Assembly: GCA_963706285.1 (NCBI GenBank)
Contig: CAVPLU010000016.1
Location: forward strand, 32,001-96,000
Direction of reading: 5' to 3'
Origin: Candidatus Bathyarchaeota archaeon
Lineage (GTDB): Archaea; Thermoproteota; Bathyarchaeia; 40CM-2-53-6
Length of the DNA: 64,000 nt
Each line of letters starts with the position of its first letter. The first letter of the stretch is position 1. Under the pieces are notes generated by a model. The model saw only the letters and a program-made list of their open reading frames with translations. It did not search any database and was not told the DNA's origin. Below are positions 1 to 64,000 of the stretch, piece by piece. The position numbers were made by a program, and so were the translations under genes.

Positions 1-63
1 GGCCCAATCTACACAACTCGTGAGGTTAACCCGACGAAACGGAATATCCTCCTCGGCATTGTC

Positions 64-852
64 TTGGTGTTTTTTGCGGCGAGCTGGATTGTCCCGCGAG
101 TTGCTACGAACGGGACTCCGACAAAGTACTATTTCCAGTCGAAGGTTTTTGATTCAAAATACGCTCAATTCTCATGTGATGTCTTGAAGAAGAACTACTC
201 TACGAACGCCATGGATACTCCGTTGCCTACAGGTCCACTCTGCGAGAGCATATCATTCAAGTCGCTAATGTACCCGGGACTCCCTGCGGTGAATTCGATA
301 CCTGGGTTCTTTAGTAGAGCTTTGGTGGCTGCACACACCTTCAGTAATTTCAGACTGCATCTGTATCTGAAGGCTGGATCATGTATTGAGACACTTCTCT
401 CATGCAGACTGACAGTATCGCTCGGTTCATGGACATCCGTGAGTGGAACAAGCAATGCCAAGATTCAGTTCAAAACAACCGTGCTTGTGGATTCTAAAGT
501 AGCAGTGTTCGATACTCAGATTACCACTCCTGCGGGAATGGAAATCGTTGTACTTGCAGGTGAGGGACTCTCTATAGCCTTCGGAGACATTGCTGGTGGC
601 GAGGAGAGTTATTCGCAGCCGATCATCCAGTTTGGTGACGCCGCACACGCGAGCTATATTGAGACTGACTCCGTAAGTCTTGAAGGGCAGCCGATTCCAG
701 AGCTTTCTCTACCTTCAGTTGTCTTGGCCATCTCATTACTAGTGACATTTGCATTTATGACCAGACGCGGGGTAAGTGAGTCGGTCATGCCTACGAAAAG
801 CCCCGCAAGCTACAATTCATTATGGAGAGTTTCCGCGTCTACATTGCTCTAG
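64..852 (+). CDS. Secreted/surface protein with C-terminal PEF-CTERM-like sorting signal (start may lie further upstream)
   Basis: Hydrophobic N-terminus; near the C-terminus IPELS + TM helix (LPSVVLAISLLVTFAF) + basic TRR, the archaeosortase-type tripartite signal. Confidence 0.55.
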   Translation: MVFFAASWIVPRVATNGTPTKYYFQSKVFDSKYAQFSCDVLKKNYSTNAMDTPLPTGPLCESISFKSLMYPGLPAVNSIPGFFSRALVAAHTFSNFRLHLYLKAGSCIETLLSCRLTVSLGSWTSVSGTSNAKIQFKTTVLVDSKVAVFDTQITTPAGMEIVVLAGEGLSIAFGDIAGGEESYSQPIIQFGDAAHASYIETDSVSLEGQPIPELSLPSVVLAISLLVTFAFMTRRGVSESVMPTKSPASYNSLWRVSASTLL

Positions 853-923
853 CTCAAACACGACATTGTTAAAGAAGTCCAGACCCAATTCATTTGTGGA
901 TTTCTCAGAGGTATGCCGTCGAG

Positions 924-1553
924 ATGAAGAAGCTCGATCTAAAGAAACAGTTGAAGCACCTTTACGCTGCATCTGCTCGCAAGGTAGAGATTGTAGACGT
1001 GCCCAAATTCAATTTCGCCATGATCGATGGTGAAATTGAACCAAACCAGACACCAGCAACATCTGAGAAATTCCAGAATAGTGTGGGCGCGATTTATGGT
1101 GTCTCATTCACTCTGAAGTTCATGTCGAAACTGCGCAAAAAGAACCCGATTGACTACCCTGTGATGGCATTGGAAGGGCTCTGGTGGACGAATTCAGGAG
1201 AATTCGACTTCGCGAAGAGAGAGCCCTGGAAATGGACTGTGATGATCATGCAACCAAAGCATATCACGGAAAATATGCTAGAACAGGCAGTACAGCAGGT
1301 TAGAAAGAAGCGAGATAGCCTAGAGCTATCTGGAATCCGGCTTGAGAGCTTTCATGAAGGTCTCTCGATGCAGGCCATGCATGTTGGACCTTACTCTGAG
1401 GAACCACGCACTATTGATAAGATGAAGAGTTTTGCTCTCGAGCAGGGTTACGTTGCGAGCGGTAAGCATCACGAAATCTATCTTGGAGACCCGCGACGAG
1501 CCAAACCTGAGAAACTGAGAACGATACTGAGACAGCCAATAGCGACCAAATAG
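924..1553 (+). CDS. GyrI-like small-molecule-binding domain protein
   Basis: MKKLDLKK..LY, LEGLWW, W.WTVMIMQP, HVGPYSEE and HHEIYLGDPRR motifs. Confidence 0.85.
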   Translation: MKKLDLKKQLKHLYAASARKVEIVDVPKFNFAMIDGEIEPNQTPATSEKFQNSVGAIYGVSFTLKFMSKLRKKNPIDYPVMALEGLWWTNSGEFDFAKREPWKWTVMIMQPKHITENMLEQAVQQVRKKRDSLELSGIRLESFHEGLSMQAMHVGPYSEEPRTIDKMKSFALEQGYVASGKHHEIYLGDPRRAKPEKLRTILRQPIATK

Positions 1554-1606
1554 CAGCTCAGTCCTTGCGTTCGGCTATCCATGGTAACGCAACAGCCCCA
1601 AAGGAG

Positions 1607-1987
1607 CTACTCTTCAATCAGTTCGAGCCAGTTTCCGTCAGGATCTTTGATGAATGCTATCTGATGTGTTCCACCCTTCAGTTTGAACGGTTCCATTGCT
1701 ATCACGGTGCCGAGTGCACGTAGGTGCTCGATTGTGGCCTTCATATCCTCGACGCCTAGCGCGACATGATCAAAGTTGTCACCTTCAACAAGCTGCTTCT
1801 TGTCGCGCCAATGAGTTAATTCGATAGCGCTCCCGTCCGGATCTTCCAAGAAGGCGATCTCGGCGTTGTTCTCTTTGACTTCGAATCTTCGTGTAAGCTT
1901 CAGTCCCAGTCGGTCTCTATAGAAAGCAATTGATTTGTCCAGATCCATCACGTTCAGACAAGTGTGCATAATCCGCAAGCAAGCCAC
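1607..1987 (-). CDS. VOC family protein / lactoylglutathione lyase
   Basis: HTCLNVMDLDKSIAFY, IELT, FDHVALGVED, FIKDPDGNWLELIE. Confidence 0.85.
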   Translation of the reverse strand: MACLRIMHTCLNVMDLDKSIAFYRDRLGLKLTRRFEVKENNAEIAFLEDPDGSAIELTHWRDKKQLVEGDNFDHVALGVEDMKATIEHLRALGTVIAMEPFKLKGGTHQIAFIKDPDGNWLELIEE

Positions 1988-2127
1988 TCAACCAGAATAG
2001 CGAAACACTGACTCATTTGTATTATGAGAGTCGAGAAATCACATTAACGGATTATCTCGTGATTTCAACGAGATGATTTCCTGCCTGTGCACACACTGGG
2101 CCATTAGTTCAATCTCCGAAGGCCTAG

Positions 2128-3024
2128 CTAGATTTCGCCGATTAGGCGAGTGACTTTCTCGAGTGATTCCTTATACCGTTTGGTGAAGGGTAAGCTGAAT
2201 ACGAAATATTCAACGCCGGCATCGACGTAATCAATTATTTTCTTCTTAGCCTCATTGAAATCTCCAACAATGGCCCATTCCCTGATCTTACTGATGGTGT
2301 CACCGGTCTGTTCACTCAGAAACGTCGCAGACCGCTCAGCCTCCGCAGCCGTGTCTTCCATTATTAGATACACGTGCGCTGCCACCATGCGGACATCCGT
2401 AGGCTTCACCTGCTGCTTGAACTCTGCTCTACCTCGGCGGATTTCATCCAAAGTTGGATCTGTTGGGAACCATGCATCGTATCTGCTGGCTCGCCGAATG
2501 GCTGAGTGAGAGTTCCCGCCGATCCAGATTGGTGGCAATTTCTTGGGCGGCGTTCCGATCCTAGCATCCTTCACGGTGAAGTGCTCGCCCTTGAAACTGA
2601 ACGCTTCACCTTTCCAGAGTGCATGCATGATCTCAAGGCACTCGTCTGTGATTGCTCCCCTCTTTTCGAACCGTACTCCCAAAGTCTCAAACTCACTGCG
2701 GTCCCAACCAACACCCACACCTAACATGAAACGTCCACCGGACGCTTCTTGAATGGTCCCTGTAATGTCAGCAAGGAGAACTGGGTTCCTAAGAGAAGCG
2801 ATGAGTACCGAGGTCCCGAGATGGATTTTCTTGGTGGCACCAGACAGGGCTGCCAGCGATGTGAGCGGCTCATATAGACCACCAGACGCACTCGAAAGAA
2901 TGTGATCGGCGACCCACACCGATTCGAAACCCAAGTCCTCGCACTTCGTTGCATATGCAACAATGTCTCGGAAATTGGCGTTTGATGAAGAAGGGAGATG
3001 AATCCCGAACATTGGTTTTGTCAT
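2128..3024 (-). CDS. LLM class flavin/F420-dependent oxidoreductase
   Basis: GFESVWVADH, LGTSV, SGGRFMLGVGVGW, PPIWIGG. Confidence 0.9.
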   Translation of the reverse strand: MTKPMFGIHLPSSSNANFRDIVAYATKCEDLGFESVWVADHILSSASGGLYEPLTSLAALSGATKKIHLGTSVLIASLRNPVLLADITGTIQEASGGRFMLGVGVGWDRSEFETLGVRFEKRGAITDECLEIMHALWKGEAFSFKGEHFTVKDARIGTPPKKLPPIWIGGNSHSAIRRASRYDAWFPTDPTLDEIRRGRAEFKQQVKPTDVRMVAAHVYLIMEDTAAEAERSATFLSEQTGDTISKIREWAIVGDFNEAKKKIIDYVDAGVEYFVFSLPFTKRYKESLEKVTRLIGEI

Positions 3025-3076
3025 AACGCATCACGCATGTATCGAGACTTTTCATCCTAGATTCTCTAGGTCATGC

Positions 3077-4399
3077 CTACATTGCAACGTATTGGACTCG
3101 TCTGAGTTTCTCGCCTTCAGGCTGAGGCGCCAATTGTTTGTCTACGCGGAGCTGCATGAAGTGAACCACATTGTCAGCTACCTTGTGGAGTCTGCTAAGA
3201 GCGAGCGGGTTGTCTCTGATCTTCTGAAGATCCGCTTTCGTATTCTCAGCAAGGTTGGAGAGGTTGTACCATATTCCGAAAGGCGGCAACACGTACCCAA
3301 GGTTCTGAAGCACGAGAAAAACGTCCCACGCGACCTTGTAGGCTCCATCTTCGTGACCGTTTACGAAGATGCCGACTGGGCGGCCCGCCCAATCTACATG
3401 CCCCATTTGGAGGCCTATGTCCTGCATGTTGGTCATTCTATCCAAGAAGACCTTCAAGCGGCTGTTCATTCCCTCCCAGTTTATCGCTGTCACGATTATC
3501 AGTGATTTAGCTCGAACGAGTTTCGGGTAGATTTTTTGCATGTCATCATGCAGGTTGTTGCATGGGAATCGACAATCGTCGTCGGCCAGCGAGTAACATG
3601 CCCAGTTGTGCTCTATCTTGCACTTCGAAAGATCAACCCACTCGTACACCAAGTCTGGATGCGTCTCTTTGAGATGTTCAAGGATCTTTGGCGCTATGTA
3701 ACCACTTACGATGTGCTGCGGATGAGCGCTAGCGCTGATGATCAGCACGTCTATCGGCTGTTGCTTAGCAATGCTGCGCCATATCTCAAGACGCCGAGAG
3801 ACTAACTCGCCCTTCAGAATTCCCTTGGTAAGATACTCGGTTGTTACTTCTTCATCGATTGCGTAAGTCGATGTGTGAGTCAAGTCTTTCGAAAGAACAC
3901 TCAGAACCCTATCTTTTGGCTGAATTAGTTCTTGTGGTGCTCGACATTTCGTACATTTCACAGGCGGCAGCTTTCCCGCGTATTCGTTCATGCAGACGAG
4001 ACATTTCCATTCAAAGCTGTCGTCATTTTGTGGTTGCGGCTTCTGAGGCGCAAGTTCGATCTCATCTTCTGCGCTCCTACCCTGAGAGATTGGCTCCACG
4101 GAGACGAATACGTCATCTCCTTCAGCCTTCACAGCATAAGTTTCAACTCTTTCCGGTGCACCGCCTGGTGACTGTCCGGTCTTCGGGTCATAGTGATACC
4201 CGTGCCATGGACAAACGACGTGTCCATTCTTGTCCAGGTGGCCGTCGATGAGGGGTCCGCCAATATGAGCGCAAACGTTCGATATTCCGTAGTATTTCCC
4301 GTCGATCTGGAAGATCGCTACCTGTCTCCCGTCCACAAGTGCGAGGTACCTGTTGTGGACGAAGTCTTTCTTTGAGCATACTCGAACAAACGAGGCCAT
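3077..4399 (-). CDS. Rieske [2Fe-2S] + rubredoxin-like + flavodoxin/FMN-reductase-like fusion protein
   Basis: CAH..GPL and CPWHG Rieske motifs; WKCLVC...PPVKCTKC; C-terminal flavodoxin-like fold (DDMQKIYPKL, SRLKVFLDRM). Confidence 0.75.
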   Translation of the reverse strand: MASFVRVCSKKDFVHNRYLALVDGRQVAIFQIDGKYYGISNVCAHIGGPLIDGHLDKNGHVVCPWHGYHYDPKTGQSPGGAPERVETYAVKAEGDDVFVSVEPISQGRSAEDEIELAPQKPQPQNDDSFEWKCLVCMNEYAGKLPPVKCTKCRAPQELIQPKDRVLSVLSKDLTHTSTYAIDEEVTTEYLTKGILKGELVSRRLEIWRSIAKQQPIDVLIISASAHPQHIVSGYIAPKILEHLKETHPDLVYEWVDLSKCKIEHNWACYSLADDDCRFPCNNLHDDMQKIYPKLVRAKSLIIVTAINWEGMNSRLKVFLDRMTNMQDIGLQMGHVDWAGRPVGIFVNGHEDGAYKVAWDVFLVLQNLGYVLPPFGIWYNLSNLAENTKADLQKIRDNPLALSRLHKVADNVVHFMQLRVDKQLAPQPEGEKLRRVQYVAM

Positions 4400-4614
4400 A
4401 CCCTCTTGTGAAGAACGACTTCATGAAAAACGTACTCATCCACCGTTAGCATCTTTCGTGAGACCGCACGACCAGGTAAACAAAAGATCGTCAGGAATCA
4501 CCTCAGGACCATGTTGAGAGAGGAAGGATTGTTCTTGGGGCTGGAGAGAATCAACCAGTACGATAATTAGGCGCTCGAACAATCCTAGCGACGCTCGCAT
4601 CAGGCGTCCTGGCT

Positions 4615-6012
4615 ATGGATAATCATGTCGAGAATTTGGTGATTGGCGGCGGCCCTGGCGGATACGTGGCCGCGATCAGACTCGGCCAATTGGGCCGAGA
4701 GACTATGTTAGTTGAGAAAGACAAGACGCTAGGCGGTGTCTGCGTCAATGTTGGATGTATCCCCTCGAAAACAATTGTCCGTGCCGCCAAATTGATGAAG
4801 GATATCTATCGAGCTCAAGATTTCGGGATAGAGATTTCTCAACCTAAGATGGATCTTCAGAAACTCCAGGTATGGAAGAAGGGCGTCGTTGACAGACTCA
4901 CGCAGGGTATAGCATACCTCTGCAAGGGGAACAAGGTGAATGTCGTTTATGGTGAGGCAAGATTCCAAGGCCCACACCGGGTCGAGATCAGCGGCACAGA
5001 GGGATTGCGTGTGGTTGATGCGGACAATGTGATTATCGCAACCGGTTCGCGTCCCGTGGAGATACCGTCATTCAAGTTCGACGGACAGTTTGTGATCACT
5101 GCAACGGAAGCGCTCTCATTTACGGAAGCGCCGCGTAATTTTGTCATCATCGGTGGCGGAGTCAGCGGCCTTGAGCTTGGAATGGCGTACGCACGCTTTG
5201 GCAGCCATGTCACCGTGATCGAGATGCTTGACCAACTCCTGCCCGGAACCGATATTGAACTAGTGAGAGTGGTCGAGCGCACATTGAGAAAGCTGGGCGT
5301 GGAGACGCATCTGAAGGCTCGCGCCAAATGGGCGAAGGACGGCAAGGTTGGTGCTCAGCTTTCCGATGGTAAGGAGATTGAGGTTCCAGCGGACAAGGTG
5401 ATGGTTGTTGTTGGCAGACGACCGAACTCTGATCAGATCGGACTTGAGACCACAGGAGTCAAGACAGATCAAGGAGGATTCATCCAAGTAAACGCGCAGA
5501 TGCAGACCAACGTGTCTGGCATATACGCAATAGGAGACATTGTTGGTCAACCATTGCTTGCTCACAAGGCATCGAAGCAGGGCACAGTAGCAGCCGAGGT
5601 GATTGCGGGTGAAGCGAGCGCCGCGGATTTCAAGGCGATCCCGGGCGCTATCTGGACTGATCCTGAAATCGCTACCGTAGGCTTGACAGAAACGGAAGCG
5701 AAGAAGCAAGGATACGAAGTGATCGTCGGAAAATTCCCGTTCACTGCATTGGGCCGAGCAGTCGCAGTGGGCGAGACAGACGGATTCATCAAAGTCGTCG
5801 CCGACAAGAAGAGCGAACAGATACTTGGAGTGCATATGGTCGGCGCTGACGTAACCGACCTAATCAGCGAAGCCACGCTGGCAATTGAGATGGGCGCAAC
5901 ATTAGACGACCTAGCACTGACGGTTCACCCCCACCCGACACTGCCAGAGGCCCTAATGGAAGCAACCGAAGCAGCCAAAGGAAAGGCAATCGACATCTTG
6001 AAGCAACTATGA
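4615..6012 (+). CDS. lpdA: Dihydrolipoyl dehydrogenase (E3)
   Basis: GGGPGGY, GGVCVNVGCIPSK redox disulfide, HPHPTLPE. Confidence 0.95.
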   Translation: MDNHVENLVIGGGPGGYVAAIRLGQLGRETMLVEKDKTLGGVCVNVGCIPSKTIVRAAKLMKDIYRAQDFGIEISQPKMDLQKLQVWKKGVVDRLTQGIAYLCKGNKVNVVYGEARFQGPHRVEISGTEGLRVVDADNVIIATGSRPVEIPSFKFDGQFVITATEALSFTEAPRNFVIIGGGVSGLELGMAYARFGSHVTVIEMLDQLLPGTDIELVRVVERTLRKLGVETHLKARAKWAKDGKVGAQLSDGKEIEVPADKVMVVVGRRPNSDQIGLETTGVKTDQGGFIQVNAQMQTNVSGIYAIGDIVGQPLLAHKASKQGTVAAEVIAGEASAADFKAIPGAIWTDPEIATVGLTETEAKKQGYEVIVGKFPFTALGRAVAVGETDGFIKVVADKKSEQILGVHMVGADVTDLISEATLAIEMGATLDDLALTVHPHPTLPEALMEATEAAKGKAIDILKQL

Positions 6013-6702
6013 ACAAAACACTCCTCGTAGATCTTCAGACCCGTGAATACAAAGAGACCTGGGAACTACAACGCAGGCTCGTGGAGCTGCGAGCGCGAGC
6101 GCTTATTCCGGATATTCTGCTTCTCGTTGAGCACCCACACGTAATCACGATGGGCACATCAGCGAAGGCTGAGAATATTCTGTCCAAGAGATTTCCAGTT
6201 TATGAAGTGGAAAGGGGTGGAGACGTCACGTATCACGGATATGGTCAACTGGTCGGATACCCGATCATTGACCTAACCCAACGAGACAAAGACATCAGAC
6301 GATACGTGAGAAGCCTTGAGGTTACTCTCATTGAGACTCTCGATCATTTCGGAATCTCAGCCCAGAGGATAGAGGGCCGTACAGGAGTCTGGATCGTCGA
6401 ACAACAACTCCGGAAAAAGATCGCCTCGATCGGTGTAGCCGTTCGCAGCTGGGTCACATTTCACGGTTTCGCTCTCAACGTCTCAACTGACCTCTCCTGC
6501 TTCTCCGCTATCAATCCTTGCGGCTACGAGAGCGGAGTAATGACATCGGTCAGTGAGCAGCTGAGCGAAGCAAGTGCCAGTTGCAGCGGCAAAAGAACCC
6601 CTCACGAAAGCATTCGAGCATGTTTTTGCGACGGAACTTGAAACAGTTAGCGAAGAACAGCTAACACGCTTGCCGGAAAACGATACTTCAGTCAGAACCT
6701 GA
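6009..6702 (+). CDS. lipB: Lipoyl(octanoyl) transferase; C-terminal frameshift near 6567
   Basis: LLVEHPHVITMG, RGGDVTYHGYGQLVGYPI, KIASIG, HGFALNV, INPCG; alternative frame continues to TGA at 6700-6702. Confidence 0.85.
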
Positions 6703-6707
6703 TCGAG

Positions 6708-7755
6708 CTAGTCTTGGCAGGCGCCAAATGAGCGCGATGACTCCAGCGTGGGCACGCTGAGTTCGCTACTTCTGAAATATGGCTCTCGGATAAGCACGGC
6801 ACGTTTGAACAACTCCGCGATCTCGTCGTCCGAACTCCCTGACTCTCATGCTTGTTAGGAAGTCCACGTGGTTGTCTTCACGGAGCAAGCATGGCTTGAA
6901 TTTTCCGTCATGCGTAATCCTCATTCTGTTGTTTTTCATGCAGAATTCTGAGTTGTGCATGGGGCGCACAACTTCAACTGTGACTCCGTTTGGCAAGACG
7001 TATCTTGGGCGATTATGCATTCCGCGTCTGTAGACTGTGACTGCTTGAGACTTCAAGCGCTCTTCTATTGGCGCTAGGTCACAGTGATACTTCTTGTAGA
7101 ACTCTGGATCCGTGACAACGAGCTCAATCAGCTGAAGGATGACCTCACCATTGCCTCCCGAAGAGTGAACGAATTCTATCATGTCCTCGATCTCGTCTTC
7201 GTTGATACTCTTCATCAATGTCACGTTCAGTTTGACTGGTAGGAGTTTTGCCGATATCGCGGCGCTCACTGCGGTGATTGCCTTGTCGTATCCGTCGACT
7301 CCTGCAATGAACTTGAAACGGTCTTTGCGGAGGCTGTGAAGGCTAATGTTAACTCTCGACAAACCAGCATCATGTAACTTTGTGGCAAGTTCTGGAAAAC
7401 GTGTCCCGTTCGTTGTCATAGAGAGTTCACGCAAACCCACGCTTTTGAGATGCTGCACAATTTCGATTATGTCGTGTCGGAGCATTGGCTCTCCGCCAGT
7501 CAGCTTGACTACCTCGATTCCAAAACGGGAGAGAACTTGGACCACACGTTGTATCTCGTCGGCAGTCATCAAGATTGAATTAGATGATTTGACGCCTTCC
7601 ATGTGGCAGTGAATGCATCTGAAGTTGCATGTCGAGCTTGAATTGAGTGAAATCCTAATGTTGGTGACGGGCCTGCCGAACCTGTCAATGAGGGCAGGGC
7701 CGGGAGTGGCTCTTCGAGTCTGATCGAAACCCAGGTAAGGTTTGTGGAAGCCCAA
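6708..7755 (-). CDS. moaA: GTP 3',8-cyclase (radical SAM); frameshift near 6843
   Basis: LIDRFGR, CNFRCIHC, LTGGEP, NRMRITHDGKFKPCL; alternative frame gives ELFKRAVLIREPYF to stop at 6708. Confidence 0.9.
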
Positions 7756-7995
7756 CGCTGTCCCGCTACAACGACAACACGGCCGATTTAAGCAGTTACC
7801 AGCCTCCGTCGATCGTTCACAGCAAGCCTACAAGCCTGCAACGTATGGAATCGTGTTGGACTTGCAGTGAAGACAGCGTATTCAATTCAACGTTAGTCTT
7901 ATAGGTTCTAGGGGGAACGTACTCGCGGCCATACCCTCAACAAACATGGGATAGAGCCTAGATCCAGCGATCCTATTGTCGGCGTGAACCCGGTC

Positions 7996-8268
7996 ATGGA
8001 ACAATCAAACCTAGTTCGCATCGGCAAGAAACCTATCATGAATTATGTGGTCGCTTGCGTCACACTGTTCAATTCGGGCGCCGACGAGGTTATGGTCCGT
8101 GCGAGAGGCCAGGCAATCACAAAAGCCGTTGAAACAGTCCTGATGCTTAGAAACTCGTTTGTTAAAGACCTCGACATTGAAGACATAACGATCGGATCTG
8201 AAGAAGTCACAAGACTAGACGGGACACGAGGCAGTATCTCAACAATAGAGATCCTGCTCGGAAAGTAG
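7996..8268 (+). CDS. albA: DNA/RNA-binding protein Alba
   Basis: IGKKPIMNYV, ARGQAITKAV, IGSE, STIEI. Confidence 0.9.
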   Translation: MEQSNLVRIGKKPIMNYVVACVTLFNSGADEVMVRARGQAITKAVETVLMLRNSFVKDLDIEDITIGSEEVTRLDGTRGSISTIEILLGK

Positions 8269-8354
8269 TAGAACGAGAGCTCACCAGTTTCCCAGTTGCC
8301 CCAAATCCTTTTTGACCCGACACGAGTAGCTTTCGGCCTGCCGGTAAGACCGTA

Positions 8355-9704
8355 ATGAGTGGGAAGGCGACGTATCCGAAGATCGTAGTCACACCCCCAG
8401 GACCTAAGGCTCGCGAGCTTGTCCGCAGCGATGAATCCTACATCTCAAGTTCCATGGTAAGATGGTATCCGCTTGTAGCAGAATCAGGATCAGGATGCAT
8501 CGTCAAAGACGTGGATGGTAACGAATTCATCGACTTCAACTCCGGATTGGCTGTTCTCAACGTGGGTCACTGCCATCCAAAGGTCGTCAGCGCAATCACC
8601 GAACAGACCAAGAAGCTGATCCACTACTCCTACACCGACTTCTACTATCAACCGATAATCGATCTCAGCAGAGAACTCACCAAGATCACGCCCGGTGCCC
8701 ACGCGAAGAGGGTCTTCTTCTGCAACAGCGGCACCGAAGCGATCGAAGCTGCGATGAAAATGACCAAGTGGCACACGCGCAACAGCCTATTCCTGAGCTA
8801 TACAGGCGCATTTCATGGACGAACCCTTGGAGCAGTCAGTCTAACCGCAAGCAAACCAGTGCAACGTAGACACTTCTTTCCCCTTGTACCCGGCACGACG
8901 CACGTACCCTATCCGTACTGTTACCGTTGCCCATTCCATCTAACCTATCCCGAATGTGATCGCTGGTGTGTAGACTTCATCGAGGAGGAGGTCCTCAACA
9001 AGTACGTTCCAGCTGAGAATGTTGCCGCGATGTTTGTTGAGAGCATCCAGGGCGAAGGAGGATATGTGGTTCCGCCCGACGACTACTTCACACGACTACA
9101 GAAGCTCCTCGAAAAACATAACATAATCATGATCGACGACGAGATCCAGTCAGGAATCGGCAGAACAGGCAAATGGTTCGCAATCGAGCACTTTAACGTA
9201 ATTCCGGATGCAGTCTGTATCGCGAAGGCAATAGGCTCCGGCCTTCCTATAGGGGCGCTCATCAGCAAAGATGAGATGATGGACTGGGAAGGCGGATCAC
9301 ACGCTTCGACATTCGGTGGAAACCCAGTCGCCTGCGCTGCAGGCCTCGCAGTCATCGACGTGATCAAACAGGAGCACCTGCTTGAGAACGCTACCAAACA
9401 AGGAGCGCACCTAATGAATCGCCTCAAAGAAATGCAACGCAAGTATCCCATAATCGGCGACGTACGCGGCAAAGGACTCATGGTCGGCGCCGAGATCGTC
9501 AAAGACCCAGACACAAAAGAACCTGGATCGGAACTATCACGAGAGATCATGACGAAATGCTTCAAACGAGGACTCGCAATCATAACATCAGGCAAATCCA
9601 CAATGCGATTCGTACCCCCGCTAGTGATCACGCGAGAACTACTAGACGCCGGACTCGACGTGTTCGAAGGCGCAGTCAAAGAAGTCGCAGGTTCCGCAAA
9701 ATAG
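8355..9704 (+). CDS. Class III PLP aminotransferase (acetylornithine/4-aminobutyrate type)
   Basis: DVDGNEFIDF, NSGTEAIEAA, FHGRT, DEIQSGIGRTG, AKAIGSG, STFGGNP. Confidence 0.9.
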   Translation: MSGKATYPKIVVTPPGPKARELVRSDESYISSSMVRWYPLVAESGSGCIVKDVDGNEFIDFNSGLAVLNVGHCHPKVVSAITEQTKKLIHYSYTDFYYQPIIDLSRELTKITPGAHAKRVFFCNSGTEAIEAAMKMTKWHTRNSLFLSYTGAFHGRTLGAVSLTASKPVQRRHFFPLVPGTTHVPYPYCYRCPFHLTYPECDRWCVDFIEEEVLNKYVPAENVAAMFVESIQGEGGYVVPPDDYFTRLQKLLEKHNIIMIDDEIQSGIGRTGKWFAIEHFNVIPDAVCIAKAIGSGLPIGALISKDEMMDWEGGSHASTFGGNPVACAAGLAVIDVIKQEHLLENATKQGAHLMNRLKEMQRKYPIIGDVRGKGLMVGAEIVKDPDTKEPGSELSREIMTKCFKRGLAIITSGKSTMRFVPPLVITRELLDAGLDVFEGAVKEVAGSAK

Positions 9705-9720
9705 ACAACCCTGTCAGGTT

Positions 9721-10434
9721 TTGGCCGCAGGGAAGCCCTTGGTAACGAGACACCCGTCACTCGCCTTGCAGAAACAAATGCTCGACACGATTCTGCGCCG
9801 ATTCCCAGTGCGAAACCGACCCGGTTCCACTTCCGCGTTTGAAACCCTGATCCAGACTGTCCTGTCGCAGAATACAAGTGACGTGAACAGTGGCAGAGCG
9901 ATGGAAAGGCTTCAGAGCCGGCTTGATATCACGCCTGAAGTTCTTTCGCGGACTCCTATCGACGAACTGATTGAATCTATTCGTCCTGCAGGACTTTACA
10001 GAGTTAAGGCTCCCAGGATCAAAGAGATCTCATCGATAATCATCAATCGATTCAGCGGCGATTTTGATTCCATCCTGAAAAGGAGACCCGAAGAGGCACG
10101 ATCGATCCTAACGGAGCTGCCTGGCGTCGGCTACAAGACCGCAGACGTCGTGCTCGCGTTCGTTACGGGTCACCCGACAATTCCAGTTGACACACACGTG
10201 ATGAGAGTGAGCAAACGGCTGGGGATAACTCGAAAGAATGCGGGTTATGAAGAGATCAGACTCGGGCTTGAGAGGCTCGTGCCTCCTAATCGGAGGGTGA
10301 GAATGCATCTCTCTCTGATTCGATTTGGACGTGAGATCTGCAAGGCACCAAAACCGCTGTGCCCTCAATGCCCAGTGAATAGAACCTGCCCAAGCTCCAC
10401 AACACGTGTGAGAATCCAACACCACATGGTCTAG
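9721..10434 (+). CDS. nth: Endonuclease III (HhH-GPD glycosylase, 4Fe-4S)
   Basis: LSQNT, LPGVGYKTA, VDTHV, C-x6-C-x2-C-x5-C. Confidence 0.9.
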   Translation: MAAGKPLVTRHPSLALQKQMLDTILRRFPVRNRPGSTSAFETLIQTVLSQNTSDVNSGRAMERLQSRLDITPEVLSRTPIDELIESIRPAGLYRVKAPRIKEISSIIINRFSGDFDSILKRRPEEARSILTELPGVGYKTADVVLAFVTGHPTIPVDTHVMRVSKRLGITRKNAGYEEIRLGLERLVPPNRRVRMHLSLIRFGREICKAPKPLCPQCPVNRTCPSSTTRVRIQHHMV

Positions 10435-10554
10435 CTCTAATACACCGAATATATGTCATCTCCACATTCATATTATGGCGAAATCACCATTTTATAACAA
10501 CATTTCCAACAACTAATATACTGTCAAATACGCCCTATAGCTCCCGACCTTCAA

Positions 10555-11121
10555 ATGAACACGCGGGAAATCACCGGCACCGCCATCCTCAGTGCCTTGG
10601 TCGTGGTCTTCGACTATGCACTCAAGTTTGCAGGAATCAAGATCCCGTTTCCAATGCTCCCGTTTCTGAAATTCGACCTAGACGGCATTCCAGTAGTGCT
10701 ATCTCTCCTGTTATACGGCCCGTACTCCGCTGTGACAACATGTTTCGTAGCTCTCGTGGCAATCCTTGCTCGAAGTGGCGACGCCCTCAGTGCGTCAATG
10801 AAAGCTCTAGCTGAATTTGCAACCGTCCTCGGAATGATACCATTCTACGCCGTCAGCTCAAATCGACTCAAAGGATTAGCTATCATCCCAGGAATGGCGA
10901 CCAGAGTTGTTGTGATGCTCGTTGCGACTTTGGCCACGTGGCCTCTGTTATTCAATTCGCTGGGCGCTGTTGTTGCTTTCCTTCCTTTCTCTGCTTTGTT
11001 CAACGCTGTCGCAGCTGTGATCAGTGTCGCAGGCGGATTCATCATCTACGAGGCCCTGAGCAAAAGGGCACCCGCCCTGCTGCACAACGCGAACGGACAC
11101 AACTCACGACGGCACAAGTAA
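10555..11121 (+). CDS. ECF transporter S component
   Basis: Multiple TM helices; IPFP.LPFLKFD signature. Confidence 0.75.
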   Translation: MNTREITGTAILSALVVVFDYALKFAGIKIPFPMLPFLKFDLDGIPVVLSLLLYGPYSAVTTCFVALVAILARSGDALSASMKALAEFATVLGMIPFYAVSSNRLKGLAIIPGMATRVVVMLVATLATWPLLFNSLGAVVAFLPFSALFNAVAAVISVAGGFIIYEALSKRAPALLHNANGHNSRRHK

Positions 11122-11143
11122 CTCGCAGAACTATGGAGTGCGA

Positions 11144-11434
11144 CTAGACTGCGACCTCTCTCGTCTTCTGAATCAGCTCTGTGATGAGCTCGGGTTTTCG
11201 TGGCGTGAGCACGCGAGATCGTCCAACTTCGAATACTTCCAGCAATCTGGCCGTTCTGAGAACGTGAACGTGCCTGTAGACTGCAGCATAGTCCATCTTC
11301 AAGTTTCGCGCAACGGCCTTTATGTGAAGCGGCTTCTTCGTCTCGATGAGCATTTTGAGAATTCTGAGCCTAACAACGCTGCCAAGCGCGTTGAAGATCG
11401 TGGATGCATTTCTAAGATCTTCTTCTGGGGGCAT
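11144..11434 (-). CDS. ArsR-family winged-helix regulator
   Basis: FNALGSVVRLRILKML, AVYRHVHVL, VGRSR. Confidence 0.8.
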   Translation of the reverse strand: MPPEEDLRNASTIFNALGSVVRLRILKMLIETKKPLHIKAVARNLKMDYAAVYRHVHVLRTARLLEVFEVGRSRVLTPRKPELITELIQKTREVAV

Positions 11435-11501
11435 TCTCTATCATCCTGAATAATGGATAGATGTCATTTATGATATCTTTGCTAACAAAATCGCGTTTGC
11501 G

Positions 11502-11771
11502 CTATGGACTCAAGCGTTGTTGACCGTACATTGTGAGCGCCCACACGTAGGGGCGGTGCTTGGATCGCTCGATGAGGCGCTCCTTCTTCATTGACCTCAG
11601 ATGGTATATGACGCAGTCATAGCCAAGACCGCTCCGCTTTGAGATGTCAGAGGCGCCTCTCTTGGCTTCCTCCAAGACGAACAGGATCTTCGAACGAGCT
11701 CTCAATCCTGCTTTGACATTGCGTTTCGTCGTAAGACGTGCTTTCGGATGCATCTCATTCCTTGCCATCAT
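11502..11771 (-). CDS. Small winged-helix protein immediately downstream of DP2
   Basis: RSKILFVL..ASDISKRSGLGY..VIYHLRSM wHTH pattern; 12 bp after DP2 stop. Confidence 0.7.
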   Translation of the reverse strand: MMARNEMHPKARLTTKRNVKAGLRARSKILFVLEEAKRGASDISKRSGLGYDCVIYHLRSMKKERLIERSKHRPYVWALTMYGQQRLSP

Positions 11772-11783
11772 GCGCCACGTTGC

Positions 11784-14700
11784 CTACATGAAATCCGCCA
11801 AGGCTGGTTGCTTCTTCTCTTGGCTCTCGTCAGCTTCTTCGCGGAAGAGAGACTTCAGCTCTTCCTGAAGAAGGAGCAGCCGTTGACTGTTGTAGATTCC
11901 AAGGTCATATCGTCGAACAAGACCTCGGGCCAGGTCTAGGTACTTCTCGATGGTGCCCCTGTAGACGGTCATCGTAATCTTGCCTCCGCACTTCGGGCAG
12001 ACTCCTACTAGCGGAGGGCGGCGATACTTCGCATTGCATTTCATGCATCGCATGCGCTGCGTCGAGAAAGCTCTCAAATTGCCGATCAAGTCTCTCATTA
12101 GATGTGTCGAGAGTACTCGTCGCGCCACGTCCGCTGCAACGACCGCACGTATCTTCTCCGCGAGATTGAGCTGCGCGGACATCTTGTCGATCATGGTCGG
12201 TAGCTGGGTGTAGGCGCTCTCGTGGGTTCCGGTGTTTATGTCTCCTATCTCATGTGTGAAGCCGATCGGCTGGAGAATTCGGTCGCTTCCCAAGCGATGG
12301 ACGACGACTTCGATCAGGTCAGCGACTGCTTTTGGATCGGCGTTCTTTGATGCTTCATCGAAGAACCTTACCGGAAAGCTGTTCACGGCTTCAAGGTTGA
12401 ACGCTTGACGAGCAATCTCTGAGGGATTCATTACAACGGTTAGAAGCATCGGCGCATCCATGATGCCTCCAATCCGGGATGGTAGAAACGACCTTGAGAA
12501 GTTTATCAGAACATCCAACGCCAGCGTGACAGAGTCTTCGTCGCCGTCGCAATCTCGTCGTTTCGATGCATGCCAGAACGGATGGGCGAAGCATACTCTG
12601 GCCTTGGTGAAGCCAATGATTCTGCCGATTATACCTACGGATGTGTGAGGCGAGAGCCCAACTACAAGATGTCCAACCAGATCGTCACGACTCTTCATGT
12701 TGTAGAAAGATGGGAGATCGTAGAATCGTGTCAACAGATTGTCGACAAAATCTGCGACTCTCACGAGGTAGTCTCCGCACGAATCGTTTACGATAATATC
12801 TTGTGATTCTATCGGAATGACTTGATTGGCGTTCTCAAGCGGATTTCCATCAGCGTCTGTATCATAGCCCAGTTTGCGAAGCGTCTCGACGGTGACGCCA
12901 ATCTCGGCTGGTCGGAAGTGAGTCAGAGGAGCGTTTGTCGCATCAAACCTGACGGTGCCGTCCTTGAACATGGAGAGGTCGTACCTTGCGCGAAGGATGC
13001 CCTTCTCTAGCGGTTCTGGGCACCTGGAGCCGCTCATCAGACTCTTCACGCCCTTCACGACCTCAGGCTCCTCTCCCAAACGCAGTTTCTTCGAAGCGGC
13101 AGACCAGATCTCGCTCACTGCGATGGCTGTTCTCTCATATGGACGCGCGTTAATCTTGCATGCGGGGCAGAGTTCTTGCGAGAGTGTCCTCCCACATTTC
13201 GGACATATCATCTCGACCTCTGTTCTGCTCGCGCATTTTGGACAGAGAGTCTTGTAGGTGATAATTCCACAAGTTTTGCAGCTGCGTCTGATCAGCTCTG
13301 CCTCTACGATACTGCCTGACTTTGCCGCTTCCACAATGTTACGTCTTGCTCCGCCCGCAAGTCCTACGGGAAACAGGCAATGTGTGACTGGACGCATCTC
13401 TCTTCTCTTAGCCTTCTCAGGTCTGCCCATCCTTGCCCCTATGAACGTCCCACCTCGAGTTAGGATGGGAAATCCTGCAACTATTCCTGCAGCTTCCAAG
13501 CCGTGATTTCCCACATGGTCAGGCATCGGTTTGCCCACGCCTAGACATGCTGCGAGCACGATTGCGTCCTCGCCAAAACAGATGCTGCCATCTTGGACTT
13601 TGTGAGGAATGCACAATGTTTCAAGGAGGGCTTTGATCTTCGGTTCGTTTGGAGCTACGACTGCACTCTCTGGGTCAACCAGACGAGGACCGAGCCTCTC
13701 CCTAAGGTAAGTCCAATCTTCGGCAGAAAGTCTCTCCCAGAACCAGGTATAGCGTGGATGAAGAGGCACCCCGAGCCTCTGAGAGACCATCAAGCACTCT
13801 TGAGGGGATGGAAACGATCGTAGAGGCTCCTCCATGAGCAACTTCAACCGAGCTTGGGCTATACCGCAGGCATGCTCGACCTCCGACAGCGACTGAAAGT
13901 CCAGCTCGGTTCGGTTCTTGAGTAGCTGCGCCCACCATTCTTCTGTGAATCCTGGAGATGCAAGGGGTCTATTGTTCTCAAGGAATTCCCCGTAGGAGAT
14001 GAGCAAATCTCCGACGAAAAGCACTGACTGGATGGATTTCTGCAATTGTCTTGCTTGGTCGGCGCTGTCGAGCCTGACCACTGAACCGTCGCTCAGCTTG
14101 ACTATGGGAGGCTCTATGGTGTCAACTGGCGTGACGATGCCAGCTTTCCCTGGTCTTTCGATTCTCAGCTGTGTTCCGATCGCTGGGAAGTCGTCCAGGG
14201 CCACCATTGTCGAAGGATGGATTCCAATCGCCGCCATGCCTGTGGCACGTGTTCGGCCATAGCGAAGCCTGAAGCCTCCCAGCGCCCCGGGAAAGGAGAA
14301 GATCGGCCGGCCAGCGACAACATCCTCCATGAACATCAACTCCTTTACCTCGTCAGCCTCTGGTGACGGCTGACGAAGATCACGCAGCCAATCCCATCCG
14401 GCGAGGTTCAATCTCTCGACGATCTTCACTACCTTCTGGCTGCGGCCTATGAGACCGTCATTGACGACTCGTAGTGCACCGCCTCTAACGCGGTTAGTCT
14501 CTATCCTAGGCACGTTTCTGTACGACGCGACTTCAACCTGGTCTGTCTCGACACCAGTGATTTCTACCGGCAGCTTCAGAATCGCATTGTACAGCTCGTC
14601 ATCAGGGATGTGATACTGGAACCGCGCGACCTCGCGTTCGTAGAGCCTGAGTTCTTCTACGAAACGTTTAGCCTCAATCTCAGTCGCTTTGTACTTCCCA

Positions 14701-15188
14701 AGCCCACAGATCTGGCGAACATATTCAGCCACGACGACTGTTAGGCCCATCTCGGTGCCGCCTGCGGATCTTATGGGACCCGCGAAGTAGAGTGCAAGAT
14801 ACTTGGTTTTGTCAGGATTACTCTTGATCTTGACTGTGTTGATTCCTTGAAGAGGAGCAGCTGTCACACCTTCGTCTAGGATCGCTGCAGCGGTACGTAT
14901 CGCCTGCTCCGTCGCACATTCGGCCTCTGTTGCGAAACCAGCGAGCGTTATCTCCTCTGCAATTTTGATTGCGACTTCCTCGCGTGGAATCATTGAGGAT
15001 AGTTCACGGATTCTTACCGCTATGCCAGGTGGGCCTACGGATTTCTCGACCCTTTCAGCGACATCCCTTGCGACCTTACATTCTGGTTCGAGCGAGGGAT
15101 CCAGTCCCTTCGAATGTGCGATCCCTGCTAGTTCATGGAGTTGATTGAACTGAGTCCGAAGACGGTCGCCGTTCGGACTCGTCAGCAA
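11784..15188 (-). CDS. polC: DNA polymerase D large subunit DP2 (no intein)
   Basis: EGVTAAPLQGI, AGPIRSAGGT, GFRLRYGR, RMGRPEKA, catalytic RRDCDGDED, C-terminal Zn finger. Confidence 0.97.
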   Translation of the reverse strand: MLTSPNGDRLRTQFNQLHELAGIAHSKGLDPSLEPECKVARDVAERVEKSVGPPGIAVRIRELSSMIPREEVAIKIAEEITLAGFATEAECATEQAIRTAAAILDEGVTAAPLQGINTVKIKSNPDKTKYLALYFAGPIRSAGGTEMGLTVVVAEYVRQICGLGKYKATEIEAKRFVEELRLYEREVARFQYHIPDDELYNAILKLPVEITGVETDQVEVASYRNVPRIETNRVRGGALRVVNDGLIGRSQKVVKIVERLNLAGWDWLRDLRQPSPEADEVKELMFMEDVVAGRPIFSFPGALGGFRLRYGRTRATGMAAIGIHPSTMVALDDFPAIGTQLRIERPGKAGIVTPVDTIEPPIVKLSDGSVVRLDSADQARQLQKSIQSVLFVGDLLISYGEFLENNRPLASPGFTEEWWAQLLKNRTELDFQSLSEVEHACGIAQARLKLLMEEPLRSFPSPQECLMVSQRLGVPLHPRYTWFWERLSAEDWTYLRERLGPRLVDPESAVVAPNEPKIKALLETLCIPHKVQDGSICFGEDAIVLAACLGVGKPMPDHVGNHGLEAAGIVAGFPILTRGGTFIGARMGRPEKAKRREMRPVTHCLFPVGLAGGARRNIVEAAKSGSIVEAELIRRSCKTCGIITYKTLCPKCASRTEVEMICPKCGRTLSQELCPACKINARPYERTAIAVSEIWSAASKKLRLGEEPEVVKGVKSLMSGSRCPEPLEKGILRARYDLSMFKDGTVRFDATNAPLTHFRPAEIGVTVETLRKLGYDTDADGNPLENANQVIPIESQDIIVNDSCGDYLVRVADFVDNLLTRFYDLPSFYNMKSRDDLVGHLVVGLSPHTSVGIIGRIIGFTKARVCFAHPFWHASKRRDCDGDEDSVTLALDVLINFSRSFLPSRIGGIMDAPMLLTVVMNPSEIARQAFNLEAVNSFPVRFFDEASKNADPKAVADLIEVVVHRLGSDRILQPIGFTHEIGDINTGTHESAYTQLPTMIDKMSAQLNLAEKIRAVVAADVARRVLSTHLMRDLIGNLRAFSTQRMRCMKCNAKYRRPPLVGVCPKCGGKITMTVYRGTIEKYLDLARGLVRRYDLGIYNSQRLLLLQEELKSLFREEADESQEKKQPALADFM

Positions 15189-15261
15189 GGGTTCCGGCCT
15201 TCAAGTAGGTGTCAAGATGGATCAGCGGATGTCCGGATTATTAGCTGGTCTGGTCAGCTTT

Positions 15262-15522
15262 TCACTTCTGGAGCCGGAGGCTTGAGGCTGTACCGGTTAG
15301 GTAGTACTTGTCAGTGAACTTGCAGTACACGTCGACCATCTGCGTGCCTCGAGGAACATCAAATTCGTCTTTCACCCCACATGCGGCACAGTGAATGGCT
15401 GCCATACCTGCGCTTTTTGGCAGGATGACCTTCATGGCATCTTCATTGCAGACCGGGCAAGTGAAGACTGTTGGCAGCTTCTTCTTGACGATCCTGATGA
15501 CACGTCTACGTCGACGACCCAT
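15262..15522 (-). CDS. elf1: Transcription elongation factor Elf1
   Basis: MGRRRRR..LPTVFTCPVC..CAAC..VDVY.KF.D. Confidence 0.9.
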   Translation of the reverse strand: MGRRRRRVIRIVKKKLPTVFTCPVCNEDAMKVILPKSAGMAAIHCAACGVKDEFDVPRGTQMVDVYCKFTDKYYLTGTASSLRLQK

Positions 15523-15667
15523 GCTAATCTCACTGTGACGCATGGGTGATGCGCCACTTATTTCAACGTTCCATGCGATCTTGGGAACCAGTCGAGCAAG
15601 GGTTATCAGAGCGGAGGAATGAGATTGCCGGGGATACGAAACTGTATCTCCTAGAGAGGTCCCTAAA

Positions 15668-16153
15668 ATGACCGCGGAACAAGCTCAATTACCCATCGAC
15701 TGGTCTCTCGCCACGCTCAAGGATGATAGACTTGCGAAGATACTGCTGCGGAACAGCCATCTCACACAAGTTCAATTCGCCACTTTGATCATTGATGCCC
15801 TATGGCCAACAACTCAATCAGCGCATGAGAATGAGAAGTCTAGGTCGAGTCGGCGTAAGGTAAGCAAGGGCGCATTCAACAGATCCCTGGCTCAGGCTCG
15901 CGGAAACGTCATCAAGTCCATCTACACGGTCTTCCTACTCTCCTATTTCGGCCTGTTTGATAGCCCTAAATTGGAACCTTTTCTGCGGTTAGGCGATGAA
16001 ATGAAAACTTTCCTTGACGCCAAGCAAGAAACGGGGGTTAAAGGCGAAGCTGCAGCCCTTGACGCCATGAAAACACTGGAAGATGCGTTGGAAAGCTCCA
16101 TCAGCGACCTCGCGAGGATGAATTCCTTCAAGCGTCAGCGAGATCTCACGTGA
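15668..16153 (+). CDS. Hypothetical protein, possible HTH
   Basis: Clean ORF divergent from elf1; LT..Q and VSKGAFNRSLAQAR helix pattern. Confidence 0.6.
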   Translation: MTAEQAQLPIDWSLATLKDDRLAKILLRNSHLTQVQFATLIIDALWPTTQSAHENEKSRSSRRKVSKGAFNRSLAQARGNVIKSIYTVFLLSYFGLFDSPKLEPFLRLGDEMKTFLDAKQETGVKGEAAALDAMKTLEDALESSISDLARMNSFKRQRDLT

Positions 16154-16433
16154 CATCTGCCAGACGCGCATTGAAGCCAAGGCCGGCAGATCACAGTCAC
16201 GCTTGAAGAATGATGCGGTGTGATATCACACGGGTCACAGTCATGTGATCCACAACTCCTACCTTAGCACGAACCTATCTCCTGAAGGCAATTACGCAGA
16301 AATTGAGCGTAAATGGGAGGGCTAGATCACGCGACTCTCTCTCGAATGGGAACTCCTAGGAAAGACATGTTCGACCCGCGATCACGGCTGAGATCACGAT
16401 CGTGACGTGTGTGACGCGTCACAGCCAAATCAC
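16146..16433. repeat. Array of 15 TCAC/GTGA motifs including several perfect palindromes
   Basis: Palindromes TCACGTGA (16146), GTGTGATATCACAC (16218), TCACGATCGTGA (16394), TGTGACGCGTCACA (16410) plus single sites; about 2 expected by chance. Confidence 0.75.
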
Positions 16434-16520
16434 AAGGGTCAAAGACTGTGGAATTGACAAAGTCGCAGTATTCAAGACATAAAAGCCTAAGAGGGGAATT
16501 GTCAGGCGGCATGGATTACC

Positions 16521-17225
16521 TTGGATTATTTCTGGCTGTTCGCACCCATTTCGGCGGTTTTCGGAGCTCTACTGACTGGAGTTGTGCTTCGAAGGCTTGA
16601 CATTTCTCGAATGAGCTACCGCGAAGCGAAGCAGATGCTGTCAGCGATCGTTGGTTCGCTGTCGAATCGGATCGAGCAGAATGAAGCACTCACGAAAGAA
16701 TTGTCAGAGCAGCTCGAGATCCTGTCGGCAAACCATGCACGCGTTAGTGTCGAAGGACAAACCGCTGACAAAGAACGACTTCTCATCTTCATGCAGGACT
16801 GGATGGGGAACCTGAAGCGGTTCATTGAGAAAGTGGATGGACTTCAGAAGAGCCTCAAGAGCGCTGAACATGAAATTCAGGAGATGCGAGTTCGCGTCGA
16901 ACAGTTGAGCGGTGCTCGCGCCCAAAGCTCAATCCCTTCAGAAGCACCAGTGGGTGTTGTGACAAAAGAGACGCTTACGAGGCTCTCGCCGACCGAGAAA
17001 ACTGTGTTGGAGCTTCTGATAGGTGGCCCAAAGGCAGCTCCTGAGATTGGGCGACTTGTAGGGAAATCACGTGAGCACACAGCCCGAATGATGAAGTCGC
17101 TCTTCGAACAGGGTTTCGTCGAGAGAGAAGCAAACCGTCAACCATACCAGTACCGTATCAACGACAAAGTTGGAGAGGTACTAGGACGCCCTTCTCAAGC
17201 AGAGGCTATTCAACGCGAAGGCTAG
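16521..17225 (+). CDS. Membrane-anchored coiled-coil protein with C-terminal winged helix
   Basis: N-terminal TM (WLFAPISAVFGALLTGVVL), heptad-rich helix aa about 35-130, wHTH LSPTEKTVLELL..SREHTARMMKSL. Confidence 0.75.
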   Translation: MDYFWLFAPISAVFGALLTGVVLRRLDISRMSYREAKQMLSAIVGSLSNRIEQNEALTKELSEQLEILSANHARVSVEGQTADKERLLIFMQDWMGNLKRFIEKVDGLQKSLKSAEHEIQEMRVRVEQLSGARAQSSIPSEAPVGVVTKETLTRLSPTEKTVLELLIGGPKAAPEIGRLVGKSREHTARMMKSLFEQGFVEREANRQPYQYRINDKVGEVLGRPSQAEAIQREG

Positions 17226-17617
17226 GCGTGCGCTGAGCGAGAGCAGTAGCGCCAACTACCGGGAGAACCGGAACGGTATAGGAGACCTCTGTCGACAAGC
17301 CTTGAAAGGTAGGTCGCAACCGTCGTCAGGGGAATTGGTTCGGCATACAATTGCTGGTACAATGTCCTGACTTCATGCGAAGAAAATGTGGCTTCCCGAA
17401 GCCTGTGAACTACGAGATCTCGAACGCGCTCCAGTTTGGTACGCGCGTATTGGGATGGATCCTGGGTTGCTGATTGTGAGGAAACGCCGCCCATGAGCTC
17501 CGTGTAGTCGAGGATTCTCGCAATCTTCTCTCGAGTAAGAGGGCCCTCGAGAGAAACGGTATGCCGGCAGCCTGAATCGTCATAGAACTCAATTCTAAGA
17601 CGTTTGACTGCCAACAC
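17222..17617 (-). CDS. Winged-helix protein with small N-terminal beta-hairpin/helix domain
   Basis: FSSHEV..LYQQLY.EPIPLTTVATYLSRLVDRGLL wHTH; stop overlaps the preceding convergent gene. Confidence 0.7.
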   Translation of the reverse strand: MLAVKRLRIEFYDDSGCRHTVSLEGPLTREKIARILDYTELMGGVSSQSATQDPSQYARTKLERVRDLVVHRLREATFSSHEVRTLYQQLYAEPIPLTTVATYLSRLVDRGLLYRSGSPGSWRYCSRSAHA

Positions 17618-17694
17618 GCGACACTCTCACGAGTCTGTGTGAACGACGTGTAGATAAAGGGATTATGTGTGACATGACTGTTACTCCTTGGTCA

Positions 17695-18180
17695 GTTCCA
17701 ATGGAAAAATGAAGTATTCCAGCGGAAACGGAGGGGTGTGTCCTAGTTCACTTAATGTGAACCTATTTCTTGCCTGAAAACTTCCACAAAGCCCAGACCT
17801 GGTTGAGATATGATTATGATTACACATGATGACAGTTGAATGTGAAGTGTCCCTAACCCCTGCCTTTCCAGTGGAGTTCGTTTTGACATTTCACGGTCTG
17901 AAAAAGAGTCTTAGTGTTACTACTACAATAATTAGCATAACCTTCCTTATCCTAAAACTCTCGCTAATATACACAGGATTTTTTTCTCAACACTACACTT
18001 CACTTCTTTAGGAATACGTTTCTCCAGGGGAAGTGCACGGGTGCCGGGGAGGTAATGCTCAACTCCATACAAATCAATATGATTCAGGTTTCACGATTTT
18101 TTTGTTGCAACTAGTCTTACTTCTTCGACAATGATGATTATTATGAGTTCAAGTAGAAAGACGGGGATTACCAGTGGAGA
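17695..18180. other. Chromosomal replication origin (oriC) with ORB elements
   Basis: TTCCAGCGGAAACGGAGGGG (17717, +), inverted copy CCCCTGCCTTTCCAGTGGAG (17857-17876), mini-ORBs at 17695, 18022, 18169; AT-rich stretches; directly upstream of cdc6. Confidence 0.88.
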
Positions 18181-18186
18181 TGCCTA

Positions 18187-19452
18187 ATGGAGAAGCCTAG
18201 TATGAAATCAGCAGACGTTCTTGAAGGCATCTTTGAGAACTTCCTCACTGGACCACAACTGTTCATTAATCGAGAAGTTCTGAGAAACGACTACATCCCC
18301 AGCACGCTACCTCACCGTGCAGAACACATTCAGAGACTAGGCGGTATACTCGCGCCGGCCCTGAGTGGTTCCAAGATATCCAACCTTTTCGTGTATGGGA
18401 AGACTGGAACCGGGAAAACCATAGTAGCAAAATTCGTGTTAGAGAGACTGAAGAAGAAGGCCGAGGATGTCGGCACACCTGTTCGAATCTCATACGTCAA
18501 CTGTCGCATGGCAGGAAGCAACTATCGAGTGCTCGCTGATCTCTGTCGCTGCGTCGGAGTTGAGATTCCCTTCACAGGCCTGGCATTAGGTGAAGTTCTG
18601 GATAGATTCAGGACCGGCCTAAACGCCGACAAAACCCCTCTCATAGTTGTCTTAGATGAAATAGACGCCCTCGTCAAGGGTCGTCAAGACGACTCCCTGC
18701 TCTATGAATTGACCAGAATCAATGAAGAGCTTGGCCAAAGCTGGATTGGAATAGTCGGCGTCTCCAACGATCTCCACTTCAAAGAGTTCCTCGACCCTCG
18801 AGTGCTGAGTTCTCTAAGCGAAGAAGAGGTCGTCTTCAGGCCCTATCTCGCAAACGAACTCTACGACATTCTCCTCGACAGAGCCAAACTAGCGTTTGCT
18901 GATGGAATCCTATCGGAACCCCCCCTCCGACTCTGTGCAGGGCTCGCAGCCGGCGAACACGGCGACGCCAGAAGAGCACTCGACCTATTACGAGTGGCAG
19001 GAGAGCTTGCGGAACGCGAAGGCGCACGCACGATCCAGGAGGACCATGTCAAACGTGCGCAACACAAGATTGAACACGACAGAGTCGCCGAAGTGCTGAA
19101 GTCACTTCCTGTACATTCAAAGGTCGTGTTGGTCTGCGCGTATCTGGCCACTAATCAGGCGCCAGAAGGCGTGATCACAGGCGACATCTACGAGGTCTAT
19201 CATGAGCTGTGCTCAGCGGCAGGGTTGGATCCACTTACGCAACGGCGTGTGAGCGGCCTAGTGAACGAGCTTGATGTAATGGGAATTCTCAACGCAAGGG
19301 TCGTAAGCTTCGGCCGGTACGGTAGAACTAAGAAGATAAGACTCGGCGTCTCACCTAGAGTCATCGTTGAAACCTACTCGGAAGACACCCTCGTCGGACG
19401 ATTATTCAGCCACGTACCCAGATCTCTCCAGAAGCGCCCAGGAATCGCTTAG
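18187..19452 (+). CDS. cdc6: Orc1/Cdc6 replication initiator
   Basis: LPHR, GKTGTGKT Walker A, VLDEID, GDARRALDLLR, C-terminal wHTH GRYGRT. Confidence 0.97.
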   Translation: MEKPSMKSADVLEGIFENFLTGPQLFINREVLRNDYIPSTLPHRAEHIQRLGGILAPALSGSKISNLFVYGKTGTGKTIVAKFVLERLKKKAEDVGTPVRISYVNCRMAGSNYRVLADLCRCVGVEIPFTGLALGEVLDRFRTGLNADKTPLIVVLDEIDALVKGRQDDSLLYELTRINEELGQSWIGIVGVSNDLHFKEFLDPRVLSSLSEEEVVFRPYLANELYDILLDRAKLAFADGILSEPPLRLCAGLAAGEHGDARRALDLLRVAGELAEREGARTIQEDHVKRAQHKIEHDRVAEVLKSLPVHSKVVLVCAYLATNQAPEGVITGDIYEVYHELCSAAGLDPLTQRRVSGLVNELDVMGILNARVVSFGRYGRTKKIRLGVSPRVIVETYSEDTLVGRLFSHVPRSLQKRPGIA

Positions 19453-20023
19453 AGCTGTCGGCATAGACGACGGCCCATCAAAACGCAGTGGAACAACGAA
19501 GTCATCTACGTCTCACGCCTCGTTGGTCGCAGTCTGGTTTGACCAACTAAGATTCGACCAAATACGCATCGGAGTTCTGGAAGTTGATGGACTGGATTCA
19601 ACCAACGTAATCCTCAAGCTACTCAGGGGAACACGAACAGACATAATCTTTCTTTCAGGAATCACCTTCGCAGGATTCAACATCGTCGATTCTACCCGAC
19701 TTCACAATACGCTTCACATTCCGATTATCGTTGTCTGCCGAGAGAAGCCTGATAATCGCTCCGTCAAACGTGCGCTTCAGAAGCATTTCACAGACTGGGA
19801 GAAACGATGGGAGCTGGTGCGCAAGTTTGGGAGGATATACTCATTCGCGCCGAAACCGTCAGAGCAGCCTCTACATTTTGAAGCTGTTGGCATCTCAGCA
19901 GCCCATGCGAAGAAGGTCATCAGTGCCTACTGTGCCACGTCGAGGATTCCCGAACCTATCCGGGTTGCCGGCATCGTCGCAAAAGGACTAGCTCTAACCG
20001 GCGCGGAGCTAAACGCTCGATAG
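19367..20023 (+). CDS. DUF99 family / endonuclease dU (start uncertain)
   Basis: VGIDDGP, VDGLDST, LSGITFAGFNIVD, IPEPIRVA. Confidence 0.85.
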   Translation: MKPTRKTPSSDDYSATYPDLSRSAQESLRAVGIDDGPSKRSGTTKSSTSHASLVAVWFDQLRFDQIRIGVLEVDGLDSTNVILKLLRGTRTDIIFLSGITFAGFNIVDSTRLHNTLHIPIIVVCREKPDNRSVKRALQKHFTDWEKRWELVRKFGRIYSFAPKPSEQPLHFEAVGISAAHAKKVISAYCATSRIPEPIRVAGIVAKGLALTGAELNAR

Positions 20024-21538
20024 ACATGAAGTCGGTGACGCTAAGCTTCAGCGTCTGAAGGTTCACTACCGGGAGCAGACCAGGCGTAGGCTTTAGGCCC
20101 ATTCGCTGCTGATATTCCGTCTGATGCTTGCCACGCACCCGAGTTCACAATGAGCGTCCCTCGATACTGCTCGTGACCAAAGACGTGAATATGTCCTGAA
20201 TGAAATACGTCGGGCGGATTCTCAATTATCAAATGATCCTCTGGCATTGGCGCGATAGATGTTCGGTTGCCGTACTCAGGAGCCAAATGTCTGCATCGAA
20301 GCTGAAGCTCCATCGCCCTCTCGGGTTTGTCGAAACTCATTCCAGGAGCGCTTGTCAACATGTCCTCAAGGCTTCGGCCGTGATGTACGAGGAAACGTAC
20401 TCCATGAAGCTCCACTTCGCATGGGTTCCCTAGCGACGTAACGTGTCGTGCCTCATAGACGGGTTCACCATACTCTCTCGAGATCGCGGGTTGGGGGAGC
20501 GCCTGTCTTACGCCGTCGTGATTGCCTGGACTGATAATGACTTCCATGTGTTCTGGTATCTGTTGGATGAATCGAGCAGCATACTTGTACTGCTCGTAGA
20601 TGTCTGGAATGGTTAGCTCGTCCTCTTGGCGAGGATAGACTCCTATTCCATCTACGAGATCTCCAGCGATGATGACGTACTTGGTTCGTTGAGCAACGTA
20701 GACTTGTTGAGGGTTTCCCACTTCGCCGTTAAGCCAACGAATTGCACGTTTGAAAGCGTCTTCCAGGAACTTGTTGCTACCAACATGAATGTCAGATAGG
20801 AGAACCGCGTAGACTTCTTCCTTTGCGCCTCGGGGCCTTCTCTCCGGGATATCTGGAAGCGTGACTCTCTGGGCGACGAGGAGACTCCGGCTGCTCTTCA
20901 CGGCTTCGATGCAGACAACTTGGTCGAGCGGAGCCGTTAGAGCCATCTCGTAGAGTTGACGGTCGCGGTCTGTTGGGACCAGAACCTGTGCCGTGTCTTC
21001 GAAATCGTCCACGCTTAGGAAGAGCTTGTTTCCTCGCTCACGCTTATCCATTATCATCCCAATGAACTTCACATGTGCGCTCTGCTGTGCGTTGAGAGCA
21101 TCGGATATCGTGCCTGCATCTCTGGCGTCGCTTCTTCGTTGAAGGATCTCACGCATCTTCACGAATCGGTCTCGGAAGTGCCGGTTGAAGTCGTCCATTG
21201 ATCCACCGAAGGTCGACATGCTGGAAGGGTCTTTCAACACCTTCAATTCGCTCTGGATCTGAGCCGCAACTGGGGCTCCGGCTCTGACGGGTTCGGAGAT
21301 TCGAATCGTCTCAGCCAGCGGGAGCATGTGATTGAGGACTAGTTCAACAACGGGGCGGTCAATCAGGTGTTGCTTAGGATGCTGCTTCTTTGCCGCCGCG
21401 ATCAATTCTTCAGCCAGTCTTATCTTGGTCGAGGCTGCCGGCCGAAGCCTGAATGAGGTCGAAGGCGTCCGTGCCAAATTGCCATCCTGCAGAGAGCACG
21501 CGCTCAACCACATGCCTGAAGCCTTCGTGGACCTGCAA
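19956..21538 (-). CDS. polB: DNA polymerase D small (proofreading) subunit DP1; two frameshifts (about 21420 and 20125); 3' end uncertain
   Basis: SDIHVGS, AGDLVDG, PGNHD, HGRS, RHLAP, GHIH; the N-terminal segment and the C-terminal QTEYQ..PTPG segment are in other frames. Confidence 0.92.
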
Positions 21539-21681
21539 CCGCGCTGCCTCTTAGCTGATAACTCAGAAGCCCTACTACACCTCTAGATCATGTCAGGGCG
21601 ATCTTAAGCGAAGTGGTGGCCTTCCATGATGGCTTCATTAATCTGGATGCTCGTGGAACGAGTCACTGGTGCTGAAGCCGC

Positions 21682-22656
21682 TTGGATCTCCGTCGACTCC
21701 AAAGAACGTCAGATGGAACATTCTTCGTAACTCTACCCAAACCCTGGGTCGTCAAGAACAGGCTTGAGAAAGGTGCCATTCTAAGTTTCTCGGAGCGGAA
21801 AGACGGGAAGCTGCTTACTGAGCCATATGGCGAGCAGGAACGGAAGATCAGCACGGTCACGTTGGCGCCGAGCCCGATGTTGCGGCGAGAGATCGAGGAG
21901 AATTATCTCCTCGGATACGACGTATTCGAAATAGTCTCACAGCAAGCCATTCACTCAGACACGAGAGAGACGGTGAGAAGGATCGTTCGTAGCTTGGTGG
22001 GTCTTGAGATTGTGGAGGAGGATACGAAGAAGATAGTCATACAATGCCTCATCGAACCATCGCTGCTCTTTCCGGACAAGATCCTGCGAAGGCTCCACTT
22101 GATCACATTGTCGATGCAGAAGGACGCTGTTTCATCGTTTGTTAGCGGCGATTCAAAGTTCGCTCACACCGTGATCGAACGCGACGAAGATGTTGACAGA
22201 CTATACTTCCTTCTCGTGCGAGTTGTCCGAGCGGCTTTGACTGATCCGGCGATCGCTGAGAAACTTGCCACGAGCGCCATAGAGTGCCTCGACCATAGGA
22301 TTCTCGCGAGTCTCGTTGAGAACTTCGCGGACTATGCCACCGATATTGCAGAAAGTACGTGGGCACGGGGAAAAGGTAGAGATATGGAGAGTACGATTCG
22401 AAGCATCGAGAAGGCGGGCGGCATTCTCAACCGCATGCACAAAGACGCGGTTGAAGCCGTGTTTACCAGAAACCTTGCGCTCGCTGAAGAAGCAACAAGC
22501 CTCTACAGGGACGCAGAAACAAGCATCAAGACCGCAGAGCGGGGATTAGTTAACGCAAAGCCGGAAACCATCGATCGGTTGGCAACTGTTGTGTCCGCGC
22601 TGAAAGCGATGTCAGAAATAAATGTCGACATTGCCGATTTGGCAGTCACTCGGTAG
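21682..22656 (+). CDS. phoU: Archaeal phosphate uptake regulator (AbrB + PhoU domains)
   Basis: RRLQ...TFFVTLPKPW AbrB domain; ERDEDVDRLYF PhoU repeat. Confidence 0.85.
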   Translation: MDLRRLQRTSDGTFFVTLPKPWVVKNRLEKGAILSFSERKDGKLLTEPYGEQERKISTVTLAPSPMLRREIEENYLLGYDVFEIVSQQAIHSDTRETVRRIVRSLVGLEIVEEDTKKIVIQCLIEPSLLFPDKILRRLHLITLSMQKDAVSSFVSGDSKFAHTVIERDEDVDRLYFLLVRVVRAALTDPAIAEKLATSAIECLDHRILASLVENFADYATDIAESTWARGKGRDMESTIRSIEKAGGILNRMHKDAVEAVFTRNLALAEEATSLYRDAETSIKTAERGLVNAKPETIDRLATVVSALKAMSEINVDIADLAVTR

Positions 22657-23215
22657 CTCGTCGCCGCGTCTTGCTCGCGTGTCGATATCGTCTAGCATGT
22701 GTTGCGAGGTAGTATAGTGCGGAGATTGTTTTTGCATCCTGGATCTTACCACGCTCGATCGCTCTTAGGGCTTGACGCAAATCGACGGCCTGAATAGCGA
22801 TTGACTCGTCTTCTTCCTGTTTCCCCTTGGCTGGAATGAGTCGTGTCGCAAGGAAGAAGTGAATCTTCTCTGTGCTATAACCCGGTGCCAGATAGCAGGA
22901 GAACAGCTTCCTAATTCGTTTCGCTGCATATCCAGTCTCTTCGACAAGTTCCCTCTTTGCGCACGATAGAGGGCTCTCGCCTGGTTCGAGCGTTCCGGCG
23001 GGGATCTCCATCAGCTGTCTATGCGTAGCCGCCCTGTACTGCTTAACGACTAGGAGCTTGCCGTTGTCTAGGATGGGGATGATTGCAGCGGCTCCTGGGT
23101 GCTCTACGATCTCTCTAGTAGTCTCTCTACCGTTCGCTAGCTTGACTCTGTCAACGTGTAGTCTGAGTACTCTTCCTCTGTAGATGGTTCGGCTGCTGAT
23201 GGTCGATTCGGTCAT
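22646..23215 (-). CDS. NUDIX hydrolase (ADP-ribose pyrophosphatase type)
   Basis: EIPAG.LEPGE...AKRELVEETG Nudix box; QYR; DAKT. Confidence 0.9.
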   Translation of the reverse strand: MTESTISSRTIYRGRVLRLHVDRVKLANGRETTREIVEHPGAAAIIPILDNGKLLVVKQYRAATHRQLMEIPAGTLEPGESPLSCAKRELVEETGYAAKRIRKLFSCYLAPGYSTEKIHFFLATRLIPAKGKQEEDESIAIQAVDLRQALRAIERGKIQDAKTISALYYLATHARRYRHASKTRRRATE

Positions 23216-23354
23216 TATGCTCTTCAGCGTCTCTCATCGAGCACGGATATAGGCCCAGTCCTAAGGAAGGAATTTACACGCTACGCCCCGCAAGAAACAC
23301 TACGATAAGGTACAATAGTACACACGGCGTTGGGCAGAAAGTCCTCCACGGATG

Positions 23355-23717
23355 CTATGCGTGCAGCCACAGAAGGTACGACGCCTGTCCCTTGCAGTGA
23401 GAGCATCTACAGGCAGGGGTTGGAACGAACTCAGCTGGAATCCATGTCTCCAATAGACGGGATTGGGTTTCAAGACCGCAATTTGCGCAGAATACTCCCT
23501 CAAGTGTCCATGCCATCTTTTCTGAACCGCACTCGCATGTTTCTCGTTCGAACTCAAGATCCGCCTTTGATATTCTAACCGCTCGTTTGAGGAACTTCGT
23601 CTTGTAGTATCGTTTCTGTTTCCACATGAGATAGCATTCGTGGGAGCAGACGCGTCGTGGTCTACCGAAACTGTAGGGGATCTCTTTTCCGCAGACGACG
23701 CATGCGTTTTGAGCCAT
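23355..23717 (-). CDS. Small Cys-rich zinc-finger protein
   Basis: CVVC..CSHEC, CECG..CANC, CRCSHC. Confidence 0.5.
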   Translation of the reverse strand: MAQNACVVCGKEIPYSFGRPRRVCSHECYLMWKQKRYYKTKFLKRAVRISKADLEFERETCECGSEKMAWTLEGVFCANCGLETQSRLLETWIPAEFVPTPACRCSHCKGQASYLLWLHA

Positions 23718-24048
23718 GGACGGTTCTCTCGCTTTCTTTGTTCGATTGTATCGGCTAGGATGCCAACTGTTTCTTAAGCATATTCGAGTGCTCGTGTAGG
23801 CTCTAATGGGCGGTTACTTTCAGAATAGATGAACACTTCTCGCTCGTGGGAAGTCGTAGAGTCGCAGCATCTTCAGTGATCTCTACTTTAGGGTCGAGAA
23901 TTCTCACACGAACAAGTACATCTCGTCATATGGTTTGTATGGATAGCTAGCAGGTTCTTTGAAAGATCCTCACGCGGGCTCGGGTGAGAGCGTCAGTGGA
24001 GTGATGGTAGGGAACGACATTTATGCGTGGCAAGCATCCGGTCGTGGT

Positions 24049-24188
24049 GCCCGGGTTGCCGAGCCAGGTACGGCGACAGAGCCTATGCGTTTCGGTGCGC
24101 TGGGCGTTGAACCTCGAGATCGCAATAAATCGGACCAAGTAAGCTGTTGGTCCTCTGGGCCGCGTGGGTTCAAATCCCACCCCGGGCG
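24049..24188 (+). tRNA. tRNA-Ser(CGA) with two introns (24080-24111 at 30/31; 24119-24141 at 37/38)
   Basis: GCCCGGG/CCCGGGC acceptor stem, G73, long variable arm, GTGGG-TTCAAAT-CCCAC T arm; after splicing ACAGC-CTCGAGA-GCTGT; BHB motifs at both junctions. Confidence 0.88.
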
Positions 24189-24257
24189 CCTAATCAAGCC
24201 CAGTGCAGACGATCACAAAATCTCCAATCGCGACTAGAGTAGCTTGGGTCGCTGATG

Positions 24258-24512
24258 CTACGCGAAAAGCACCTTTCGCAGGGCGTCTTCGAGCGTATTC
24301 GGATTGGAAAGCGCGGCTCCTGCTAACCGGATTTTTCCGTCAACCTCAACGACCGGAATGATGTTCTTGTATCTTTCAAAGAGCTGCGAATCCGTTGTGA
24401 TGTCTTTGATTGAAATCTCGAAGGATTGCTCATCTCTGAGTTTCAGTAGCTCAGTTAGTACGCGCTCACAGAGATGGCATCCATCCTTTGTGTACAAAAC
24501 CACTTTATGCAA
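24258..24512 (-). CDS. Glutaredoxin-like protein (DUF836)
   Basis: LYTKDGCHLCE, IPVV. Confidence 0.85.
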   Translation of the reverse strand: MHKVVLYTKDGCHLCERVLTELLKLRDEQSFEISIKDITTDSQLFERYKNIIPVVEVDGKIRLAGAALSNPNTLEDALRKVLFA

Positions 24513-24815
24513 ACGGGCTCACTTCGCTGCTATCAACCGTCGCTCTAATCCCATTGCGACATTGATCAATTTGACTGCACGCGTGTTTCACGTGAGCGAG
24601 CAGCATAACGAATTGTCCATTAGAATCCTGATCCCTAGAAGAGAGACCGACCACTTTCTCATACGAGAGTGGACTCGGACACCACACAATTGCTCGTATC
24701 ACGGAAACTCGGAGTCGAGAATTCTTTGACTGATCTTGTCACATAATAAGCGCCTGTTGGAGAAGAGAAAAATGAGCTAAGGTTTATTCTCAGCTAGTTC
24801 GATGGAGATGATTCC

Positions 24816-25433
24816 ATGTTCAAATTGTTGATCCTAGACATGGAGCCATTGATTTTCAATGCAGAGTATCTGCCGCTTTTGGCTAAGGAGGTCGGATTGG
24901 AAGAAAAGGTTGCCAAAATAACGAGCGATGGGTTAAGTGGAAGGATAGAGTGGAAAGTAGGACTGATTGAAAGAATCAAATTGCTAAAAGGGATTCCGCT
25001 AGATGTTGTCAAAAGAGTTGCGGATGAAATAGATTATACTGAAGGAATCCAGGATGTTTTTAGATTTGCAAAAGAAAAAGGAATAATCACGGCAGTAATA
25101 ACTGGAGGTTTCAGGATTCAGGCCAGAAGAATAGAAGACGAGCAGGGAGCCGACTATATTCTTGCGAACGACCTGATCTTTAAAGAAAACAAACTTCACG
25201 ACGTTAAGGTTCACGTTCACGCGAATAAGAATAGTCATGTAAACTTCCTCAAAGCACTTCTTGGAATTGACTCTCAAGACATTATAGCAGTCGGAGAAGG
25301 CATGAACGATCTCACCATGCTCAAGAACAATTTCGGAGTAGGCTACAATCCAACTAATGAGAGGGTCAGAAAAGCATGCAAAGTGATCATTGAAAAACCA
25401 ATAGAATTGATCCATATCCTTGAAGCATCTTGA
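24816..25433 (+). CDS. HAD-superfamily hydrolase, phosphoserine phosphatase-like
   Basis: SerB-like cap (IT..G....ERIKLLKG), TGGF, K, GEGMND; visibly AT-rich. Confidence 0.75.
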   Translation: MFKLLILDMEPLIFNAEYLPLLAKEVGLEEKVAKITSDGLSGRIEWKVGLIERIKLLKGIPLDVVKRVADEIDYTEGIQDVFRFAKEKGIITAVITGGFRIQARRIEDEQGADYILANDLIFKENKLHDVKVHVHANKNSHVNFLKALLGIDSQDIIAVGEGMNDLTMLKNNFGVGYNPTNERVRKACKVIIEKPIELIHILEAS

Positions 25434-25515
25434 AAATTCCACGTTCAAATTCGACTCTACGCACCATGAGATCCACACAAGAGAATCCGAATGCATGACG
25501 TTTGGCTGTTAGGCG

Positions 25516-25944
25516 CTATTTCTTTCGCTTCTTCTTAGGGGCGGGAGTTCTCTTTTTCGTTATGTGGTAGATGTCGAGCCAGATTCCGTCGATGACTTTG
25601 AAGAATGCGACTTTCCATTCGCCATCTTCAATTGGTCCAATCATGGGAGGATATCCAGCATCTTTTAGTCGTTGCACGGCTCCGTCGAAATCATCAACCT
25701 CGAATCCTAAGTGATCCAGCTCGTCACCTTCTTTGAAGGGGCCTGCGACTGGGCTGTCATCTGCGTACCAGTTGATCTCTAGCCAATGCTTCTCGTCGAG
25801 TGACAAGAGGTTTGCGAACTCCCCTTTGTTCGAAGGAGCCTTGATACGACCTTGCACCTTCATTCCGAGGACATTCGTGAAGAATTGAATTGCGTTATCG
25901 AGATCTCGGACACGTATCCCCGTGTAACCGAACTTGAATCTCAT
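25516..25944 (-). CDS. VOC family protein
   Basis: YTGIRVRDL, LEIN, LDHLGFEVDD. Confidence 0.8.
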   Translation of the reverse strand: MRFKFGYTGIRVRDLDNAIQFFTNVLGMKVQGRIKAPSNKGEFANLLSLDEKHWLEINWYADDSPVAGPFKEGDELDHLGFEVDDFDGAVQRLKDAGYPPMIGPIEDGEWKVAFFKVIDGIWLDIYHITKKRTPAPKKKRKK

Positions 25945-26004
25945 GATAGGCAAGAGTGCTCGTTTCGGTATTAAGACTGTACCAAGGACCGATGCCATAC
26001 CAGT

Positions 26005-26105
26005 GTGTGTGGTAGTAATGGTGCGAGCGCCCAAATTTTGGCCGTCGTCGTTTGAGGTTTTTGTGTGTGGATCTATTGGTGCGGGCGCCGTAATTTGAAC
26101 CGTCG
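26005..26105 (-). repeat. Two imperfect 43-bp direct repeats resembling tRNA 3' ends
   Basis: 33/43 identity, period 58; minus strand of copy 2 reads GGTTCAAATTACGGCGCCCGCACCA. Confidence 0.55.
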
Positions 26106-26459
26106 ATTGGCGTCGTAGTTTGACTGTGTGTGCGCACCAAGATGCCTGTATACACACAAGAATCAATGGTTTGAACCGTGACGGACGACGGGTTAGGGAA
26201 AGAATCCTCCTACTGATTCCTCATTTGATGACTGACTCAAAGGGGTCGATCATAATCACTATGAAGAGTCCGATGAAGCTTGTGTGATTCCGGCAAGACG
26301 AAGAAACCAAGAACCACATGGAGTGCATGAGAGAGCCCGACGAAACGCGCAATGACAGAAGTTAATCGAAATAATTGTGGAAGTCATTAGCGATTCCAGA
26401 AAATGTATTTGAAAAATGGGGGTAACTGGGAGCGTATGTCTCCCAGGTTACTTACGATT

Positions 26460-26984
26460 TTATGCCTTAACGTTAGGCTCGTACGCGAATAGTGTCTCGC
26501 TTCTCCAGATCCCATCAGTATGACCTATTTGTTCGACCGTAGATTTCATGAGGTCCTCATAGTTCCTTGCCTTGGAACTCATGATGATGTCGAACTGACC
26601 TGGAATACTCCACGCGTCGTATATGGCGGGTAGCTTCTTCAGCTTCTGTATAACTTCCGGTAATGGCTTATTCACTGATAGGAGACTGAATCCCCAAACG
26701 CCCTCCGCGTCAAGTTTCTGACCGTTAACGAATCCATCATTTGCAGTGAAAGTATTGGTGCTGTTTACTCCGTGGATACTACGTATCTTGTTAACTATAC
26801 TGTAGACTTGCTCTGGAGTACTGTTCTTGATTCGCATAATGATATCGTATCGACCGGTCACTGGTGCGCTGAACTCTATATCGCTGTACTTGCGTAGCTC
26901 CTCAACCACATGTGGCAACCGGTCATGCTGGACCTTTGCGAACACGTAAGTCGGGAACATTTTGTTTGCTTGCATTATTTTCAC
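26460..26984 (-). CDS. Tandem Lrp/AsnC ligand-binding (RAM) domain protein without HTH
   Basis: Two repeats: VTGRYDII..I.GV..T.T and IPGQFDII..GI..SET. Confidence 0.75.
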   Translation of the reverse strand: MKIMQANKMFPTYVFAKVQHDRLPHVVEELRKYSDIEFSAPVTGRYDIIMRIKNSTPEQVYSIVNKIRSIHGVNSTNTFTANDGFVNGQKLDAEGVWGFSLLSVNKPLPEVIQKLKKLPAIYDAWSIPGQFDIIMSSKARNYEDLMKSTVEQIGHTDGIWRSETLFAYEPNVKA

Positions 26985-27081
26985 CTACTAACTCCAAGTA
27001 TTGTTAAGCCTAAGTATAGCTGTATCATGCATATAACAGTTGTTACCAGAAGATATATCTGTAACATTCACCAATTCAGGC

Positions 27082-27774
27082 ATGAATGAACCCATGAAAA
27101 CGGTAAGAAGGCGAACGATATCCGGAGTCGTAGTGGATCTGTTAACGCGAAACCACCCCGTTTACCAGCACATTCGGATGGGACTCATCAACTATCACGC
27201 CTTAGCCGCAAGAATCAAGCCTACCGTGGACCGGATTACTGGCAGGGACGTGAACGTTAACACGATAGTTGTAATTATCAAGAGGTTTTCGGATGCACAA
27301 TCCAAACTTGGGCTACCACTCACCATGTCCATACTTAGAAATTCAAAAATGAGTTTGAGTAGTGGAGTGGTTGACGTGACAATTACTCCTAAGAGAGAAG
27401 CTTTCATTGGCGAATTGAGGAGGCTCGTGGAACTATCTACTGAAATGGACGAACGCCCACATATCTTCCCCCTCGTCAACTCAATCAAGATCATTGCCGA
27501 CGTAAACGACTATGGAAAACTGAAAACGGCACTGAAAGGCCGATACTCCCTAAAGCCTCGAATGAATACGGTGAAAATTATGATACATCTATCCGAGGAT
27601 GCTGAGAGGCCTCCTGGAATCGCCGCGTACATTACTGACCTGCTCTACCGCAACGGAATAAACATCATAGACGCATTCCTAGGATACGAAGACATCATCC
27701 TCATACTCGATGAGTCAGATGGATCACGAGCATACACAATATTGGAAGAGGAGACCAGCGAAGCTCGCAAGTGA
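27082..27774 (+). CDS. Archaeal HTH + ACT domain protein
   Basis: GLINYHALA..I N-terminus; C-terminal PGIAAYITDLL..GINI ACT motif. Confidence 0.7.
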   Translation: MNEPMKTVRRRTISGVVVDLLTRNHPVYQHIRMGLINYHALAARIKPTVDRITGRDVNVNTIVVIIKRFSDAQSKLGLPLTMSILRNSKMSLSSGVVDVTITPKREAFIGELRRLVELSTEMDERPHIFPLVNSIKIIADVNDYGKLKTALKGRYSLKPRMNTVKIMIHLSEDAERPPGIAAYITDLLYRNGINIIDAFLGYEDIILILDESDGSRAYTILEEETSEARK

Positions 27775-28128
27775 GCCTGCCAATGCACTATTCGAGGGAT
27801 GCGGCTACAACTCTTTAACGCGTGGGTCAGCTGGTGCGCGACGACGAAAAACGTCCCTCCCATGCGAGGTTCAATTCTGGGTGCTCCACACTAGTGACCA
27901 CGACGACGGGTCAGATCCAGTAGTTTTGTGCGTGCGCACCAAGAGGCTCTCATGAGTGAGGAGCGAGACAGAGCACGAATCCTATCTCCAAATGCTTTGC
28001 GGCAGCCATAGACGGATACGTTCCAGTACGCAACCAGCTTGTGTTTGCAGCGCTTGCAGTTGAATGAGAAAAAGGAGGTCGAGCATGTGTTGTGCTCGAC
28101 CTAGGTCGGTTTAGTTTCGACGCTCTAA

Positions 28129-28296
28129 TTACCAATAGTTCGGATATCCGTACGAACCGTAGGTGTATGGATAACTATACGAACCATAGCTGTAACCGTA
28201 CGTTGGGTTGTCGCATGATGGATAACCGTACGACGTAGGGAACAGATAGTCCGATAAGTGATTGTAGTAAGTACCTCCAATAGTTACATGACCCAT
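28129..28296 (-). CDS. 55-aa Tyr/Gly/Ser-rich low-complexity peptide (absent from the ORF track)
   Basis: MGHVTIGGTYYNHLSDYLFPTSYGYPSCDNPTYGYSYGSYSYPYTYGSYGYPNYW; preceded by GGAGGTG ribosome-binding site. Confidence 0.7.
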   Translation of the reverse strand: MGHVTIGGTYYNHLSDYLFPTSYGYPSCDNPTYGYSYGSYSYPYTYGSYGYPNYW

Positions 28297-28317
28297 TTTT
28301 CTTTCCACCTCCCCTTC

Positions 28318-28482
28318 TTACATCCGATCTCCAGGCTTCGACCAAGCCTTACCTAGCCAGTCATTGACAGCTTCCTCGATCGCGCAGCTGAGGTCTCCTT
28401 TCTTCCCTCCGAGCCTCTTCACAATTGTCAATCGCAGTCGGTGCTCAACATTGTCCGAGAGCACTACGTAGATTCTTCCCAA
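28318..28482 (-). CDS. Ribbon-helix-helix protein (absent from the ORF track)
   Basis: MGRIYVVLSDNVEHRLRLTIVKRLGGKKGDLSCAIEEAVNDWL; paralog of the next gene. Confidence 0.8.
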   Translation of the reverse strand: MGRIYVVLSDNVEHRLRLTIVKRLGGKKGDLSCAIEEAVNDWLGKAWSKPGDRM

Positions 28483-28575
28483 AGATTATCTGGCCGAACC
28501 CTATATGCGCAAAGCGCGCTATAAGCTTATCTATTTAACGTTATACAGATATAACTGCATGACTGCGACTGAATT

Positions 28576-28872
28576 TCAGTACGTCTTGGGGGCAGATTTA
28601 GAATGCGTGTACACATCGGTCTTTTTGGGATCATGCTCATTGTTCTCGTTGGATCGTTTCGAAGCACGGGGTCTCTCTGGACCTCTTTCATGCAGCTGGC
28701 CGCGCACCCATTTGGTAATGTCGGCTTCTGTCGCATGTTTGTCCAGCCATTCTTTGATAGCCACCTCGATGGCACTGCTTAGATCGCCCTTCTTTCCGCC
28801 GAAAATTGTGACAACGGCCAGTCGGAGTCTGCGTTCCGTTTCGTCAGAAAGAACTATGTACATCTTACCCAA
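28576..28872 (-). CDS. Ribbon-helix-helix protein with C-terminal extension
   Basis: GKMYIVLSDETERRLRLAVVTIFGGKKGDLSSAIEVAIKEWL. Confidence 0.75.
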   Translation of the reverse strand: MGKMYIVLSDETERRLRLAVVTIFGGKKGDLSSAIEVAIKEWLDKHATEADITKWVRGQLHERGPERPRASKRSNENNEHDPKKTDVYTHSKSAPKTY

Positions 28873-28904
28873 AATCAACATTCCCCTGACGGACGCCATA
28901 TTCA

Positions 28905-28943
28905 GCTTATCGATATAAGCTTATAACTTATAACCTTATAAGC
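28905..28943. promoter_or_regulatory. Palindromic operator/promoter cluster
   Basis: TATAAGCTTATA palindrome and three CTTATAA copies; ATAAGCTTAT also at 28521-28530. Confidence 0.45.
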
Positions 28944-28981
28944 GGCACAGTTCAACTATTTTAGGTCCTGAGTTAATTGAT

Positions 28982-29242
28982 ATGAGCAAGATCTATTCTA
29001 TGATAGCACCTTTACTTGGCGTAAGTTTGTTTCGAATTCTTAACGAATTAGGTGTGAATCAGACTGCAGGTTCTATGGTTAATTCAGCCTATACGTGGCT
29101 GGTGACCCTGAATCCGATCCTACTGATAATCCTGGGCATAATCGTATTCGTCGCTGGGAGGCTAGCGAAATGGATCGGCATCATAATGGTCATCGTCGGC
29201 GTCATCTTCCTAGTCCTACCGTACATACTAGGCGTCATCTAG
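28982..29242 (+). CDS. Small membrane protein
   Basis: Two to three hydrophobic helices. Confidence 0.55.
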   Translation: MSKIYSMIAPLLGVSLFRILNELGVNQTAGSMVNSAYTWLVTLNPILLIILGIIVFVAGRLAKWIGIIMVIVGVIFLVLPYILGVI

Positions 29243-29257
29243 CCGAGGCCGTGTAAC

Positions 29258-29428
29258 ATGAGCAAAGAAGAAGTAAAGGGAAAAAGTAAGCAAATCAAGG
29301 GACAGATTCGTGAAGAAGTAGGCAAATTGACGAAGAACAAAACGGAACAGCTCAAAGGCAAGATTGAGCAAGTCGAAGGAAAAGCACAAGAGGAAATAGG
29401 GAAGTTCAAAAGAAAGGCCAAAGAGTAA
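29258..29428 (+). CDS. CsbD family stress protein (absent from the ORF track)
   Basis: MSKEEVKGKSKQIKGQIREEVGKLT....QLKGKIEQVEGKAQE. Confidence 0.85.
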   Translation: MSKEEVKGKSKQIKGQIREEVGKLTKNKTEQLKGKIEQVEGKAQEEIGKFKRKAKE

Positions 29429-29601
29429 GCCGACGTTCTGGCACGTACGCGCGCACTAATTTTCTCCGTAGTTTTGCGTTTACAGAGCTTTTTCAACTGT
29501 TTGGATACTCATGCTCTGCTCAGCTGAAAGAAGAATTGTGTAGCGTAGTCTCACCAAGGCTTATCTACAAATTTCGAATAATTAGCATCCGGGTAATCAT
29601 A

Positions 29602-29802
29602 ATGGCTGTGAAGATACTGGAACTGATAGGAAGCTCCGATAAGAGTTGGGAGGATGCAGTGCAAGAGGCCTTGAGAGAAGCCGCGAAAACTGTGAGGGAA
29701 ATCGTTGGCGTAGATGTGTTGGGATTCAAAGCAGATGTGAAGAATGGCAAGATTAGCCGATATAAGGCCCACGTCAAGATAGCCTTCACCGTTGAACGAT
29801 AA
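29602..29802 (+). CDS. Dodecin family flavin-binding protein
   Basis: KILELIGSS.KSWEDAV..A...A.KT...Y...VKIAF. Confidence 0.9.
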   Translation: MAVKILELIGSSDKSWEDAVQEALREAAKTVREIVGVDVLGFKADVKNGKISRYKAHVKIAFTVER

Positions 29803-29831
29803 TTCAATCCGGTAACATTGGAGGATCACGG

Positions 29832-30047
29832 ATGTTATCGGAACTCAAGACTTGTGGCATTTGTAACAGGGAGAACCTGCCAGAGAGCAGTTTTTGTGAC
29901 CTATGCGGATCGCCTTTCGAAGTTCTGGTGGAATGCAGTTGCGGATGCTGTCATCCTGAAGCAGTATTCTCTGATCCAAGCGACTATCCTGAAGCAGTAT
30001 TCTTGATAGACTATCCTGAAGCAGTATTCGCGACAATTATTGGTTAA
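29832..30047 (+). CDS. Double zinc-ribbon protein with triplicated C-terminal segment
   Basis: CGIC..N....FCDLCG; ATCCTGAAGCAGTATTC occurs three times in 29953-30029. Confidence 0.5.
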   Translation: MLSELKTCGICNRENLPESSFCDLCGSPFEVLVECSCGCCHPEAVFSDPSDYPEAVFLIDYPEAVFATIIG

Positions 30048-30625
30048 CACTTAACGCTAATCGCATTCGAAGATTACTCTATCCTTACATCAGAACTAGC
30101 TGACAAGATACGGAAGACTAGAGCCTCAAAGAGGGAACGAAACGCAGCACCAAGTGACCCGACAACGACGATAAACGAACGCCTATCCTGTGGCAGTTCA
30201 ATTCGCTGCAATGAGAGCCGACACGCGGACAGAGCACCGCCAGTACGGGTCCTTTTTCAGATGTGTACCCTTAAGCACACAACCACCTGAGGAACCCCCG
30301 ACATCCAAGTCCCGTGAAAAGGCGAGCCTGTCTAACCTATGATGATGACAGGCCAGTGAAACTGTGGCATGACTGCCATACGCGACACTCAGCGCTCGTT
30401 AATGACACAGGCATTACCCCTCCGAAGAACTCTCGGTGCGGCAAATACGGACGATCTCGTGCAAGCAACGAGTCGCAACTCTTTAGCAGCTTGCAAGCAT
30501 CCGCGTCAGATATCGGCATCTACTGTCTCTCGAATGCTCAATTTTGGGGTGTTCTGATCCCGAAAGACTCTTACAGCAGATTATCCCATACAGTTGAACT
30601 GGGATTGTTCTTGAGATTCAAGTCG

Positions 30626-32254
30626 GTGAAATCGCGAACAATAGTTCTGGCTGCGTTGATTTTGGTCGCGTATTTTGTTGGTTTGCTTGTACCGCAAGCG
30701 CATGCCTGGAACCTATCCTCGAGTCCTGCGACGAGAACGACGACACCCGGCGGCACGGTTACGTTTACGATCTCGGTTTTTTACGAGCCTCCCGAGGCCG
30801 TTCTTGGGACGGTCCAGCTGTTGGTGTCGCCTCCAGAGCTGGGCTTAACGCCCAGTTTTTCGCCGACAAGTGGGTCTATTCCGTTTACCTCAACCTTGAC
30901 GGTTCAAGTAAGCGCCACGAAGGCAGTTGGGGTTTACTCTCTCCCTGTGTGGGCGCATCCTACAGCCATCCCCTACCCCGGCCCTGGCAACAAAGCAATT
31001 AATGTGCAAGTTGTGGTGGCAGCAGCTTCAACGGATTGGGCATTATCAAGTCCCACATTGTCACCTGCTTCTCCTAACGTCGGAGACCCAACCACCTTCC
31101 AAGTGATTCTGACCGCTTTGAGCACGAGTCTATCTTATCCGCAGAGTCCAACCCTTCTTGCGCAAGTCGATGGCGTCCCCGTCGGTGGTGGTTCCGTAAG
31201 CTACCCCGGCCCAACAGGGATCCCGGCTACTGTCTACTCGGCGCCGCCATGGTCTGCCACAGCCGGCACCCACACGATAGTTTGGACAGTAAGTTCTGGA
31301 GTCTCAGATCCTAACCCGTCGAACAATCAGGTGTCGCGTACGTTCACGGTGGGGCCTCCGCCCGCTCAGTTTGATTTCGAAGTATTGGCCTCACCGACTG
31401 ATAGCACAGCAACGCCCGGGAGCAGCACTAGCTACACAATAATGGTGAATCTCCTCTCCGGCTCAACTCAGAGCGTCACACTGAGCTTATCCGGACAACC
31501 GGGAGGCGTCAGTGGAGCATTCTCTCCTTTGTCTGGAAGTCCCACGTTCTCATCGTCGCTGACGCTTTCCGTTGCTTCTTCTGTCTCCACGGGAAGCTAC
31601 ACAATGACTGTAACTGGGGTCGGCGGAGGCAAGACGCACACAGCCACAATCAAGCTGACCGTGTCACAAGCTCCAGACTTCCGGATTGATGTGAGCCCGC
31701 CGTCTGTGAGTGTCAGCCAAGGACAGGTAGCCTCTTACTCTGTCAGCATCTCGGGTCTGAACGGATTCAACTCGCAAGTCTCGTTATCAGTCTCAGGAGC
31801 ACCAGCTGGCGTCAATCCTGTATTCACCGTCCCGTCAGGAACCCCCAGTTTCAATTCGATTCTGACCGTTACCCTTCCAGGCAATGTCCAGACCGGTTCC
31901 TTCACTTTGCAGATAACAGCGTCGGGGGGAGGTCTCACTAAGATCGCGAATGCTGTGCTAGTCATCTCGGCTGCTACTGGAACTCAAACTCAAACACAGA
32001 CTCAAACCGAAACGCAGACTGAAACAACGACTTCAGGTGTCTTACCGTTCGACATATTCCAACAGAGCAACCTGCTCTTGATAGCCGTTCTAGCCATAGT
32101 GATACTGGCGCTTCTTGCGCTGTTGCTGCGAAGGCGGAAGTCTGCTTCGCCGCCTCCACCACCCGCCAACCCCTGTCCAAAGTGCGGCCAACCATTGACG
32201 TACGTCAAGGAATATGATCGATGGTACTGCAACAACTGTAAAGAGTACAAGTGA
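30626..32254 (+). CDS. Cell-surface protein: signal peptide, Ig-like/CARDB repeats, TM, Pro linker, C-terminal Zn finger
   Basis: AHA-W signal cleavage; repeated Ser/Thr-rich beta modules; TQTQTQ linker; TM + RRRK; CPKCG..WYCNNC. Confidence 0.8.
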   Translation: MKSRTIVLAALILVAYFVGLLVPQAHAWNLSSSPATRTTTPGGTVTFTISVFYEPPEAVLGTVQLLVSPPELGLTPSFSPTSGSIPFTSTLTVQVSATKAVGVYSLPVWAHPTAIPYPGPGNKAINVQVVVAAASTDWALSSPTLSPASPNVGDPTTFQVILTALSTSLSYPQSPTLLAQVDGVPVGGGSVSYPGPTGIPATVYSAPPWSATAGTHTIVWTVSSGVSDPNPSNNQVSRTFTVGPPPAQFDFEVLASPTDSTATPGSSTSYTIMVNLLSGSTQSVTLSLSGQPGGVSGAFSPLSGSPTFSSSLTLSVASSVSTGSYTMTVTGVGGGKTHTATIKLTVSQAPDFRIDVSPPSVSVSQGQVASYSVSISGLNGFNSQVSLSVSGAPAGVNPVFTVPSGTPSFNSILTVTLPGNVQTGSFTLQITASGGGLTKIANAVLVISAATGTQTQTQTQTETQTETTTSGVLPFDIFQQSNLLLIAVLAIVILALLALLLRRRKSASPPPPPANPCPKCGQPLTYVKEYDRWYCNNCKEYK

Positions 32255-32356
32255 CGCTCCGAGTAACCTTCATGTTCTCGCGCCCGCTACTACGCAGTTC
32301 GCAAACCCATATCGCTATATGAAAGTTGGTACCGTTCACAACAGCAGGGAAAATCT

Positions 32357-32728
32357 ATGGTAGATCTAACTTCAATAGTCATACAAGTAATCGTGGGCGT
32401 CATCATCGTATCTCCAGTTCTCTGGCTTGTAGGCCGCTCAATGGTCGGCAAACTGAAGGCAAAGTTCACTGACGCAATATGGATCGTAGTTCTAGGCACA
32501 GTCATCAATGCTCTCCTTGGAGCGTACATCCACGGTGTAGTAGGACTCGCAGTGACCCTGATAGTGTGGATCGCGCTAATCCATCACTTCTTCGATGCGG
32601 GCTGGGGCAGATCGATACTGATCGGCGTCATCGCAATAATAGTCCTAGTAGTGATAGTCTTCATACTTGCATTGCTAGGCTTCGCCGCTCTAGCCGGGCT
32701 GGGCGGACTAAGCGCACTAGGACTCTGA
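32357..32728 (+). CDS. Small integral membrane protein
   Basis: Four hydrophobic helices; T-rich terminator-like stretch follows. Confidence 0.7.
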   Translation: MVDLTSIVIQVIVGVIIVSPVLWLVGRSMVGKLKAKFTDAIWIVVLGTVINALLGAYIHGVVGLAVTLIVWIALIHHFFDAGWGRSILIGVIAIIVLVVIVFILALLGFAALAGLGGLSALGL

Positions 32729-32918
32729 TTTTCATCACAGACACCTAACCCCTCTCCTTTTCTTTCTTCGTTTGGTAATTAGAAGCTGCGTCCCTATCGT
32801 CGGCTGTACCTCGCGAGAGAATGACATTCGACTAGGACGAGTCGGGTGCGTCCTTTCGCTTGTGCCCACCCACTATAGGCTCTGATGTGGGCTCGCATCC
32901 ACTAAGGGTGGATATCGG

Positions 32919-33035
32919 TTAGTTGAATTGGCAAAAGTCGAGCGTCCACTGAACCCTGTAGTGACGTCTCTGGCAGAGCGCAGCCAGATTCCACGGCAGA
33001 AGATTCCACTTGTTACCGTTCAGGTTGTGGACTGC
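32919..33035 (-). pseudogene. Degenerate HNH endonuclease fragment
   Basis: VHNLNGNKWN..PWNLAALCQRRH matches HH..GNK.N...NL.ALC..CH with H->N and C->R changes. Confidence 0.55.
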
Positions 33036-33182
33036 TAGCAGACCTCTAAAGAGGGGCCGCTTTCCGGGAAAGAGGGGCCGCTTTGAGACGTGCCGGGCAC
33101 TGGTCCGAAATACGAGCGGGTAGACGACTTTGACGATCACGCTTTGAATCTCTCGGCGAGTTCTGATCGAAATGCATGACCG

Positions 33183-33578
33183 CTAGAGAATGAGTTTTCC
33201 GAATGTGATAAGATCCTTCATCGTTACGATCCCGACGAGTCTGTCGGACTTGTCGACGATGGGTAGGTGGCGTATGTTGTTTCTTCGCATGTGCGCGTAG
33301 GCTTCTTCCACCGGTGCTTGCGGAGTACATGTCACTGGGGGGCTCTTCATGATGTCCTTGACGAGCATGTGGTTTGGGTCGTGTCCTGATGCGGCGCATC
33401 CCACGAGATCGCCCTCCGTTACTATGCCTACAACTTTCTCTCGTTCAACCACGACCACGCATCCTATCTTCCTCGCAAGCATGGTTTTGGCTGCGTCGAC
33501 TAGGTGATCGTCGGGCTTCGCGGTCCCGACTTCCTTGTTCATGATTTCCTCGATCTGATCGAGAACTTTAGGAAACAT
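33183..33578 (-). CDS. CBS domain protein
   Basis: Paired CBS: VVGIVTEGD and IRHLPIVD..LVGIVT.KD. Confidence 0.9.
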   Translation of the reverse strand: MFPKVLDQIEEIMNKEVGTAKPDDHLVDAAKTMLARKIGCVVVVEREKVVGIVTEGDLVGCAASGHDPNHMLVKDIMKSPPVTCTPQAPVEEAYAHMRRNNIRHLPIVDKSDRLVGIVTMKDLITFGKLIL

Positions 33579-33674
33579 CTTCTATCCTTACTGTGGGAGT
33601 TGGACATTAGACGATAAATGTGTTGCCAATACAGCCGTACGGTGCGGCCGGTGGGTTCTATGGAGCGCCACAGG

Positions 33675-34613
33675 TTAGTGGGCGTGGAGTCGTTTCTCTT
33701 CCAGGTAACTCTCTACATCGATCGCTGCGCGACAGCCATCTCCGGCAGCGGTGACAGCTTGCCTGTAACGGAAATCTCGTACGTCGCCACATGCAAACAC
33801 TCCTTCCGCGCTCGTCGCTGTTCCCTCATTCGCGACAATGTAGCCTTTCTGATCTAACTCGACCTGTCCTTGGAACAATGCGGTGTTTGGCTGGTGGCCT
33901 ATCGCGACGAATACCCCATCACACTTCAGCACTTCCTGTTTGCCAGTCTTTACGTTTCTGATGCGAACGCCCTCGACTTTCTTGTCGCCTAGCACTTCTT
34001 CGACCATCGAATCCCAGACGAACGAGATCTTCGGGTTCTTGATTGCACGTTCTCGCAGGATCTCGCTGGCTCGAAGTTCGTTGCGTCGGTGTACTATTGT
34101 CGCGTGGTTGACGAATTTCGTGAGGAAGATCGTGTCCTCCAGGGCGACGTCTCCTCCCCCGACGGTAACCGTGTCTTTGCCTCGGAAGAAGAATCCGTCA
34201 CACGTGGCACAGCTGGATACTCCTTTGCCGCGGAGTCGAGTCTCGGAATCGATTCCCAACCATTTCGCGGAGGCGCCGGTCGCGATGATAACGGCGTTCG
34301 ACTCGTACGTCCCGTTAGCCGTTTTGACTTTGAGTGGACGTGCCTTGAAATCGACGGATGTGGCGTCTTCCTGCACGAACTCTGCCCCAAACCGTTCGGC
34401 CTGTTTCCTCATCCGTTGCATTAGATCCGGGCCGAGAATTGATTCTTCAAAACCTGGAAAGTTCTCCACATCGGTGGTCAACATTAGCTGACCTCCAGGC
34501 ACGGCGCCAGCGATGACGAGCGTTTTGAGCAGCGCCCGACCACAGTAGAGTGCAGCGGTGACCCCTGCGGGGCCGGAACCGAGCACAATCACATCATAGA
34601 TCACTGCTATCAC
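33675..34613 (-). CDS. trxB: Thioredoxin-disulfide reductase
   Basis: GSGPAG, GGQL, ENFPGF, CATCDG, GGGD, QAVTAAG; GTG start overlaps the upstream stop. Confidence 0.95.
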   Translation of the reverse strand: MIAVIYDVIVLGSGPAGVTAALYCGRALLKTLVIAGAVPGGQLMLTTDVENFPGFEESILGPDLMQRMRKQAERFGAEFVQEDATSVDFKARPLKVKTANGTYESNAVIIATGASAKWLGIDSETRLRGKGVSSCATCDGFFFRGKDTVTVGGGDVALEDTIFLTKFVNHATIVHRRNELRASEILRERAIKNPKISFVWDSMVEEVLGDKKVEGVRIRNVKTGKQEVLKCDGVFVAIGHQPNTALFQGQVELDQKGYIVANEGTATSAEGVFACGDVRDFRYRQAVTAAGDGCRAAIDVESYLEEKRLHAH

Positions 34614-35080
34614 CGCGGCATCAATGATGTCGTTCCTACGTGTTCTACTTGAGGTTTCGCCGTTTTCAGACGTTCCCATAGACCAGCGGCGGCATTTTGG
34701 GCCTCACTTTGTACTCTCTCCTCCTCCACGGTGAGCACTCTTCGCTCTTTCATGATGACGTTTCCGTCGAGGATTGTCGTTCGGACATCGCGTCCGTTTA
34801 TCGAGTTGATGAGATGACCGACTACGCTATCTCGGTTAAGTGGAGTCGGAAGGATATCCGGCTTGACTACGATCAGATCTGCCTTCTTGCCAAGCTCAAT
34901 TGAGCCTAGTTGATCGGAGAGACCGTACAGTTGAGCGCCTCTGATTGTTGCCATCTCGAGGACTGTGTAAGCGTCAATTGCGTTCGGATCTCTGGAGACG
35001 ATTATCGAGTGGTCGGAGAGTATTCTATGACTCGGATCCATGGTGACGATTATGCCGTCTTTCACCAAGATCGACGTCAT
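34610..35080 (-). pseudogene. Amidohydrolase (MTA/SAH or purine deaminase type) with large in-frame internal deletion
   Basis: N-terminal IVTMD..RIL joined directly to MATIRGA..GSIELGKKAD; HxH barrel absent. Confidence 0.7.
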
Positions 35081-35218
35081 GCCCAGGCTTCCTAGCGAAT
35101 AGTCTGAGGGTTCATGCTAATGATTTTAACCTTAACAAGCGTAAACACGCATCTCTAACAGTCGGAGTGCCCCTACTCTCCGTGCTGACCGTGATACAGT
35201 AGCAGTTGGTCGACAATC

Positions 35219-36574
35219 ATGTCTCTTCTGATCAAGAATGGAAACGTCATCCTCGGAGGTAAAACCGTCAAGTCGGATGTATTGGCCGAAGATGGAAAGA
35301 TCAAGAAAATCGCCAAGAAAATCTCTGCGACAGCAGATGAAATTATCGATGCAAAAGGGAAGTTCGTTCTTTCTGGCCTTGTCGACGCTCATGCACACGT
35401 AGGCGATCTGAATTTCTCTGGGCGAGAGGATTTCACGAGCGGAACGCGTGCCGCTGCAGCGGGCGGCGTCACCACAATCATAGATATGGTTCTCAGTGCG
35501 CCTGTCGTCAACGCAGACGCTGCTAAGGAGAAGATCGATAGAGGCGTTCGGCTGGGAATAGTCGATTTCTCTCTTCACGCAGGCATGATGAATTCATCGA
35601 ACTTCGCAAATATCGAAGCTTTGACTCAGATTGGTATCTACTCTTTCAAAGCTTTCATGTGCACGCCCTACTTCATCGACAAAGTGGCCCTTGAAACTCT
35701 GATGAAAACGACTGCTGAATTCGGCGCAATCACTAATGTCCACGCGGAGGATGAGGAACTCAGCCAGCAACTCACCGTGACGCTGAAGAGAGCCAATCGT
35801 ATGGATCCGATAGCGCATAATGAATCGAAACCCAACGCCGTCGAAGAGAAAGCCATCAAAGAGGCTATCGGTATCGCGCGGGCGGCTAAAAGTAAGCTTC
35901 ACATTTCACACATGTCCACGAGCGAGGGCGTACGGTTGATCGCGGCCGCGAAACGCGATAACGTGAATGTAACTGCTGAGACCTGCCCACACTACTTGTC
36001 ACTCACGACAGCGGATGTGCTGAAACTTGGACCATATCTGAAGATGAGCCCCCCACTAAGGAGAGAAGCCGATGTGCTTGCGCTATGGCGTGGACTAGCT
36101 AACGGAACGGTTGACATGATTACCTCCGAACACGCGCCAGGCGGAGCTGACGAGAAAGAGCTCGGATGGGAGAACATCTGGGAGGCATGGAGCGGAGTAC
36201 CAAGCATAGAGACCATGCTGCCGGTCGTGCTGAGTGAAGGCGTCAACAAGAAACGCATCAACATAGAGAAGGCGGCCAAGGTTCTCTCAGAGAATCCAGC
36301 CAGACGTTTCGGACTGTACCCAAGGAAAGGGCGGATCGCCGTTGGAGCAGATGCGGATTTCGTGATCGTCGATCTATCGATGGAGAAGAAAGTGAAAGCT
36401 AGCGATCTCCACTACAAGGTAGGTTGGACTCCGTACGAGGGATGGATCCTGAAAGGCTGGCCAACAACAACCATCGTTCGAGGACAAGTAGTAGCCAAGG
36501 ACGGCCAGATCTTGGCGAAGGAAGGGCGGGCGCAGTTCGTTCCAATGACGATGCGAAGGCGAGCGAGTAAGTGA
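35219..36574 (+). CDS. Cyclic amidohydrolase (allantoinase/dihydroorotase/hydantoinase family)
   Basis: DAHAH, AAAGGVTT, HAED, ETCPHYL, PPLR, SEHAP. Confidence 0.85.
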   Translation: MSLLIKNGNVILGGKTVKSDVLAEDGKIKKIAKKISATADEIIDAKGKFVLSGLVDAHAHVGDLNFSGREDFTSGTRAAAAGGVTTIIDMVLSAPVVNADAAKEKIDRGVRLGIVDFSLHAGMMNSSNFANIEALTQIGIYSFKAFMCTPYFIDKVALETLMKTTAEFGAITNVHAEDEELSQQLTVTLKRANRMDPIAHNESKPNAVEEKAIKEAIGIARAAKSKLHISHMSTSEGVRLIAAAKRDNVNVTAETCPHYLSLTTADVLKLGPYLKMSPPLRREADVLALWRGLANGTVDMITSEHAPGGADEKELGWENIWEAWSGVPSIETMLPVVLSEGVNKKRINIEKAAKVLSENPARRFGLYPRKGRIAVGADADFVIVDLSMEKKVKASDLHYKVGWTPYEGWILKGWPTTTIVRGQVVAKDGQILAKEGRAQFVPMTMRRRASK

Positions 36575-37182
36575 TATCATTAGTAATCCTCGCAGCCGGC
36601 AAATCAACTCGGATGAAGGAAAACAAACTACTTCTCAAAGTCAACAGCGAGACGCTAATCCAACACGTTGTGAAGACTGCGAAAAAATCAAGCGTAGACG
36701 AACTAATCGTGGTGCTCGGACACGAGGTCGAGAAGATCAAAGAACAGCTTGCGAACCTCGACTGCAGACTAGTGACTAACGAGAACTACACTAAAGGCCA
36801 AAGCGAGAGCGTGAAGGTTGGCTTAGCCGCAGTTTCCAGCAACTCGGAGGCTATGATGATCCTTCCAGCTGATGTCGCCCTCATCGACGCGCAGTCAATC
36901 AACAAGGTCGTAGAGGAGTATATGAGATCCAAGAGCAGAATCGTAATTGCTTCACATCGGCAACAGAGTGGTCATCCGATCCTCATTGACAAAGCGCTGT
37001 TTCCCGAAGTTGCACAGATAGGCGAGGACTCACAGGGGCTCAAGGCTGTGGTCGATCGCCACCGAAGTGAAATCAAGTATGTTGAAGTTGGCACAGAGAA
37101 CGTACTGATTGACATCGACACCAGAGAGGAATTCAACAAATACTTCTCTAAAACTACGTCTACATCACTCAATGCGAATTGA
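36571..37182 (+). CDS. Molybdenum cofactor cytidylyltransferase-like nucleotidyltransferase (MocA family)
   Basis: ILAAGKSTRM..NKLLL, GHP, DIDT; adjacent to xdhC. Confidence 0.8.
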   Translation: MISLVILAAGKSTRMKENKLLLKVNSETLIQHVVKTAKKSSVDELIVVLGHEVEKIKEQLANLDCRLVTNENYTKGQSESVKVGLAAVSSNSEAMMILPADVALIDAQSINKVVEEYMRSKSRIVIASHRQQSGHPILIDKALFPEVAQIGEDSQGLKAVVDRHRSEIKYVEVGTENVLIDIDTREEFNKYFSKTTSTSLNAN

Positions 37183-37302
37183 TCTAACAAACCCGTTTCA
37201 CTGCAATCTGTCTTGACATTTCGCAGTTGGTTTAAATTCGGCTCGATGACTAGCCATTCATACGTTCAACACCAATCAATCTGTAATCGGTAGGGTTTTT
37301 GG

Positions 37303-38127
37303 ATGCGCGAGGTCCTTCAAGCGATTAGCAGACTTGCAAATGAAGGGAAGACCTTCGCAGTCGCGACTATTATCGGTCATACTGGTTCTGTGCCAAGGCG
37401 CGTTGCAAAGATGATCATCCAACCCGACGGCACGACAATCGGAACGATCGGTGGCGGATGCGTCGAGACCGAGGTTGCGGCTCAGGCTCTCAAACTTCTG
37501 AAGGAAGGAGAGGCGGGCGTTCACGTCAACAGTTACGACCTGGTCGAGGAAGAATTTGACGGTGTCGGAATGAATTGTGGAGGCAAGATGGACGTGGCGA
37601 TCGAGGTTATTGAGCCATCATCAAAACTTGTGATCATTGGGAGCGGCCATCTAACAGAGGCTCTCAGCCGAATGGCGAAGATGCTTGGCTTCGAGATCGC
37701 GGTTTTGGATCCGATGGCTAAGAAGGAAAGGTTCCCTGAAGCCGCGCAAGTCGTCGCCGAGTTCGTGGACAAAGGGCTGCCTAAGATCCATGTCGACCAG
37801 TCCACATACATTGTGATACTCACTAGACACAAGGACGACGTGCCCGCACTCAAAGCGTCGCTCAAAACGAACGCTGCATACGTCGGCATGATAGCGAGCC
37901 GAAGGCGAGCCGCGCTCGTCTTCAAGCAGGTGATGAAGAAAGGCGTGCCGGAGAAGCAATTCGAGAGAGTTTACTCTCCCGTCGGATTGGACATAGGCGC
38001 CGACACACCCGAAGAGATAGCCATCAGCATCCTTAGTGAGATAATCAGGATCAAGAGATTGGGACGGGAACACGAAACCTCCTCGAAGCGTCTCCGATTC
38101 CCACCACTCAAGACAACAAGCAAGTGA
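37303..38127 (+). CDS. xdhC: XdhC/CoxI family Mo-hydroxylase accessory protein
   Basis: GTIGGGCVE, CGG, YVGMIASR, SPVGLDIGADTPEEIAISI. Confidence 0.9.
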   Translation: MREVLQAISRLANEGKTFAVATIIGHTGSVPRRVAKMIIQPDGTTIGTIGGGCVETEVAAQALKLLKEGEAGVHVNSYDLVEEEFDGVGMNCGGKMDVAIEVIEPSSKLVIIGSGHLTEALSRMAKMLGFEIAVLDPMAKKERFPEAAQVVAEFVDKGLPKIHVDQSTYIVILTRHKDDVPALKASLKTNAAYVGMIASRRRAALVFKQVMKKGVPEKQFERVYSPVGLDIGADTPEEIAISILSEIIRIKRLGREHETSSKRLRFPPLKTTSK

Positions 38128-38249
38128 AGGGCACTGCGTCTAGCCGCTGGATAGCTGTACTGAAGGGCGTTGGCTGTTCATTCGAGTAGCATCAAGAAAG
38201 TATGGTACGTATGTTGAGAAGTTGCTCCTTCTGAAAGAAGGCGCGAGGA

Positions 38250-39170
38250 CTAGTCTCTGAGAATGGGCATTGTCATGCAGCGTGGTCCGCCGTATCCACG
38301 AATCAGTTCTGCTTCCTCGATCTCGATGAGGTCAACTCCGTTTTGAGCGAATTCTCTCTTGACTCTAGCGTTTCCTGCGTATCCAACGACCTTGCGGGGA
38401 CCGATGACGATGACATTCGTTGCGCGTCTTTGTCTTTCGTAATCAGTGACCTTCACCAATCTCATTCCAATTGCTTTCAGAAATTGAAGGAGATTCGTAC
38501 GCTTGCTCATTTTCCCGTTTTTGAAAACGGAGGCAGTCCCTGCAAAACATGGTTGATGGACGACAGCTAGGTCTTGATCGATGACCATCATGGTTCCGTC
38601 CAAGTGAATCACCCAGGGTGGCAGTCGGATCGCCACCAATCTGTGCAGCCCTGACTTGGTGGCGGCTGCCATCAATTGTCGAAAGCCTGCAAGGTTGCTT
38701 CTATTTCCAATTCCGAGAAGTAGCGTGTCATCGTCCAGAAAGACCAGGTCTCCACCCTCAATCGTTGAGGGCGTTTCCGGCTTCATCAGCATGGGAACAG
38801 CAAGTCGGTGCAGTGCGGCTTCGATAATCTTGGTTTCGCGTCGTCTTACAGGACTCTTCATCCTGCCAAGCACGTATCCTCTCCGCGTGACAGCTGCGGT
38901 ATCTCGAACGTACACCAGATTAGGCAGTCGCTCAATCGCATCGAGGAGACTGCGATCGCGTACTATCTCGGTGACTAGGTGAACTTTCACTCCTTCAGAT
39001 CGCAGCACATCGACGAAACGTTCATGATCTTCTCGGAACTGCTCTGGGTCGACGGCATCTGCGAATAGGCATTTTTCGTATGTCGTCGGGTGAACTAACT
39101 GAAGCTCCTTCCCGGGCGCGTGCATGAGCACGCGGCGTAGTGCGCCGTATTCCCGGAAGCAGAATGCCAC
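38250..39170 (-). CDS. Arginine deiminase / amidinotransferase family protein
   Basis: EYG.LRRVLMH.PG, YVRD, IEGGD, HLD, GGPRCMT. Confidence 0.85.
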   Translation of the reverse strand: MAFCFREYGALRRVLMHAPGKELQLVHPTTYEKCLFADAVDPEQFREDHERFVDVLRSEGVKVHLVTEIVRDRSLLDAIERLPNLVYVRDTAAVTRRGYVLGRMKSPVRRRETKIIEAALHRLAVPMLMKPETPSTIEGGDLVFLDDDTLLLGIGNRSNLAGFRQLMAAATKSGLHRLVAIRLPPWVIHLDGTMMVIDQDLAVVHQPCFAGTASVFKNGKMSKRTNLLQFLKAIGMRLVKVTDYERQRRATNVIVIGPRKVVGYAGNARVKREFAQNGVDLIEIEEAELIRGYGGPRCMTMPILRD

Positions 39171-39270
39171 TCGCCTGACCCTCTCGAACGTCGTAGTCGT
39201 GATTATTCATTGAAAACCTATAAACCGTGCTCGCATTTTGCTCCTCGATTTCTCATCTGGAGACTCACCC

Positions 39271-40047
39271 ATGGCTAGGGGAAGACGATTCACCGCCTTG
39301 TTGACGTTCGACATCGACGCCGACAGCTCGGTCCGAGGCCCTTACAGTGGACGCCCACACGAACCCGTGGCGCGTTCCAAAGGGCAGTTCGGTCCAATGG
39401 TGGGACTTCCCAGAATCCTAGATCTACTTGACAAGTATTCGATCAAGTCCACATTTTTCGTGCCTGGCTGGACCGCTGAAAACTATGCCGAAAACGTGAG
39501 GGAAGTCATCAAACGCGGGCATGAGGTGGGAGTTCACGGTTACAGACACGAGAACCTAGCCCAACTCAATTCTCCGGAAAGTGAGGTTAAGATCTTCAGA
39601 AGATCAGTCGATTGCTTGCAGTCATTGACAGGTCAGCCGCCGCTCGGTTTCAGAGCGCCAGATTGGGAATTTAGCCCATACACGATGGAGAATTTGGCGA
39701 GATTCAGTTTCAAGTATGATAGCAGTCTCATGGGCAGTGAGGAACCCTACGTGATGCCGTCGAATGGGATAGTGGAACTGCCTGTTGCGTGGTCTTGGGA
39801 CGACTGGGGACCATTTGAAGTGCATCGAAGATCTCCCAGCGACGTCTTCAACGGTTGGATGCAAGAGTTCACCGCGCTCTACAAAGCCAAGATGCCATAC
39901 TTCAATCTCACAATGCACCCACAAACAATCGGAAGAATATCGAGAATTGTGATGCTCGAGAATTTCATAAAGGCAATGAGGAAAAGTCCGGGCGTTCGGT
40001 TCTCTCGATGCATAGACCTAGCCAAGGAAATTATCATCAAGACTTGA
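39271..40047 (+). CDS. Polysaccharide deacetylase family protein (PuuE-like)
   Basis: TFDID, TFFVPG, HEVGVHGYRH, GFRAP, YDSS, MHP. Confidence 0.85.
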   Translation: MARGRRFTALLTFDIDADSSVRGPYSGRPHEPVARSKGQFGPMVGLPRILDLLDKYSIKSTFFVPGWTAENYAENVREVIKRGHEVGVHGYRHENLAQLNSPESEVKIFRRSVDCLQSLTGQPPLGFRAPDWEFSPYTMENLARFSFKYDSSLMGSEEPYVMPSNGIVELPVAWSWDDWGPFEVHRRSPSDVFNGWMQEFTALYKAKMPYFNLTMHPQTIGRISRIVMLENFIKAMRKSPGVRFSRCIDLAKEIIIKT

Positions 40048-40126
40048 CATCATACACACGAAGAGTATGAACGTGAATCTCTGTCAGCGAGTTGCCGATT
40101 CCCTCTAGCAGGTCCGCATTCGGGTC

Positions 40127-40528
40127 CTATGTCTGAAGTTGAATCTGGTTGTCTACGCTCCAGTGTTCGCCCACCCATATTCCGAAAACCTGAACATTGA
40201 GTCCCCAAGAGGTTATGGTTCTGATTGCGGAATGTATCTGTGCGAGGTGGATCTGCATATCTACCGGATTACCTGCGCAGTCATGATGTCCAACTACTAC
40301 AATGAACCTCGAGTTGTGCTTCTCAATAGAGATGTTCACCTTTTCCCTTATGCGTTGAATCGTCTGCAGATCCTTGTTTTCTGCCAATATTGCGTCTACA
40401 CCGGGTTCTGTGACCATATCCACATAGTCCACGCCGCAGTGTTTCTTCACCCATTCGATTACAGGAATCTGCGTTCTTCCGTCCATACAATTGATTGCTG
40501 TGGCAAACTTTGCGTTTCCGGATGGCAA
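40127..40528 (-). CDS. Putative beta-type carbonic anhydrase-like protein
   Basis: CMDGR and HHDCAGN zinc-ligand motifs. Confidence 0.75.
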   Translation of the reverse strand: MPSGNAKFATAINCMDGRTQIPVIEWVKKHCGVDYVDMVTEPGVDAILAENKDLQTIQRIREKVNISIEKHNSRFIVVVGHHDCAGNPVDMQIHLAQIHSAIRTITSWGLNVQVFGIWVGEHWSVDNQIQLQT

Positions 40529-40639
40529 TACGCCAATCCTCCTGCGACCAGATCTGTATACTTAACCTCAGTATTGTTTTATGTTGTTGGAACGGAGTGC
40601 TTTGTTCCCGAAAAGCAATGCCGTCTAAGAAAATCTGGA

Positions 40640-41896
40640 TTATTGAGCGAGATCTTGTTTCGGCATTTCCTTTAGGTCAATCACGTGTCCAGACATTATC
40701 CAGAGAACTGCTGCTCCCTGCAGGACTCCGCCAATGACTATGGTACCGATGAGGCCAACGGTAGAACCTAGTGCGCCGCCTATTATCGCGCCGATGGGTA
40801 GGGTTCCCCAATTTATCGTTCGTACGGTCGCGTTCATGCGACCCTGCAACCGATCAGGAACAATCGTTTGCCTTAGACTCACTTGGTTGATATTGTAGAT
40901 CGGCAGCATCACATCTGCGACAAGGCCAATCGCAGCAAGAATCAGGAACGCATATCCGTATGTCGCAAGCGGCGCAGCCATGTTTATGATCGTAACACCG
41001 ACCGAAATCGCAATTGTCCGACCTAGTCCCAGTCGTTTGGTGATATTTGGCGTAGCGATAGTTCCTATGAGGAATCCTACTGCACCGATTGTGCCGAGCA
41101 AACCAATGAGTGCGGGAGAGAACCCCAGAGTGTTAAGCAGGAAAATTACGAAGACTGCGCCGAATATGGCAGAACCGAGATTTGCTGTCGCAGTGCACGC
41201 CGTAATCCTCCAGAGAATCGGGTTATCAAAGACAACATGCATGCCCTCCTTCATCTCAGCGAAGAAATCCGGATGTCCGGTCGGAGAATTGGTGTCCGGT
41301 TTTGTTTCTCGCTTTCTGATAGAGACAAGTGATAATGCAGATACAAAGTAGCCAATCGCATCGACGGCAATAGTGACGGCTCCTCCGACAAGCTCGTAGA
41401 CAAATCCGGCTGCGGCTGGTCCCAGTACTTGAGCACCTGAAGCGCTCGTCTGGAGTTTGGAATTCCCTTCTATGAGGTCATCTCGTTCTATCAGAGCCGG
41501 CAAGTATGACTGGTAGGATATTTCAAAGAAAACAGTGAATATGCCATTGATAGCCGCCACCGCATAGAGCTGATAGAGCGTCAACGCGGAAAAGAAGTAT
41601 GCTAATGGGATTGATGCTAGACTTGCCATGCGGCCGAAATTGCAGATGATCATGATCGGGCGCTTCCTGAGCCGGTCAGCCCAAACCCCAACGAATAGTC
41701 CCAGGATGGGGAAGGAAATCGTTTGAAGGGCCATCAGTAAGCCGATCTCAAAAGCGCCAGCATGCAGAGTGAGAACGGCAAGGATCGGTAAAGCGAGATT
41801 AGTGAACTGATTGCCGATCTGGCTGACTGTGTCACTGAACCAGAGTCTATTGAAATCACGGTGCGACCAAAGTCGCCCGCTGAGTAAACGCCTCAA
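40640..41896 (-). CDS. MFS transporter
   Basis: 12 TM; GVWADRLRK; VPDRLQGR. Confidence 0.9.
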   Translation of the reverse strand: MRRLLSGRLWSHRDFNRLWFSDTVSQIGNQFTNLALPILAVLTLHAGAFEIGLLMALQTISFPILGLFVGVWADRLRKRPIMIICNFGRMASLASIPLAYFFSALTLYQLYAVAAINGIFTVFFEISYQSYLPALIERDDLIEGNSKLQTSASGAQVLGPAAAGFVYELVGGAVTIAVDAIGYFVSALSLVSIRKRETKPDTNSPTGHPDFFAEMKEGMHVVFDNPILWRITACTATANLGSAIFGAVFVIFLLNTLGFSPALIGLLGTIGAVGFLIGTIATPNITKRLGLGRTIAISVGVTIINMAAPLATYGYAFLILAAIGLVADVMLPIYNINQVSLRQTIVPDRLQGRMNATVRTINWGTLPIGAIIGGALGSTVGLIGTIVIGGVLQGAAVLWIMSGHVIDLKEMPKQDLAQ

Positions 41897-41994
41897 TCAG
41901 TCTGCCCTACCTGAAGCACTGTGCGCGTATGACCATGAGGAAGTGGGCTTCGTTCGCGGAAGAGCGCTCCAACTAGTCGCGAGCCGCTGGGTCT

Positions 41995-42606
41995 TCATTC
42001 CGCTTTTGCTTGTGCTGGTTCGGCCAGTTTTGGTTTCAGAAGCTCTCTTGCTTGTTTCTGGAGTGTCTGCAACTCCTCGAACTGTTTATCGCTCATGCAG
42101 ATGTTGCATGAAATTTCAATTGCGTCTTGCTTGGTAAAGGAATCTAGATCTTCCAGTTGCGAAATCTTCTCTGCTAGATCTGGAATACAGCATTGGTGGA
42201 CGGAGTTCATTCTGGCTGATAGTTTAGCATATTTCGATATCGTTTCCTCGTCTATGGGAATCGTCAAGCCGATTTTGGTTAGGGCTGTGAGAGCCTCTTT
42301 TGTTCGGCCTTCCTGATACTTCTGATCGCTAGTTTCGCCGTACGTGAATTCGAAGATTTCCGCCGCTGCTTGATAGTAAGTCTCGATGAAGTGGTCGATC
42401 CTCTCTTCCTTTGCAACTTCTATGAGCCCTACTTCGAGCATTTTTCGAACGTGGTGGTAGATTGCCTGCGGGGTCATCTCAAGTTCGTCAGCGATTTGAC
42501 TGACGGATAGTTCTCGTGCTCTGAGGAGATGGATAATCCGGCGTCTTGTTCGGTCTGCTGCAAGCTCGAACGCTTTGGGGTCTTTGAAGACCTTGAGAGT
42601 CCTCAT
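41995..42606 (-). CDS. ArsR-type winged-helix regulator
   Basis: D.TRRRII.LL..ELSVSQIA..L.MTPQAIYHH. Confidence 0.85.
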   Translation of the reverse strand: MRTLKVFKDPKAFELAADRTRRRIIHLLRARELSVSQIADELEMTPQAIYHHVRKMLEVGLIEVAKEERIDHFIETYYQAAAEIFEFTYGETSDQKYQEGRTKEALTALTKIGLTIPIDEETISKYAKLSARMNSVHQCCIPDLAEKISQLEDLDSFTKQDAIEISCNICMSDKQFEELQTLQKQARELLKPKLAEPAQAKAE

Positions 42607-43315
42607 GATTGTGTCATCAGTGTAATGCGCCCTTCATGCTTAATATAGCCATTATGCTAATTGAAAGATAGATTTTAATAAGACAACGCTAACCTATAGT
42701 TGTGTGATGCAAATATGCATTTGAATAAGCCAAGGTTGGAATTGACGAGGTCACGACCAATCTCGGAACCCACCTGCGGCGACCTGCAGACTTCACAAGG
42801 GCGACACCCTCACTTCAGTCATCTCATCCGATTAGGGGACATGGGAGAACGGAGTTCACAGGTCTCGGGGGCGTGTGCTCACGCGGAGATAAGACATGCC
42901 CAAAAAGACGCTCAGCATACCAAAGAGACCGCGCTCAGTAGTGCGATGCAAATCAGACAGCTCGCCAGATAGACAAAGCGCCTCAGCAAGCCGGAGTAGT
43001 CCCATCGGATATTGTGGCCTCAACCGGCATCTTTGTGCAATGCGCCAGGTGCTAGGTAATGGGTCGTCCGACAGGACCCGGCGCGTGGGATCGGTGACTG
43101 CAATCCACGCGAATGGTACCATAGTTCTCTGATGACCAAATACTGTTAGATCTTACAGCGCCGTCAGAACCTAGGCGACAAAGAAATTGTCCTTTTTGTA
43201 ACATCGTGGTTGTTTGCTTGCCCCCGTGTGGCCAAGAGCATGCGCTTTTACCGATCTTTGTAAGGGGGGAAACTCACATTACAGGCAGCTGCGAACTGGC
43301 CTCGATGAGAAATCG

Positions 43316-44395
43316 ATGCCTAGAGAGGTTGCAGGAAAATTCGAAGTAAGCCTGCTTAGGATCCTGGACGAGCAAGGGAATTGCGATGAGGCACTGAAAC
43401 CAGCGCTTACACAGGATCAGGTCAAGCAGCTCTACGAACTAATGATCCTGACGAGGGCTTTCGACGATCTAGCATTGAAGCTGCAACGCGAGGGAAGAAT
43501 CGGAACCTATCCCTCGAGCAGAGGACAAGAGGCGACACAGGTTGCCAGCGCGTACGCGCTTGCTGAGTCTGACTGGCTCTTCCCAGCGTTCAGAGAGGCC
43601 GGCGCGTATATCACACGAGGCTGGCCGCTGGAGATGCAGTATCAGTATTGGGCGGGAGACGAAAGAGGGTGCAGGCTATCTGAGAATAGTCACATCTTCA
43701 CAATAGCGATTCCCGTCGGAACTCAGATTCCTCACGCTGTAGGCTTCGCTTGGGCTGCAAAACTGAAGGGTGACAAAATCGCAGTCCTAGTGTATCTTGG
43801 CGACGGCGCTACCTCAGAGGGCGACGTTCACGAAGGTATGAATTTTGCCGGAGTATTCAAGGTCCCCGTTGTCATAGTATGTCAGAACAACCAATGGGCA
43901 ATCTCGGTTCCGAGAAGCAAACAAACCGCTGCCGAGACATTAGCTCAACGAGCATTCAGTTACGGATTTGAAGGCCTCCAAGTCGACGGAAACGACATCT
44001 TCGCCGTCTACAAGGCCACTAAGGAAGCACTCGACAAGGCCCGATCCGGAAACGGACCAACTTTCATCGAATGTATGACCTATAGAATGGGCGACCACAC
44101 CACTTCAGACGACGCCCAAAGATACAGGACAAATCAGGAGATGGAAGAATGGGCTAGGCGCGACCCGATCGATAGACTGCGCAAATACTTGACGAAGAAC
44201 GGCCTATGGAGCGATGATTACGAAAACAAGGTACAAGCGGAAGTCGCAGAGAAGGTCCGTAAAGCAGTTGACAAATTCGAGTCGGTAACGGCTCCGGAAA
44301 TTAAGGACCTATTCGCGTGGACATATGCGGAATTGCCACCCAATTTGAAGAAGCAGTACGAGGATCTCGCCGGCTCATCAAGGGGAGAGAACTGA
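43316..44395 (+). CDS. pdhA: 2-oxoacid dehydrogenase E1 alpha
   Basis: GDGATSEGD..NNQWAIS TPP motif; YRMGDHTTSDD. Confidence 0.92.
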   Translation: MPREVAGKFEVSLLRILDEQGNCDEALKPALTQDQVKQLYELMILTRAFDDLALKLQREGRIGTYPSSRGQEATQVASAYALAESDWLFPAFREAGAYITRGWPLEMQYQYWAGDERGCRLSENSHIFTIAIPVGTQIPHAVGFAWAAKLKGDKIAVLVYLGDGATSEGDVHEGMNFAGVFKVPVVIVCQNNQWAISVPRSKQTAAETLAQRAFSYGFEGLQVDGNDIFAVYKATKEALDKARSGNGPTFIECMTYRMGDHTTSDDAQRYRTNQEMEEWARRDPIDRLRKYLTKNGLWSDDYENKVQAEVAEKVRKAVDKFESVTAPEIKDLFAWTYAELPPNLKKQYEDLAGSSRGEN

Positions 44396-44396
44396 C

Positions 44397-45371
44397 TTGG
44401 TTCAGCTCAATCTGGTTGGAGCCGTAAGGCTAGCTCTGAAACAAGAGATGGAGAGAGACCCGGACGTAGTTCTGCTCGGCGAAGATATCGGAATGGACGG
44501 TGGAGTATTTCGAGCCACAGATGGTCTGATCAAAGAATTTGGTGAGAACCGAGTTATCGACACGCCACTCTCCGAATCCGGAATAGTTGGTGTCGCCATA
44601 GGCTTGGCGGTATACGGTCTCAAACCCGTCGCAGAGATACAGTTCGAAGGTTTCCTTTACCCTGCGCTGGATCAAATCATCTCTCATGCTGGCAGGATTC
44701 GGAATCGATCGAGAGGGAGATTCCACGTACCGTTAGTGATCAGGTTCCCCTACGGCGGGGGAATCCGTGCACCCGAACATCATTCCGACAGTCCCGAGGC
44801 GTTGCTCGTCCACACTCCCGGGGTCAAGGTTGTGATGCCATCCACTCCATATGATGCAAAGGGGTTGCTGACGTCAGCGATTAGAGATCCTGACCCGGTA
44901 TTGTTCATGGAGCCCAAGAGAATCTACCGCGCGATCGTCGAGGATGTCCCTGAAGACAATTATGTTGTTCCATTGAGCGAAGCCAAGGTTGTCAGAGAAG
45001 GGACAGATGTCACACTCGTCTCTTGGGGGGCCATGATGAGACTCTCCAGAGAAGCTGCTGAAAAAGTGAAGGACACTGTAAGTGTTGAAGTGATCGACCT
45101 TCGGACTCTCTCGCCGATGGACACAGCAACGATAACCAAATCGGTAGAGAAGACTGGAAAAGCTATAGTTGTGCACGAAGCGCCTAAGACCGCTGGACTC
45201 GGAGCGGAAATTGCTGCGACCATCAACGAGACTGCTTTCCTTAGCCTCGAAGCGCCGATTGAAAGGGTCACAGGTTTCGACGTTCCATTCCCTCAGCATA
45301 AACTAGAGAACTATTATCTTCCAGACACGGAGAGGATTATCAAAGCAATCGAGAAAGTGGCCGCTTTCTAG
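44397..45371 (+). CDS. pdhB: 2-oxoacid dehydrogenase E1 beta
   Basis: GED, DTPLSE, EIQF, EHHS, IDLRTL. Confidence 0.92.
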   Translation: MVQLNLVGAVRLALKQEMERDPDVVLLGEDIGMDGGVFRATDGLIKEFGENRVIDTPLSESGIVGVAIGLAVYGLKPVAEIQFEGFLYPALDQIISHAGRIRNRSRGRFHVPLVIRFPYGGGIRAPEHHSDSPEALLVHTPGVKVVMPSTPYDAKGLLTSAIRDPDPVLFMEPKRIYRAIVEDVPEDNYVVPLSEAKVVREGTDVTLVSWGAMMRLSREAAEKVKDTVSVEVIDLRTLSPMDTATITKSVEKTGKAIVVHEAPKTAGLGAEIAATINETAFLSLEAPIERVTGFDVPFPQHKLENYYLPDTERIIKAIEKVAAF

Positions 45372-45381
45372 ATGATCTCAC

Positions 45382-46590
45382 ATGCCTACTGACTTCAAGT
45401 TTCCCGACATCGGCGAAGGCATTACCGAGGGAGAAATCGTAAAGTGGGAAGTCAAAGAAGGCGACCGAGTACAAGAACACCAAACATTAGCTAGGATCGA
45501 AACAGACAAGGCAATAGCCGAAATACCATCTCCCAGATCCGGACTCATTCTGAAGATCTATCACAAAGAAGGCGACACGGTCAAAGTCGGAGAAACTCTC
45601 GTAACCATCGGAGAAGAAAGCGAAATCACCGCTAAGCCGCCGCAATCCCTCAGTCGCCCTACGGCTTCAGTCGTCGGAGTACTGGAAGAAGCGCACACCG
45701 AACCTCCCGGCCCGTTGAGAATAGCCGCCACCCCTGTGACTAGAAGATTGGCAAGAGAACTCGGCGTCGACCTATCGCAGGTTACAGGCACAGGCCTCCA
45801 AAACAGGATTACTGAGGATGATGTGCGTAAGTTCGCCGAGTCAAAGAAGGCGAGGGTTGAGGCAGTCGCGACGCCTACGCAAAAGCAGGATACCTACGGA
45901 TGCTACGAAACCATCCCGATGAAGGGCATACGAAAAAGCGCAGCCAAAAGATTGACGGAATCAGCTAGAACAGCGGTTCATGTTACTCACATGGATGACG
46001 CCGACGTAACTGAACTCGTCGCGTTTAGAGGAAAGGAGAACAAGATCGCAGAAAAGAGGGGCATCCACCTCACTTACATGCCGTTTGTAGTTAAGGCCGC
46101 TGTGGCGGCGCTGAAGCAGTACCCATACCTGAACTCTTCAATAGACGACAAACATGAAGAGATCATCCTCAAGAAGTACTACAACATTGGAGTAGCAGTC
46201 GATACGCCGGACGGTCTAATTGTTCCTGTTGTCAAGAGTGCGGATGAGAAGGATATTTTCACAATTGCTCAGGAAATTCAGACTCTGACTGAGAAGGCGC
46301 AGTCACGAGACATCAGTCTATCAGACCTTAGAGGAGGAACCTTCACAATCACTAACATCGGCTTCATAGGAGGAACGCATGCAACACCCATAATCAACTA
46401 TCCAGAAACTGCGATCCTAGCAACAGGACGCATATGCGATACACCAGTTGTTCGAGACGGGCAGGTCGTGATTCGAAGCATAATGCCGCTATCGCTATCC
46501 TTCGATCACAGAGTAATTGACGGAGCCCTCGCAGCACGTTTCGTCAATATGTTCATCAAATTTCTGCAAGATCCCAGTCTCCTGATGTGA
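45382..46590 (+). CDS. pdhC: 2-oxoacid dehydrogenase E2 acyltransferase
   Basis: Lipoyl ETDKA, E3-binding domain, FDHRVIDG. Confidence 0.92.
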   Translation: MPTDFKFPDIGEGITEGEIVKWEVKEGDRVQEHQTLARIETDKAIAEIPSPRSGLILKIYHKEGDTVKVGETLVTIGEESEITAKPPQSLSRPTASVVGVLEEAHTEPPGPLRIAATPVTRRLARELGVDLSQVTGTGLQNRITEDDVRKFAESKKARVEAVATPTQKQDTYGCYETIPMKGIRKSAAKRLTESARTAVHVTHMDDADVTELVAFRGKENKIAEKRGIHLTYMPFVVKAAVAALKQYPYLNSSIDDKHEEIILKKYYNIGVAVDTPDGLIVPVVKSADEKDIFTIAQEIQTLTEKAQSRDISLSDLRGGTFTITNIGFIGGTHATPIINYPETAILATGRICDTPVVRDGQVVIRSIMPLSLSFDHRVIDGALAARFVNMFIKFLQDPSLLM

Positions 46591-47230
46591 CACGGAGAAA
46601 CTGAACAAAAACACGCTCTTCTCATGAGTGATCCCGGGAACACCCGCAGAGAACACAACACCCCAGAAGAAATCACGCCAGAAATAGGGGGAATTCCCGT
46701 CGGAACACGTCACTTTCAATTCTCTTCAATTGTTCACCATCTGTCAGTCACAGGGAGTCCGGCAACTACAACTGTCGCAATCACTGCCTGTCCGTATGTG
46801 ATAAGCGACTCCGGAACCTCGCTGGCTTTGCAGGTAACAGGATAGTCGTGCACAGAAGCAGCCAGCGCCGTGACCCCCGTACGGTTTCACCTCCGTTCAA
46901 TTACCCGTCATAATGTAGGCGAAGGCGAGGCTTACGTTTTTGACTTTACAATCGTAATGTAGGTAACGCCCTCAGGCTTACTGCTGGGCCCTTCAATGTT
47001 GACAGACGTTTCCACATGTACTTCGATAAGCATTCAATCTTTCTTTTCGTCTGGAACCTAAAGTTCAGCATATGTCGGGATCAGCATTAGGACGTCGCTT
47101 TCATCATGTAGCATACGAGAAACGTAGAGCCACGAATTTAGACGAGGTTCGCTGAATCGGTGAAGGCCGAAAGCCGCCAGGGCAAGCTACCGTGGGAAGG
47201 CGTCTCGTGTAGACGATGGCGGGATGAGAT

Positions 47231-47635
47231 CTAGATCCCCAACAGAAAATCGAGCGAGTATATGCCGCCTCCAAGCATAGCCAGAGCTAGCGCGGCTAGC
47301 ATCAAAGTGATGTCCAGCTCGTATCCGCCGAAGTACTTCTTCTTCATCTTTCCTTTCGCAAGCCAAGTTGTTGATAGCATCCACAGGGCTGAGAGCAACG
47401 CGACAATCTGAGTGAATACGCCTAAGAGAAGAGCTAGGCCTCCGAAGAATTCGACCACACCAGCGAAGCCGGCAAAGCCCGAAGAAAAACCCATACTCTT
47501 CAACCATTCCCCAGTGCCTTTCCTTTGTGCTGTCAGCTTTGGGTAGCCATGAATCATGAATAGGGTTCCTATGGCCAAGCGCAAAAGCAGCGATGCCGTA
47601 CTCAAGTGAAGGCCAAAAATCGATCCAATGGTCAT
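47231..47635 (-). CDS. DoxX family membrane protein
   Basis: LLLR...LFMIHGYPK, EFFGG, GGYE, G.YSLD. Confidence 0.88.
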   Translation of the reverse strand: MTIGSIFGLHLSTASLLLRLAIGTLFMIHGYPKLTAQRKGTGEWLKSMGFSSGFAGFAGVVEFFGGLALLLGVFTQIVALLSALWMLSTTWLAKGKMKKKYFGGYELDITLMLAALALAMLGGGIYSLDFLLGI

Positions 47636-47650
47636 TCAGTCACCTCCGTC

Positions 47651-47742
47651 TCAGTTTCTTTCCAGAAACTCTTTCAGGACAAGTGCTTGGTTGTGCAGTT
47701 CGTCCTTGGCAGAATATAAGAGAGTCAGCGTACCCTTTTTCG
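47651..47742 (-). pseudogene. C-terminal fragment of DUF488 (YeaO-like) protein
   Basis: TLTLLYSAKDELHNQALVLKEFL; no recognisable N-terminal part. Confidence 0.55.
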
Positions 47743-47852
47743 ACGGGCATAACAATCCTGCACGGCGTCTTTGAACGTGCATGTAGGATCTCGTCCGATC
47801 TCCTGAAGAGGAGGAGCATCGTGACTTATCGAAGTGAAAAGAGGACCAACAG

Positions 47853-48481
47853 TTGGACATCATTTTCTTTCTGAGAGGATTGGTCATCGGCCTCTCGATT
47901 GCGGCACCTGTTGGGCCAATTGGAGTGCTCTGTATTCGTCGCACATTGACCGAAGGTCGAAGGGTCGGGCTGCTCACAGGTCTGGGAGCTGCGTCGGCTG
48001 ATGCCATATACGGGTACGTTGCTGGTTTCGGGCTAGTATTCATCTCAAGTGTTCTGGTCAGTCAACAGATCTGGCTTAGGATAATAGGAGGTTTGTTTCT
48101 CTGTTTTCTCGGCCTCAAAACGCTTCTTTCTCGACCTGCTGAAAAAGCCGCGTCCAACTCAGACGATATGGTCATGCAGAAGCTTATGTCTCAACGTTCT
48201 TTCTGACACTAACCAACCCTATGACGATCCTTTCCTTTTTGGCAATATTCGCCGGGTTGGGGTTGAGTGGAGGAAGCTATGTTTCCGCGGGACTGCTAGT
48301 GTTGGGAGTTTTCTCAGGATCGGCTCTCTGGTGGCTCTTACTAAGCGGACTGGTTAGCGCTTTTCGAAGTGGATTCGACGCTCACCGATTGCAGTGGGTG
48401 AATAGGATTTCTGGCATGATCATATTGGCGTTTGGTGTATTCGCTATCCTAAGCCTGACACAATTCGTAGGTTTGAATTGA
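47853..48481 (+). CDS. LysE family translocator; frameshift near 48170
   Basis: IAAPVGPIGVLCIRRTL, ADAIY; second half NPMTILSF..GSALWW in another frame. Confidence 0.85.
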
Positions 48482-48505
48482 CTGATACTATCCTGGATCC
48501 GATCT

Positions 48506-49450
48506 TCAAGAATAGGAACTAACAACCTCGTCCGCGAACAGATCCATGGCTTCGAGCTGCCGTCGTGGTTCGAAATTCACAATGAGATACTCTATTCCTA
48601 CGTTTCTGAATTCTTCGATCTGACGGCGGACGTCTTCTGGAGTTCCGTAGATCACGAACTCCCTTCGCATCTGGTCTGGAAACTGTTTGTAAGTTTCTGC
48701 GATCCTGTTCTCAACTGCCTGTCTATCTTTGTCTATCGCGACAGTTCCAAGTTTCGTCTTTAGAATCGAACCGTAATCCCTGCCCACGACTGTACAGTGA
48801 TCACGAAGAACCGCGAGTTTCTTCTTCACGGTCTCGGGAGAGCCAAAGAGGTTGCAGGCGTCGCCATATTTGGCGACGGTTCTCAAGGTTCTATGTTCTC
48901 CGCTGCCTCCGATCAAAATTGGCGGATGCGGTTTTTGGATGGGTAGAGGATTGCAGTATGCTCCGCGGATTTGATAGAAATGGCCGTTGAAATTGGCGGG
49001 TTGTTCAGTCCACATTTTCCGAATAACTTGAACAGCTTCGTCAAGGCGTTCTAGGCGTTCTTTCGTTGAGGGAAATGGAATCCCGTATGCGTTGGACTCG
49101 TCTTCGTTCCACGCACCCCCTATGCCCATGAATAGTCTGCCTTTGCTTAGGACGTCGAGAGTTGCGCCGATCTTCGCTACAACCGAAGGGTGCCTGTACA
49201 CGTTCCCCGTCACGAGTGTTCCGAGCCTGATCTTGGAAGTGAACCCGGAAAGCCCGGACAGTGTGGTCCAGCTCTCCAGCATAGGTTCGTGTGGATCTCC
49301 CACATGTTCGATTTGATGAAAATGGTCCATAACCCAAAACGAATCGAAGCCTAGACGTTCAGCCTGTGTGACGACTCGACGCAGGGAATCCACAATTTCG
49401 GAGCCTGTCCCATCGTAGGAGAAGTTGGGATGCTGTACACCGAATTTCAT
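48506..49450 (-). CDS. LLM class F420-dependent oxidoreductase
   Basis: FWVMDHFHQI, YRHP, LDVLSKGR, PPILIGGSGE. Confidence 0.9.
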   Translation of the reverse strand: MKFGVQHPNFSYDGTGSEIVDSLRRVVTQAERLGFDSFWVMDHFHQIEHVGDPHEPMLESWTTLSGLSGFTSKIRLGTLVTGNVYRHPSVVAKIGATLDVLSKGRLFMGIGGAWNEDESNAYGIPFPSTKERLERLDEAVQVIRKMWTEQPANFNGHFYQIRGAYCNPLPIQKPHPPILIGGSGEHRTLRTVAKYGDACNLFGSPETVKKKLAVLRDHCTVVGRDYGSILKTKLGTVAIDKDRQAVENRIAETYKQFPDQMRREFVIYGTPEDVRRQIEEFRNVGIEYLIVNFEPRRQLEAMDLFADEVVSSYS

Positions 49451-49596
49451 TAGACAACCTCACACACGAAGTATACTCGGATTCTAATTAGTCAGTTGCT
49501 TTAATGATGAGGATTAGAGAAAACGTAATGACGTGACGCCATGGCAGGCGAAGACAATCATTATTCGAACTTACCGTTGCATAATGAGGCTGGACT

Positions 49597-50121
49597 CTAG
49601 CGAATCTTTCTCAATCCTTTCGGATACCGCAGTGCCAAGTCTGCGTAGACATCCTTGTATTTGCTCCAAACCTGTTTGTCGGAGTCCGATACGTCTCTGA
49701 TTATTTTCGCTGGAACACCAACAGCGACTTTTCCGTCTGGGATTGAAGCTCCGCTTGCGACGACGGCGCCTTCACCTACGATGCTCCAAACTCCTACTGT
49801 TGCGTAGTCGCTTACGATCGCGCCAACGCCTATCACAGCATAGTCTTTGACTGTGCAGTTGTGGAGTATGGCGCCATGCCCGATTTGGACATAATTTCCA
49901 ACTTCGCATTTTTCGTTCATACGTGCATGTAGAATGCAGTTCTCTTGCACGCTTGTCTTGTCGCCAATTATGATAGATCCGTAGTCTCCTCTAATTCTAG
50001 CGCCTGCGCCGATGTAACATTGAGCTCCGATCCTGACATCGCCGATAACCTTCGCATCCTCATCGACGTACGCTGTCGAGGCAATAGAGGGGATCCGTCC
50101 CTCAAACTCATGTATTGTCAA
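49597..50121 (-). CDS. Gamma carbonic anhydrase family protein
   Basis: Hexapeptide repeats, RGD, QEN..LH, GHGAILH, GVPAK. Confidence 0.9.
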   Translation of the reverse strand: MTIHEFEGRIPSIASTAYVDEDAKVIGDVRIGAQCYIGAGARIRGDYGSIIIGDKTSVQENCILHARMNEKCEVGNYVQIGHGAILHNCTVKDYAVIGVGAIVSDYATVGVWSIVGEGAVVASGASIPDGKVAVGVPAKIIRDVSDSDKQVWSKYKDVYADLALRYPKGLRKIR

Positions 50122-50150
50122 ATCATTTTCCGCCTAGTTTGGCCAATTTC

Positions 50151-50499
50151 CTATTTGCGGAGGTAGTCGTCTTTTCCGCTGAGCCAGTCCTCTCTAATCG
50201 GGCTGAAGACATCTAGATCCAGAGTCTCCTCAAGAGCCACCGCGCTATGTTCAACCGATGATGGGATATGAAGAACTTCACCCTCGTTCAGCGTCACTTC
50301 CTTGTCAGGAAGACGGAGCCTTAGAGATCCTTTGAGAATGTAGGTCATCTGTTCGCTTTCGTGGCTGTGCGAGGGAACAATGCATCCCTTCTTGAGGAAG
50401 ACCTGAGCAAGCATCACTTTCTTGCCTGTGATCAATTTGCGCGATAACTTGTCGGTTACCTTCTCCTCCAGGAATCTTGCTCCAGTTGTAGTGGCTCAT
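50151..50499 (-). CDS. Cupin domain protein; frameshift near 50468
   Basis: PSHSHESEQ, IPS.VEH, DVFSPIRED. Confidence 0.85.
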
Positions 50500-50646
50500 T
50501 GAAATCACACAGAACTGGAAAACTGTTTCACTATTTAAGTCGGGTTCCATCGACAATCATTCGATTGGCCGAGTGAAAGAATCAGAATTCTGTGACGGAG
50601 CGCATTTATAGAGAAACGTCTGTGAGAACCCGGTCTGGCTAAGAGT

Positions 50647-51317
50647 TTGGAAATAGCAAAAGGCATTCATCTTATCCCGAGAGTAAGAGGCGCGAACGCG
50701 TATCTCGTCAAGAGCGACAGCGGCATAGTAGTCGTGGATACCGGTCTGCCTGGAAACGCGGACAAGATACTAGACTATGTCGAAAGCATCGGTTGCCATC
50801 CTTCAGACATCAAAACAATAGTCTTGACTCATTCCGACATGGATCACATGCAGGAAGCGTTGCTCGACTGAAAGAAGAGACGAACGCAAAGGTGGCGATC
50901 CATGAAGCCGACGCGCCGAGACTATCCGGAGAAAAGGAACCAAAGACGGTGAAAGGGGTTCTTGGCGTGTTCCTTCGCGTAATTGGCCTCTTTATGAGGT
51001 TCACCCGAGTGAAGGCCGATGTTCTTTTGAAAGATTCAGACACCATTGATGGGTTGACTGTAGTCCATACTCCGGGACACACTGACGGTAGCATCTGTCT
51101 CTACCTTCCAGGCCAGGCAATCTTCGTCGGAGACGCCCTTCTTACTGACGGTGAACGTATGCTGACTCTTCCCCGGAGATCCATGAGCGTGGATATGAAT
51201 CAAGGAAAGGAGTCTATCAAGAAACTGTTAATGCTGAACTATTCGGTTTTGTTGCCCGGTCACGGGCCACCGATCGAGCAGAATGCGTCAACGGTGACGA
51301 AAGGAGTTCGTTGCTAG
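50647..51317 (+). CDS. MBL-fold metallo-hydrolase; frameshift near 50847
   Basis: VDTG, THSDMDH, then TPGHT, GDA, PGHG in the next frame. Confidence 0.85.
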
Positions 51318-51401
51318 CCTATGAACTGGCTATGTGAACTCGGCATCAACTGGTGCGTGAACTAATTCGCGATCCGAAACTGGAGTGCGACCAAACTGCA
51401 G

Positions 51402-52743
51402 GTGAAGGTGAACGATCGGCACGAAATTTTCGGCTGGGCTATGTACGATTGGGCGAACAGCGCTTTCGCGACAACTGTCTCTGCGGTCTTCCTAGGTCCA
51501 TATCTGACGACTCTGGCAAAGGCTGCTTCTGACAAGAATGGATTCGTGTACTTGCTCGGTATCGGGATTGCTCCTGCATCATTCCTGCCATATGCCGTGT
51601 CATTGTCAGCGCTGTTACAGGTTTTGATTCTACCGATATTGGGGGCAATAGCCGACTACTCGCACTTACGTAAGCGCATGCTAATGATCTTCACCGCGCT
51701 GGGTGCGACTGCCACGACGCTACTGTTCTTCGTGGAAGGGAACTTGTGGTGGCTCGGTGGAGTCCTATATTTGATCGCGAGTCTCTCCTTCGCCGCATGC
51801 ATTGTCTTCTACAATTCCTATCTTCCCGACATTGCAAGTGAGGATCAACGCGATCGCGTTTCCTCATTTGGTTGGGCGCTCGGCTATCTTGGCGGCGGAC
51901 TATTACTGGTGTTCAATCTCGCATTCTACCAAGCAAGCCCTTGGATCTTCGGTGAAGCAAGTACAGGCTTGACTCGTTCGTCTCAATTTGGCGTCGGCTG
52001 GCATATGGTGGATGGGATGGTCAATTTGGACTTTCATGACTTTACGACCTCGCAATGGGGTACCCAAATTGCTCGAAGGCGAGGCCTATCTCACGATTGG
52101 CTTCAGAGAAATGGCGGCAACACTTCGCGAGATGCGACGTTATCCGCAGACTCTTCGTTTTCTCTTGGCGTATCTGATCTACAACGACGGAGTGCAGACA
52201 GTGGTCGTTACAGCAGCGATTTTTGGAGCAGAGGCTCTGAAGATTTCACAGTCGACGCTCGTCCTCGTGATTTTGATGGTGCAAGTCGTGGCTTTCTTTG
52301 GAGCGCTCCTTTTCGGTAGGATTGCTGGTCTGGTCTCCGCTAAGACCGCAGTACTCATCAGTCTAGCGATTTGGTCTGGAACGGCATTCTACACCTATGG
52401 ATTTCTCTCAAGCGAATTCGAGTTCTGGCTGCTCGGCGGCGTAATTGCGCTCGTCCTCGGAGGGAGTCAAGCGTTAAGCCGAAGCATCTACGCCCAGATG
52501 ATACCTAAGCACAGGGAAGCCGAGTTCTTTTCTTTCTACGAGTTGGCCGATCGTGGCAGCTCCTTGTTGGGACCACTTGTCTTCGGTTTGACAAATCAAT
52601 GGCTCGGCAGTCTCCGATACGCGGCCTTGTCAGTGAGCTTCTTCTTCGTGGCAGGCCTAGCATTATTGACGCGTGTGAATGTTCAGAAAGCAATACAAGA
52701 CTCACGAGTCAGGCAAACACACGATCCTACAGTCAGAAGCTAG
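51402..52743 (+). CDS. MFS transporter (UMF1/ATG22-like); frameshift near 51975
   Basis: WAMYDWANSAF, YNSYLP, YNDGVQT, QALSRS, EFFSFY. Confidence 0.85.
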
Positions 52744-52748
52744 CGGGC

Positions 52749-53573
52749 CTAGTGCTCGTTGCTTGATTGTGAGATCTTCGTTGGGTGTCGTTGCTCTATG
52801 TCTTTTCGCAGCATCTCAAGCTGATTCGGTCTATCGACATCCATCGCGATTTCCACATACGGACAAACAACCGGTCTGATCCTTAGACCTGTACGTTGAG
52901 CTATTCTCTTTACAACTCGATCCGAATCGATCGTGCCGAACGTCACCGAGAAGAGCGTGGAGTACCCAAGGTAGTGGATTATGATGCCGATTTTCTTGAG
53001 CAGGTCTCTGCGTCCTTCTGCTAGGCGATCCATAAGTTTGTAGTTCTCGGTGATCGCCGTGATTCGAAATGCATTGATCAGTCCTCCGCAGAAATCTATG
53101 TCCTTCAATCGTGTTCCTTCAAACGGAAACGGGCGCTTAGAGCCTGGATAGCGAGCTTCCAAATCTTGCCGTGTGACAATGGTATAGCATACATCTTGAT
53201 CGGCTTCATTCGCAGAGTGAACCACCCAATCCACCATCTCGGAGGTGATTGCAGGTATGTCAGAAGTGACAAGAAGAGCGTACCGAGCTGTCGGATCTAT
53301 CTCCGCGACTTTCTTGAATCCAACGCGTACGTTCTCAAGGAGACTGCCCTGGTTGGGTAGGAGGAAGTTACGCTTCGAGCAAGTCATCTCGTTTTCTGGT
53401 AGTCCGACAATCACAATTTGGTCAATGGTCTTAGCGCCCACTAACGCATCCAGGACCCATTGGATCATTGGTTTCCCGCAGATATCCAAGAGAGCCTTCG
53501 GTTTCCCCAGTGTATATCTGTAAAGTGGATCATCGGGTTCAGGAATACCGCCGGCAATCACGACCGCATCCAT
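52749..53573 (-). CDS. NTP transferase (MobA-like) family protein
   Basis: DAVVIAGG, KALL..GKPMI.WV..AL, SDIP, MDVD.P. Confidence 0.8.
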   Translation of the reverse strand: MDAVVIAGGIPEPDDPLYRYTLGKPKALLDICGKPMIQWVLDALVGAKTIDQIVIVGLPENEMTCSKRNFLLPNQGSLLENVRVGFKKVAEIDPTARYALLVTSDIPAITSEMVDWVVHSANEADQDVCYTIVTRQDLEARYPGSKRPFPFEGTRLKDIDFCGGLINAFRITAITENYKLMDRLAEGRRDLLKKIGIIIHYLGYSTLFSVTFGTIDSDRVVKRIAQRTGLRIRPVVCPYVEIAMDVDRPNQLEMLRKDIEQRHPTKISQSSNEH

Positions 53574-53834
53574 TTTCGACTCCTTCCTCACAAAGACACA
53601 GACTGGGGAGTAGCCAGTTTCAGTCGAGAAAAGCTTTCTTAGGAATAATGGAGCGGAGAAGCGTCGACATGTGTGCGCACCACAGAATAGGAGACATAGA
53701 CAATCAGCATGGTTTGGAGTTCCGTGTGGAGGCTATGTGAAAGTCAGGTACAATTCGAAAAGAGATAGCTGCTTATGTAATAGCGCACGCGATTGAATCA
53801 TGTAACAGGAAAGATGGAATTCCGGTAAATCATT

Positions 53835-55790
53835 ATGATACGTGCTGGTCGAAGGATCTATTCTCCGGACTCCCCCGACGAGAGATCCAAAGTTACCTGG
53901 GGGTTGCTGCGACGCGTCTTGAACTATGCTCGCCCCTACCGTTGGTGGATTCTCTGGATGTTGATCCTTACCTTGGTCACCACGGGCCTCTCATTGCTGA
54001 CCCCCTTGATCCTGCGTGATCTTATCGACCGGACTCTCCCGCAGCGCGATGTTTCACACCTGATCTTGCTCATTTTTGGATTGCTTACGATCCCCGTCTT
54101 GACCGGTGCGCTCAATGTGTGGCAACGACAGATCAACGCCCGGGTGGGCGAAGGCGTGGTCTATGATCTGCGCACAGCGCTCTTTTCTCATCTGCAACGG
54201 ATGTCTCTGAGTTTTTTCACCCATACCAAACTTGGCGAATTGATGAGCCGCCTTAACAACGACGTGGTTGGCGCACAGAATGCTATCAGCAACACCTTCG
54301 TCAGCATCGTCACCAGTCTCATCCAGGCAGTGGTGCTGCTTTCCGTGATGTTCACATTGGAGTGGCGGTTGACGTTGATCAGCATTGCCATCTTGCCATT
54401 ATTCCTTGTTGCCGCTCGCCAGTTGGGGAATCGTCTACGTAAGATTGCCCGTCTGCAATTGGATCTCAATGCAAACATGAACGCGATGATGAACGAGATG
54501 CTCAATATCAGTGGCGCATTGCTGGTCAAGCTCTTTGGGCGCATTGCCCAGGAAGATACACGCTTCGAAGAACGCGCCGCACGGGTACGCGACAGCGGCG
54601 TCCAGCGGGCTGTGTCGGGTACGCTTTTCTTTGCTAGCGTGGGGTTGCTAAGCGCGATCAGCACGGCGCTGGTTTATGGGGTCGGTGGTTACCTGGTCAT
54701 TCAGGGTACGCTCACCATCGGTACAATTGTTGCCTTGGGCCTATACTTGGGCAGTCTGTATGGTGCATTGCAGAGCCTGACCAACGCACCGATAGACTTT
54801 GCCACATCCTTGGTTAGTTTCGAGCGCGTCTTTGAAGTACTAGATCTGCCGCTGGAAATTGACTCAAAACCTGGAGCATATGTATTGCAGGACGTTCGTG
54901 GCGTACTAGAGTTTGACGACGTCACCTTCCGGTACTCAGTGGACGAGAAGGGCTTGCTCAAGGACGTACGACGTTTTGGTCAGATGCAAGATGTCAAAGC
55001 GGTGCTCTCTAATGATTCAATGGAAGAGCGGCGAGACTTCGAGAATGTGGCTGAGGACGAGAAACTGGCCGCTCTCAGTCAGGCTCGTGACGAGGTGTTT
55101 GAGCATATCTCCTTCCGCGCCGAACCGGGGCAGCTGGTCGCATTGGTGGGGCCGAGTGGCGCGGGCAAGACAACACTCACCTATCTGATTCCGCGTCTTT
55201 ACGATCCGACTGCCGGTCGTATCTTGATTGACGGACATGATTTACGTGATGTGACGCTCGCCTCGCTCACCGCGCAGATCGGCATGGTCACGCAAGAGAC
55301 ATATCTGTTTCATGACACGATCCGGATGAACTTGCGTTATGCCAAGGCGGATGCCACGCAAGACGAAATCGAAAATGCGGCCAGAGCGGCCAACATCCAC
55401 GATTTCGTGATGGGTTTGCCGGACCGTTATGAGACAATTGTCGGGGAACGCGGTTATCGACTGAGTGGTGGCGAAAAGCAGCGGTTGTCACTGGCGCGGG
55501 TGATTCTGAAGAACCCACGCATTCTGGTGCTCGATGAGGCGACCAGCTCGTTAGACAGCGAATCTGAAGCCTTGATCCAGGAGGCCCTCAAGCGGGTCAT
55601 GGCTGGACGTACCTGCATTGTGATCGCCCACCGTTTGAGCACAATCTTGGCCGCCGATTTGATCCTCGTGATAGATCAAGGACAAATTGTGGAACGAGGT
55701 ACTCACAACGAACTCCTAACGCAAGCGGGATTGTATGCACGGTTATATGAGACTCAGTTTCGTCGAGAATTGGAGAAAACCAACCCTTAG
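53835..55790 (+). CDS. ABC exporter, fused permease/ATP-binding
   Basis: 6-TM domain, GPSGAGKT, LSGGEKQR, LDEATSSLD, IAHRLST. Confidence 0.93.
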   Translation: MIRAGRRIYSPDSPDERSKVTWGLLRRVLNYARPYRWWILWMLILTLVTTGLSLLTPLILRDLIDRTLPQRDVSHLILLIFGLLTIPVLTGALNVWQRQINARVGEGVVYDLRTALFSHLQRMSLSFFTHTKLGELMSRLNNDVVGAQNAISNTFVSIVTSLIQAVVLLSVMFTLEWRLTLISIAILPLFLVAARQLGNRLRKIARLQLDLNANMNAMMNEMLNISGALLVKLFGRIAQEDTRFEERAARVRDSGVQRAVSGTLFFASVGLLSAISTALVYGVGGYLVIQGTLTIGTIVALGLYLGSLYGALQSLTNAPIDFATSLVSFERVFEVLDLPLEIDSKPGAYVLQDVRGVLEFDDVTFRYSVDEKGLLKDVRRFGQMQDVKAVLSNDSMEERRDFENVAEDEKLAALSQARDEVFEHISFRAEPGQLVALVGPSGAGKTTLTYLIPRLYDPTAGRILIDGHDLRDVTLASLTAQIGMVTQETYLFHDTIRMNLRYAKADATQDEIENAARAANIHDFVMGLPDRYETIVGERGYRLSGGEKQRLSLARVILKNPRILVLDEATSSLDSESEALIQEALKRVMAGRTCIVIAHRLSTILAADLILVIDQGQIVERGTHNELLTQAGLYARLYETQFRRELEKTNP

Positions 55791-55957
55791 GGCGAAGCCT
55801 CACCAAAGAAGATCCGGACAGATGGGAATGAGAATTAGTAGCAAGGGTGCGCTATGGCGTTAGGTGCGAGCTTAGATTCTGCGAGCCACTTCGCCCTGAC
55901 TTGATGAATCTATGCAGCGAGAACTAGGACGCGCGAGGGTTCAAATCCTGGATCCAT

Positions 55958-56713
55958 GTGCAAGGTTATGAGGTCATCGAGGGAAGATCCAAAGTGAGAA
56001 AGGGGGAGTTGGGCCTATCTTCACTCTGCATCGCCCTTCTGCTTTTGACACTCGTGCTTGCGAATCAAATCGAGATGGATAGGCGTACAATATCGGATCT
56101 TCAACATCAAATCAATGGATTAGGAAACAGCACTGAAATGATTGAAGCACGGATTAGGCCTCAAGTGTGGAGTCAGTATGGTTTGCCATCTTGGCAATCA
56201 TTTCAGTACTACGCTCTTCCTTACGGATTTAGCGTCGTCGCAGCCGATTCTACAAACGCAACGAGCTATATCTGCAACAGGGCTCTCGGCTACTTCATCA
56301 TCGACGCTCTGCCAAACCATCTGTGGATCACTGGCAGAGTAAGGCTGGACGATGCCGCCCAATCCGGGCAAAGCTGGAGCCGCATTGCCTTCGTAATGGC
56401 AGTTGAACATGGAAACAACACGAGTTTCTTAGAATTAGACGTCTACGATAGCCCCAATTCTCCAATTCAGCCCGGAAAGCCGGGGACATGGACTAACGTC
56501 TATGAGTACAACAAGTACCAGCTTCATGTTGGGGAGGAGCAGGTCTTCACCTTTGACATCGGATCGGAATACCTCAACCACTATGCTGACAAGAGCTACG
56601 CAGGCATAGAGAACATTCATCTGTATTTTGTGCTCGAATGCCAAACCGCGACCAATAGCGGCTGGAACATCGCATACAGTATCAATGATATGGGCTACTG
56701 GGAAACCACGTGA
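55958..56713 (+). CDS. Hypothetical membrane-anchored/secreted protein
   Basis: N-terminal TM, short coiled coil, aromatic-rich beta domain. Confidence 0.55.
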   Translation: MQGYEVIEGRSKVRKGELGLSSLCIALLLLTLVLANQIEMDRRTISDLQHQINGLGNSTEMIEARIRPQVWSQYGLPSWQSFQYYALPYGFSVVAADSTNATSYICNRALGYFIIDALPNHLWITGRVRLDDAAQSGQSWSRIAFVMAVEHGNNTSFLELDVYDSPNSPIQPGKPGTWTNVYEYNKYQLHVGEEQVFTFDIGSEYLNHYADKSYAGIENIHLYFVLECQTATNSGWNIAYSINDMGYWETT

Positions 56714-56763
56714 GGTGGTACTCGAGGAGTCTTGAGTGCGGAGTACGGTTTTGGCATGCTTCG

Positions 56764-57024
56764 CTAATGCTTGATTTTTGTCCACAGAAATAGTACAGCA
56801 CCTACAACCACGCTCCAGACGACAACATCAGCAATCAAAGCCACCGCGTCAACGTGCCATGGAAAGTACTCAGGCGCTATTATGAGACGAAATAGCCACG
56901 CAAGAGGGTATCCATAGTGTTCCGCGCCCAGCAACGGAGTAGGCATGTTCGAGAACAGACCTGTCAAGAGACAGATCGCCACGCCTCCGATGATGGAGAG
57001 GGTCAGAATCTTCAATGCGTTCAA
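56764..57024 (-). CDS. Small membrane protein
   Basis: TM - YGYPLAWL - TM. Confidence 0.65.
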   Translation of the reverse strand: MNALKILTLSIIGGVAICLLTGLFSNMPTPLLGAEHYGYPLAWLFRLIIAPEYFPWHVDAVALIADVVVWSVVVGAVLFLWTKIKH

Positions 57025-57287
57025 GATCTTCCACTTGCCTTGATGTAGGTTAATACGGCGATATTATACGTCTTTTTAGAACAAGGTGTTTCGAACAATA
57101 GACATGATGTCTTCAGGAAGTAGCTCACTAGGCATATTGTTGTGCGGAAATCGTTTTTGATGCATGGGCTGTAATTTGAATGGCCGTCCATAATATTGGC
57201 GGCAGAAAATCAGATCGTCTGAAACGTATTTCGAATGATCTTGGGAGCAGGATGAACAAGGGCGAGGCGAGCTGAAGCGCTCTCTTT

Positions 57288-57482
57288 CTAGGTCTTCTGG
57301 TCACTTTCAGGTTCGGGGGCACGTTTTTCAGATTCGGCACTCGATACCCTCGCCAAGAGAACAGAGGCTGAAGGTCTTCCCAGCAAACCATGTACCTCAC
57401 AATGGTACACGAGCTCGCTGATCCTCCCTCTTCTTGCTCCTGGAAGGAGGGTCATTTCACGTCCACAGAGTGGGCATCGCAT
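57288..57482 (-). CDS. Small zinc-finger protein
   Basis: CPLC...C..HG. Confidence 0.45.
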   Translation of the reverse strand: MRCPLCGREMTLLPGARRGRISELVYHCEVHGLLGRPSASVLLARVSSAESEKRAPEPESDQKT

Positions 57483-57912
57483 GCAAGATCTACCTAGCTT
57501 TCAATCTGCTCGATTGATTGTCAGTTCAGTCTGGACTTTCGTCTCGTGCGTTCATAGCTCTTCCTTTGAACAATTGGTGCTTGCAATGATAGTGTGCATA
57601 CGCCACGTTCTCGGTGGACTGGGTTTCACGACAATTGTAGGGGTCATCAGAGTAGCTGCTAATCCAACTCATTATCTGAAGAGAAAACGCCGACTACCAT
57701 GTATGGGAGGTCTCTGAAGATTTGCTCCATGCTTCGCACATACTTGCGAAAAGCTCTTCGGTTCTTTCGCGGTTAGACGTGACGCTGTGTATAGCTACCA
57801 TTTCTGCGTCATCGCACTCAGACGTATGATTCATGGATCCAATGCGTCAATATTGGCTAGAGGGTTGTCCCCTTCCAATCCGGAGCTACTCCAGATACGA
57901 AGAATGCGTTGC

Positions 57913-58380
57913 CTATGGGATTGCTTCGTTCCCGTGCTTGGCTCTGAGCAGTTCAAAACCGGTTTGTCTGTCGAAGACTCGCACGGCTGTTGTGTTAACA
58001 AGTTCGAAAAGTATGATCTCCAGAACATGCCACACTCTCACACCTCTTCTTACGCAACCGGTTACCGTTGATGTTTCTCTGCCCGCCGCAATATGCATGT
58101 GTAGTACCGGTGCGCCCTTTTCATTGGGAAATATCGTTCCCGTTCCTGTGACCTCGTGAACGTTGTTGAGCACATGTTCCATGGGAGTGATTGGTTGCGA
58201 ACGCCCCTCCTGCGGGCCTACGACGAGTCTGCTTCCTTCATCCGCGCCGCCGACTGCGATCAGCGCCGCTGCTCTAATGGAATGTTGCGTGGCGAACCGT
58301 TCAACTTCTTCATGGAGAATCTCACCATCGTGGAGGCGTATGACAAAAACCCGACCGTGTTGAGCCTGCGAGAACTCCAT
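57913..58380 (-). CDS. PPC domain (DUF296) protein
   Basis: RL.DGE, GTGT, LHMH. Confidence 0.8.
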   Translation of the reverse strand: MEFSQAQHGRVFVIRLHDGEILHEEVERFATQHSIRAAALIAVGGADEGSRLVVGPQEGRSQPITPMEHVLNNVHEVTGTGTIFPNEKGAPVLHMHIAAGRETSTVTGCVRRGVRVWHVLEIILFELVNTTAVRVFDRQTGFELLRAKHGNEAIP

Positions 58381-58535
58381 ATGTCGCCGTATCTCCTCAA
58401 AATCATCATAGGAAATGCCGCCTTCTAAGGATGGCACTGAGCAAGCCTTGGAATGCTTCGGGGCATCACGCCAAATAGATTTTGGATGCAGAATAATGGG
58501 AGCAAGCGACTATGAATAGTCTGTCAGAATCAACG

Positions 58536-58736
58536 TTACGGTTTCATTCGCTTCGTCATCAGGACTGGTTCACAGAGTCTATCCTCTTTCGCAGCGACTC
58601 TGCCGCATTGTTTGCAAAGGAAGCGTCCTCCGTCAACAAGCTTCGAATATTGATTCAGCGTTGTTCCAGCTTCGACCAGTTGACAAAGATGCATCTCATG
58701 CTTCTTCGGATTATGATGTTTCTCGTATAGCGGCAT
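58536..58736 (-). CDS. Small His/Cys-rich protein
   Basis: HEMHLC...FLCKQCGRVA...LCEP. Confidence 0.6.
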   Translation of the reverse strand: MPLYEKHHNPKKHEMHLCQLVEAGTTLNQYSKLVDGGRFLCKQCGRVAAKEDRLCEPVLMTKRMKP

Positions 58737-58824
58737 CCAAATTACCCCGTGTCATCATTTTGGTGATGTATCTCTACTTAACTTTCGCCTTGATTGAGGT
58801 GGCATCGCAATTCCTGAAATAGGG

Positions 58825-59415
58825 GTGCTTTTCACAAGCAAGAATGGTGCTGGATCGCTGGAATCTTACTGCCACATGTTGCTGCCATCTGTCTTTGGCA
58901 CGTTCGGAATCGTGTGGAAAAAGACAGAGGCTCGACCGAAGGTCCAGAGGGTGTTCCTCCCAAACGCGAAGACTCAACTGATAAACCGCATTCACGCAGA
59001 CTTCGCCGGCTCAAAGGCCGCATCATGCGAGAGCGTATTGGAACTCGGCGAACAAATCCAAAGATTTCTCAAGGGTGAACCTGTCAAGTTTGACCTGGAT
59101 ATCGTAGCTCTTGAAACCTGTTCTTCATTTCAGAGAAGGGTCCTCCTAGCTGAATATGGGATTCCGCGAGGGTGGATCAGCACGTATGGGAGGATATCGA
59201 AGAGTCTGGGAATTGCGAAGGGAGCACGGGCTGTTGGAAGGGTTCTTTCGCGGAACCCCTTTCCCATAATCATTCCCTGTCATCGAGCGATCAGATCTAA
59301 TGGTGAACTTGGGGGATTCCAAGGCGGGCTAAGGATGAAGAAAGTTCTGCTTGAACACGAGGGCGTGTGTGTCTCAAATGAGGGAAAGGTTCTCACTACT
59401 CAGATCTACTACTAG
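58825..59415 (+). CDS. ogt: Methylated-DNA-protein-cysteine methyltransferase
   Basis: FQRRV, IPRG..STYG, ARAVG, IIPCHR. Confidence 0.9.
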   Translation: MLFTSKNGAGSLESYCHMLLPSVFGTFGIVWKKTEARPKVQRVFLPNAKTQLINRIHADFAGSKAASCESVLELGEQIQRFLKGEPVKFDLDIVALETCSSFQRRVLLAEYGIPRGWISTYGRISKSLGIAKGARAVGRVLSRNPFPIIIPCHRAIRSNGELGGFQGGLRMKKVLLEHEGVCVSNEGKVLTTQIYY

Positions 59416-59620
59416 AGTCGTTGCACGCTTTTTCGTTCTATTTGGTGCGCACCGTCACATCTGACCGCTATTCAGAACAGCGAGAGGATTCTCGGAACCA
59501 CATTAGAATTTGGGAATGGAGACTGAACCTCAAAGAGGTGCTTAGCATTTTCGCGTCTCTGCAGAAACGCCATTGTGTTATTAGCGACCAAATACGAATC
59601 CAGATCTACAGGTGATTTCA

Positions 59621-60006
59621 ATGGCTGCAGATAGTCAGATGTTGGAGGAGTTGAGGAAGATTAGGGAAGCTCTGACCCGAAACCTGAGCCACCGGCGCCA
59701 AAGGGATTGTGGGCTGAGTTCAAGGATTTCCTCGGCAAGGCTGGAGTGCTTGGCCTAGCGATTGGTTTCATTATGGGCACCTACATTGGCAAGGTTGTTT
59801 CAGCGCTCGTCCAGGACATCATAATGCCAATTCCAGGAGCCCTCATACCCGGAGGCGATTGGAGGAAAGCCGTCATAAGCATACCATTAGGGAGTGGAGT
59901 GAACTTCGCAGTCGGCGACTTTGCCGGAGTGATAATTGACTTTCTAATCGTCGCAGCAGTAATCTTTGTGATCGCAAGGTATGCGGGGAAGATGGGGCTC
60001 AAGTAA
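59621..60006 (+). CDS. mscL: MscL-family mechanosensitive channel; frameshift near 59678
   Basis: EFKDFL, LAIGFIMG, V.ALVQDIIMP, G.F...IDFLIVA; N-terminal extension in another frame. Confidence 0.85.
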
Positions 60007-60243
60007 GGAGCCCCGCAGCTTCGAATTTGTGCTGCGTTGTTTTCTCACTTTCTTTTCTTTATTGCGTCCGTCTACCAGTCGTTCCGTCACACTCATCGAG
60101 TCCTAATTCTTAGTCTACATGATTGGCGCGTTCGCTCATTCATCATCGCGTTTTGTTCCACAATCCATCGCATGTAGCCGGTGCGCGTATCAAGAATTCG
60201 ATTGGTGGAAGAGCCGGTCTATATGCGCTATCTTGGAGAGCGA

Positions 60244-60516
60244 TCAAATCCGCAATGCTAACAAAGCTACTACAAGTGCCCATAGGCCTGCAGCTATGAC
60301 AACCTTGATCTGAAAACTCGTCTTGCGAGTCTTATGGTGGAATGCAAACATGCCCAAGACTATTCCGAGAAACGCTCCCGCAAGAGAAATCAGAAAGAAC
60401 CACATTTCCGGAATCCTTCCGGAATCTATTTTTGCACTTAGCTTGTCGAATCCCATCAGGAGAAAACCTGCGGCGTTTATGACTAGTAGATAGATCCAGA
60501 CTAACTGGCTGACCAA
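60244..60516 (-). CDS. DUF1294 membrane protein
   Basis: YLLVIN..F.LMG.DK, RIPE, HKTRK. Confidence 0.88.
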   Translation of the reverse strand: MVSQLVWIYLLVINAAGFLLMGFDKLSAKIDSGRIPEMWFFLISLAGAFLGIVLGMFAFHHKTRKTSFQIKVVIAAGLWALVVALLALRI

Positions 60517-60522
60517 GCAGGA

Positions 60523-61794
60523 TCACGCCTGGCGTGTCATTCGAGATCGGCGTGGTAGGAACACGACAAGTACCGTGGAGAGCCCTGACACTATGGCGAG
60601 CGTGAGGAAGATCGTGGGCAACAATGAGAGGTTGGCTCCGACCGCTAGTCCAACTACTAGAGGACCGATTGAGTTGCCTCCTAGCACTCCGACTCCCCAA
60701 ACAATCGCGTTCGATAATGAAAGAAATTTCGACGGTACTGAATCAGATACTGCTGAGAGGAACACAGGATAGGAACTGTAGGTGAAGAACCCAAAGAGCG
60801 CGAGACACGTTACGGAAATAATCGGGTTCGATAACGTGTAGAGATAGAATATGATCGAAATGCTCTGGCCGGCGGTGTTTATGGCGAGGGAGGCGGTCCT
60901 GTGCATGTCAGAGAAATGGCCGAAGATGATCTGCCCTGGAACGCCAAGCACGATCGCAATCATCATTATCACGCCGACACCGAAACTGAAAGAGTACTGC
61001 TGAACCTGCACGATGAAGATTGAGAGAAAAGCCATGACGCCTTGACCGAATGTTCCTCGAATCACCGCTATCGTTGTCAGCACCAGGACGTTCAATATGG
61101 CAGATCGATCGAGCGGCGTGGATTTTCCGGACTTGAATTCGCGGTCGAACGCTTCTGTAGCATCTGACGCTCCAGGGGTGCTGCTCCGCGTTCCTTCGAG
61201 CGGATAGAGTCCGATCAGGGTGGCTGGAATGAGTCCTAGAAATCCAAGTGCGATGACTCCGTATGGCAGATTGAGGCTAGTAATCAGGACGACAACGATG
61301 CTAGGGTATAGTGCTCGTCCTAGACTGCCGACGGCGCCGTTCAATCCTAGTGCCTTACCGGTCTTGGAAGATGGGTAGGCTTGGCTTAGCACGGTTCCGC
61401 CTACTGGATGGGCGACTGCGGAGCCTAAACCGCCAATTGCCGCAAAAAAGACGAGCGCGGGGTACACATCGAAAGGCAACAGGGATCGAACTGTGCCAAC
61501 GCTGATTGACCAGCCTGTTCCGATCACACCGGCCGCCATCATTATGAGGCCTCCTAGGAGAAGTGCGCCGTTTCGTCGGAATCGGTCTGACAAATGGCCG
61601 ACTGCTGGGCTTCCGATGACGGAGGTTATGTTCCACATTGCCGCGACCACGCCCAGCTCAGGTGCAGCCAATCCAAACAGAGTGAGCAGCAGAGGAAAGA
61701 TTGACAGTGGAACCATAGAGACGCCGTCATTCACGAAATGAGTCAGAGACGTGAGAATGAGCGCTCGTTTCTGACGTGGCGTCTCATAGAACAT
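60523..61794 (-). CDS. MFS transporter (Fsr-like)
   Basis: HFVND, GHLSDRF, HP, 12 TM. Confidence 0.88.
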   Translation of the reverse strand: MFYETPRQKRALILTSLTHFVNDGVSMVPLSIFPLLLTLFGLAAPELGVVAAMWNITSVIGSPAVGHLSDRFRRNGALLLGGLIMMAAGVIGTGWSISVGTVRSLLPFDVYPALVFFAAIGGLGSAVAHPVGGTVLSQAYPSSKTGKALGLNGAVGSLGRALYPSIVVVLITSLNLPYGVIALGFLGLIPATLIGLYPLEGTRSSTPGASDATEAFDREFKSGKSTPLDRSAILNVLVLTTIAVIRGTFGQGVMAFLSIFIVQVQQYSFSFGVGVIMMIAIVLGVPGQIIFGHFSDMHRTASLAINTAGQSISIIFYLYTLSNPIISVTCLALFGFFTYSSYPVFLSAVSDSVPSKFLSLSNAIVWGVGVLGGNSIGPLVVGLAVGANLSLLPTIFLTLAIVSGLSTVLVVFLPRRSRMTRQA

Positions 61795-61805
61795 GCATTG
61801 CTCAC

Positions 61806-62381
61806 CTAGCTTGATCTGTTCGTCTGTTTGGACTCGTTGAATCCGATCAGAACGGTGCCCAAGTTCGGGTCATCAGGATTCCAGCCCGCTTTCTGTGAGA
61901 AGCGAAAATGCACCGGGATCGTAATCGTGATCGAAACGACTTCTTTCACTCCGGGAATTTCTTCGATCTCCGGAAATGGTAGAGCCTTGTACATGAGTTT
62001 GAGAGGCTTCCCTTTGGCCTTTGCAAGTGCGTCACGATAGAGAACCAGACTCTTGCCTAGGAACAGTGTGTTCGGATCCTTCGAGAGCTTCTCGAATTGG
62101 CCGGGTTCCCAGATCTCCTCACCTACTACGTTGTCTTCATCACACATCAATATGATAGGGCCTGGCGGATGTCTCAAAGTTGGAGAATGAGAAATCACTA
62201 CTACATGCTGACGGGCAAGCGCGTCCTTGATTCCTTCGTTGACGATATCCATTCCCGGTAGTCCGAGGCGAGAATTCGCTTCATTCTCAAGCTGCCGCAG
62301 TGAGTCTCTATCTTCATCCGGCACAACCCAGCACGCCACGACGCCAGGCGTATTCAGTAGTCGCTCTAATGACCGCGTCAA
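61806..62381 (-). CDS. Hypothetical protein co-oriented with mtrH
   Basis: Clean 191-aa ORF between mtrH and the MFS gene. Confidence 0.6.
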   Translation of the reverse strand: MTRSLERLLNTPGVVACWVVPDEDRDSLRQLENEANSRLGLPGMDIVNEGIKDALARQHVVVISHSPTLRHPPGPIILMCDEDNVVGEEIWEPGQFEKLSKDPNTLFLGKSLVLYRDALAKAKGKPLKLMYKALPFPEIEEIPGVKEVVSITITIPVHFRFSQKAGWNPDDPNLGTVLIGFNESKQTNRSS

Positions 62382-62414
62382 CTGCGTCCATGATATCGTC
62401 TTCTCAGAGCTAGG

Positions 62415-63314
62415 TCAACCGATTCTGTAGCGTGGATGGGTTTTTGGAATCTGGATTCTCTTCTCTATTGGGAGTTGACTGTAGGCTGTGTCAACCATTG
62501 CTACGGCGGGAAAGACCACTTTCGCATCATCGATCGGTCCGTAGAGTATGAAATCTGCTCCAACCGCAGCGCTTACGGCGTTCACCGAAGCGAGGCATGG
62601 TTTCACAGCTTGCTCTCCCATTTTGCTCTTCAGTCCTTTCCACAGTGCAACGGCGTTGTGTGCACCGCATCCCACGGGAAACCCCAGTTCATCTTTCAGG
62701 TCATACATCGCACGGAGAGCTGAGCCGAGCGTCGGTAAGTCAAGCACGCAAGTATCGATCAATGGTTTCTCAATTCCGAACTCTTGCCGCTTGCTCACGA
62801 GTTCCTTGATCGCGCTAATCCGCCCTGCAGTGCTGAAGTCTTTCATATTGTATGCAAGAAGGACTGAGCTTGAGACGCCGGATGATTGGATCGTCTTCAG
62901 TTCGTCCGGTTTGCTGCTCGGATTAATTGAGTTGTAGACTACGCGGTCAAGGATTCCCTGCTCCTTCGCGTGCGCGAGCCCTACTGCTCTTATCTCTGCT
63001 GATGGACTATCGATCATGAGTGGCGCTTTGGTCCGATCTGCAACAAACTCAAGATGCGTCTTCATTGCTGGAATGCTCGCACTAACGACGTCTATCATAG
63101 CGGGGTTCCCGGTCTTGTCAGACATCTCGTCCTGAGTCTTCACGAGCGCCTCGGCAGCTGCTTCATCAAATGTTCCAGCATTTTCGTCTTTCACAATCTT
63201 GTGGCCGTGGTAGAATAAGGTGCCAACAAGCACCACGGGGCGTTGTCCCGGAATACCGCCGATGCTGATGCCGCCAATCTGGAAGACTTTCTGTTCAGCT
63301 TTGAAATTCCACAA
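62415..63314 (-). CDS. mtrH: Tetrahydromethanopterin S-methyltransferase subunit H family
   Basis: F..EQKVF.IGG..IGG.PG, GTLFY, IDS, YNSI, PVGCGAHN, GADFILYGP. Confidence 0.9.
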   Translation of the reverse strand: MWNFKAEQKVFQIGGISIGGIPGQRPVVLVGTLFYHGHKIVKDENAGTFDEAAAEALVKTQDEMSDKTGNPAMIDVVSASIPAMKTHLEFVADRTKAPLMIDSPSAEIRAVGLAHAKEQGILDRVVYNSINPSSKPDELKTIQSSGVSSSVLLAYNMKDFSTAGRISAIKELVSKRQEFGIEKPLIDTCVLDLPTLGSALRAMYDLKDELGFPVGCGAHNAVALWKGLKSKMGEQAVKPCLASVNAVSAAVGADFILYGPIDDAKVVFPAVAMVDTAYSQLPIEKRIQIPKTHPRYRIG

Positions 63315-63407
63315 GCGTATCGGCGTCTCCTATTCGAACGTTAGTAAATGTACGGGATTGTTTTCTTTGATAAAGCAGTCGGAGCAGGGGAGTCGAATAG
63401 ATCGCCA

Positions 63408-63614
63408 TCACTTACGTCTGATTGAGAAAAGCACTTTCTCTGGTGTGAGAGGGAGACTGAAGACTCTAGATCCGGTTGCATCATTGATGGCGTTTGAGAG
63501 GGCTGCCGCAATTGGAACCAGCGCGATTTCTCTTACCCCTTTTGCTCCAAATGGACCGGATTTCTCGAAAATCTCCACAGGCACGGCTTCAATTTCAGGC
63601 GCGTCCGCAAGTAT
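63408..63614 (-). pseudogene. C-terminal fragment of xanthine dehydrogenase-family Mo-binding subunit
   Basis: Minus strand reads DAPEIE..GPFGAKGVREIALVPIAAALSNAINDATG....LPLTPEKV; no upstream part. Confidence 0.75.
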
Positions 63615-63615
63615 A

Positions 63616-63888
63616 CTACGGAGTCTTCATTTCGGTGAGGGGATAGATTTCGTATGCGGCGAAATTGTGGACAGGCATCTTAGCTAGGATAGTTTCCAGC
63701 TCTTCGTTGGATTTCACTTCACATATCCACGCGCCGCCATGTCTGCCGACCACGTGGTAGTAGTGTTCAAGCTTCTGCTGGGCATGGAGCTCCTTTGCAT
63801 AACTCTGAAGATCGGAAAGCATCTTCACCATTTCGGGCATGCCAACCCTAATTCCAGCTTGAAGATTCCAAAGAACTAGAAACTTCAC
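63616..63888 (-). CDS. Muconolactone isomerase-like / DUF3303 dimeric alpha-beta barrel protein
   Basis: MKFLV.W, GRHGG..I.EV.SNEEL..IL..MP, YEIYPL. Confidence 0.65.
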   Translation of the reverse strand: MKFLVLWNLQAGIRVGMPEMVKMLSDLQSYAKELHAQQKLEHYYHVVGRHGGAWICEVKSNEELETILAKMPVHNFAAYEIYPLTEMKTP

Positions 63889-64000
63889 GATTTTGCCGCT
63901 CCGATTATGATTCTTCCATTGTTGGACTTAAGCTCTGCTGGACCCAAGCAATGGATACTGGGTCCTACGTGTGGGGGACTCTCTTAGTGCACATATACCG

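Follow-up and report, generated by a model that had tools for sequence, protein, structure and literature searches.

A conserved three-gene module with repeated DNA sites beside a predicted archaeal replication origin, and its possible link to the membrane

The window analyzed here, a 64,000-nucleotide stretch of a Candidatus Bathyarchaeota contig (C16), carries elf1 (15262–15543, minus strand; PF05129, 3.3e-18) and the initiator gene orc1/cdc6 (18187–19452, plus strand; Pfam Cdc6_C, 2e-27, and Cdc6_lid, 1.7e-25), with three open reading frames, termed genes A, B and C, between them. Gene A (15668–16153, plus strand, 161 aa) and gene B (16521–17225, plus strand, 234 aa) are separated by a 367-bp intergenic region bearing an array of GTGAY/RTCAC sites (16146–16433, no strand). 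Gene C (17222–17617, minus strand, 131 aa) is convergent with gene B, with a 4-nt overlap, and divergent from orc1, from which it is separated by an oriC-type intergenic region (17618–18186, no strand; ~40% GC, with ORB-like cores). ORF calls and Pfam matches thus reproduce the layout of genes and array between elf1 and orc1 given in a preliminary description of this DNA. No Rfam family matched within 15000–18700, a bacterial promoter/terminator scan, unsuited to archaea, stayed at chance level, and the contig-wide GC skew dips only slightly and locally around the locus, without reaching a global minimum there. Among contigs from sequencing runs, in which uncovered stretches carry no evidential weight, one from an RNA library covers 15621–15874 and two cover parts of orc1 (95–99% likeness); they may hint weakly at expression or may stem from DNA carry-over or a relative.

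The region between gene C and orc1 presents what is used to recognize an archaeal oriC, i.e. an AT-rich region with repeated ORB elements beside orc1/cdc6. It encompasses the lowest-GC 400 bp of the contig (GC 0.39–0.41 at 17650–18250) and three exact ORB cores (TCCANYGGA at 17697, 17718 and 17867), exact matches being found at only two further places in the window, as well as one-mismatch cores at 18023 and 18170. These sequence features argue for the ORB-containing origin proposed earlier at this position. In related loci, we counted 98 ORB cores in 71 loci, many followed by a GGGGTG string. Interleaved with the ORBs are GTGAA sites; the region contains seven GTGAA/TTCAC sites and one GTGAY site in total, and an inverted repeat, GTTCAC-TTAAT-GTGAAC, spans 17746–17762. 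We also considered TTCAC as a fixed ORB extension and rejected it, as the motif is present at +26 to +34 in only 10 of the 98 cores.

The gene B product is predicted to be built from an N-terminal transmembrane (TM) helix, a coiled-coil spacer of ~100 aa and a C-terminal winged helix of the TrmB/MarR type, in agreement with the TM, coiled coil and winged HTH named in the preliminary description. The prediction draws on a hydrophobic 19-mer at residues 5–23 (KD 2.03), coiled-coil-type matches over residues ~30–135 and a TrmB profile match (1.2e-5; 25.5 bits, Pfam cut-off 25.6) that recurs, at E ≤ 0.01 and down to 1.2e-8, in 45 of 49 family members. Within the recognition helix, R-E-H..R is invariant and most members have S-R-E-H-T. 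The predicted topology comprises a tail of a few residues outside, the TM helix, the spacer and a cytoplasmic winged helix, the protein ending ~20 residues past the latter; the sequence holds no sensor domain outside the membrane. Judged from its sequence, this is the architecture that a direct tether between DNA and membrane would have. The membrane-bound one-component regulators ToxR and CadC likewise combine a TM helix with a cytoplasmic winged helix, but carry a periplasmic sensor domain, whereas hardly any of gene B is predicted to lie outside. In TrmB-family regulators, the winged helix is N-terminal rather than C-terminal, and their C-terminal effector (sugar)-binding domain is absent from gene B, the remainder of which is TM helix and coiled coil. 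PADLOC returned only generic winged-helix matches for gene B (CasR/Csa3) and otherwise no defence-family match. The gene was found in 29 of 41 relatives; its TM helix is missing in genera g2 and g13 (6 of 16 aligned order-level sequences) and its coiled coil in locus L122.

For the gene C product, an AlphaFold model (pLDDT 81.7) shows an N-terminal beta-beta-alpha domain connected by a disordered linker to a BlaI-like winged helix. Foldseek matches were of the BlaI/RosR/Fur type with a probability of 1.0 but E-values of at least 9e-3. Weak Penicillinase_R matches occur in 48 of 54 family members, the match of gene C itself covering only profile positions 21–62 of 115 (19.6 bits, cut-off 22.6), and PDB sequence profiles gave nothing (best E 0.25). 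Together, model, fold matches and profile support the assignment of the convergent gene as a winged-helix gene. Penicillinase_R proteins, BlaI and MecI, are thus the nearest to its winged helix, if weakly; however, their C-terminal dimerization helices are unmatched in gene C, which has the beta-beta-alpha domain at its N-terminus instead, and no neighbor of gene C corresponds to BlaR1, the partner of BlaI. Relatives of gene C fall into 473 representative clusters at E ≤ 1e-3.

Gene A is different. Its model is all-alpha (pLDDT 74), and a fold search found only generic helical hairpins at residues 99–161 (Z ≤ 7.5) and no fold match. Pfam, NCBIfam and PDB sequence profiles gave no match to the protein (best E for the last, 0.58), and scanning 37 family members matched 14 families, each in at most two members and none of them HTH. 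The sole HTH hint is an Atlas neighbor at 0.80, of whose members 14% bear Sigma70_r4. Neither profile nor fold thus supports the HTH earlier ascribed to gene A, and of the three HTH genes named there, two, B and C, are supported. Complex predictions of A with B (residues 30–234) and with C scored 0.00 and 0.00 and, run without controls, are uninformative. Of the three genes, A is nevertheless the most widely distributed: 1517 database proteins are related to it at E ≤ 1e-3, and the 120 matches listed bear no Pfam domain and are named "hypothetical protein"; the family is unnamed.

A scan of the window for TCAC/GTGA placed the best 300-bp segment at 16141, with 15 occurrences (window mean 2.72, sd 1.68; best elsewhere 9). 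Genome-wide (2.13 Mb, 85,121 segments; mean 2.47, sd 1.55), the locus again ranks first with 14, and the four runners-up (12, 11, 11 and 10), situated within coding sequence or next to it, do not share its palindromic arrangement. The array noted earlier is therefore the densest such cluster of the genome. The A–B intergenic region contains 13 GTGAY and no GTGAA sites, and palindromes of the array include TCACGTGA, GTGATATCAC, TCACGATCGTGA and GTGACGCGTCAC. A GATC/Dam-type reading was discarded: the window has 50 GATCAC against an expectation of 47.35, hence no enrichment, and relatives do not preserve the local excess of GATC. A strict three-site pattern was uninformative, as both of its genome-wide matches flank gene A in genome G116 while four matches in genome G000 miss the array.

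We surveyed the neighborhood in relatives. The order A-B-C-orc1 occurs in 69 of 80 class-level Bathyarchaeia loci, with 8 of the other 11 cut by contig ends; gene A is present in 204 of 251 Bathyarchaeia genomes, in 122 of 135 of high quality and in 136 of 301 genomes of a phylum sample, and gene C in 63 of 101 Bathyarchaeia genomes, all these being counts over related genomes rather than independent ones. Nitrosopumilus-named genomes share the order; the gene A homologue there is NKOR_09550, with further homologues in N. piranensis and N. zosterae. Even in genus g2, where rearrangements have occurred, no more than 5 kb separates the trio from orc1. Hence, the module, with its arrays, is kept next to origins across Bathyarchaeia and in Nitrosopumilus. 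All members seen are annotated as hypothetical proteins, and a literature search found no paper on the module.

The sites of the relatives fall into two classes, with GTGAY arrays upstream of A and in the A–B interval, and GTGAA in the C–orc1 region. Site density reaches 1.9–6.3 per 100 bp in 18 of 20 order-level loci, compared with a background of 0.6–1.1. Across 69 class-level loci, the A–B region has a median of 11 sites and the kilobase preceding A one of 12, the background being 0.69 per 100 bp. Start-to-start distances of 6 bp (GTGA-N2-TCAC, n = 136), 7 bp (n = 250) and 11 bp (n = 191) far exceed neighboring distances in frequency, a spacing that would fit dimers and cooperative side-by-side binding. 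In the C–orc1 region, GTGAA is enriched (median 8 sites; 1.03 versus 0.27 per 100 bp), with the sites concentrated in the C-proximal 40%, and GTGAY is not; the GTGAY arrays lie 1–2 kb from the ORB cluster, not inside it. AT-rich stretches adjoin the arrays, e.g. upstream of A in L144 (32% GC in a 58% GC locus) and similarly in L120. The residue after the recognition-helix His of gene B (T or V) was rejected as a tracker of the motif, since GTGACGTCAC is also found upstream of A in L121 and L136, both lineages of the V type.

Sites upstream of each of the three genes could alternatively mark a self-regulated transcription-factor cassette. They would then be the operators of the three promoters; B would act as a regulator tethered to the membrane, whose release or control may depend on A, with C as a further repressor, and adjacency to orc1 would be an inherited order with no role in replication. 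Several lineages fit this explanation. Reduced lineages retain just 2–4 sites, directly at the A–B promoter, and in genera g2, g4 and g9 a GTGAYRTCAC palindrome sits just before the B start codon, as a repressor site would. Sites also accompany the genes when these are unlinked from orc1: GTGACGTCAC or GTGATGC sites are found upstream of the A–B operon even with C and orc1 elsewhere, and two GTGAA sites upstream of an unlinked gene C in L141. In a Caldarchaeum-named genome (named from its A protein), A-B is away from orc1 and only two sites remain, at the operon promoter. In addition, the neighborhood of PolD-large, elf1, orc1, PolD-small and PhoU is syntenic as a block, so that part of the orc1 linkage may be inertia.

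The cassette explanation is, however, at odds with the number and placement of the sites. A class-level locus holds a median of 35 TCAC/GTGA sites (range 21–50), far above the needs of operators, and the array of the window lies ~45–330 bp upstream of the TATA-like box of gene B rather than over it. Moreover, in all three f22 loci, arrays are located within the NAD synthase and HypF genes, 0.4–1 kb from the A and B starts; the NAD synthase genes contain 14, 13 and 8 GTGAY, compared with a median of 1 in 67 orthologues. Arrays inside neighboring coding genes argue against plain promoter operators, and it is unusual in its own right that unrelated genes retain them within their coding sequence. 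A sensory regulator would also be expected to have a domain outside the membrane, which B lacks. We regard the cassette as the main alternative, albeit a somewhat doubtful one.

The same f22 loci bear on the tie to the origin. Between A-B and PolD-small there is neither orc1 nor an ORB core, and A-B with its arrays persists in 3 of 3 loci; an Orc1 of only 28–32% identity is encoded elsewhere in 4 of 5 genomes, and gene C is missing or almost missing, 23 genomes yielding two weak matches. The persistence of A-B without orc1 or ORB, together with the two promoter sites of the Caldarchaeum-named genome, implies that the link to the origin is not obligatory and that the ancestral role may be plain autoregulation. 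We conclude that Bathyarchaeia and Nitrososphaeria possess a genuine and ancient chromosomal module, whose core is A-B with the GTGAY arrays.

The joint loss of C and its cognate orc1 in f22, gene C facing orc1 across the origin, the GTGAA sites among the ORBs and the AT-rich stretches flanking the arrays would also agree with control of initiation in place of tethering. Arrays and proteins would then sequester, titrate or remodel origin-proximal DNA, like SeqA/datA in function, with C as an Orc1 cofactor or antagonist that sets firing time at oriC. For an accessory protein that binds an origin, Sulfolobus offers a precedent: UBP, a non-initiator that, according to PMC12141716, binds the ucm motif within oriC1 beside the Orc1 sites. 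As described there, UBP is a beta-rich nucleoid protein of 111 aa that binds hundreds of sites in the genome and whose gene does not lie at the origin. C would resemble it as a candidate non-initiator with a motif inside an archaeal origin, but belongs to another lineage, has a winged helix and is encoded at the origin. Initiation control nevertheless seems unlikely to us: C is dispensable in genus g9 (0 of 3 genomes, 83–92% complete) and most of f14 (present in 2 of 8 genomes), where orc1 is retained and still adjoins gene B; the GTGAY arrays keep their distance of 1–2 kb from the ORBs; and A-B persists without a nearby origin.

It is very improbable that the locus represents a second, non-ORB origin, with the arrays as iterons for an initiator of the A, B or C type and the AT-rich stretch as unwinding element. 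Arrays do flank the lowest-GC stretch of several loci (L144, L120), and the arrangement endures in f22, where no ORB core was found. On the other hand, A, B and C contain no ATPase, helicase-loader or Rep domain, an Orc1 homologue is still present elsewhere in f22, and viral contigs yielded zero relatives of A or C. N. maritimus reportedly has a single mapped origin (Pelve et al. 2013, as cited in the review PMC4010727).

Among partition systems, ParB/parS and Sulfolobus SegA/SegB resemble the module in that a site cluster near the origin, here the GTGAY arrays, accompanies a dedicated DNA-binding protein encoded alongside, for which the module offers candidates. In contrast to ParABS and SegAB, the contig encodes no ParA/SegA-type ATPase, in line with the earlier statement: PF01656 and PF13614 had no match on C16 and matched on C2, C4, C8, C10 and C12. 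Likewise, tblastn and ORF maps of ~125 related loci revealed no such ATPase gene between A and orc1, the sole ATPase inserted there, in some loci, being HerA-like (DUF87). Another difference is that B and C are winged-helix proteins without a ParB-family match; partition proteins in Pfam, NCBIfam and PDB sequences gave no match except weak AspA rows (E 0.37–0.39).

Membrane-directed systems of Bacillus provide a second comparison. RacA, acting in B. subtilis sporulation, is an HTH and coiled-coil adaptor that links the origin region to the cell envelope via origin-near ram sites; it is soluble, reaches the membrane through DivIVA and has its sites spread over hundreds of kb. The module shares with it an HTH and coiled-coil protein, clustered origin-near sites and a candidate envelope link, but B has its own predicted TM helix, another domain order and another HTH family, its arrays lie within ~3 kb, and no profile search here related any of the proteins to RacA in sequence. 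Noc, a ParB paralogue with an amphipathic helix, has ~70 dispersed NBS sites that avoid the terminus. The proposed likeness is that of a sequence-specific DNA binder taking chromosomal sites to the membrane; here, it would be a predicted integral TM protein and one compact site cluster.

Based on these results, we tentatively favor a membrane-linked nucleoprotein complex on the arrays that flank the origin; C would act at the origin. The GTGAY sites are found both in GTGAYRTCAC palindromes and in directly repeated form, at spacings of 7 and 11 bp. B may form a dimer through its coiled coil, anchored by the N-terminal TM helix, and its cytoplasmic winged helix may bind the GTGAY sites, the small helical protein A being its probable partner there. 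As an array has ~10 sites and a locus ~20, a higher-order nucleoprotein complex could arise that would keep 1–2 kb of oriC-flanking DNA at the membrane and might thereby influence origin position, segregation or initiation. C, in turn, would bind the GTGAA sites on its side of the oriC intergenic region and would be functionally coupled to orc1 and the origin, regulating either firing or the transcription of orc1 and itself.

The preliminary description had envisaged a possible undescribed archaeal system that anchors the origin region directly to the membrane. The conserved module and the tether-like build of B speak for this idea, and three observations limit it: A-B with arrays occurs without a nearby orc1 or ORB, B of g2 and g13 lacks the TM helix, and GTGAY is unenriched at the origin itself. 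Given A-B away from orc1 and the TM-less B of two genera, origin tethering by the module is plausible but not universal. In its fullest form, the proposal is of an origin-organizing apparatus without an ATPase in Bathyarchaeia and Nitrososphaeria, including ammonia oxidizers, in which B and A coat the GTGAY arrays and pin the origin to the membrane while an Orc1-coupled C occupies GTGAA among the ORBs; we hold this version to be conceivable, yet rather doubtful. If true, this would give these archaea their first described origin–membrane tether, or a first centromere-like system. It would bear on origin placement and segregation in archaea that lack SegAB or ParABS, and on the factors besides Orc1 that act at archaeal origins. 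The module offers candidate proteins, DNA sites and clear predictions, and occurs in cultivable Nitrosopumilus.

Gene order in the window, taken from the ORF listing and Pfam scans, places three genes, termed A, B and C here, between elf1 (15262-15543, minus strand), which follows the gene for the PolD large subunit (11784-15188, minus strand), and orc1/cdc6 (18187-19452, plus strand). Gene A (15668-16153, plus strand, 161 aa) is separated by a 367-bp intergenic region (16154-16520) from gene B (16521-17225, plus strand, 234 aa); gene C (17222-17617, minus strand, 131 aa) lies tail-to-tail with B, with a 4-nt overlap. An AT-rich intergenic region (17618-18186) precedes orc1, which is followed by an endonuclease dU gene (19367-20023), the PolD small subunit gene (20041-21513, minus strand) and a PhoU-domain gene (21682-22656). 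The longest endonuclease dU ORF overlaps the orc1 3' end by 86 nt (19367-19452), and its true start may lie further downstream. Both PolD subunit genes flank the origin here (11784-22656) and in related loci, in which elf1, the endonuclease dU gene and the PhoU-domain gene (with a MazE/AbrB-like N-terminus) also hold their places; this "replication island" from PolD to PhoU is kept from Bathyarchaeia to Nitrosopumilus.

Nowhere in the 112-kb contig is GC lower over 400 bp than in the AT-rich region, which contains three exact copies of the origin recognition box (ORB) core TCCANYGGA (17697, 17718 and 17867) and two copies with one mismatch (18023 and 18170); only two other exact copies occur in the 64 kb. 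In relatives, a GGGGTG string typically comes after the core, as in classical ORBs (98 cores from 71 loci). Given the AT-rich region, the cores and these strings, the putative origin (oriC) placed beside orc1 in the preliminary description appears sound as far as sequence can tell. A perfect inverted repeat, GTTCAC-TTAAT-GTGAAC, is found at 17746-17762, directly 3' of an ORB and its G-string (17718-17745).

The TCAC/GTGA array between A and B proved to be real and the densest such cluster genome-wide. The best 300-bp window, starting at 16141, holds 15 motifs (mean across the 64 kb 2.72, sd 1.68), and the best one away from the A-B-C locus holds nine. When the 2.13-Mb assembly was scanned at a 25-bp step (85,121 windows, mean 2.47, sd 1.55), the array ranked first with 14 motifs; the next four clusters (12, 11, 11 and 10) are within or next to coding sequence and do not share its palindromic arrangement. 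Palindromes in the array occur with several spacings (TCACGTGA, GTGATATCAC, TCAC-N6-GTGA, TCACGATCGTGA and GTGACGCGTCAC), and an Rfam search found no RNA family there. GATC is also locally enriched in 16154-16520 (six in 367 bp, 1.63 vs 0.63 per 100 bp), owing to the many sites of the form GATCAC; this excess is not preserved in relatives.

All three genes had been taken to encode helix-turn-helix proteins, which holds for the winged helices of B and C and could not be confirmed for A. As proposed, B combines a transmembrane segment, a coiled coil and a winged helix: residues 5-23 form a hydrophobic 19-mer (KD 2.03) followed by basic residues, the middle part of about 100 residues gives coiled-coil-type matches only, and the C-terminal winged helix is of the TrmB/MarR type. 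This domain scores 25.5 bits against a Pfam cut-off of 25.6 in the window copy, and 45 of 49 B family members match TrmB at E<=0.01; in the recognition helix, R184, E185, H186 and R189 are invariant across 49 sequences reaching as far as Nitrosopumilus. The convergent gene C is likewise predicted to encode a winged helix, preceded in the model (mean pLDDT 81.7) by two strands, a helix and a disordered linker (residues 46-58). Foldseek retrieved BlaI, RosR, Fur, PadR and AspA-type winged helices with probability near 1 and E values no better than 9e-3, since the alignment covers just half of the protein; a weak Penicillinase_R match recurs in 48 of 54 C members. For A, no Pfam or NCBIfam match and no PDB relative by sequence was found, and the few weak Pfam matches among 37 aligned members include no HTH family. 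Its model is all-helical (pLDDT 74), with a likeness to known folds that appears limited to a generic C-terminal hairpin; an Atlas neighbour (score 0.80), 14% of whose members carry Sigma70_r4, is a lead only.

B was found in 29 of 41 relatives. In 20 order-level loci chosen around B, and hence all containing it, A is present in 20, C in 18 (missing in L037 and L038, genus g9) and orc1 in 19, the remaining locus (L024) stopping at a contig edge. A class-level synteny survey, as suggested in the preliminary description, recovered the order A, B, C, orc1 in 69 of the best 80 loci from public genomes; eight of the others are cut by contig ends, two (L048 and L079) lack B by tblastn and one (L074) lacks C. 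In five loci of genus g2, A-B-C sits downstream of orc1 and the endonuclease dU gene, at a distance of about 2 kb; in a sixth it is inverted with A facing orc1, so that A-B-C moved as a unit while remaining near orc1. A occurs in 204 of 251 class genomes (122 of 135 high-quality ones) and in 136 of 301 genomes of a phylum sample. C is rarer than A (63 of 101 genomes; 2/23 in family f22, 2/8 in family f14, 0/3 in g9), and its family has 473 representative clusters in a set of 1.84 billion proteins. The A family numbers 1517 database proteins at E<=1e-3, and the 120 listed are all unnamed or "hypothetical protein". In some Bathyarchaeia, a 2.6-kb insertion between the B and C homologues (L095:10436-12971) encodes a HerA-like ATPase (DUF87, 5.3e-8) and a 339-aa product that matches no Pfam family; the two may form a HerA/NurA-type pair.

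Sites are likewise concentrated in relatives. Enrichment in the A-B region holds for 18 of the 20 order-level loci (1.9-6.3 vs 0.6-1.1 per 100 bp), the other two carrying a 2.3-kb insertion, and median A-B density in 75 class-level loci is 2.84 vs 0.69. Many other orders have an equally dense array 0.4-0.9 kb upstream of A, with a very AT-rich stretch between; in one locus (L120), 16 of its sites fall within 200 bp. In L120 (8600-8950) and L144 (8850-9150), a stretch of 300-350 bp upstream of A, bordered by the array, has the lowest GC of the locus (32%, against 58% for the locus). Across 69 loci, median counts are 12 sites in the 1 kb upstream of A, 11 in A-B, one in B-C and 11 in C-orc1 (median total per locus 35, range 21-50).

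The base 3' of GTGA splits these sites into two classes. Upstream of A and in A-B, 82-87% of sites have T or C (TGTGAY), with GTGAY densities of 1.64 and 2.54 per 100 bp, respectively, over a background of 0.33, and GTGAA is at or under background. In C-orc1, 76% of sites have A (TGTGAA); GTGAA reaches 1.03 vs 0.27 per 100 bp, concentrated in the C-proximal 40% of the region, with GTGAY staying at background (0.25). The window is split in the same way (A-B, 13 GTGAY and no GTGAA; C-orc1, one and seven). We rejected GTGAA as a fixed part of the ORB, as only 10 of 98 cores carry it. Start-to-start distances between neighbouring sites in GTGAY arrays peak at 6 bp (GTGA-N2-TCAC; 136 cases, 65 of them GTGACGTCAC and 52 GTGACATCAC), 7 bp (250 direct repeats) and 11 bp (191 direct repeats), counts that overstate independent events because many of the loci are close kin; adjoining distances have single or low double digit counts. 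Distant orders show the same pattern, as does Nitrosopumilus.

GTGAY sites accompany A-B everywhere, including lineages in which C is unlinked. As B contains the only confirmed DNA-binding domain of the pair, with an invariant recognition helix, we infer that B, perhaps with A, is the likely GTGAY binder. Upstream of C, GTGAA sites are present at the origin and also in an unlinked locus (L141), which points to C as their likely binder. A covariation test of this site-to-protein assignment failed.

The result that best separates the possible functions comes from family f22. In this family, PolD-large and elf1 are followed by NAD synthase (opposite strand), A, HypF (opposite strand), B, a cupin-like gene and PolD-small; C, orc1 and an ORB core were not found at the locus. 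The GTGAY arrays, in the forms GTGACGTCAC and TCACGTGATATCAC, lie within the NAD synthase and HypF coding sequences (L144:8440-8700 and 10350-10500; also L145 and L143). Three f22 NAD synthase genes contain 14, 13 and 8 GTGAY sites (median 1 in 67 orthologues), an excess seen at locus GC contents of both 39% and 58%. Sites kept at a codon cost, at distances of 0.4-1 kb from the starts of A and B, point to a role for the DNA array as such. A self-regulated transcription-factor cassette, the main rival explanation, is supported by the few, promoter-proximal sites of reduced lineages, by palindromes adjoining the B start codon in some genera and by the general synteny of the replication-gene neighbourhood; sites that shape the codons of another gene, however, are hard to explain as promoter operators. 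We rate such a cassette as somewhat less probable than the membrane-linked complex proposed below. The family also demonstrates that A-B and its arrays need no adjacent orc1. In four of five f22 genomes (L149-L152), the only Orc1 found has 28-32% identity and is encoded elsewhere in the genome, and C is missing along with the orc1 orthologue of the locus; other Bathyarchaeia have orc1 orthologues there (60-94%).

Of 20 loci outside Bathyarchaeia, nine contain A, B, C and orc1, and another contains A, B and C beside a contig end; the A-B pair alone is present in six, A with C in two, and A by itself in two. Three full loci come from genomes with proteins identical to ones recorded publicly under the name Nitrosopumilus, and N. 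koreensis AR1 (NKOR_09550), N. piranensis and N. zosterae have members in the same 90% cluster of A. These loci run from PolD-large through A (120 aa), B (201 aa, a transmembrane segment and a winged helix) and C (128 aa) to two classical ORBs, then orc1 and PolD-small. Many copies of GTTAAC(A) surround the two ORBs in L131 (10640-10940), and the motif may be a lineage-specific class of origin site. In a Caldarchaeum-named genome (A cluster mate CSUB_C0745), A overlaps B in an operon and B consists of a transmembrane segment and winged helix only; neither C nor orc1 is near, C lying about 490 kb off and not beside an orc1. N. maritimus has a single mapped origin, according to a review (PMC4010727, citing Pelve et al. 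2013), and a second origin is a very improbable reading of the module.

We tentatively propose that B, with or without A, would assemble into a membrane-linked higher-order complex on the arrays adjoining oriC, and that C would work inside the origin region. Control of initiation, which overlaps with both this complex and the cassette, seems unlikely as the module's role. Against a universal tether count the lack of a transmembrane segment in B of genera g2 and g13, the lack of a coiled coil in one B (L122), and the absence of an origin near A-B in f22 and the Caldarchaeum-named genome.

By function, the nearest analogues of the proposed membrane-linked complex are RacA/ram, Noc/NBS, ParB/parS and SegAB. 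The Sulfolobus origin accessory protein UBP (PMC12141716) is a further one. None of these is homologous to the module. In line with the preliminary description, no ParA/MinD-type gene was found on the contig, and the ATPase and ParB-type protein that define partition systems were tested for and are absent from the module, which instead combines a winged-helix protein integral to the membrane with a helical partner of unnamed family and another winged-helix protein. A full-text literature search, supplementary files aside, found no description of it. The module appears to represent origin-proximal site clusters with dedicated putative binders; it is widespread, without annotation and located at the origin, and lends itself to direct tests in cultivable Nitrosopumilus.
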